Assembly (NCBI GenBank): GCA_028698185.1
Contig: JAQVDW010000011.1
Span: forward strand, 1 to 32,000
Origin: Erysipelotrichaceae bacterium
GTDB taxonomy: Bacteria; Bacillota_I; Bacilli_A; Erysipelotrichales; Coprobacillaceae
Length of the DNA: 32,000 nt
Direction: 5' to 3'
In this document: in pieces, positions 1-32,000 of the stretch
How the letters are laid out: each line of letters begins with the position of its first letter
Position numbering within the stretch: position 1 is the first letter of the stretch
The notes under the pieces: model-generated
Database searches by the model: none
Seen by the model: only the letters and a program-made list of their open reading frames with translations
What the model was told of the DNA's origin: nothing
Position numbers and translations under genes: made by a program

Positions 1-128
1 GAGCCACAAGGAGAAAGAATAAAACCTTCATTCAAAACAAGTCTATTATCTTAGAAAAAGGATACTAATGCAATTCTTGGTTGAATTGATATTCAACAAG
101 GATTACAAACATATTATACGAGGAGAAT

Positions 129-308
129 ATGGAATTTAAGACTATGAAGGTTACCACTTCGGCTTTGCTCGCAGGATTGATTGTTGTGGGGAGCGCGATC
201 CCATCAAACGCATTGAACGGCTTTTCAAAACTTACAGGAAACGGCACGGATGTCAAGAACGTGATTGTCATGATCAGTGATGGCTATGGCTACCGACTAC
301 TTCACTGA
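129..308 (+). pseudogene. Alkaline phosphatase N-terminal fragment (signal peptide plus DG metal-site motif), out of frame with the catalytic body
   Basis: An ATG at 129 follows GAGGAG. The 59-codon ORF (below the track cutoff) reads MEFKTMKVTTSALLAGLIVVGSAIPSNALN...NVIVMISDGYGY, then RLLH and a stop at 306-308. The hydrophobic signal peptide and the VMISDG motif are what an alkaline phosphatase N-terminus looks like. The frame differs from ORF 277-1455. Confidence 0.55.
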
Positions 309-1455
309 CGGCAAATCCAACACCCAGATTTATGAAAACTTTCCAACTAAGGTTTCAATGAGCACATTCTCCCAAGGGAGCTATGACCCGGCAACCATCT
401 GGGATGAGTTCAACAACATGAACATCGCCCCGACTGATTCGGCGGCAGCGGGAACGGCGATGTCAACCGGTGAAAAGACATATGACGCGGCTATCGGTGT
501 CGATATCGAAGAACAGGACATGACCCACATCTGCGAGTCGTTCGAGAGCCTTGGCCGTTCGACTGGAGTTGTCTCGACTGTGGAATTCTCGCATGCGACA
601 CCGGCGAGTTTCGTCGCCCATGACGTAAACCGCAACAACTTTGCGGCCATCGCCAATGAAATGATCTATCAAAGCAGCGTTGATGTCATCATCGGCTGTG
701 GCAATCCTGAATACGACAACAATGGCAACGGGGCAAGCATGAACACCAAATATGTCGGTGGGGCGACGACCTGGGCCGATCTTAGCGACGGAAGTGTAAC
801 CGGGGCTGATGCCAACGGCGACGGGGTAGCTGACGACTGGTCGGTCATCCAATCCAAATCCGATTTTGAAGCATTGACAACCGGTCAAACAATCGGGATT
901 CCTGAAGTCTATACGACCCTGCAACAGGCCCGCAGCGGCGATGGCCAAGCCGACGCATATGAGGTGGCCTTGAATGACAACCTGCCCGATCTAACGACAA
1001 TGTCCAAGGTGGCCTTGAACGTGCTCGACAACAACGATGAAGGTTTCCTCTTGATGATCGAGGGTGGTGCGATCGACTGGGCCGGACATGCCAACCAAAG
1101 CGGACGCTTGATCGAGGAACAGGAAGACTTCAACACCGCGGTTGAGGCCGTATGCGACTGGGTTGAACAAAACAGCAGCTGGTCGGAAACGATGCTTGTG
1201 GTTACCGGAGACCATAAAACCGGATATCTTACCGGAACTGCCGGAGTCTACGACGGGTTGGTAAACAATGGGGCAGGAATCATGCCGACAATGGCCTGGA
1301 ACAGTGGCAACCATACCAACCAACTGATCCCATTCTTCGCCAAAGGAGACGGAGCCCAAATATTCAAGAAGCTCGCTGACCAGGTTGATCCCCTCAGAGG
1401 AAATTACCTTGACAATACCGAAATCGTGACTGCGATCGAGGCCTTGATTTTCTAA
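277..1455 (+). CDS. Alkaline phosphatase (PhoA family) catalytic body; its N-terminus lies in another frame
   Basis: Motifs seen: DSAAAGTAMSTG (Ser nucleophile), SHATPASF, EGGAIDWAGHAN, VTGDHKTG and GNHTNQLIPFFAKG. This frame is closed by a TGA at 271-273, so it has no signal peptide of its own. Confidence 0.85.
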   Translation: MMAMATDYFTDGKSNTQIYENFPTKVSMSTFSQGSYDPATIWDEFNNMNIAPTDSAAAGTAMSTGEKTYDAAIGVDIEEQDMTHICESFESLGRSTGVVSTVEFSHATPASFVAHDVNRNNFAAIANEMIYQSSVDVIIGCGNPEYDNNGNGASMNTKYVGGATTWADLSDGSVTGADANGDGVADDWSVIQSKSDFEALTTGQTIGIPEVYTTLQQARSGDGQADAYEVALNDNLPDLTTMSKVALNVLDNNDEGFLLMIEGGAIDWAGHANQSGRLIEEQEDFNTAVEAVCDWVEQNSSWSETMLVVTGDHKTGYLTGTAGVYDGLVNNGAGIMPTMAWNSGNHTNQLIPFFAKGDGAQIFKKLADQVDPLRGNYLDNTEIVTAIEALIF

Positions 1456-1498
1456 GCTATTGACAACCCAACACTCAGGCGGTCTTGCCTGAAACCCA

Positions 1499-1529
1499 AA
1501 AAGGTGGCTCCATAAGGTGGCCACCTTTT
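1499..1529. terminator. Bidirectional intrinsic terminator between the phosphatase and marR
   Basis: AAAAGGTGGC (1499-1508) pairs perfectly with GCCACCTTTT (1520-1529) around an 11-nt loop. The A run and T run flank the stem, so it can work on both strands between convergent genes. Confidence 0.7.
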
Positions 1530-1575
1530 CCATATGCTGGACCGAAGAAATCTTATTATTGTTCTTTGCGCTTGA

Positions 1576-1998
1576 TTATTTGGGGATGCTGCCGGAGATG
1601 CGGCCAAGCAGGCCGATCAGGGTGGTGATTTCTTCCGGGGAAAGGTCGCTTGTGAGCTGGCGGTCGAAATTGGCGACCTCCTGGGCAATCTGGGAAGAGA
1701 TCGCCAGCGATTTCTGGTCCAGGGTGATGGTCTTGTGCCGGGCATCGTCTTTGCTTGGAGTGCGGATGATGTAACCGTCACGTTCGAGGTTTTTCAGGAT
1801 TCCTGTGGCCGTGGCCGGACGGAGGTTGAACTCCTCCTCGATATCCTTCTGGATGAGGCCTTCCTTTTCCTTGACGATGATGAAATGGAGCACGTGGCCC
1901 TGGGTTCCCGACAACCCGGTCTTTTTTGAGAGAATGCCCATGTTGCGCTTGATCTGGTTTGAAAGATTCGTTATCTCTTTGCCCACGTCGTATTCCAT
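1576..1998 (-). CDS. MarR family transcriptional regulator
   Basis: It is 140 aa with a winged-HTH pattern (LSGTQGHVLHFI..., IQKDIEEEFNLRPATATGILKNLERDGYIIR, DARHKTITLT-like). AGGAGG precedes the ATG. It lies downstream of the MFS gene on the same strand. Confidence 0.85.
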   Translation of the reverse strand: MEYDVGKEITNLSNQIKRNMGILSKKTGLSGTQGHVLHFIIVKEKEGLIQKDIEEEFNLRPATATGILKNLERDGYIIRTPSKDDARHKTITLDQKSLAISSQIAQEVANFDRQLTSDLSPEEITTLIGLLGRISGSIPK

Positions 1999-2072
1999 TT
2001 CTTTCCTCCTGATCCGGTCTTTACCGGAGTTGTTGTAGCTTCATCATTATAGCATAAAATCGGCGGATTATT

Positions 2073-3476
2073 TCAGGATTCGTTATTTCGAGCCAATTTA
2101 TTGCCCCTGACAGACAATGCTTTATACTGGCTTAGCACCAGGATTGACACGGTTACCATCAGTAAGGCCAACACGAGAAGCGTTCCGGATCTGGTATTGG
2201 CCGAAGTGATTGTCCCGTTCTGGAAGAAGGCCAGGCTGGCGGCGCAGATGGCGGTCCCAATTCCCCCTGAAAGCTGCTGCAGGGTCTGGATTGCGGCATT
2301 CCCGTCGCCTTTTTGGCTCTTGGCCAGACGGTTCAAGGCGCAGGTAAGGGTATTGCCGATGGTCAGACCTACTCCCACCATATACAGGAAGTAGAATATG
2401 ACGCAAAGCTGGTAGCTAAAATTGTTGAAGAACACCATAAAAGCGGTGAGGGCCAGCCAGGCAAACAGGGCCCCGGCCATGATCGGCTTTTGGGGACCGT
2501 AGCGGTCGAGCAGTACGCCACCGACCAAAGCGAATACCGCTCCCACCAGCGATCCGGGCAAGGCGACCAGACCGGCGGCCATGGCCGATTGGCCTAGCAC
2601 AGTCTGGACGAATATGGGCAAAAGAAGACTCAAGGCCAGGGTTGTGATCTGGGTCGCCATGATTGCCCCCAAATGAAACGTGAACTTCAGATTGGAGAAT
2701 ATGCTAAGATCAATCAAGGGATTAACACATTTGCGACTCTGTCTGATAAAAACAAGTAGCGCCAAAATGCCTGCGGTGAAACATCCGATGACCAGTCCGG
2801 GATCAATCAAAATCTTGTCAAGGTTGGAAAAGGCGAACATCAAGGCGACAAATGCGCAGGCGATGGCAGCGTATCCTTTCCAATCAATTCTTGTTTCCCT
2901 GTTGCCCGGGTGGGAATCGATGCAGCGACTTCCAATTGCCAGGGCGATTGAAATCACCGGCAACATCGCGGCGAAGATGTAGCGCCAGCCAAGATACTCG
3001 ATCATCCAACCGCCAAAGGTCGGTCCCAGAGCCGGAGCTGTGGCGATGACCAGGGATCCCATCCCCATCATCCGCCCGAGCATCACTCCAGGCGATTCCA
3101 CCAGGATGATGTTGTACATCAAGGGCAAAGCGATGCCCACGGCAAAGCCTTGGATGAGTCTGCCTAGTAGCAACAAGGTGAAGCTTTGGGTCGTCACATC
3201 GACGACGATTCCCGCAATGAAAAGCGTTCCGGCGAAAATGAATAGATTCCTCTTTGAAAAGCGTTTGTCAAGATAAGACGACAGGGGGATCACGATGCCC
3301 ATTGCCAGCAGATTGCCGGTTGTCATCCATTGCACTGTCGAAGTGGCCACGCCGAACTCATCGATCAGGGTGGGGAATGTGATATTGGTGGCGGTCTCGA
3401 TCAGGATGCCGCAAAATGCGAACAGTCCCGCCGCCACAATGGCCAGGAATTGTCTGGCTGTAAGCTTGTTTTCCAT
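2073..3476 (-). CDS. MFS transporter, 14-TMS DHA2-like drug:H+ antiporter
   Basis: The protein is about 467 aa and highly hydrophobic, with MFS motifs (LDKRFSKRNLF, LGRLIQGFAVG). I place the start at the ATG at 3476 (MENKLTARQ). The GTG at 3488 sits inside the GTGAGG Shine-Dalgarno sequence. Confidence 0.85.
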   Translation of the reverse strand: MENKLTARQFLAIVAAGLFAFCGILIETATNITFPTLIDEFGVATSTVQWMTTGNLLAMGIVIPLSSYLDKRFSKRNLFIFAGTLFIAGIVVDVTTQSFTLLLLGRLIQGFAVGIALPLMYNIILVESPGVMLGRMMGMGSLVIATAPALGPTFGGWMIEYLGWRYIFAAMLPVISIALAIGSRCIDSHPGNRETRIDWKGYAAIACAFVALMFAFSNLDKILIDPGLVIGCFTAGILALLVFIRQSRKCVNPLIDLSIFSNLKFTFHLGAIMATQITTLALSLLLPIFVQTVLGQSAMAAGLVALPGSLVGAVFALVGGVLLDRYGPQKPIMAGALFAWLALTAFMVFFNNFSYQLCVIFYFLYMVGVGLTIGNTLTCALNRLAKSQKGDGNAAIQTLQQLSGGIGTAICAASLAFFQNGTITSANTRSGTLLVLALLMVTVSILVLSQYKALSVRGNKLARNNES

Positions 3477-3490
3477 AATATACCTCACTT

Positions 3491-3532
3491 TATATTTAGG
3501 AACCTAACTAATTATTTAGGTTCCTAAATATA
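3491..3532. promoter_or_regulatory. Perfect 17-bp inverted repeat, probable MarR operator
   Basis: TATATTTAGGAACCTAA (3491-3507) and TTAGGTTCCTAAATATA (3516-3532) are exact reverse complements separated by 8 bp. The repeat sits between the predicted -10 box and the RBS of the MFS-marR operon. Confidence 0.6.
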
Positions 3533-3558
3533 ATAGCGGGATACAATCGGGATGTCAA
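3530..3558 (-). promoter_or_regulatory. Sigma-A type promoter of the MFS-marR operon
   Basis: On the minus strand: TTGACA (3558-3553), a 17-nt spacer, then TATTAT (3535-3530). Confidence 0.55.
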
Positions 3559-3622
3559 CCGCAAACTGCAATTGTCGCCTCTTGCCAAGCCCCGCCTGGA
3601 TAAAAATTACTTTCAAGGAAGA

Positions 3623-3651
3623 TTGATTAGTGGCCCCGATAATGAGATAAT
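3623..3651 (+). promoter_or_regulatory. Candidate promoter for the first rpiR-family gene
   Basis: TTGATT (3623-3628), a 17-nt spacer, then GATAAT (3646-3651). This implies a 5' UTR of roughly 140 nt. Confidence 0.35.
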
Positions 3652-3799
3652 GGAAAAGTGCCTGCTTCTGGCAGGGGTTTCAAACAATGGTCCTTGATGA
3701 TTCCTTTCCCCAAAACAGCTACCGGGGTGTTGTGCCCTGGCTGCTGGCAGAAGGACTGGGATCCAAGAATCAAAACCGCAGCGAAGGAGAACTTTATCC

Positions 3800-4588
3800 A
3801 TGTTAGATATCCACCATTTTGGACTGTTGTCGGCCCTGTTCAAAATAATCGACAACAACGATGAAGCGAATATCGATTATGTCATTGCCAAGTATTTCAT
3901 CGAGAATTACAAGAAACTCGGCCTGCTCAACATCTATGATGTCGCGGAGGAGTGCTATGTTTCCCGCAGCTCGATCCGCCGCTTTTGCAAGCAGATTGGC
4001 TACAACAATTTCCTGGAGCTAAAAAGCGCCTTCAAGGATTATGACTACAAGTACAGCTATTTTGCCAAATACCATGAGCGGAACGATTATCGGCAATGGT
4101 ACAGAAACGAGATAATTGCGACTTTGAACGAACTCGATGAGCTTATCGACAACGAGACTCTGGTGAAGATGGCCAAAACAATCCATGAGGGCAACCGGGT
4201 GTTTTTTATCACATCCTACAACTCTACCCATGTGATCAACGAATTCCGAAGGCCGCTCGTGCTGCTCCACAAAATAATCAATATGATGTCGGATGACAGC
4301 CTGGATGAAGCGGTGCTCAGTTCCCTGGAAAACAACGATGTGGTGTTCATGGTTTCGATGACCGGGATATTCGCTACAAACAATCTCAAGATCCTGGAAT
4401 CGTGCAAGGCGTACAAGGCCCTGATCACGACCTCGAGAAACGAGGAGTACAAAAAAGTCTTTGATGATGTTTACAACCTCGCTTATGGCGACTATTCGAA
4501 TCTCAAGAGCGTCCGGGGCAAATACGGCATCGTCTACCTTTTCGATGTCCTCTATGACGTCTATTTGAAAATGTACAAGCAGAATTAG
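3800..4588 (+). CDS. RpiR/MurR family transcriptional regulator (HTH_6 + SIS domain)
   Basis: HTH segment IYDVAEECYVSRSSIRRFCKQIGYNNFLELK, followed by a SIS-like C-terminal half. GAAGGAG lies upstream of the ATG. Confidence 0.85.
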   Translation: MLDIHHFGLLSALFKIIDNNDEANIDYVIAKYFIENYKKLGLLNIYDVAEECYVSRSSIRRFCKQIGYNNFLELKSAFKDYDYKYSYFAKYHERNDYRQWYRNEIIATLNELDELIDNETLVKMAKTIHEGNRVFFITSYNSTHVINEFRRPLVLLHKIINMMSDDSLDEAVLSSLENNDVVFMVSMTGIFATNNLKILESCKAYKALITTSRNEEYKKVFDDVYNLAYGDYSNLKSVRGKYGIVYLFDVLYDVYLKMYKQN

Positions 4589-4617
4589 GGTGCAAAATTT
4601 GCACCCCTTTCATTTTT
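4588..4617 (+). terminator. Intrinsic terminator after rpiR
   Basis: GGGTGCA...TGCACCC hairpin (4588-4606) followed by CTTTCATTTTT. Confidence 0.65.
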
Positions 4618-4623
4618 GGCCTT

Positions 4624-4632
4624 TGATACAAT
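4624..4632 (+). promoter_or_regulatory. Extended -10 promoter element (TGATACAAT) for the beta-glucoside operon
   Basis: TGnTACAAT lies 75 nt upstream of the GH1 start. No good -35 box is visible. Confidence 0.35.
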
Positions 4633-4642
4633 GATAGTGCAT

Positions 4643-4656
4643 TGAAAACGATTACA
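4643..4656. promoter_or_regulatory. Catabolite-responsive element (cre, CcpA site)
   Basis: TGAAAACGATTACA matches every specified position of the cre consensus WTGNAANCGNWNNCW when read with its flanking T and A. It sits just downstream of the candidate -10 box. Confidence 0.65.
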
Positions 4657-4707
4657 AAATCTGCGCAGGTTTTATCAATCATGCTAAAAAACACGGAGGA
4701 ATAGAAA

Positions 4708-6174
4708 ATGCACTACAGACACGAACCAAGATTTCCAGATAATTTCATGTGGGGAGCCTCTTCGGCAGCCTGGCAGGTGGAGGGAGCGACAGCTAAGGGT
4801 GGCAGAACCCCGGCCATCATCGATTTGAACTCGAAGAAGAAAAAGCCGTTCGCGGACAACTCGATCGCTTCGGACCACTACCATCACTACAAGGAAGACG
4901 TGGCCTTGATGGCCGAATGCGGCTTCAGCTCTTACCGTTTCTCGCTTTCATGGTCAAGAATCATCCCCAATGCCGACCGCAAAGTGAATCCGGAAGGGTT
5001 GGATTTCTATAATAATCTTATCGACGAACTGGTAAAAAACAACATTGCCCCGATTGTGACACTTTACCATTACGACATGCCTTGCTGGCTGGAAGAGAAA
5101 TACGGGGGTTGGCTCAACCGCGGTGTGATCGAGGAGTTCGAATACTACAGCAAAGTGTGCTTCGAACATTTCGGTGACCGGGTCAAATACTGGCTGTCGA
5201 TCAATGAACAGAACATGCAGATTGTCTATGGCGACTGGCTGGGAGTATCCAAAGGCTGCGACAACTGGTTTGAACAGAAATGGCAGATCAACCATATCAT
5301 GAACCTGTGTCATGCCAAAGCGGTCATCGCCTGCCATGAAATGGTCGAGGGTGGCAAAATCGGTCCGGTTCCGGGAATGGTTCCGATCTATCCCGAAACA
5401 TGCAGACCGCTAGACCAGATTGCTGCCATGAACGCCGAGGAATTCACGGAAAAAATCTGGAATGACACCTATGTTTTCGGGAAGTACAGCAATTTCGTTA
5501 AGAACTACTGGAAAAACAACAATATCGACCCCAAAATCATGGAAGGGGACGAAGAGCTCATGGCCCAAGCCAAAATCGATTTCTTCGCGGTCAACTGCTA
5601 CCGCTCGAATACGGCCAAGGACGCGCCATTGGATGCAGAGCCTAGGGAATATCTGCTAAACAAGGATGGCAAAAAGGGTGGACTGCAGTTCCCGGTCAAT
5701 CCAGGCGAGTTCGCCCTGACTGCCAACCCGTATGTGGAAACTACCGACTGGGATTGGGAAATCGATCCGGGTTCTTTAAGATATACTTTGCGTTACATGT
5801 GGGACCATTACCAGTTGCCGATGATGATCACCGAAAACGGCTTCGGTATGCACGAATCTCTAGGAGAAGACGGGAAGATCCATGACCAGGCCCGGATTGA
5901 CTTTTTGCGCGACAACATCTATCAGGTCGGTCTGGCAATCGAAGATGGCTGCGAGGTGTGGGGCTACAACCCATGGTCATTCACCGATCTTCTTTCAACG
6001 GGAAATGGGATGGCCAAACGGTACGGGCTGGTGTATGTCGACGTCACTGACGAACAGATCAACCAGGCTCAAGACATCAGTGAACTGAGCCTGAAACGGA
6101 TCAGAAAAGATTCATTCTATTGGTACTCTAAGCTAATCAAGTCAAACGGAAAAGACTGGGGAAGGGACGATTAA
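4708..6174 (+). CDS. 6-phospho-beta-glucosidase (glycoside hydrolase family 1)
   Basis: N-terminal FPDNFMWGASSAAWQVEG; LSINEQN (acid/base Glu); ITENGFG (nucleophile Glu); KRYGLVYVD. GGAGG is the RBS. Confidence 0.92.
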   Translation: MHYRHEPRFPDNFMWGASSAAWQVEGATAKGGRTPAIIDLNSKKKKPFADNSIASDHYHHYKEDVALMAECGFSSYRFSLSWSRIIPNADRKVNPEGLDFYNNLIDELVKNNIAPIVTLYHYDMPCWLEEKYGGWLNRGVIEEFEYYSKVCFEHFGDRVKYWLSINEQNMQIVYGDWLGVSKGCDNWFEQKWQINHIMNLCHAKAVIACHEMVEGGKIGPVPGMVPIYPETCRPLDQIAAMNAEEFTEKIWNDTYVFGKYSNFVKNYWKNNNIDPKIMEGDEELMAQAKIDFFAVNCYRSNTAKDAPLDAEPREYLLNKDGKKGGLQFPVNPGEFALTANPYVETTDWDWEIDPGSLRYTLRYMWDHYQLPMMITENGFGMHESLGEDGKIHDQARIDFLRDNIYQVGLAIEDGCEVWGYNPWSFTDLLSTGNGMAKRYGLVYVDVTDEQINQAQDISELSLKRIRKDSFYWYSKLIKSNGKDWGRDD

Positions 6175-6175
6175 T

Positions 6176-8005
6176 ATGGCTAAAGACTATAAAGCGATCG
6201 CCGATGCGATTGTTGAAAGAAGCGGCGGATTGAATAATATCGCCGGGGTGACCCACTGCATGACCAGGTTGCGCCTGCAAATCCGCAATGGCGGCGATTT
6301 TGACGCCGAAGCGATCAAGAAGATTCCAGGAGTGTTGAATGTCATCATCCAGAACGGCGAACATCAGATTGTCATCGGGCAGGATGTGCCCAATCTGTAT
6401 GCCCAATTCCAGAAGTTCGACATTGCCACCGGTGATGCCAGCGGACCTGCAAGCAAGGCACCCAAAGGCAAAAAAGCCATAGTCGGTGCGGTCCTCTCAT
6501 TTATCGGGGGAACGTTCGCTCCGGTAATTCCGGTATTGATTGCCGGCGGGCTGACCGGTGCGGTCCTGACCCTGCTTACCAATTTCTTCGGGGTGACGAC
6601 TGATTCGGGCACATATACGATAATCTATGCCATAAATCAGGCGACATTCTACTTCCTGCCGCTGTTCATCGGATTTTCGGCAGCGACCCGGCTCAAGACC
6701 GATGGCTATCTTGGAGCATTCGTGGGAGCCATCCTGCTTTATTCGACCATAAACAATGCCGAAGGTCTATCGTTCTTTGGCATCCAGGTGGCCCAGGTGG
6801 CCTACAACTCGACCGTATTCCCGATAATCCTGGGCGTGCTGTTCATGTCGGTTGTCTACAAGACACTCCAGAAATACACGCCAACGGTACTTAAGACAAT
6901 CTTCGTGCCCTTGGCGACGATCCTGATTACCGTGCCGGTTACCTTATTGGTGCTCGGTCCAATCGGCGGGATCATGGGTTCTTGGCTGGCTGGTGGCGTA
7001 TTTGCCATCTACCGGGCGGTTCCGGCCCTGGCGGTAATGATCATCGGTATCGCAACTCCATTGATGGTTTTCTTTGGCATGAACAATGCCACTTATCCGG
7101 TGGTTTTCGCTTTGCTGGCGGAAGTCGGTTCCGACCCGCTGGTGTGTACCGGGATGGCTCCAGCCAATGTGGCTGTGGGCGGTGCCTGTCTTGCGGCGGC
7201 GCTGCTCGCCAGAAACGTCAATGACAAATCAGTATCGATTTCAGCCGGAATCACGGCCCTTTGCGGAATCACCGAACCCGGGGTCTATGGAGTCCTTTTC
7301 CCGAAAACCTACCCGTTAATCGGGGCGATGATCGGTGGGGGGATCGGAGGACTGATGGCCGGACTGCTGGGAATGACCCAGTTTGTCATCTCGACTCCCG
7401 GTTTCATCTCATTGCCGGCCTACATCAATCCAGACGGGACCAACGGCAACCTGATCATCTCGATTGCGGTAATGCTTGTGGCGGTGACTGGCGGTTTTGG
7501 CTTCACCTATGTGCTAGGCAAAAGATTCGGAAAGAAAAATCCGGCCAACGAAGTCTATGATGACAACGAGATAATCGCGATGGCCAACGGGAAATCGATC
7601 GCCCTGGAGACTGTGAAAGATGAAATGTTCGCTTCCAAATCGCTGGGCGATGGAGTGGCTTTCGAACTCAAGGACGGGAAGATATGTGCTCCGGCCAATG
7701 GCAGACTGGATGTGCTTTTCCCGACCGGCCATGCCTTTGGGATCACCATGAACACCGGTGTCGAACTTTTGTGCCATATTGGAATCAACACGGTCGAAAG
7801 CAACGGCAAGGGATTTAAACTGCTAAATAAGGAGGGGAACGAAGTAAAAGCCGGCGATCCGATTGTCGAAGTCGATCTAGCCAAACTGAAAGAATCATAT
7901 GACATGACAACGATGCTTATCGTGACCAATCCAAATGATAAACAAGTCAACTTCTTTAAAGATGAACAAGTCAAGCAACTCCAGGTGATTGGATTTGTGA
8001 AATAG
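6176..8005 (+). CDS. PTS beta-glucoside-family transporter, EIIBCA fusion
   Basis: The EIIB motif VTHCMTRLRL is at the N-terminus. A long polytopic EIIC core follows. The C-terminal EIIA-Glc-type domain carries FPTGHAFGI and LCHIGINTV. The gene starts 1 nt after the GH1 stop. Confidence 0.9.
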   Translation: MAKDYKAIADAIVERSGGLNNIAGVTHCMTRLRLQIRNGGDFDAEAIKKIPGVLNVIIQNGEHQIVIGQDVPNLYAQFQKFDIATGDASGPASKAPKGKKAIVGAVLSFIGGTFAPVIPVLIAGGLTGAVLTLLTNFFGVTTDSGTYTIIYAINQATFYFLPLFIGFSAATRLKTDGYLGAFVGAILLYSTINNAEGLSFFGIQVAQVAYNSTVFPIILGVLFMSVVYKTLQKYTPTVLKTIFVPLATILITVPVTLLVLGPIGGIMGSWLAGGVFAIYRAVPALAVMIIGIATPLMVFFGMNNATYPVVFALLAEVGSDPLVCTGMAPANVAVGGACLAAALLARNVNDKSVSISAGITALCGITEPGVYGVLFPKTYPLIGAMIGGGIGGLMAGLLGMTQFVISTPGFISLPAYINPDGTNGNLIISIAVMLVAVTGGFGFTYVLGKRFGKKNPANEVYDDNEIIAMANGKSIALETVKDEMFASKSLGDGVAFELKDGKICAPANGRLDVLFPTGHAFGITMNTGVELLCHIGINTVESNGKGFKLLNKEGNEVKAGDPIVEVDLAKLKESYDMTTMLIVTNPNDKQVNFFKDEQVKQLQVIGFVK

Positions 8006-8007
8006 AC

Positions 8008-8035
8008 AAAAGCTGCCAAAATTTTGGCAGCTTTT
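8008..8035. terminator. Bidirectional terminator between convergent PTS genes
   Basis: A perfect 28-nt palindrome, AAAAGCTGCCAAAATTTTGGCAGCTTTT: a GC stem flanked by an A run and a T run. Confidence 0.8.
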
Positions 8036-8038
8036 AAG

Positions 8039-9646
8039 CTATTTGCTTAATTCTTCTACATATTCTTCGAATTCACTTTTGATGATCGATACTTGGGGAC
8101 CGTATATGACCTGCACGCCAGTTCCCTTGATGATGTTTCCTTTGGAACCGGATTGCTTTAACAATTCCTCATCAACCAGTCTCGAATCGTTGACTGTCAA
8201 ACGCAGTCTTGTTGCGCAACAGTCAATATCCACGAGATTTTCGACTCCGCCAACGCCTTGCAATATCAGTTCTGAAACGTTATTTTCATTATGTTGTCTG
8301 TTTTTGAAGTCTTCTTTTGTGTAAAGTTTGATTTCCTGAGCTTCATCTTCGCGTCCCGGTGTTGCCAAATTGAATTTTTTGATTAGCGATTTGAAGATGA
8401 AGTAATAACCGACACCATACAATGCAAACAATGGCAACATCATAATCCAGTTTGTTTTGCTCGCTCCTTGCAATAGTCCATATAAGGTGAAATCTATCAG
8501 CCCGCATGAGAAAGTTGTCCCGATGCAGATGTTCAGCAAATGGGTCAGCAGGAATGACAATCCAGCCAAACCACAATGCAGGATATATAGACCAGGTGCG
8601 ATAAACAAGAATGTGAACTCAATGGGTTCAGTTATTCCTGTCAAAAACGATGTCAAAGCCGCTGACAAAAGCAAACCACCGACGATTTTTTTGTTTTTCG
8701 GCAATGCCATCTTATACATCGCATACGCAGCTCCAGGCAATCCTGCCATCATGAAGGCATATTTTCCAGTCATGAAACGACAAGCTTCAACTGAAAATCT
8801 GATGGTGTTTGGCGACGCCAATTCCGCAAAGTAGATGTTTTGTGCCCCGGCAACAGTCACTCCATCGATAACGGCGGTTCCGCCAAGAGCTGTTTGCCAG
8901 AATGGTATGTAGAAAATGTGATGGAGACCGAAGGGGATCAATGCCCGCTCCATAAAACCAAAGATGAATGTACCAGCATAGCCCGAGTTAGTGACAAGGC
9001 CTCCGGCAGCAAATATCAAGTTTTGGACCATAGGCCAGACAAAAAAACTTACGATACCTACGCCTATATACGTGATTACGGAAATGATCGGGACAAATCG
9101 CAATCCGGAAAAAAATGAGAGAGCTGTCGGGAGCTGTTGCTTGTAAAAACGGTTGTGAAGATATGCCACGCCCAAGCCGACTACAATACCGCCAAAAACC
9201 CCCATTTCCAAAGATGTGATCCCCAAAACGTTGGAAAGTGAACCTGACAACACTTTATCGCTGTAACCACCATCGCTAAGGATATAACCGTTTAATGATA
9301 ATAGGGCACTTATTGTTGTGTGCATGACGATAAACGCAATCCCTGAAGACAGTACGGCAACTGATTTTTCGCGTTTGGCCATCCCCAAAGCGACTGCCAA
9401 GGCAAATATCAATGGCAAATTCCCAAAAATTGCTGTTCCCACTCGTGCCATGACCGTAAAAAGGGTATGCAATACCGTGCCAGAGTCAAGCAACCAACCT
9501 AAATTGTACGAATCAATAGTGGTTTGGTTGGTGAATGAGGCACCTAAACCTAGAAGTAAGCCGGCAATCGGCAATACTGAGACGGGTAAGAAAAATGACT
9601 TACCGATTTGTTGAATCGTTGCGAAAAACTTTCCTTGTTCTTTCAT
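8039..9646 (-). CDS. PTS glucose/maltose (alpha-glucoside) family transporter, EIICB
   Basis: N-terminal EIIC (about 10 TM, GITEPIEF motif) and C-terminal EIIB with DCCATRLRLTV. AAGGAG is the RBS. It is co-oriented with the GH4 gene. Confidence 0.88.
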   Translation of the reverse strand: MKEQGKFFATIQQIGKSFFLPVSVLPIAGLLLGLGASFTNQTTIDSYNLGWLLDSGTVLHTLFTVMARVGTAIFGNLPLIFALAVALGMAKREKSVAVLSSGIAFIVMHTTISALLSLNGYILSDGGYSDKVLSGSLSNVLGITSLEMGVFGGIVVGLGVAYLHNRFYKQQLPTALSFFSGLRFVPIISVITYIGVGIVSFFVWPMVQNLIFAAGGLVTNSGYAGTFIFGFMERALIPFGLHHIFYIPFWQTALGGTAVIDGVTVAGAQNIYFAELASPNTIRFSVEACRFMTGKYAFMMAGLPGAAYAMYKMALPKNKKIVGGLLLSAALTSFLTGITEPIEFTFLFIAPGLYILHCGLAGLSFLLTHLLNICIGTTFSCGLIDFTLYGLLQGASKTNWIMMLPLFALYGVGYYFIFKSLIKKFNLATPGREDEAQEIKLYTKEDFKNRQHNENNVSELILQGVGGVENLVDIDCCATRLRLTVNDSRLVDEELLKQSGSKGNIIKGTGVQVIYGPQVSIIKSEFEEYVEELSK

Positions 9647-9656
9647 GTTCTTCTCC

Positions 9657-10715
9657 TTAAATTTTTTTTGATTTCACATTTGAAAAATTGTAAATAGTTG
9701 TGGTTTTGAAAGGTTGGCCTTTTTCAAAAACAGGTGATCTGAAGCTTGGGGTGTTGATCGCATTTGGGAAGTACTGGGGTTCAAGACATAGACCGCCATA
9801 TTTTTTGTAGAATGTGTTTCCTTTTCCGAATGGCTCATTCAAGGTGTTTCCAGTGTAAAACTGCAAACCTTCCAGGTCTGAATAGATGGACATTTTCAAA
9901 CCGCTGACTGGGGAAAACACACTGGCAACAAGCTTGATGCCACAATCAGGTTTGTTTATTGCGAAATTGTGGTCAAAACCACCGGCTAGATGCAATTGCG
10001 TGAAATCTGTATCAATAACATCCCGAATCTTTCGAGGTTGCGTGAAATCCATCGGGGTGAATTGAACTTGCTCAATTTGACCTGTCGGAATGAGATCCTG
10101 GTCAACTGGTGTGAATCTAGAAGCGTTGATAAATACTTCATGGTCTAAAATATCGCCATTGTCATGACCATTCAAATTGAAATAGGAATGGTTGGTTATA
10201 TTGATCAGGGTTTTCTTTGTGCAAGTAGCGTAGTAGGATACTATCAAGTCATTCTTTTCACTTAGCGAGTATGTGATTGTCAAGTCCAGTGCACCTGGAA
10301 ATCCCGTCTCGAAATCGGGTGAATGATAACTCATTGTGAGCCGGTCGTTTATTAGATGGTAATCATAAAATACCTTATGGAATCCATGGTCTTTGTCGCT
10401 GTGGATATTGTGCTGGCCCCTGTTCTTTACCAGATGATAGACTGATCCGTCGATCATAAATTCCGCGTTGGAAATCCGGTTGACATTGCGGCCGCACGTC
10501 GCCCCAAGCATCGGATGGTTGACTCGGTAGCCATCAAGATTGTCATATCCCAATGCTACATCAATCAAGTTTCCATTTTGGTCGGGAACCATAATATTTA
10601 CAATATTAGCTCCAAAATTAGTTATACTTACACTCATTCCGTTTCCGTTGGATAATGTAAACAGCCAAGCTGTCTTGTCGTCCTGCCGACCGAATATCTC
10701 TTTATTGATCTTCAT
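9657..10715 (-). CDS. galM: Aldose 1-epimerase (galactose mutarotase family)
   Basis: 352 aa with mutarotase hallmarks (NHSYFNL, GGFDHNF, CLEPQYFPNAIN). It overlaps the GH4 stop by 14 nt. Confidence 0.85.
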   Translation of the reverse strand: MKINKEIFGRQDDKTAWLFTLSNGNGMSVSITNFGANIVNIMVPDQNGNLIDVALGYDNLDGYRVNHPMLGATCGRNVNRISNAEFMIDGSVYHLVKNRGQHNIHSDKDHGFHKVFYDYHLINDRLTMSYHSPDFETGFPGALDLTITYSLSEKNDLIVSYYATCTKKTLINITNHSYFNLNGHDNGDILDHEVFINASRFTPVDQDLIPTGQIEQVQFTPMDFTQPRKIRDVIDTDFTQLHLAGGFDHNFAINKPDCGIKLVASVFSPVSGLKMSIYSDLEGLQFYTGNTLNEPFGKGNTFYKKYGGLCLEPQYFPNAINTPSFRSPVFEKGQPFKTTTIYNFSNVKSKKI

Positions 10716-12111
10716 GATTCAATTCTTGTGCGATTATTTCTTGAACTTTTAAATCCTTTATTACCAGCTTTTCTTGTTTAAGAGTATCTATCTTGTTTTT
10801 GAATTTTGGCAGGTAATCTTGATGGGCCAGTAAAAGCTCATCAAGAACCTGTCTGGCATTTTTTCCTGAAGGAATCAGAGGGTTCAGGGCGAATGCTTCT
10901 AAAAGCTGTCCATAGTCACCGGTCAGTGCCGCCTCAATGACACATTCCTCCATCGCTTTCATCATTTGGAGCCAGCCCCTTTGGGCGTTAGGCATTTTGC
11001 CCCAGGCTATCGGTAGAGCGCCGGTAGCTCCAATATATGAGGTTACCTCAACGATGCATTGATCATCCAGGTCGCTTAACGCACCATTGTTTTGGGTGGA
11101 GACAACCATTGGGATCTGTTTGTTATTATAGATGGCGTTGATACACTCGCAAGCAGCATCGCTGTAATAAGTGCCGCCCCGTTTGGTCAGTTGTTCAGGC
11201 TTATGATCCAAATCGGGATTTTTGTAGAGCTCGAAAAGTTCCTTTTCCGTGGCTTTGACCTGTTCTCCCCGTGTTCCAATCCCGTCATATTCTTCCATTC
11301 CATGTTCAAGCATTTCTTGTGAGCGTAAATAATAACGATGGTATCCGCAAGGAATCATCCCCATTGTTTCAAGTTGTTCACAGAAAAATGGGACATTTGC
11401 GATATTTTTTGGCAGTCCGCTTTGTCTTCCTGAATTGATGGCATCAATCAGGGCTTTGGTAACCTCATTTCCATTTTCATCAAAAATGCGATGATAATGG
11501 AAATGATTCAAACCCGCGAATTGATAATTGATCTCATTGCTTTGATACCCTATTTCTTTTGGTTCATCCAGCATCGCCATAACAGGCACATTGCAAAGTC
11601 CGATGCATTTTTTCCAACCGAAGTTTTTGATAACGGCTTGTGTGACCATGCCTGAGGGGTTGGTGAAATTGATCATCCAGGCATCAGGGCACAGGATCTT
11701 CATGTCCTCGACGATTTCCCCGATTACTGGTATGGTTCTTAATGCTTTGAAGATACCTCCGGCGCCATTTGTTTCCTGGCCGAGCATTCCGTAGGAAAAT
11801 GGAATACGCTCATCTTTGATCCGGGCATTCAGAAGTCCCACCCTGAATTGAGTCGTGACAAAATCGGCATCTTTCAAAGCCTCCTGGCGATTCAAGGTCA
11901 GATGAACTTTTACGTCATAAGGGGATGCATCCCACATTCGCTGGGCCATTTTGCCGACAATTTCCAGTTTTTCTTTCCCTTGGGGAATATCGACCAGCCA
12001 GATTTCTCTAATTGGAAGTTGATCATATCTTTTTATAAAACCTTCCATCAATTCAGGGGTATAAGAACTTCCCCCTCCAATTGTAACTATCTTAACTTTT
12101 CTTTTTTCCAT
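10702..12111 (-). CDS. 6-phospho-alpha-glucosidase (glycoside hydrolase family 4, NAD/Mn-dependent)
   Basis: KIVTIGGGSSYTPEL Rossmann N-terminus; NFTNPSGMV; CNVP. I place the start at the ATG at 12111 (MEKRKVKIV), preceded by AAGGAG at an 8-nt spacing. The 33-codon upstream extension of the track ORF has no RBS. Confidence 0.88.
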   Translation of the reverse strand: MEKRKVKIVTIGGGSSYTPELMEGFIKRYDQLPIREIWLVDIPQGKEKLEIVGKMAQRMWDASPYDVKVHLTLNRQEALKDADFVTTQFRVGLLNARIKDERIPFSYGMLGQETNGAGGIFKALRTIPVIGEIVEDMKILCPDAWMINFTNPSGMVTQAVIKNFGWKKCIGLCNVPVMAMLDEPKEIGYQSNEINYQFAGLNHFHYHRIFDENGNEVTKALIDAINSGRQSGLPKNIANVPFFCEQLETMGMIPCGYHRYYLRSQEMLEHGMEEYDGIGTRGEQVKATEKELFELYKNPDLDHKPEQLTKRGGTYYSDAACECINAIYNNKQIPMVVSTQNNGALSDLDDQCIVEVTSYIGATGALPIAWGKMPNAQRGWLQMMKAMEECVIEAALTGDYGQLLEAFALNPLIPSGKNARQVLDELLLAHQDYLPKFKNKIDTLKQEKLVIKDLKVQEIIAQELNHEDQ

Positions 12112-12343
12112 TATTTTTCTCCTTACAATCCCATTTTTGCTTAACCGGAAAACCTTTTCAAGCGAATCGCTGAAGCTGGGATTTTTTCCCTGAAAAGTTG
12201 AATAAGACATTTAAATGACTGGAACTTTCTGATGTTTTTTGAAATATTTAGTCATGTTGATGATAATATATCGGTATGTGCTGGAATATTCGCTAAATTG
12301 ATGTAGAATGGTATTGAGTCCAATTGAGAAGATATAAAATGAG

Positions 12344-13204
12344 GTGAACTTATTGAAAATTGAAAAATTGATTTCCTCAAGCAAATTGACACTACTGGAA
12401 ATTAAAATTGGCAACTATATATTGGAACATAAGCATGAAGCGCTGGAACTCTCAATCGTTGATCTGGCGGCTCGAATGTACGTATCCAAATCCGCGTTGC
12501 ATCGTTTTTGCAAGAAACTAGGCTTCAAGGGGTACAATGAACTGAAGGTGAAATTGGCTCAAGAAATCAGCGAAGAACCAAGCAAGCAGGAAATAATCGA
12601 TGTCAATTATCCATTTGAAAAGGACGCCACTCCCGATCAAATAGCCTACCAGCTGCTTGAATTGTATCGAGTCTCCATAAAGGATACATATGACGCGATT
12701 GATTCAAAGAAGCTTGCCATTGTGGCAAAGCTTCTATTTGAAGCTTCATCAATCGATATTTACACGCACTCTCATAACACAAATGCAGCCGAGAATTTCC
12801 AGGATAAGATGTTGACTATTGGCCGAATAGTCAATGTTCCCAAGTCATTTTACAAGCAGCGTCTAAATGTATTGGCGCAGCAAAGAGGGAGTGTGGCGAT
12901 AATTCTTTCGTATTCAGGCAAGGCGACATTTATATCTCCTTTGGTGCGTTTGCTGCATGCTAAAAACATACCTGTCGTTCTGATTGGAAAAATAAACAAT
13001 AATTATTTTCCACAATTCATTGAATACCAGCTGGGCATATCGGATCATGAAAATCTCCGTGACCGAATTTCACAATTCTCATCACATATTGCCCTGCAGT
13101 ATATGCTTGATGTTGTTTTTGGCTGTGTCTATAATCTCGATCGGGATAAAAACATAAAATACTTGAAAAACTATATCGCCTATATGGATGACCGCAAGAT
13201 CTAA
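12344..13204 (+). CDS. RpiR family transcriptional regulator (GlvR-like), divergent from the alpha-glucoside operon
   Basis: HTH segment IVDLAARMYVSKSALHRFCKKLGFKGYNELK plus a SIS-like C-terminal half. The start is uncertain: GTG at 12344, or TTG at 12353 after GAGGTG. Confidence 0.82.
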   Translation: MNLLKIEKLISSSKLTLLEIKIGNYILEHKHEALELSIVDLAARMYVSKSALHRFCKKLGFKGYNELKVKLAQEISEEPSKQEIIDVNYPFEKDATPDQIAYQLLELYRVSIKDTYDAIDSKKLAIVAKLLFEASSIDIYTHSHNTNAAENFQDKMLTIGRIVNVPKSFYKQRLNVLAQQRGSVAIILSYSGKATFISPLVRLLHAKNIPVVLIGKINNNYFPQFIEYQLGISDHENLRDRISQFSSHIALQYMLDVVFGCVYNLDRDKNIKYLKNYIAYMDDRKI

Positions 13205-13228
13205 TTTAGATTGTTGCGGTCTGTTTTT
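13191..13228 (+). terminator. Intrinsic terminator overlapping the rpiR stop codon
   Basis: ACCGCAA (13191-13197) pairs with TTGCGGT (13214-13220). An inner ATCT/AGAT extension lengthens the stem. CTGTTTTT follows. Confidence 0.7.
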
Positions 13229-13248
13229 ATATATATCGGAGTGATTGT

Positions 13249-13277
13249 TTGCATTTGCCAGATTTTTTGGATATAAT
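13249..13277 (+). promoter_or_regulatory. Sigma-A type promoter of the diguanylate cyclase operon
   Basis: TTGCAT (13249-13254), a 17-nt spacer, then TATAAT (13272-13277). Confidence 0.55.
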
Positions 13278-13323
13278 TAACAGGTAACGCTTGGAATGTA
13301 TGACAGTTAATCGGGGGTGCCTT

Positions 13324-14205
13324 ATGGATGAGATTTTTGACAGAATAAAAGACCAGCTGGGTCTTTTCAATGCAATGTACGATGTTGTCCGGATAGTTGA
13401 TCCGATCAGAAAAATAGCGTATCTCATGGACGATTCCGGTCTTGATATTACTAAGAGTGTCTGCCATGGTTTCTGGCAAAAGGGTTCTCCCTGTGACAAC
13501 TGTATCTCGATGCGGGCCATAGAGACAAAAAAGGCGACCACCAAGATTGAAATAAAAGGCGATGTGGTTTATCTTATCCAGGCCCTGCCGCTGGATGTGG
13601 CCGGGGATGGTTATGTGGTCGAGATTCTCAAGGACATAACTTCGGAGAAAATTTTCTACCTGGACAGCCAGCAGCCCAACAATCTCCAGGATTACATTTT
13701 CAAGATAAATTCACAGCTGGTCATTGATCCTCTGACAAAAATATACAACCGTCGCTACATCGACGAGCGCTTTCCAGGTGATCTAAGCCGGATTGGTGAA
13801 AATGACAGAGGCATGGTCATGGCATTCGGGGATATCGACCATTTCAAGAATGTCAACGACACGTATGGCCATCTGGCGGGCGATTATGTATTGAAGACTG
13901 TTGCTTCCATAATCAAGGATTCCATCCGGGAGACAAGTGACTGGACAGCCCGTTATGGGGGCGAGGAGTTCCTGATTGTCCTTAACAACGTAAAAGAGGA
14001 AAAGGCGATGAAGATTATTGAAAGTTTGCGGGAAAAGATAGCGGACTTCGATTTTCTTTTCGACAACGAGAGAATCAGGGTGACGTGCAGCTTTGGACTT
14101 GTCGCCGTTTTAGACAACAAAGGCAGTTTCGAGGAATTGTTCAAGATTGCGGATGACAATCTGTATCAGGCCAAAATCAAGGGCCGCAATCAAAGTGTGA
14201 TATAG
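13324..14205 (+). CDS. Diguanylate cyclase (GGDEF) with an N-terminal Cys-rich sensor domain
   Basis: Motifs seen: DPLTKIYNRRY, GDIDHFKNVNDTYGHLAGD, RYGGEEF and YQAKIKGRNQ. The start is taken as the ATG at 13324, after GGGGGTG. The N-terminal roughly 120 aa carry CH-x8-C-x2-C. Confidence 0.88.
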   Translation: MDEIFDRIKDQLGLFNAMYDVVRIVDPIRKIAYLMDDSGLDITKSVCHGFWQKGSPCDNCISMRAIETKKATTKIEIKGDVVYLIQALPLDVAGDGYVVEILKDITSEKIFYLDSQQPNNLQDYIFKINSQLVIDPLTKIYNRRYIDERFPGDLSRIGENDRGMVMAFGDIDHFKNVNDTYGHLAGDYVLKTVASIIKDSIRETSDWTARYGGEEFLIVLNNVKEEKAMKIIESLREKIADFDFLFDNERIRVTCSFGLVAVLDNKGSFEELFKIADDNLYQAKIKGRNQSVI

Positions 14206-14212
14206 GAGTATT

Positions 14213-16261
14213 ATGGCAAATAAAAAAAGAGAGAGAATCATCCTGGCCAGATACAAGCTGGGATTTACAACCAATCCCCTCAGGATAATATTCATGTACC
14301 TAGTCGTCGGCTTTGGCTGGATATTCATGTCCGACACAATGCTTTATGCGCTGGCGCTTGACAAGGGCGTAAGTGCCACTCTGCAATCCTATAAGGGTTT
14401 TCTTTATGTGCTGATAACCGCTTTTTTGATGTATGTGATCATCAAGAAGGATTACAAGCGTATCCTTGATCTGACAGCCAGTGTGGCCTTGAAAAACGAG
14501 GAGCTCACCGAGTATTCCAATGACCTGGAGGTCGCCAAAGAAATGCTGGTAAGACAGCTGGGTGCTTTGAACGACTCGCTGGATACGATCAATGCCCACA
14601 AGGATTTTTCCCAGGCGATTTATGACAATACCAACGCCGCAATCGTGACGATGAGCATCGACGGGGATATCCTGGATTACAATCAGTGTTTCACCGACCT
14701 TTTTGGCTATGCGCCCGGGGAAATCGTCAACCAGAAGTGGCACGAATTCCTGGCCAATCATGATGAGTTTCTCATCTCCAGCCTGCGCGAGCGGCTCCAT
14801 AGCGACAAAATCATCAACAACTATGAATGCCAGGCAAAGACGAAGGATGGCCGGTTGCTCGAGATTGTCTGGAACAACAACCTAATCAAGGACCCCAACT
14901 CCAATGGGACGGTGGTCATCTGCATCGGAATCGACCGGACCAGTGAAAAGCAGACCGAAAGGCGCATTTACGAGCTGGCCTTCAAGGACCGGCTGACCAA
15001 ACTCGACAACCAGCTGGTGTTCGAACGCCAGGTCGCAAAGCTGATTGAAAAGGGCCTTGATTTCACCCTGTATTATCTCGATTTCGACAACTTCCGGAAT
15101 CTCAATGACATCCATGGCCATTATTACGGTGATTGTTTCTTGCAGGATTATGCCAGGATGTTGCAGGAAAGTTTCGAAACAATCGAAGTTTTCCGTTTTG
15201 GCGGCGATGAGTTCATGCTTCTCGATAGAAACAGCGATGCACTCCACGCAAACCATGTCCTGTCATCGCTGTTCAAAAATACCAGCCGGTCTTATGTCTA
15301 TGACGATTTCAGCTACTATCCGTCAATCAGCGTCGGGGTGGTCAAGTATCCTGAAGACGGCAATGATTGGGATACGATATTCAAAAATATCGACCTGGCG
15401 CTTTACAAGGCCAAGACCAAAGGGAAAAACCAGGCGGTAAAATTCCACAGGGAGATCCAATTCGAGATCGAAACAAAGATCAGGATTGAAAACGGCATCC
15501 GCCAGATGCTGCTAAATGACGACTTCATCTCATATTACCAGCCAATCTATGATTTCGATGACCAGGAAATTGCCGGGGTCGAGTCGCTGCTGCGCTGGGA
15601 CAGGTCGATTCTTGATTGCAACCCGGCCCAGCTGGTCAGTGTGGCGGAACAGACCGGCCAGATCATCAAGATTGACCGCTGGGTGATTGACAACAGCTTC
15701 AGGTTCATGGCCGAGAATCTTCAGTCAACCAGAATAACGATGTCGATCAACCTGTCGACAAAAACCATCGAATCTGCGGGGATGATGGAGTTTTTGCTCA
15801 AAAAGCTAAGCGTCCACGGCATCGATCCGGCCCGGATCATTTTTGAAATCACTGAACATTCCTTGTTCGACGATATCGAATTCAGCCGCTACCAGGTCAA
15901 GAAGCTCAAGGCAATCGGCTTCAAAATCGCCCTTGATGACTTCGGGACCCGCTATTCGTCCTTGAACTACCTCAAAAATCTCGAGTTCGACCGGCTGAAA
16001 ATAGACAAGGAGTATATCGACAAGATCAATGAATCCCAAAATGACCGGGTCATTGTCGAGCAGATCATAACCCTGGCAAACAAGCTCGACATCGAGACAG
16101 TCGCCGAGGGGATCGAATGTCCCGAGCAGTTTGCACAGATCAAGTCGATGGGCTGCACCTATGCCCAGGGCTATCTCCTTGCCAGACCTCAATGCCCGGA
16201 TGACCTGCTTGCACTTTTGAATGAGGAAAACGAAAAAAGTCCTAATCATTTATCTGATTAA
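14213..16261 (+). CDS. Membrane-anchored PAS-GGDEF-EAL c-di-GMP turnover protein
   Basis: Two N-terminal TM segments, a coiled coil and a PAS region (AIVTMSIDGDILDYNQCFTDLFGY). The GGDEF domain has RFGGDEF. The EAL domain has QPIYD, ESLLRW, INLS, EITE, DDFGTRYSSL, KIDK, VAEGIE and QGY. TAGGAG is the RBS, 7 nt after the upstream stop. Confidence 0.88.
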   Translation: MANKKRERIILARYKLGFTTNPLRIIFMYLVVGFGWIFMSDTMLYALALDKGVSATLQSYKGFLYVLITAFLMYVIIKKDYKRILDLTASVALKNEELTEYSNDLEVAKEMLVRQLGALNDSLDTINAHKDFSQAIYDNTNAAIVTMSIDGDILDYNQCFTDLFGYAPGEIVNQKWHEFLANHDEFLISSLRERLHSDKIINNYECQAKTKDGRLLEIVWNNNLIKDPNSNGTVVICIGIDRTSEKQTERRIYELAFKDRLTKLDNQLVFERQVAKLIEKGLDFTLYYLDFDNFRNLNDIHGHYYGDCFLQDYARMLQESFETIEVFRFGGDEFMLLDRNSDALHANHVLSSLFKNTSRSYVYDDFSYYPSISVGVVKYPEDGNDWDTIFKNIDLALYKAKTKGKNQAVKFHREIQFEIETKIRIENGIRQMLLNDDFISYYQPIYDFDDQEIAGVESLLRWDRSILDCNPAQLVSVAEQTGQIIKIDRWVIDNSFRFMAENLQSTRITMSINLSTKTIESAGMMEFLLKKLSVHGIDPARIIFEITEHSLFDDIEFSRYQVKKLKAIGFKIALDDFGTRYSSLNYLKNLEFDRLKIDKEYIDKINESQNDRVIVEQIITLANKLDIETVAEGIECPEQFAQIKSMGCTYAQGYLLARPQCPDDLLALLNEENEKSPNHLSD

Positions 16262-16268
16262 GACTTTT

Positions 16269-18794
16269 TTAGCTTTCAATTTCGATGACGGGAACGATTT
16301 TCTGTTTGCGGACCAGCTCGGCAAAGATGACGGCCAGTTCCGGATCGAATTGCGTTCCGGCATTTTTTTCGATTTCTTTCAAGGCGAATTCCAAAGGACG
16401 GACTTCCTTGTATGAGCGTTTCGACAACATCGCATCGAAACTGTCGGCGATGCATAGAATCCGGGCAAACAACGGAATGTCATGGCCGCGGACTTTGCGG
16501 GGATATCCGTTGCCGTCCCAACGTTCATGGTGGCCGATAACCGCCGGAATTACGTAAGTCAAAGAAGGGATGTGCTTGATGATGGCGACCGAATTTTCCA
16601 CATGGGTCTGCATGATCATCCTTTCCTCGTCGCTCAAACGTCCATTTTTGTTGAGGATTTTTTCATCGATTCCAATCTTGCCGATATCATGAAGCAGGGC
16701 CGCTTCCTTGATTATCTCGATCGAATCCTTGTCCATGTTCAGACCATAGGCCAGTTCCGTCGCGTAGTAGCAGACATTGTTGGAGTGGCTGTAGGTGTAA
16801 TGGTCCTTGGTGTCGATGGCTGCCGTCAGGGCATGGATCATGGCTGCGTATTCCGAATAGATTTCGGCCTTGTGTTCGACTTCCTCATCGGGGTTTTCAT
16901 TCCGTTTGACGACCTGACCGGTCGATATCCGGATGCTGTCCTTGCCGGAACGCTTTACGTGGTAGATTGCCAGTTCGGCATCGTTGATCAGTTCGGTGGT
17001 ATTGTTGGCCAAAAACGGGATAGTCGAGATTCCAACGGAAACAGTGATCCGCTTCATTTTATAGTTTTCCCTTTTGGAATTGATCTGGTTGATCTGTTTG
17101 GAAATCTTTTGGGCGATCAGCCGAGTCTGGTTGACATCGTAATTCGGGAAGACACAGGCGAAGACCTTTGAATCGTAGCGGGCGCATATTCCAATGCCCT
17201 CCATATTGGCCTTCAGGATCCGGGCCACCTCGATAAGGACGTTGTCGCCCTCGTTGTAGCCGTAGAGCTGGTTGTAAAGCTTGAAGTCGTCGATGTTGAA
17301 AATGGCGATGGATAACAACCCATCATGTCTTTTCTTGTCGAGGTCTTTCAAGGCTGCCAGGAAGTATTTCCGGTTGAGCAGTTTGGTTAGGTCATCCTTG
17401 CGCGCTTCGTTGTATACCACCTCGTAAAGCTGGGCTTTTGACAGGGCGGTCGAAGAGATCAGGGAGATGTTTTCGAGGAAAACGATATCGTCATCGGTGA
17501 ACTTGGATGATTTGTTCTTGTGGGTCAGCATAAAGATACCCACCAGCTTGTCATCATCGATCAGGGGAACAAAATATTCGATATTTAGGTATGCGAGCTC
17601 CTTTTTTTCTTCGGTCCACATCGACTTGTAGGCATTTAGCTTCTTGAGATCATCGAGCAGGATGCAGTCGCCGGTGTTGTTTAGCAGGGTGACCAGGGGA
17701 TTGTTGAGCTCGAGTCTAAAGTCGATCTGGTTGAGCGGGTTGCTTGTGGCTACCACCTTGAAATAGTCTTTTTTTTCATCGGGAAGGAGAATGTAGATTT
17801 CTTTTAGACCAAGCGCATCTTTGATGACATTGACAATCAGCCGGGATATTTCTTTTACCTGAAGGCTGGAAAAGGCGTTGTTTTTGAACTCTTTGAGGAT
17901 ATTGGTGCGAATGGTGTCATCGGAAATGTAGATCCGGTTGATGAAAAGCTCCAGGAAGCGGTAGAGTACAAATGCGAATAGAGTGAACAATACCGCAATG
18001 ATGATTATTTGGTTGTCTTTTGGCACCAGGAGGATCTGGTCGAGCAGCCGTTCCAAGGCACTGGTAGAGTTCAACAGGACTATAAAAGAAATCAGACCTG
18101 AAAACCCGTAGATCACCCATTTTGATATCAGTAAATCAAGTTTGAACAGTTTGTTTTTATAGAGGGTGTAGAACAGGATGAAGACGAAGACGATACTCGA
18201 TAGAATATCGATAGGGAAACCCTGGATAAAAGGTACGACAGTCAACACGTTTCCAAGAAACAAGATCAAAAGACCAAGTTTGACCGGATTCAGGGCGCTG
18301 ATTGGAGTGTTGTCGCTGTGATTCTTTCCAAAGAGAATCAATAGAATATTGGCGATGATTGCCCCAGTGACAATGAAGAAGAACACCACGAGCCATGTCG
18401 TCTCGTAGATAAAGACAGTCTTGTTTGCGATGACAGTCGGTGTCGGGCTGGCCAAAAACATCCCGTTGTAGGTGTTGATTGCCATGAGAATAAGGCACAG
18501 TCCCAATAAGATGTAATCAAGCATCGTGCTTTTCATTCCGACAAGATTCTTGACGAATTTTAGAAGCACGTATGGAGCCATAACGATCCCGAACAAGGAA
18601 ATGTCATACCAGAACTTCACCATTCCAAGATACTGGGTCCGCATCAACAACGAACCGCCGCACCAGAGAGTGAAAATTACAAGAAAGGCAATGAATGAAT
18701 TGATGGCCGGGTTTTTCTTGGCTGCCAAAAATGCCAGCAGCAGGAAGCTGTAGCAGGAAACGGCGATTATAGGTATTATTGTAGAATCAATCAT
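16269..18794 (-). CDS. 7TM-GAF-GGDEF(degenerate)-HD-GYP c-di-GMP phosphodiesterase/sensor
   Basis: The N-terminal region of about 290 aa has roughly 7-8 TM segments. A GAF-like segment follows (IYILLPDEK...YFVPLIDDDKLVGIFMLTH). The GGDEF fold (LTKLLNRKYF, IDDFKLYNQLYGYNEGD) carries RYDSKVF in place of RxGG(D/E)EF. The HD-GYP domain has HDIGKIGI and HHERWDGNGYP. Confidence 0.85.
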   Translation of the reverse strand: MIDSTIIPIIAVSCYSFLLLAFLAAKKNPAINSFIAFLVIFTLWCGGSLLMRTQYLGMVKFWYDISLFGIVMAPYVLLKFVKNLVGMKSTMLDYILLGLCLILMAINTYNGMFLASPTPTVIANKTVFIYETTWLVVFFFIVTGAIIANILLILFGKNHSDNTPISALNPVKLGLLILFLGNVLTVVPFIQGFPIDILSSIVFVFILFYTLYKNKLFKLDLLISKWVIYGFSGLISFIVLLNSTSALERLLDQILLVPKDNQIIIIAVLFTLFAFVLYRFLELFINRIYISDDTIRTNILKEFKNNAFSSLQVKEISRLIVNVIKDALGLKEIYILLPDEKKDYFKVVATSNPLNQIDFRLELNNPLVTLLNNTGDCILLDDLKKLNAYKSMWTEEKKELAYLNIEYFVPLIDDDKLVGIFMLTHKNKSSKFTDDDIVFLENISLISSTALSKAQLYEVVYNEARKDDLTKLLNRKYFLAALKDLDKKRHDGLLSIAIFNIDDFKLYNQLYGYNEGDNVLIEVARILKANMEGIGICARYDSKVFACVFPNYDVNQTRLIAQKISKQINQINSKRENYKMKRITVSVGISTIPFLANNTTELINDAELAIYHVKRSGKDSIRISTGQVVKRNENPDEEVEHKAEIYSEYAAMIHALTAAIDTKDHYTYSHSNNVCYYATELAYGLNMDKDSIEIIKEAALLHDIGKIGIDEKILNKNGRLSDEERMIMQTHVENSVAIIKHIPSLTYVIPAVIGHHERWDGNGYPRKVRGHDIPLFARILCIADSFDAMLSKRSYKEVRPLEFALKEIEKNAGTQFDPELAVIFAELVRKQKIVPVIEIES

Positions 18795-20409
18795 ATTTTA
18801 CCCCCATATACTCTCCGACTCGTTGCTGGATATCGACCAGATCCCGGATCTCATATTTCGATGGATTGAATGATTTGACCGGTTTTTGATAGACCTGTTG
18901 ATATTTTTCGAAAGTTCCACAGCGAAGGATCGTAATCTCCAAAGGATCCATTTCGAGAATCTGCTTGAGCGATTCATAATCGGAATCGATGTAGCGGAAA
19001 TAGATTCCCAGCTGGCATTGGAGAATATCTTTAAGGTATGCCGAATCAATCAGGGTGCTCGAGTCGAGTTCGACATACATATGCAATAATGGTTTGTTGT
19101 TCTGGTTATATTCCTTGACGATGGAATAATTCTTGATGTCCAGGTTGGCAAGAGCGATGACATTGTCGATCAGATCCTTGGTGATCCGGGTGAACCCGGC
19201 AATGTCGATCACATCAGGGGCCCGGTCGACGAACTTGAACCGGGGAATGCCCAGTTCACTTTTACCCACGCATTTGTAGACATCCTTGACACGGTAGCGC
19301 ATGAACGCCCCGCCTTTTAAAACTGAAATGACCAGTTCATAAATTCCATCGACTTCCAGTTCATTGAAAAGGTAAGTTTTGGGATTGTAGTTCTCATCCT
19401 CGATGCACCGGTACATATCCGATTCCTTGATGAACTCATAGAAGCAGGTATCCGGGAAGAAATACATCCCGTTGCGGTTGAAATCCTCAGCTGCAATCAA
19501 TGACGGTTCGGTTCCTGCGAAAAGTTCCAAAGGAGCGATTCCCCACATCTGTTCAAGTTCATCCTTGTAACAGTCGCTGTCGGCTCCGGTTATCATGTAA
19601 CCCTTGAGCTTGAAAAAATCTTTGGGCATCAGCTCGCGGCCTTCTTCTTTGCATGTCTTTTTGGCTTTCAGGTAACGGAAAACCATCTTCAGCGGAATTT
19701 TCGTTTTCTTACCTGATCCTTTTGAACTTGAACCCCCTGAGCTCATTGAAGAAAAACTTTTTGAGATATAGTAGGCGACGGATGCCAATCCGAAGAAGTA
19801 ATCAATGCCTTTTTCCATCCCGAGCTTGAAACCTTCCTTGTTGCGTTCCTTGAAGCTCATGTTTTCCGCTTCCTCGACGTTTGGCAGGAATTCAATGTCG
19901 GTATGCATGGCTAAAGCCCGGGGCAACAGACCGGTCGCAAATGGCAAAGGCGCCAGGCCGTATAGGAACGTGTCGTCGTTTTCAACGGTGAATTCATATT
20001 TGCGACGTGAAGACGCGAGCATGACACAGGCCATTGTATTGTCGCGGAAAGTCTCAATCATCCCGCTTGTGTATGGTGCGAGTTTGACTGGATGTTTGCC
20101 ACCTTCCCAGGTCGTCTTGATCCAGATTACGGCTTTGGCAGGAAGAAGATCATCCCTTTTCAAAAGAAGGATGTCGGCATAATCCTGGTAATTTGTCAGC
20201 GGGAACTCTCTCCGGAATTCCTCGACGCTTGAAACTTCCTCTTTAAGCAAAGATTTCCCCAATGGCGATTTTTGCCATAATCTTAGCTGTTCTTTCATCA
20301 AGCGATTCTGGATCGCCATGAACTCATCTATTGTCAAATCCAAAAAGCCGCAGTACTGGTCCCATATTTCCTTTTTGCTTTTCGATTTGTAATCATCCTT
20401 AAAACTCAT
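18787..20409 (-). CDS. GH3-family (acyl-acid amido synthetase-like, adenylate-forming) protein
   Basis: 540 aa. By-eye matches to GH3 family blocks: FPLTNYQDYADIL; TTWEGGKHPVKLAPYT (where the P-loop would be); WGIAPLELFAGTE; YFFPDTCFYEFI; YELVISVLKGGAFMRYRVKDVYKCVG; PRFKFVDRAPDVIDIAG. AAGGAG is the RBS. It overlaps both neighbouring genes. Confidence 0.6.
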   Translation of the reverse strand: MSFKDDYKSKSKKEIWDQYCGFLDLTIDEFMAIQNRLMKEQLRLWQKSPLGKSLLKEEVSSVEEFRREFPLTNYQDYADILLLKRDDLLPAKAVIWIKTTWEGGKHPVKLAPYTSGMIETFRDNTMACVMLASSRRKYEFTVENDDTFLYGLAPLPFATGLLPRALAMHTDIEFLPNVEEAENMSFKERNKEGFKLGMEKGIDYFFGLASVAYYISKSFSSMSSGGSSSKGSGKKTKIPLKMVFRYLKAKKTCKEEGRELMPKDFFKLKGYMITGADSDCYKDELEQMWGIAPLELFAGTEPSLIAAEDFNRNGMYFFPDTCFYEFIKESDMYRCIEDENYNPKTYLFNELEVDGIYELVISVLKGGAFMRYRVKDVYKCVGKSELGIPRFKFVDRAPDVIDIAGFTRITKDLIDNVIALANLDIKNYSIVKEYNQNNKPLLHMYVELDSSTLIDSAYLKDILQCQLGIYFRYIDSDYESLKQILEMDPLEITILRCGTFEKYQQVYQKPVKSFNPSKYEIRDLVDIQQRVGEYMGVKYD

Positions 20410-20968
20410 AATTTTCTCCTTTTAATATAACCCTTTTTACCGAACTGTAGGTAGGGATTAGAAATGGGACTTCCTGTTTGTATTCCTGATAGTCGCAAAA
20501 TACCCTGACAAAAGTGAAATTGTCCTGGATGACGATGTAGATCAGGTTCATCAGTGACGAAATTGATGCGAACAATGTGAACGTGAAATCATTGAAAACG
20601 AATATCAGGCAGACATACATCAGAATGAACCACAAAACTCCGATATGTCGTGATAAGCCATACATTCCTGTTCTTATGGTCTTGGTCTGGTTGAACGAGA
20701 CATAGGTCGCCTCAAACGGCAAGGCGAAAAACAGGGTGTAAATAAGCAAACTTAAAAATATAAGCGCGCAGCCGATCAAAACGATTGTCGAGCTGGTAAA
20801 AGCAATGGCATTTTTGAGCCGGAAAATCATCACGACATTGGTGATTGTGAAAATCACACTGGCCAAAAGGAAAAGTTTGTCAAGCCAGTGATTCTTGATT
20901 GTGACACTGTTGATGTCATAGATGATATAAAGACTAAAAACTCCGATTGCAACAAGGTAATAGATCAT
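20399..20968 (-). CDS. Polytopic membrane protein, ICMT/PEMT-like SAM-dependent carboxyl methyltransferase family
   Basis: 189 aa with about 5 TM segments. TGMYGLSRHIGVLWF resembles the GxYxxxRHPxY block. C-terminal DYQEYKQEVPFLIP resembles the EYxxYxxxVP tail. The start is taken as the ATG at 20968, after GGGGGAG. Confidence 0.5.
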   Translation of the reverse strand: MIYYLVAIGVFSLYIIYDINSVTIKNHWLDKLFLLASVIFTITNVVMIFRLKNAIAFTSSTIVLIGCALIFLSLLIYTLFFALPFEATYVSFNQTKTIRTGMYGLSRHIGVLWFILMYVCLIFVFNDFTFTLFASISSLMNLIYIVIQDNFTFVRVFCDYQEYKQEVPFLIPTYSSVKRVILKGENYEF

Positions 20969-21193
20969 AGCGCACTCCCCCAAAAATATGATAACACTAT
21001 TTTTAGTAATTTACTAATACTATCTTAAAAATATGCGCTTTTTCTATATTTTTTGTTCCTTTTCAAGAGGATATTTCGATTAATGTTACTTGGGCGTTCT
21101 AAAATAAACAAATGATTTTGTGAAAAAGACAAAATTATAAATTTCTTGTCAAGTAAAAATATTTTACATGTGTGACATAATTTAATAGTGAGT

Positions 21194-21238
21194 AACAAAA
21201 TCGATGAGAATTTGGTGCCCGGTTTCATCGATTTTGTT
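21194..21238. repeat. Perfect 14-bp inverted repeat (potential 14-bp stem hairpin) in an AT-rich spacer
   Basis: AACAAAATCGATGA (21194-21207) and TCATCGATTTTGTT (21225-21238) are exact reverse complements separated by 17 nt. TTG follows on the plus strand. Confidence 0.7.
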
Positions 21239-21328
21239 TTGAAAACGGATGTCAATGAAACAATGTTTCGTCAAAATCGCATCCGGACAAGAAAAGATGA
21301 AACGAAATTGAGAAGTTGGGTTGTGCCC

Positions 21329-21356
21329 TTTACAAAACATTTTAAAGTTCTACAAT
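21329..21356 (+). promoter_or_regulatory. Sigma-A type promoter of the second GH1 gene
   Basis: TTTACA (21329-21334), a 16-nt spacer, then TACAAT (21351-21356). It lies 25 nt upstream of the ATG, with a GGAGGA RBS in between. Confidence 0.5.
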
Positions 21357-21381
21357 GTAAGGAAGATAAGGAGGATTTACA

Positions 21382-22761
21382 ATGGAAAGAAAGTTCCCAA
21401 AAGATTTTTACTGGGGCGGTTCAGTTTCTTCATTCCAGACTGAAGGTGCCCGTGATGAAGGTGGCAAAGGATTATGCATCTATGATGTCCGGCCGACCAA
21501 TCCTGAATTTACCGACTGGTCGGTGGCGATCGACGCTTACCACCGCTATGATGAAGATATCGCCTTGATGAAGGAAATGGGCTTCAATTTTTACCGTTTC
21601 TCGATCTGCTGGTCAAGAATCATCCCCAACGGAGACGATGCGGTCAATGAAGAAGGGGTTAAATTCTACAGCGACCTGATCGACAAGCTGATCGCCGCAG
21701 GAATCGAGCCGATGATCACCCTGGTCCACTTCGATATGCCTTACAAGCTGGTCAAGGAACACAACGGTTTCGCTTCGCGATTTGTCGTGGACTGTTTTGA
21801 GCGTTATGCCAGAGTCTGCATCGAACGTTTCGGTGACCGGGTCAAACATTGGATGAGCTTCAATGAACAAAACCTTCACGGGATGATGCTGCGGGTATCG
21901 AATGCGGAAAAGGTGCCTGAGGGTATCAATCCGGCCAAGCATCTTTACCAAGTCAACCACAATGTCTTTATCGCCCACGCCAAAGCGGTAAGAGCGTTGC
22001 GCGAGATGCAACCGGATGCCAAGTTCTGCGGGATGAATGCGGTGACCAACTTCTATCCGGCAACCAACACTCCTAAAAACAACCTGTTTGCCTGGCAGGC
22101 ATACCAATATATGAACGGATTCCATGCCGATGTCTTCACTTATGGCAAATATCCTGATTACATGGTAGCCTATCTGGAAAACCGGGGCTGGATGCCGATC
22201 TTCGAAGATGAGGATGAGGAGCTGTTGAAATATACGGTCGACTATATCGCCTTTAGCTACTACCGTTCAAACACGCTGACCGAAGGGGAATTCGACTACA
22301 AACGGCCATACCATGAAATCGTCGGGGAACATACCATCAAGAATCCCAACCTGGAAGCCAATGAATGGAACTGGGAAATCGATGCGGTTGGATTCAGGTG
22401 GACGCTTAACGAACTGGCCAACCGTTCACATCTGCCAGTGTTCGTTTTGGAAAATGGTATCGGATGGCGTGAGGATCTTGATGAAAACGGAACTGTCGAA
22501 GATGACTACCGCATCGCCTACCACCGCGACCATATCCGTGAAATGAAAAATGCGATGATCGAAGAAGGCGTGGACTGCATGGGTTATGTGACCTGGGGGC
22601 CGATCGATATCCCGGCGAGCATGTGCGACATGTCGAAGCGTTATGGATTTGTCTTCGTCAACCGGACCAACAAGGACCTGCGCGACCTGGCAAGAATCCC
22701 GAAAAAGTCGTTCAAATGGGTCAAAAAAGCTTTCGAATCTAATGGGGAAGATTTGGCTTAG
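21382..22761 (+). CDS. 6-phospho-beta-glucosidase (glycoside hydrolase family 1), second copy
   Basis: FPKDFYWGGSVSSFQTEG; MSFNEQN; VLENGIG; KRYGFVFVN. Confidence 0.9.
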   Translation: MERKFPKDFYWGGSVSSFQTEGARDEGGKGLCIYDVRPTNPEFTDWSVAIDAYHRYDEDIALMKEMGFNFYRFSICWSRIIPNGDDAVNEEGVKFYSDLIDKLIAAGIEPMITLVHFDMPYKLVKEHNGFASRFVVDCFERYARVCIERFGDRVKHWMSFNEQNLHGMMLRVSNAEKVPEGINPAKHLYQVNHNVFIAHAKAVRALREMQPDAKFCGMNAVTNFYPATNTPKNNLFAWQAYQYMNGFHADVFTYGKYPDYMVAYLENRGWMPIFEDEDEELLKYTVDYIAFSYYRSNTLTEGEFDYKRPYHEIVGEHTIKNPNLEANEWNWEIDAVGFRWTLNELANRSHLPVFVLENGIGWREDLDENGTVEDDYRIAYHRDHIREMKNAMIEEGVDCMGYVTWGPIDIPASMCDMSKRYGFVFVNRTNKDLRDLARIPKKSFKWVKKAFESNGEDLA

Positions 22762-22898
22762 GCTGTAAAAACAACAATAGGCAATCTGCCGATAATATGC
22801 TATAATACCGATGATTAAGTTGCACAATTTAAAAAACTGTATAATAGGATTATGGACGGTTGTCCGTTTGATTATGTAAAATACAAGGAGAAAAAATA

Positions 22899-23861
22899 AT
22901 GGAAATTTTAAAATTAGCGCCGGCTTTCAAGGATTATTTATGGGGAGGGCTGAAACTAGTTGAGCAGTACTACAAGAAAAGCGACCTGGCCAAAGTGGCC
23001 GAAAGCTGGGAAATGTCAAACCATAAGGATGGTTCTTCGACTATCATCTCGAATGCCCGCCAGGGCCAAAGCTTCAGGGATTACCTGGAAGAGGTGGGGA
23101 AGGATGCCTGGGGAACCAAAGCCGCCAAGTATGACAGTTTCCCGATCATGATCAAATTCATCGATGCCAAACAGGCACTTAGCATCCAGGTCCATCCCGA
23201 CGACGAATATGCCTTGAAATATGAAGGGGAATTCGGCAAGAATGAATTCTGGTATGTCCTGGAAGCCGAACCTGACGCATTCCTGTACTACGGAGTCAAC
23301 CAGGATATGACCAGGGAAGAGTTCAAAGAATACATCGACAAAGGGGTTATCTGCGATTACCTGAAAAAGGTCGAAGTGAAAAAAGGCGACTGTTTCTATA
23401 TCGAAACCGGAACAATCCATGCCATCGGGGCGGGAATCGTGATCGCCGAGATCCAGCAGTGTTCAAACTCGACCTACCGGGTGTTCGATTTCAACCGTCT
23501 TGGTGTTGACGGAAAACCGCGCGAGCTCCATATTGACAAAGCGGTGGCGGTGTCCAAACTGACTCCAAACGCTTCAAGCGGTGAGCCGGATGGCACAGTC
23601 GAAAAATATGACGGCTTTGAAAAGCTGCTTCTTACAGACAACAGCTACTTCAACTGCACCAAGTACGATGTGACTGATTGCGTGAAGCTTGAAGTCACAA
23701 AAGAAAGCTTCCAGGCGCTGACAATCCTTGAAGGTCAAGGTACGATCTTTGACGGGGAAACGACAATCGAACTGATCAAGGGTGACAGCATTTTCATCCC
23801 GGCCCAATCAGGTCAGGTGAGCGTTGCCGGAACCGTCAGCTTCATCCAGACCCAATTATAG
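22899..23861 (+). CDS. manA: Mannose-6-phosphate isomerase, class I
   Basis: LKLAPAFKDYLWGG; LSIQVHPDD; NEFWYVLEA; GTIHAIGAG; VIAEIQQCSNSTYRVFD. AAGGAG is the RBS. Confidence 0.88.
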   Translation: MEILKLAPAFKDYLWGGLKLVEQYYKKSDLAKVAESWEMSNHKDGSSTIISNARQGQSFRDYLEEVGKDAWGTKAAKYDSFPIMIKFIDAKQALSIQVHPDDEYALKYEGEFGKNEFWYVLEAEPDAFLYYGVNQDMTREEFKEYIDKGVICDYLKKVEVKKGDCFYIETGTIHAIGAGIVIAEIQQCSNSTYRVFDFNRLGVDGKPRELHIDKAVAVSKLTPNASSGEPDGTVEKYDGFEKLLLTDNSYFNCTKYDVTDCVKLEVTKESFQALTILEGQGTIFDGETTIELIKGDSIFIPAQSGQVSVAGTVSFIQTQL

Positions 23862-23883
23862 ACATCTCGCGATGTCTTTTTTT
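23860..23883 (+). terminator. Intrinsic terminator after manA
   Basis: AGACATC-TCGC-GATGTCT hairpin followed by TTTTTT. Confidence 0.7.
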
Positions 23884-23898
23884 GCGCCTTTTCCCAGA

Positions 23899-23925
23899 CA
23901 AAAAGGCCCGGTTTATGGCCGGGCC
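23899..23925 (-). terminator. Intrinsic terminator after the lipoprotein gene
   Basis: On the minus strand, a GGCCCGG...CCGGGCC stem (23905-23911 with 23919-23925) is followed by TTTTT. Confidence 0.65.
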
Positions 23926-23942
23926 GGCAGGTTCATCAAATT

Positions 23943-24461
23943 TCAATCATAGCCACCCTGGGCTTCGGGGAGCTGTTTGTATTGTGCGGTCTCGCTTACG
24001 ATTTCATGGATTCTGGCAAAAAGCTCCCGGAGCTTTAGGGCTTTGGTCTCGTCCGATCCGCTTTCATCGTCCCAGTGGATGCTTTTGGTTTTGCCATCGT
24101 AAGTGATGGTGATCGAGTAGGACTGGTACGGGGTCATATGGACATCGCTGGTTACCGTATATGTCTCAGGGTAGCTCAATATGTCGATATCTTTCATCAT
24201 CTGGTATATTTCTGCCATCTTTGTGTCGCTTAAAACCAGGTCGGTCGTCACCTGGGGTGCGAGGATCAGGTCCTTGGTGTAGGTCCCCTTTATGGTGTCC
24301 AGCTGGTTTTTTTCCAGGACGCCATAATCGAGGACGAAGCCAAAGTCTTTTGGCATCGTGTCAGGCAGGGAGAAGGTGGGCTTGGAAAAAATGTTGCATG
24401 AAGTCAGGACAAAGACAAAAACGGTGAAGGTGATTATCAGGAGTTTCATTGGTTTGTTCAT
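23943..24461 (-). CDS. Lipoprotein of unknown function
   Basis: Signal peptide MNKPMKLLIITFTVFVFVLTSC with the lipobox LTSC. GGAGG is the RBS. No recognised domain. Confidence 0.7.
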   Translation of the reverse strand: MNKPMKLLIITFTVFVFVLTSCNIFSKPTFSLPDTMPKDFGFVLDYGVLEKNQLDTIKGTYTKDLILAPQVTTDLVLSDTKMAEIYQMMKDIDILSYPETYTVTSDVHMTPYQSYSITITYDGKTKSIHWDDESGSDETKALKLRELFARIHEIVSETAQYKQLPEAQGGYD

Positions 24462-24757
24462 GGGACTGCCTCCAAAATCAAAAGATGCATCTAGGTTTAT
24501 TTGGTTTTAAGGGACGACAACGGGAGGGCCGATGCCATTTCCGAGGTCATGGGGTTTGGTCTTGATATCCGGTTATCTACTATAATCATAGCACTGTGGC
24601 AGCCCAAATCAAACAGGTTTATCCCTGTTTTTATCCTTGCCATCGATGAATGTTGCAATTCGTCATAATTGCCAGGAATGTCATTGTTGTATTATAATAC
24701 AGTTAGGTTTGAAAAGCTTGATGGACAACATTCAAATTAGAAAGTGGGGTGTCACTA

Positions 24758-25753
24758 ATGATAAAGAATCAATGGTATGCGGTGCTGGAGTCGAAAGAAC
24801 TCAAGAGAAACAGGCTGGTCGGGGTCACCAGACTGTCACAAAAACTCGTATTCTGGCGTGATGGTGACGGTATCGGTTGCATTTTTGACAGGTGCTGCCA
24901 CCGGGGTGCGTCGCTAGGGCAAGGGGCGCTGGTGGAAAATCATGTCGAATGCCCGTTTCATGGCTTCAGGTACGACTCCAAAGGCCGGGTCACCATGATT
25001 CCAGCCAACGGGAAGGGTGCCAAAGTCCCTGAACGCTTCAAAGTGGACAGCTTTCCAGCCCGGGAGGCGTATGGATTCATCTGGGTCTGGTATGGCGATT
25101 GCAAGGACGAGCTGCCGGAGATCCAGTTCTTCGAGGAGCTCAAGACCGGCTATGCCTCCGGCGGATTTTCCGAGGTCTGGGATGTCCATTACACCCGGGC
25201 AATCGAGAACCAGCTCGACGTGGTCCACCTGCCCTTTGTCCATAAGACGACAATCGGCAAAGGGGGCAAGACCCTGGTCAACGGTCCGGTTGTCAAATGG
25301 GATGACAATCTGATGACGTTCTATGTCAAAAACGAGCAGGATCACGGCCAGATTCCCCAACGCCCCGGAGAGGTGGAGGATTACAGGAAACTTTTCCATC
25401 TCCAGCTGCTTATGCCCAATGTCTGGCAGAATGTGATCTCGGACCGCTTCAGGATCGTGGCGGTTTTCGCCCCGATTGATGAAGGCAGCACCCGGATCTA
25501 TATCCATATCTACCAGAACTTCCTCAAAGCGCCACTTTTAAGCCGGGCGGTGAGCCTGATCGGTTCGCTGGGCAACCGGATTGTGCTCCACCAGGACCGC
25601 CGGGTCGTGCTTGGACAGTTGCCGATTAGAAGCGAACTGAGGATGGACGAGAACCTCATCCAGGGCGACCTGCCGATAATCGAATATCGCAAGAAAAGGG
25701 AAGCGTTGAAAAAAGCGGCAACCTCGAACCAGGGCGATGGCGCCAATGATTGA
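24758..25753 (+). CDS. Rieske [2Fe-2S] non-heme iron oxygenase, alpha-subunit-like
   Basis: Rieske motif CCHRGASL-x-CPFHGFRY (CxH-x16-CxxH). Mononuclear iron motif NQLDVVHLPFVH (D-x2-H-x4-H). The start is taken as the ATG at 24758, after GTGGGGTG. Confidence 0.82.
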   Translation: MIKNQWYAVLESKELKRNRLVGVTRLSQKLVFWRDGDGIGCIFDRCCHRGASLGQGALVENHVECPFHGFRYDSKGRVTMIPANGKGAKVPERFKVDSFPAREAYGFIWVWYGDCKDELPEIQFFEELKTGYASGGFSEVWDVHYTRAIENQLDVVHLPFVHKTTIGKGGKTLVNGPVVKWDDNLMTFYVKNEQDHGQIPQRPGEVEDYRKLFHLQLLMPNVWQNVISDRFRIVAVFAPIDEGSTRIYIHIYQNFLKAPLLSRAVSLIGSLGNRIVLHQDRRVVLGQLPIRSELRMDENLIQGDLPIIEYRKKREALKKAATSNQGDGAND

Positions 25754-25760
25754 AGATAGG

Positions 25761-25810
25761 CCTTTTTTGGAATCGGGGATGATTTTCCTTTTTCCAAAAA
25801 GGTCTTTTTT
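25761..25810 (+). terminator. Intrinsic terminator after the Rieske gene
   Basis: CCTTTTTTGGAA (25761-25772) pairs with TTCCAAAAAGG (25792-25802) with one bulged base. TCTTTTTT follows. Confidence 0.6.
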
Positions 25811-25964
25811 CGTGTCCGGATTCGCAGTTCGGTTTTTACAATTCTCGCATTTGATGCTTCTTTTAGGAGGCCAAAGTGCTATAATTATTTTAGAAAACCG
25901 GATATGTCCGGATAAAACCTGGACAAACCGGAAATACCAAGGCCAAAAACAAGAGGGACATATT

Positions 25965-26501
25965 ATGAACCAAACCGAAAAGCGCCGGGCGCAACTGATC
26001 AGGGAACTGGTAAAATTGACGGACGAAGAAATGTTCGATGAGGAATTTATCCACCTGTTGCTAAACCAGAAGCTGTCGTTGAATCCAAGCGATGACAAGA
26101 ACATGACATTAGGTGAAAAGGCCGCCGACAAGGTGGCACGATTTGCCGGGTCATGGGCATTCATCTTCTCGTTTGTATCCTGCATCGTGATCTGGATAAT
26201 CATCAATCTTCTCATGATGGCCGATGCCTTCGACCAGTATCCCTTCATCCTGCTCAACCTGATTCTTTCATGCGTGGCGGCCATCCAGGCGCCACTTATC
26301 ATGATGAGCCAAAACCGCCAGGAGGCCAAGGACCGCGAACGGGCGGAGAATGACTTCCGGGTCAATCTTAAAAGCGAGGCCATCATCGGGGACCTCCATT
26401 CCAAGATGGAGGAGGTATTGAAAACCCAGCATCGCATAATCATGGAACTCGAACAACTCAAGAAACAGGATGAAAACTCGAACACCAAATTTCCCAATTA
26501 G
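25965..26501 (+). CDS. DUF1003 family membrane protein
   Basis: FAGSWAFIFSFVSCIVIWIIIN...FDQYPFILLNLILSCVAAIQAPLIMMSQNRQEAKDRERAENDFRVNLKSE is the typical DUF1003 core. The start is taken as the ATG at 25965, after AAGAGGGA. Confidence 0.8.
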   Translation: MNQTEKRRAQLIRELVKLTDEEMFDEEFIHLLLNQKLSLNPSDDKNMTLGEKAADKVARFAGSWAFIFSFVSCIVIWIIINLLMMADAFDQYPFILLNLILSCVAAIQAPLIMMSQNRQEAKDRERAENDFRVNLKSEAIIGDLHSKMEEVLKTQHRIIMELEQLKKQDENSNTKFPN

Positions 26502-27030
26502 ACAACCCATTAAGCCGATATTGATTGAACAATCGCCAAAACAGGGAGGCCACCGTTATGAAATCTTCAAGGCCAAAAAGCTGGCTGCAATGCAAAGACA
26601 GGCAGTGGAGGAAGCCCTGTGCTTTGGCTGGATCGACGGCAAGATGTTTCGCGTCGATGAAGAGCGGTTCATCATCTTTATGACACCGCGGGCTCCCGGG
26701 AGCGTCTGGTCGAAAAACAACCGGGACCGCGTTGAGGCTCTGATGGCAAAAGGAATGGTGCATGAATCCGGACTTGAAAAGATCAGGATGGCCCAGGCCA
26801 ACGGCCAATGGGAAAAAGCGTACAGTGCCAGGAGTGCTCCCCTTATTCCCGGTGACCTGCTCGAAGCCCTGAAAAGACAGGAAGGCGCGCTGGAAAACTT
26901 CAATGGGTGGACCAACAGCCAGCAGCTTGGTGCAATCTTCTGGCTCGACCAGGCCAAACGGCCCCAAACCCGGACGAAGCGGATTGAAAGGATCGTCGTT
27001 GCCGCCTGGAACAATCTTCCTTTAAGGTAG
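26470..27030 (+). CDS. YdeI/OmpD-associated family protein
   Basis: EALCFGWIDG, TPRAPGSVWSKNNRDRVEALMAKGMVHESGL, ANGQWEKAY, and the C-terminal block FWLDQAKRPQTRTKRIERIV. The start is uncertain: the ATG at 26470 overlaps the upstream gene by 32 nt and has a weak RBS. Confidence 0.7.
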   Translation: MKTRTPNFPIRQPIKPILIEQSPKQGGHRYEIFKAKKLAAMQRQAVEEALCFGWIDGKMFRVDEERFIIFMTPRAPGSVWSKNNRDRVEALMAKGMVHESGLEKIRMAQANGQWEKAYSARSAPLIPGDLLEALKRQEGALENFNGWTNSQQLGAIFWLDQAKRPQTRTKRIERIVVAAWNNLPLR

Positions 27031-27112
27031 CCGATGACATTGACGACAAATCATCGCACTAGTTTATTTGAATCATTTTCAAATTGGATCTGCATATCGA
27101 GGAGATGATATT

Positions 27113-28648
27113 ATGGCATTATTTGACAGCAAACTCAAAGATCGCAGCGGCAATGTGATCTACAAGGGCAAACTCAAGGATGGCAAACCCCATGGCCAGG
27201 GAAGTGCATATTCGCCCGATGGAGTGAAGACTTACCAGGGAGAATGGGAATATGGCCTGCAAAAAGGCCGGGGTATCCAGTATTACAAGGACGGGTCCAA
27301 AGAGTATGAGGGCGAATGGCTTATCGGCAAACCCAACGGCTATGGCATCCTTTATGACAACAAGGGATCCAAGGTATATGCCGGCCGGTTTGCCGACAAC
27401 ATGTTCCAGGGTGATGGCATCAGCTATTATCCAAGCGGCATGAAACAATATGAGGGCACCTTTGTCCAGTCCAAGCCCGCCGGCTATGGCACAAGTTACC
27501 ATGAAAACGGCAATATCGCCTGCCAGGGCAGCTGGGAAAACGGCCACGCGCAGGGTGAGGCTCTTAGCTTCCACGAAGATGGCAGCAGACAGTACGAAGG
27601 AAGCTTCGATAAGGGGCTCTATCACGGTTATGGGGTCCTGTATGACCGTGCCGGCCGGGTGGTCTTTCAGGGCCAATTCGAAAACGGCCGGATAATAGGC
27701 CCGGCCAAGTCCGATAGGGTCCTGGCAAAAGAAGAAGCTTCAAGCCTGCCAGGAGGGGAATTGCGCGATGAAAACGGCAGCCTCGTTTACCGGGGCAACC
27801 TGGAAAACGGGGTCCGCTCGGGCATGGGGATCTCATATTACAAAGACGGAACCAGGGAATACGAGGGTTCCTGGCATGACGACAAACACCATGGCTATGG
27901 CAAGATGTACCGGCCGGGCGGATCGCTCTGGTTTGAAGGAAGTTATGTGGCCGGCGTGGAAAACGGATACGGAGTGCTCTATTCTTCGCTTAGTGGCCGG
28001 AAGGTCAAAGAAGGCAACTTTGTTGACGGAGTCCTTTCAGGAGAGGGGATATCCTACTTTGAAAGTGGCGCCAAGGAATATGAGGGCAGCTGGAAGGACG
28101 GGAAAAAGGACGGCCAGGGGACTTTATACAACCAGGACGGGACAGTTGGCTACAGCGGCAACTGGGTCAATGACATGAGCGGTGACCAACTGAAGGAAAA
28201 GACCGGTTCTATCTATGAATCCGGCGAACTCAGGTACCTCGGCGAGATGCGCAATGGCCTGCCTGATGGCCGCGGGACATCCTATTATTCATCCGATGCC
28301 CGGGAATATGTGGGCGACTGGGTCAATGGCAAAAAAAGTGGCGAAGGGACGATGTACACCCTGCCGGGTGAAAAATATTATGAAGGATTCTGGCTTGACA
28401 ATGAATGGACTGCGGGAACCTGGTATTATGACAACGGCATAAAGCGTTACGAAGGTGATTTTGCCAGCGGCCACCGCTACCACGGTTATGGGATATCCTA
28501 TTATAGAAACGGCAACGTCGAATACAAGGGGATGTGGAACCATGGCATGAAACAGGGAAGAGGAACTTTGTATGACGAGTCAGGCAATGTCATTCATGAG
28601 GGGTTGTGGCAGTTGGACAAACCGGCCGGCAAGCAAACGGATCTTTGA
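27113..28648 (+). CDS. MORN-repeat protein (roughly 20 tandem 23-aa repeats), predicted cytoplasmic
   Basis: The unit Y-x-G-x-W/F-x-x-G-K/L-x-x-G-x-G-x-x-Y-x-x-x-G-x-x repeats throughout (for example YEGEWLIGKPNGYGILYDNKGSKV). There is no signal peptide or TM segment. The start is taken as the ATG at 27113, after GAGGAG. Confidence 0.85.
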   Translation: MALFDSKLKDRSGNVIYKGKLKDGKPHGQGSAYSPDGVKTYQGEWEYGLQKGRGIQYYKDGSKEYEGEWLIGKPNGYGILYDNKGSKVYAGRFADNMFQGDGISYYPSGMKQYEGTFVQSKPAGYGTSYHENGNIACQGSWENGHAQGEALSFHEDGSRQYEGSFDKGLYHGYGVLYDRAGRVVFQGQFENGRIIGPAKSDRVLAKEEASSLPGGELRDENGSLVYRGNLENGVRSGMGISYYKDGTREYEGSWHDDKHHGYGKMYRPGGSLWFEGSYVAGVENGYGVLYSSLSGRKVKEGNFVDGVLSGEGISYFESGAKEYEGSWKDGKKDGQGTLYNQDGTVGYSGNWVNDMSGDQLKEKTGSIYESGELRYLGEMRNGLPDGRGTSYYSSDAREYVGDWVNGKKSGEGTMYTLPGEKYYEGFWLDNEWTAGTWYYDNGIKRYEGDFASGHRYHGYGISYYRNGNVEYKGMWNHGMKQGRGTLYDESGNVIHEGLWQLDKPAGKQTDL

Positions 28649-28737
28649 CAGAGGTAAGATAGGGGCGTTCTTTGTGGGACCGGGAAGAAAAAGTCAAAAT
28701 GATTTTTTCCAATCGCTCAAGTTCCGGGACTTTTTGC

Positions 28738-28766
28738 TTTACAATCCGATGCGGGCGTGATAATAT
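28738..28766 (+). promoter_or_regulatory. Sigma-A type promoter of the preQ1 riboswitch-queT unit
   Basis: TTTACA (28738-28743), a 17-nt spacer, then TAATAT (28761-28766). The predicted transcription start coincides with the aptamer 5' end. Confidence 0.6.
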
Positions 28767-28772
28767 GACGTC

Positions 28773-28808
28773 GCTGGTTGAAGCCAAACCCAGGATAAAA
28801 AACTTTCG
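28773..28808 (+). promoter_or_regulatory. preQ1-I riboswitch aptamer
   Basis: GCUGGUUGAAGCCAAACCCAGGAUAAAAAACUUUCG aligns with the B. subtilis queC aptamer AGAGGUUCUAGCUACACCCUCUAUAAAAAACUAAGG. Shared elements are P1 CUGG/CCAG, GGUU, ACCC and the AUAAAAAACU tail. It lies upstream of queT. Confidence 0.8.
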
Positions 28809-28825
28809 AAAGAAAAGTTATATCG

Positions 28826-28849
28826 AAGATGGCTCCGGCCGTCTTTTTT
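28826..28849 (+). terminator. Riboswitch expression-platform terminator
   Basis: AAGATGGC-TCCG-GCCGTCTT hairpin (one G-U pair) followed by TTTT(TT). Confidence 0.7.
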
Positions 28850-28881
28850 GATTGAACGATTTTATATTAAGGAGCTAACCA

Positions 28882-29358
28882 ATGAACAATCTTACTTTGA
28901 AAAACCTGCTTGTCAACGGCCTGATCGCCGCCACCTATGCAGCCTTGACGATACTCATCTATCCCTTGTCTTATGGAGCGATCCAGATGCGGATTTCCGA
29001 AATCATGGTCTTTCTGGCTTTCTACAACAAGAAATTCATCCCGGGTCTGACCCTGGGCTGTCTTATCGCGAACATCCCGTCGACCTTGGGGGCGATGGAC
29101 ATGGTCTTTGGCACAGTCTCGACTTTGATCGTGACAATTTTGATGTACAAGATTGACAACCGCTTTTTGGCGGCATTTGCCGGAGCTCTTGTGACCGGCG
29201 CGATCATCGGCTGGGAACTTTCGATTGCTTTTGGGATCCCGTTTCTAATCAACGCCTTTTATGTCTTTGTGGGCGAAGCCATCATCCTTGCCATCGGCGC
29301 CTTTGCCTTTGGCATCATCGAGAAAAACCAGGCTTTCATCAATCTGGTCAGGGAGTAG
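28882..29358 (+). CDS. queT: Queuosine precursor transporter QueT (ECF S-component)
   Basis: 158 aa with about 5 TM. NGLIAATYAALTILIYPLSYGAIQMRISEIMVFLAFYN is typical of QueT. It is preceded by a preQ1-I riboswitch. AAGGAG is the RBS. Confidence 0.8.
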   Translation: MNNLTLKNLLVNGLIAATYAALTILIYPLSYGAIQMRISEIMVFLAFYNKKFIPGLTLGCLIANIPSTLGAMDMVFGTVSTLIVTILMYKIDNRFLAAFAGALVTGAIIGWELSIAFGIPFLINAFYVFVGEAIILAIGAFAFGIIEKNQAFINLVRE

Positions 29359-29360
29359 AA

Positions 29361-29387
29361 AAAAATACCGCAGCGTGCGGTATTTTT
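29361..29387. terminator. Bidirectional terminator between queT and cysE
   Basis: ATACCGCA-GCG-TGCGGTAT stem (29365-29383) flanked by AAAAA and TTTTT. It abuts the cysE stop codon. Confidence 0.75.
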
Positions 29388-30279
29388 ATTTTTTCAGTTT
29401 GCGGTATTTGTGTTCGGGCAGGGAGATAAGCACCTGGGTGTAAGGCGGAATCGAGTTGGTGATGAAACTGTTGCCTCCGATCACGCTGTTGTGGCCGATC
29501 ACGGTTTCGCCGCCAAGCACGGTCGTGTTGGCATACAGGACGACATTATCCTCGATGGTCGGGTGGCGTTTTACCCCTTTGAGGCCTTGGCCTTTGGCGG
29601 TCGACAGGGCCCCGACGGTGACTCCCTGGTAGATCTTGACATGGTTCCCGATCTGGGCGGTCTCGCCGATGACGATTCCGGTACCGTGGTCGATCATGAA
29701 ATATTCACCGATGGTTGCTCCCGGGTTGATGTCGATCCCGGTGCGGCTGTGGGCCTCTTCCGACATCATTCTAGGAATGAAGGGAACCTTGGCCTTGTAG
29801 AGCTCATGGGCGATCCGGTAGACGAAAATGGCATACAGGCCCGGATACGAGAAGATGATGCCTTCGTGGCTGTCGGCAGCCGGGTCACCGTCCATCATCG
29901 CCTGGACATCCTTCATCAGCTTGGTCTGGATTTCTGGCATCTTGGTGATGAAATCCATCACGATCTCATGCGATTTTTCCTGGAGTTTGGGACAGTTTTC
30001 AGTCTCGTAGTTAAGGGCGATCTGGACCTGATTGACCATGTCCTCGTAGATGCGCGCCAGGATCGATCCAGCAAAATTGTCCAGGGAATTGAATTTGGGA
30101 TTTTCCGGTCCGAAGAATCCCGGGAACATCAGGCGGCGGATATCCTTCATAGTATCCAGCACCGCCTTTAGATTTGGCAGTTTATAACAATGGCGCTCAT
30201 CGAAATCCTCATAGCCGCGGTAATTGCGGGCGAGTTCCTTCGCGATCACATTGATATCTTCTTTTGTCTTATTACTCAT
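29386..30279 (-). CDS. cysE: Serine O-acetyltransferase
   Basis: DPAADSHEGIIFSYPGLYAIFVYRIAHELY (SATase N-terminal domain), followed by left-handed beta-helix hexapeptide repeats (GIDINPGATIGEYFMIDHGTGIVIGETAQIGNHVKIYQGVTVG). The start is taken as the ATG at 30279, after GAGGTGA. Confidence 0.88.
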   Translation of the reverse strand: MSNKTKEDINVIAKELARNYRGYEDFDERHCYKLPNLKAVLDTMKDIRRLMFPGFFGPENPKFNSLDNFAGSILARIYEDMVNQVQIALNYETENCPKLQEKSHEIVMDFITKMPEIQTKLMKDVQAMMDGDPAADSHEGIIFSYPGLYAIFVYRIAHELYKAKVPFIPRMMSEEAHSRTGIDINPGATIGEYFMIDHGTGIVIGETAQIGNHVKIYQGVTVGALSTAKGQGLKGVKRHPTIEDNVVLYANTTVLGGETVIGHNSVIGGNSFITNSIPPYTQVLISLPEHKYRKLKK

Positions 30280-30345
30280 GCTTTCACCTCTTAGACAATT
30301 ATAACCCATCCTCAATGAAATTGAAAATGATTAGTAAAAATTATT

Positions 30346-30783
30346 CTAAATGTCCAGCAGTCCGGCGATGTCGTCGGACGAATAGATTTCCAAACCGGCC
30401 TGTTCGAGCGACTCTGCGGCGATTCCATTGCCGGGAATCAGGGTTCTAGAAAAGGTGCCATCATAGATCAGACCGTAGCCACATGAGGGTGAACGGGCCT
30501 GAAGCAGGGCCTTGTGGCAGTCGCAGATCCGGGCGATCTTCACAGATTGCGCGGCGCCATTGAAAAACTCCCGGTCGAAGTTCTGGCCATCCTGGTTGAA
30601 AACGTGGCCCGATTTCAATTCGACGGGTTTTCTGGGGGTGGCCATGCCCCCGAGGATTTCGGGACATACCGGTATCAGGTTGTATCTGGCCTTGAGCTCT
30701 TCGAGCCCCTTGATCAGGTTGTTGTTGCCATCATAACGGCAGTCAACGCCAAGCAAACAGGCGCTGATAAGCAGATTTTCCAT
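30346..30783 (-). CDS. DUF523 family protein (TudS-like thiouracil desulfidase fold, Fe-S)
   Basis: LLISACLLGVDCRYDG, LIPVCPEILGGMATPRKPVEL and LLQARSPSCG are the conserved DUF523 Cys blocks. The start is taken as the ATG at 30783, after AAGGAG. The 104-codon upstream extension of the track ORF has no support. Confidence 0.78.
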   Translation of the reverse strand: MENLLISACLLGVDCRYDGNNNLIKGLEELKARYNLIPVCPEILGGMATPRKPVELKSGHVFNQDGQNFDREFFNGAAQSVKIARICDCHKALLQARSPSCGYGLIYDGTFSRTLIPGNGIAAESLEQAGLEIYSSDDIAGLLDI

Positions 30784-31126
30784 ATGTCTTCTCCTTTTTT
30801 CAATTGTACCATAAAAGGCCGCTTGAATAAACACTGAGAATTTTCGCTTGCGATCATCTGGCTTGGGGGTGGGAAATTGGATAATCCAGACCAGGAATTT
30901 CAAAGGAGAGATCAATGAAAACTTTTTTAGAAAGTTGTTGCGTTTTTTCCATGAGCGAAGCCGCCCCAAAAAGGATCTTCGTCCGCCAGGATGAGAAGAA
31001 TCCGCCGAGCTTGTTTCGATCCGGTCGAATCCCTTTTTCCATGCCCAATCAAAAAAATCCCGGGAAGAGGCTAAGGAGATGCAGGCTTTAGACAAGTGTC
31101 ATCTGGGTTATTGGAGCACTTTTTTC

Positions 31127-31154
31127 TTTACAAACGGCGGTTAAATGCTATAAT
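31127..31154 (+). promoter_or_regulatory. Promoter of the FMN riboswitch-ribU unit
   Basis: TTTACA (31127-31132), a 16-nt spacer ending in TGC, then TATAAT (31149-31154). Confidence 0.6.
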
Positions 31155-31167
31155 ACGAATGAAAATA

Positions 31168-31272
31168 TAAGTCTTCAGGGCAGGGTTTGATTCCCGACCG
31201 GCGGTGACAGTCCGCGAGCGCAAGCTGAGTAGGTGCGATTCCTACACCGACAGTAAAGTCTGGATGGAAGAA
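31168..31272 (+). promoter_or_regulatory. FMN riboswitch (RFN element)
   Basis: GUCUUCAGGGCAGGGUUUGAUUCCCGACCGGCGGUGACAGUCCGCGAGC...CCGACAGUAAAGUCUGGAUGGAAGAAGA carries the conserved RFN blocks: AGGGCAGGGU, UUCCCGACCGGCGGU, AGUCCGCGAGC, CCGACAGU, AGUCUGGAUG and GAAGA closing P1. Confidence 0.9.
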
Positions 31273-31290
31273 GATATGACATCTTTTTTT
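31269..31290 (+). terminator. FMN riboswitch expression-platform terminator
   Basis: AGAAGAU-AUGAC-AUCUUUU hairpin followed by a U run. Its 5' arm overlaps the 3' strand of P1, so the two structures are mutually exclusive. Confidence 0.65.
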
Positions 31291-31343
31291 GCCGTTCATG
31301 GAGACAGGTCTTTTCATGATATTTTTATTTTAAGGAGATGTTT

Positions 31344-31979
31344 ATGGAAATTACGAAAACCAAAACTTTAGTAACCCTGGCCATGCTTTCGGCCCTGGGC
31401 GCGTTGTTGAACCTGATTGAGATCCCGTATCCATTGGCCCCATGGCTGATGATCGACCTGGCGGAAGTCGTGGTCCTGGTCGCCTTTTTGATGCACGGGT
31501 TCAAAGGCGGCCTGATCGTATCGGTGGCCAAATTCTTCGTTTCCCTGGTTATTAAAGGTCCGGTGGGACCATTTGGAATCGGGCAGATCACGGCATTGAT
31601 CGGTTCGCTGACGATCCTTGGCTTCTATATGTTATTCGACAAGGCGTTCAAGCACAAATATCTGCCGGCGATCATCGCGACGATGCTATGCTTTGCGACG
31701 GTCATGGTTGTGATCAACTACCTGTTTGTCACACCGACTTACCTGTCACAGAAATTCACATGGTACACCCAGCTGCCATATACGCTGGACATCAATGCCT
31801 TCAACGAGTATTTCAATATGAACCTGCCAAGCCTGGGCTTTCTGGGGTGGCTGGGACCTTATGGCGAGGCGATTTTCATCATCTACTTCCCTTTCAATCT
31901 GTTGAAAGGCCTGGTCACCGGATTTTTCTACCGCGTGCTAAGACCGGTCATCGTCAAAAACTTCATCAAGCAGGCCTAG
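31344..31979 (+). CDS. ribU: Riboflavin transporter RibU (ECF S-component)
   Basis: About 211 aa and 6 TM. LNLIEIPYPLAPWLMIDLAEVVVLVAFLMHGFKGG resembles the RibU/FmnP N-terminal block. It lies directly downstream of the FMN riboswitch. The start is taken as the ATG at 31344, 7 nt after AAGGAG. Confidence 0.8.
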   Translation: MEITKTKTLVTLAMLSALGALLNLIEIPYPLAPWLMIDLAEVVVLVAFLMHGFKGGLIVSVAKFFVSLVIKGPVGPFGIGQITALIGSLTILGFYMLFDKAFKHKYLPAIIATMLCFATVMVVINYLFVTPTYLSQKFTWYTQLPYTLDINAFNEYFNMNLPSLGFLGWLGPYGEAIFIIYFPFNLLKGLVTGFFYRVLRPVIVKNFIKQA

Positions 31980-31991
31980 CCTGCTTTTTTT
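31968..31991 (+). terminator. Intrinsic terminator after ribU
   Basis: AAGCAGGC-CTA-GCCTGCTT hairpin, with the stop codon overlapping the loop and the 3' arm, followed by TTTTT. Confidence 0.75.
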
Positions 31992-32000
31992 CATTTGTGA

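Follow-up and report, generated by a model that had tools for sequence, protein, structure and literature searches.

The window analyzed here, a 32,000-nt stretch of genomic DNA, contains three genes (g1, g2, and g3) which are organized as a single operon and together specify a self-contained module associated with the membrane. The trio is strictly conserved as a module, and the cassette may connect a lipid-like acid to c-di-GMP signaling.

Conservation of the Three-Gene Cassette

The distribution of the cassette was surveyed in 80 species-representative genome loci with g2, out of about 409 matched. Wherever the contig extends far enough, a g1-like ORF is located immediately 5′ of g2 and a full-length g3-like ORF immediately 3′, on the same strand (80/80 loci), with the g3 orthologues scoring 600–1470 bits at all loci that are long enough. 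These loci are mostly from Clostridia, in addition to Coprobacillaceae; the same gene order was recovered with g1 relatives as the starting point, and it is also kept in metagenomes. The junctions overlap or almost touch across about 70 loci from several orders (commonest gene gaps −4/−11 nt and −4/−8 nt; 68 loci), and the three proteins diverge in a correlated manner (r 0.76–0.86). Flanking genes are unrelated between annotated loci, and the neighborhood survey found no fourth cassette gene common to more than 17 loci. The first-pass annotation of this DNA had staked its reading on the trio recurring as neighbors in related genomes, and the outcome is decisive, every related locus seen keeping all three genes. 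It had also known of no bacterial system with this composition; similarly, no paper on this combination, and no description of the cassette, was found in the literature searched.

Operon Organization

All three genes, and the features described below, are on the minus strand. In the ORF listing, g1 spans 20968..20399 (189 aa counted from ATG), g2 20409..18787 (540 aa), and g3 18794..16269 (841 aa), and direct reading of the sequence gives overlaps of 11 nt between g1 and g2 and 8 nt between g2 and g3 (ATGATTGA), in agreement with the coordinates, strand, and overlaps annotated previously. The Shine-Dalgarno sequences claimed before each downstream start were likewise recovered 6 nt 5′ of the respective ATG, AAAGGAG for g2 (20422-20416) and GGGGG for g3 (18805-18801), and g1 is preceded at the same distance by GGGGGAG (20981-20975). 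Because an alternative g1 start, a TTG at 20983, falls upstream of this Shine-Dalgarno sequence, the ATG at 20968 is favored.

A search for internal promoters and terminators, which had been put forward as a check on the operon, returned counts within the genes that do not exceed chance (11 promoter-like sites vs. 9.9 expected; 7 terminator-like sites vs. 6.0). Directly 3′ of the g3 stop lies a terminator-like hairpin (16233..16270; 16-pair stem, 6-nt loop, T-rich tail), the sole strong one in the cassette scan, which might act for the convergent gene as well, whose end lies at 16261. Collectively, the overlaps, the Shine-Dalgarno sites, and the single strong terminal hairpin bear out the earlier operon claim. 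The region upstream of g1 (20969..21381; 413 nt) is AT-rich and common to a divergent GH1 gene. A consensus scan found no sigma-70 site on its minus strand, and an Rfam search upstream of g1 gave zero family matches; an extended −10-like site, TG-n-TATCAT (20996-20988), was read in the sequence, and we infer that it is the candidate g1 promoter.

A Probable GH3-Type Enzyme

By Pfam and fold, g2 is predicted to be a GH3-type adenylate-forming enzyme of the ANL superfamily. Its matches to GH3_M (2e-11), the GH3 N-terminal domain (9.6e-6), and GH3_C (2.2e-5) all exceed the Pfam gathering cut-offs, and the family profile matches plant GH3 structures (E 3e-8). Structure comparison of the AF2 model (pLDDT 80.2) retrieved GH3 and PaaK-like structures (E 1e-20 to 1e-15; TM score against JAR1 0.65). 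The GH3 placement first made by eye is thus confirmed by Pfam, family profile, and fold, with a difference in motif I. The canonical GH3/ANL motif I, (S/T)SGT(S/T)xG, is missing, and the orthologue alignment places in its position a rebuilt P-loop, TTWEGGKHPVK (residues 99-109; 20083..20115), with W and E in place of G and T. TTWEGG occurs in 79/80 g2 orthologues and is invariant in alignment A1; the rebuilt motif is paired with TSSGTSGGVPK of AtGH3.15 in a part of the alignment that is weak and not significant. The motif I residues T100 and K109 are kept, and by motif order T100 would correspond to the essential S115 of the bacterial enzyme OlsH. Since motif I is non-canonical, ATP use is not assured.

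The stretch from motif II, FAGTEP (297-302), to motif III, YRVKD (372-376), covers residues 297-376 (19282..19521) and includes the invariant columns F297, A298, G299, T300, E301, P302, Y372, R373, and D376; motif III reads YRVKD in the window and YRVGD in most orthologues, and DR...IDIAGF is also invariant. Mean pairwise identity is 65% (68 loci, across orders). The GH3 matches and fold, the invariant motifs, this level of identity, and the retention of T100 and K109 indicate that g2 is likely a real enzyme.

The Small Membrane Protein

The g1 protein appears to be distantly related to the catalytic half of ICMT/PEMT and to come from a fold of lipid-modifying membrane enzymes. Its AF2 model (pLDDT 80.8) contains five long helices (2-22, 27-54, 59-82, 103-125, and 128-156). 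In hhalign, the g1 family matches ICMT with a probability of 91.2% (E 9.8e-7), the aligned part being the ICMT catalytic half; in Pfam, 20/32 g1 relatives touch PEMT, 2 of them above its cut-off, and relatives also match ICMT and DUF1295. A Pfam search of the window protein itself returned neither ICMT nor PEMT nor any other hit, and Foldseek with its model gave no PDB matches, including 4A2N and 5V7P. The ICMT/PEMT-like assignment of the first-pass annotation therefore stands as family-level homology (hhalign 91%; 20/32 relatives with PEMT) and does not extend to a Pfam match for the window protein.

The GxYxxxRH(P) signature is represented by GMYGLSRHIG (g1 residues 101-110; 20639..20668), which hhalign aligns to GIYKNIRHPMY of Ma-ICMT. 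Among orthologues, G101 is found in 77/79 and Y103, R107, and H108 in 79/79; position 109 is Pro in 76/79 and Ile only in the window clade (RHP to RHI), and the Tyr of ICMT RHPxY is Val or Leu. A second block, QD...F...F..Y..Y (residues 148-163; 20480..20527), is the counterpart of ICMT EE..L...FG..Y..Y; Q148 is kept by 76, D149 by 77, and each of Y160 and Y163 by 78 of the 79 orthologues, and the EE pair of ICMT has become Q-D, keeping one acidic residue. Both strings originally quoted as ICMT-like, TGMYGLSRHIGVLWF and DYQEYKQEVPFLIP, are present, and R-H and Y..Y are kept, but the likeness breaks down at Q-D for EE and at RHI for RHP. With the ICMT signature altered in this way, methyltransferase activity is not established.

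The Putative Membrane Sensor Phosphodiesterase

Pfam and orthologue motif counts bear out the architecture proposed earlier for g3, a putative multi-pass membrane sensor phosphodiesterase with 7TM, GAF, degenerate GGDEF, and intact HD-GYP regions. The HisKA_7TM-type transmembrane region (residues 12-219; 18138..18761; PF16927, E 2.4e-7, 31.3 bits vs. a cut-off of 28.6) has W44, GGS (46-48), and FPIDIL conserved and is followed by further hydrophobic segments to about residue 290. The GAF domain occupies residues 312-445 (17460..17861; GAF_2 E 5.4e-7, GAF E 2.1e-5). The degenerate GGDEF domain (residues 466-619; 16938..17399; E 9e-30) has the site RYDSKVF (539-545), which reads RYSGKEF in 49/71 sequences and GG[DE]EF in 0/71, and no RxxD I-site was found across the 71. 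It retains, in DDFKLYNQLYG..EGD, the N...D positions that we take to be the guanine contacts for GTP in GGDEF domains. The HD-GYP domain (residues 658-820; 16335..16823; HD_5 E 2.4e-37) carries LHDIGK (701-706) and HHERWDGNGYP (755-765); the HD motif is kept in 71/71 sequences, and the GYP motif is intact in every variant listed.

A Possible Link Between Lipid-Like Acids and c-di-GMP

We tentatively propose, with slightly less than even confidence, that g1 and g2, as a membrane-docked enzyme pair, process a lipophilic carboxylate and that the phosphodiesterase g3 senses this compound. The first-pass annotation, which is partly supported overall, had suggested a carboxylate that is conjugated or methylated and then read out by c-di-GMP turnover; this likewise stands as a hypothesis. 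Cytoplasmic g2 would activate the carboxylate, for which a free fatty acid or fatty-acid-like acid is the most plausible candidate, and then hand its acyl group on to a nucleophile, in the manner of plant GH3 enzymes and bacterial OlsH. It would operate in physical association with g1, a predicted five-helix membrane protein of ICMT/PEMT-derived fold, whose conserved cytoplasm-facing pocket, GxYxxxRH(P) ... QD ... YxxY, could modify the product further or, alternatively, present a membrane-resident substrate or acceptor. In the same membrane, g3 might detect substrate or product via its transmembrane region and/or GAF domain, altering HD-GYP activity, and local c-di-GMP would therefore track the lipid-like compound; the degenerate GGDEF domain would be regulatory, not catalytic.

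The association of the two enzymes is backed by a natural g1-g2 fusion of 692 aa, represented by 7 variants in independent assemblies from one lineage, which supports joint action of g1 and g2 at the cytoplasmic face. In this lineage g3 is absent beside the fusion, and sensing by g3 is therefore not intrinsic to the enzyme pair; the "stoichiometric coupling" to a sensor suggested previously is thus not universal. Among neighboring genes, DegV (a fatty-acid-binding family) is encoded about 4 nt upstream of the cassette on the same strand at 10 loci, a hint of a lipid link, and this adjacency, confined to Lachnospiraceae, may trace back to one or two events in evolution. At one locus, in Parasporobacterium paucivorans, a c-di-GMP-I riboswitch lies directly upstream of the cassette, which, like the intact HD-GYP domain of g3, favors a connection with c-di-GMP. 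Gene adjacency cannot separate input from output.

It is conceivable, though rather unlikely, that g1-g2 is an output or partner and not the signal source, with g3 responding to an input unrelated to the pair, for example the state of the membrane, a compound from host or diet, or GTP acting through its degenerate GGDEF domain; the operon would then only make, or control by contact, a lipid-remodeling pair alongside a drop in c-di-GMP. The fusion lacking an adjacent g3 suggests that the pair has its own function, the complete sensor set (7TM and GAF) belongs to g3 itself, and the presumed guanine-contacting positions are retained. Moreover, OlsH-type GH3 enzymes produce structural membrane lipids, not signals (PMC12493201). 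However, the invariant order and overlapping junctions across about 70 loci are tighter than simple co-regulation usually needs, and no c-di-GMP-binding domain (PilZ or I-site) was detected in g1 or g2, leaving no visible route from c-di-GMP back to the enzymes.

Less probable still, g1 and g2 could be co-receptor pseudoenzymes, g2 having lost adenylation and g1 methyl transfer, which persist as ligand-binding scaffold subunits docked on g3 and gating its HD-GYP domain. The replacement of (S/T)SGT(S/T)xG by TTWEGG, the altered ICMT signature (EE to QD, and RHP to RHI in the window clade), and the lack of a Pfam match for the window g1 all fit this reading; 65% conservation of g2 would suit several protein interfaces, and overlapping junctions favor equal output of complex subunits. 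Yet in g2 the remaining catalytic motifs, FAGTEP, YR.GD, and DR...IDIAGF, are invariant along with T100 and K109, and TTWEGG is near-invariant and not decaying, which suggests selection for a role in catalysis or substrate binding, while g1 keeps R107 and H108 (79/79), Y160 and Y163 (78/79), and D149 (77/79). The fused pair without an adjacent g3 further argues that g1-g2 is not merely a g3 accessory. That the three genes have no functional link and are adjacent by descent or hitch-hiking is highly improbable and is contradicted by the conservation of order, strand, and overlaps in 80/80 loci of different orders with unrelated flanks, as well as by the g1-g2 fusion.

Comparison With Known Systems

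For a cassette in which a lipid-like acid may be tied to c-di-GMP, OlsH is a closer precedent than DSF/RpfB. OlsH, the sole characterized bacterial GH3-like enzyme, is an N-acyl-ornithine synthase whose substrates are free fatty acids, whose gene lies beside that of the lipid N-methyltransferase OlsG, and whose S115A variant is inactive (PMC12493201). In the OlsH-OlsG-OlsI operon of Singulisphaera acidiphila, which functions in ornithine-lipid synthesis, OlsH N-acylates the amino acid from free fatty acids with ATP and Mg2+ and OlsG N-methylates the product; the accompanying survey sampled just five Firmicutes sequences (PMC12493201, PMC12971839). There, a GH3-like gene adjoins a lipid methyltransferase gene, much as g2 adjoins the distantly methyltransferase-related g1, g2 and OlsH share a Pfam family, and T100 would match S115. 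In contrast, motif I of OlsH is canonical (TSGTTQGATK vs. TTWEGGKHPVK in g2), the cassette has no OlsI-type alpha/beta-hydrolase, a c-di-GMP enzyme such as g3 is unreported in the Ols operon, and the Ols systems belong to Planctomycetota and Bacteroidota whereas the cassette belongs to Bacillota.

The plant GH3 enzymes (JAR1, GH3.5, GH3.6, GH3.12, and GH3.15) have the same Pfam domains and two-domain ANL fold as g2, equivalents of motifs II and III, and a GH3-specific N-terminal helical segment (Pfam GH3, residues 29-79). They differ in sequence (identity just 13–16% in structural alignments) and in motif I, and g2 is partnered with a membrane protein, to which it is fused in one lineage. Similarly, g1 resembles ICMT (Ste14, Ma-ICMT 4A2N, and Tribolium 5V7P) and PEMT in length (189 aa vs. 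194 aa for Ma-ICMT), in its five predicted long helices, in the PEMT, ICMT, and DUF1295 matches of its relatives, and in the aligned GxYxxxRHP and F..Y..YKK..P blocks, but departs from them in Q-D for EE, Val/Leu for the RHPxY Tyr, Ile for Pro in the window clade, and the lack of a Pfam match or a Foldseek match to solved ICMT structures for the window protein.

In the Xanthomonas Rpf/DSF system (RpfF, RpfB, RpfC, and RpfG), the adenylate-forming ligase RpfB, a FadD-type enzyme which turns the DSF signal over and does not make it, is genetically linked to the HD-GYP phosphodiesterase RpfG. The shared logic is fatty-acid-type chemistry tied genetically to an HD-GYP c-di-GMP phosphodiesterase; unlike Rpf/DSF, the cassette has no conserved crotonase-type synthase (neighborhood survey) and neither a histidine kinase nor a receiver domain among the g1, g2, and g3 proteins (Pfam), its sensor and HD-GYP domain share a single polypeptide, and g2 is GH3-type rather than FadD-type. 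In Ralstonia Phc quorum sensing, the soluble methyltransferase PhcB produces 3-OH fatty acid methyl esters that are sensed by PhcS. Phc offers a precedent for a methyl-esterified fatty-acid signal encoded beside its membrane sensor, with a two-component phosphorelay as its readout where the cassette encodes the putative c-di-GMP enzyme g3.

Operon Structure and Conservation

The genes under study lie on the minus strand and overlap one another: g1, encoding a small membrane protein (20968..20399, 189 aa), shares 11 nt with g2, encoding a GH3-type enzyme (20409..18787, 540 aa), which in turn shares 8 nt with g3, encoding a 7TM-GAF-GGDEF-HD-GYP protein (18794..16269, 841 aa). At the protein level, the window is 99-100% identical to a MAG of the Erysipelotrichaceae. 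The ORF calls reproduce exactly the positions, strand and overlaps in the first-pass annotation, which had proposed a single operon, and a purine-rich ribosome-binding site stands 6 nt 5' of each ATG (GGGGGAG for g1, AAAGGAG for g2 and GGGGG for g3). The proposal of one transcription unit also holds: within the cluster, promoter-like matches (11 vs. 9.9 expected) and terminator-like matches (7 vs. 6.0 expected) are at chance level only, and the sole strong hairpin, with a 16-bp stem, is located at 16270-16233, just 3' of the g3 stop codon. An alternative TTG start for g1 at 20983 was rejected, as the ATG at 20968 has a Shine-Dalgarno sequence at the correct spacing.

A pattern scan with one genome per species returned 409 stretches that encode a g2 relative, and the best 80 of these 409 loci (52-85% identity) were subjected to ORF calling and searched with the three window proteins. 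Within this set of 80, a g1-like ORF lies directly upstream of g2 in every locus with a contig long enough, and a full-length g3-like ORF (600-1470 bits) follows directly downstream on the same strand wherever the contig reaches; the conservation of the three genes as neighbors, which the first-pass annotation had named as a test of its proposal, is thus found in every locus with sufficient contig. Carriers belong to the Coprobacillaceae, Lachnospiraceae (Enterocloster, Coprococcus, Blautia, Faecalicatena, and Lacrimispora), Anaerovoracaceae, Oscillospiraceae, Peptococcaceae and a few other groups, and gut or rumen samples are the source of many carriers. Searches that started from distant g1 relatives led to the same trio. 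In 68 loci, junctions of -4 and -11 nt are the most frequent between g1 and g2, and junctions of -4 and -8 nt between g2 and g3. The pairwise divergences of the three proteins correlate (r 0.76-0.86, with the kinship of the species left in), which fits inheritance as a unit. In the annotated loci the genes flanking the cassette vary from locus to locus, and no conserved fourth gene was found, no further gene family being common to more than 17 loci. Because the trio is kept across loci with differing flanks, the cassette is a real, widely conserved module.

In the window, two further c-di-GMP genes, both on the plus strand, converge on the trio. The product of one (13291-14205) has a GGDEF domain in which the site reads RYGGEEF, and the other (14213-16261) encodes a PAS-GGDEF-EAL protein with RFGGDEF and an EAL region reading ESLLR. 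The same arrangement is annotated in a relative from the Coprobacillaceae (L001), and none of the remaining annotated loci shows it. The window also holds an FMN riboswitch (RF00050, 107.8 bits, E 2e-24) at 31167-31279 on the plus strand, upstream of the ORF 31338..31979 and unrelated to the cassette. An anti-phage defense system was considered and rejected, the PADLOC output consisting of generic HD-domain noise only.

The Predicted Sensor Phosphodiesterase

For g3 and g2, the assignments of the first-pass annotation were borne out by Pfam, joined by motif counts for the former and by fold matches of an AF2 model for the latter. The architecture of g3 comprises a HisKA_7TM region followed by GAF, GGDEF, and HD-GYP domains (HD_5, E 2.4e-37), with LHDIGK at residues 701-706 and HHERWDGNGYP at 755-765. 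LHD[IV]GK is kept in 71/71 g3 sequences, and all listed HHER.DG.GYP variants are intact. The GGDEF domain fold is present by Pfam despite a site that is degenerate in every one of the 71 (RYSGKEF in 49, RYDSKVF in the window, never GG[DE]EF), and the inhibitory RxxD I-site is absent across the same sequences. On these motifs, g3 is predicted to break down c-di-GMP rather than synthesize it, and its GGDEF domain is presumably regulatory. A search for homologues of the sensor half gave only three matches, the word index having probably been saturated by hydrophobic words. Two loci carry the g3 orthologue as a pair of separate ORFs (L066 8627-11170, Coprococcus comes; L067 8632-11168, Frisingicoccus), and this split could be due to frameshift, pseudogenization or sequencing error.

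The GH3-Type Enzyme

All three GH3 models of the ANL superfamily (Pfam PF03321, PF23571, and PF23572) are matched by g2 above their cut-off of 23.6 bits (GH3_M 44.2, GH3 25.5, and GH3_C 25.5), and the family profile matches GH3 crystal-structure sequences, those of plants included, with E 3e-8 to 1e-3. The AF2 model (pLDDT 80.2, pTM 0.83) has a two-domain adenylate-forming fold that Foldseek matches to PaaK-like ligases and plant GH3 enzymes with E 1e-20 to 1e-15 overall, the PDB hits including a PaaK-like protein (E 3e-20) and GH3.15 (E 3e-17); the best length-normalized structural match is JAR1 (TMq 0.65). Conservation of the family is unusually high, with a mean identity of 65% across orders. 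In the family alignment (A1), FAGTEP, the equivalent of the YxSSE-like motif II, is invariant, as is a DR...IDIAGF block that we read as the ANL hinge motif, and motif III, with the pattern YR.GD, is RYRVGD in 66, RYRCGD in 11 and RYRIKD in two of 80 orthologues, with RYRVKD in the window.

Motif I, the phosphate-binding loop, is where g2 departs from the family: the GH3 consensus (S/T)SGT(S/T)xGxxK is replaced by TTWEGGKHPVK, in which the two leading hydroxyl residues and the terminal Lys alone are retained, and TTWEGG occurs in 79/80 orthologues. This segment is in register with TSSGTSGGVPK of AtGH3.15, in a part of the alignment that is weak and non-significant, and by motif order T100 is the equivalent of S115 in the ornithine-lipid enzyme OlsH, the sole motif-I residue there shown to be essential (PMC12493201). 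By family, g2 would be a candidate for adenylating a carboxylate with ATP and then forming an amide, and with this loop it may or may not handle ATP in the usual manner. One homologue of 727 aa (P0152) carries an internal repeat of ~190 residues, in which the segment PLKVAPYT...ELEKMWGIRP is duplicated; this is probably an assembly artefact.

The ICMT/PEMT Relative

The first-pass annotation had placed g1 in the ICMT/PEMT superfamily. At face value this fails for the window protein, which matches neither ICMT (PF04140) nor PEMT (PF04191) in Pfam and has DUF2542 (E 0.03) as its sole match, yet homology is detectable at the family level. Among 32 relatives, 20 touch the PEMT model and 13 the ICMT model; two relatives (P0022 and P0025) score above the PEMT cut-off and one (P0019) above that of DUF1295. 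Moreover, when the g1 family alignment (A2) was compared with an ICMT alignment, hhalign reported 91.2% probability (E 9.8e-7) across the C-terminal half, which is the catalytic one, with the blocks GxYxxxRH(P) and F..Y..YKK..P aligned. The ICMT alignment consists of three sequences, that of human ICMT, validated by a match to 5V7P (E 1e-80), and those of Tribolium and Methanosarcina, taken from the same search. R107 and H108 are found in 79/79 orthologues, Y160 and Y163 in 78, and Pro109 in 76, with Ile in its place only in the clade of the window. The RHPxY...EE consensus, reportedly that of Romano and Michaelis for Ste14p, is altered in g1, where EE is Q148-D149 and the Tyr of RHPxY is Val or Leu.

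The g1 model has five long helices and returned no match to the PDB in Foldseek, solved ICMT structures 4A2N and 5V7P included; at the sequence level, P0022 alone matched nothing in the PDB, and the family profile found only a short, chance-level match to TM7 of YetJ. A full-library profile search places 1026 cluster representatives in the family. By its sequence relationships, g1 descends from the ICMT/PEMT lipid-enzyme fold; because the ICMT signature is altered (EE, Tyr, and, in the clade of the window, Pro), we stop short of classing it among the methyltransferases and assign no SAM-dependent methyl transfer to it. The YetJ match (4PGR, E 0.03) concerns g1 residues 1-27 (window 20888-20968), a conserved N-terminal helix that carries YDxN, similar to YDLN in the last helix of YetJ, a BAX-inhibitor-like protein; the likeness is probably convergent.

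A Natural Fusion and the Genomic Neighborhood

The full-library search with the g1 family also uncovered a natural g1-g2 fusion of 692 aa (P0294/P0395), represented by seven sequence variants from independent assemblies, in which the g2 part is 48% identical to g2 of the window and retains TTWEGG. This fusion implies that g1 and g2 work together, with g2 at the face that holds the C-terminus of g1. In both loci examined (L090 6001-8079; L091 2159-4237) no HD-GYP gene adjoins the fusion; its upstream neighbor is a CNNM-CBS-CorC gene, and in L090 a DUF4160/DUF2442 pair lies downstream. As no g3 follows the fusion, the g1-g2 pair makes up the core, to which the main clade has added the phosphodiesterase. 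A metagenome scan seeded with the fusion returned unfused cassettes only: the one contig long enough for three genes (L093) has the full trio, and shorter contigs have the g1-g2 pair.

In addition to the trio, ten Lachnospiraceae loci (L027, L028, L038, L039, L047, L056, L064, L069, L071, and L074) have a DegV-family gene immediately upstream of g1, in the same orientation and separated from it by a median of 4 nt; Pfam scans of three members gave E 1e-52 to 1e-75. DegV and the cassette form a four-gene operon that is restricted to this part of the family. DegV/FakB proteins bind fatty acids. On one metagenomic contig (L088), a FliB_C gene, flagellin lysine methylase-like, lies directly upstream of the cassette (5777-6877), and a DegV gene ~4 kb upstream.

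We also scanned 86 sources with a purpose-built c-di-GMP-I riboswitch model. A match of 60.6 bits lies directly upstream of g1 in Parasporobacterium paucivorans DSM 15970 (L077 6265-6349), which suggests c-di-GMP feedback on the cassette in that organism. As a general regulator the riboswitch was rejected, since none was found for the window cassette and this is the only directly upstream case among the 86 sources. Two other loci have such riboswitches farther away, L037 ~2 kb upstream, ahead of a 614-aa ORF that begins with a lipoprotein-like signal sequence, and L020 as a tandem pair ~6 kb upstream.

Possible Function of the Cassette

Our leading reading, which we hold tentatively, is that g1 and g2 form an enzyme pair docked at the membrane, that their substrate is a lipophilic carboxylate and probably a fatty acid, and that c-di-GMP follows from what g3 reads. 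As we infer the direction of information flow, the substrate or product of the pair would be sensed by the 7TM/GAF half of g3, and the c-di-GMP level would track that compound via the HD-GYP domain. That g1-g2 is a co-expressed output or partner of g3, and not the source of its signal, is a rather unlikely alternative. Catalytically dead co-receptor subunits are a less probable role again for g1 and g2; both proteins have altered signatures, and in g2 the rebuilt motif I is near-invariant, and such conservation speaks against decay and for a function under selection. A meaningless adjacency of the three genes is scarcely credible and is contradicted by the conservation data.

The leading reading, in which g3 senses a compound handled by g1-g2, can be taken further, into a version that we find rather unlikely: anaerobic Bacillota may use the cassette as a self-contained pair of synthase and receptor, serving a lipid-derived signal of a new class. 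The GH3-type enzyme, with its rebuilt nucleotide loop, would be docked on the ICMT-derived membrane subunit and would produce, or else consume, an acyl conjugate that is soluble in the membrane and made from free fatty acids, possibly host- or diet-derived. Candidates for the conjugate are an N-acyl amino acid and an N-acylated lipid head group or its ester, and the 7TM-GAF-HD-GYP protein would be its dedicated receptor, directly translating the compound into turnover of c-di-GMP. No earlier case of a ligand-producing enzyme pair hard-wired to an HD-GYP phosphodiesterase would then be known, and new chemistry for the GH3 and ICMT folds might emerge.

To our knowledge, the signals of c-di-GMP enzymes are mostly unknown, in Gram-positive anaerobes especially. 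A candidate signal-handling enzyme pair that adjoins the sensor in every locus examined makes the question of an HD-GYP ligand directly testable, and the organisms are accessible: cultured carriers from the gut and the environment include Enterocloster clostridioformis, E. citroniae, E. lavalensis, Coprococcus comes, Faecalicatena contorta, Lacrimispora saccharolytica, Anaerovorax odorimutans, and Parasporobacterium paucivorans. c-di-GMP controls motility and attachment, and should the substrate prove to be a fatty acid from the host or its diet, lipid availability would be tied to these behaviors. The cassette is widespread, strictly conserved, uncharacterized and directly testable in cultured gut anaerobes. 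To bacterial GH3 biology it also contributes a large clade of Bacillota in which motif I is near-invariant and of an unprecedented kind, and to ICMT/PEMT an offshoot of more than 1000 cluster representatives with an altered cofactor signature.

Comparison With Known Systems

The closest parallel is the ornithine-lipid (Ols) operon. Among characterized bacterial GH3-like enzymes, only OlsH (2025) was found in the literature searched, which contained no description of the cassette; the OlsH survey took in five Firmicutes sequences only. OlsH N-acylates ornithine using free fatty acids and has TSGTTQGATK as motif I (PMC12493201), and its gene adjoins that of the lipid N-methyltransferase OlsG (PMC12493201, PMC12971839). 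Like the Ols operon, the cassette pairs a GH3-like enzyme with a lipid-modifying partner; it differs in motif I of g2 and in the added c-di-GMP enzyme. An OlsI-like alpha/beta-hydrolase O-acyltransferase was not seen beside g2 in the window or the annotated loci examined.

The Rpf/DSF signaling cluster of Xanthomonas resembles the cassette in logic only. The cassette is without the RpfF crotonase-type synthase and the RpfC/RpfG two-component pair, g3 having neither a receiver nor a histidine-kinase domain, and no fourth gene accompanies the trio consistently. Set against both systems, what we rate as new in the cassette is the combination of a dedicated, unprecedented enzyme pair with a sensor c-di-GMP phosphodiesterase.
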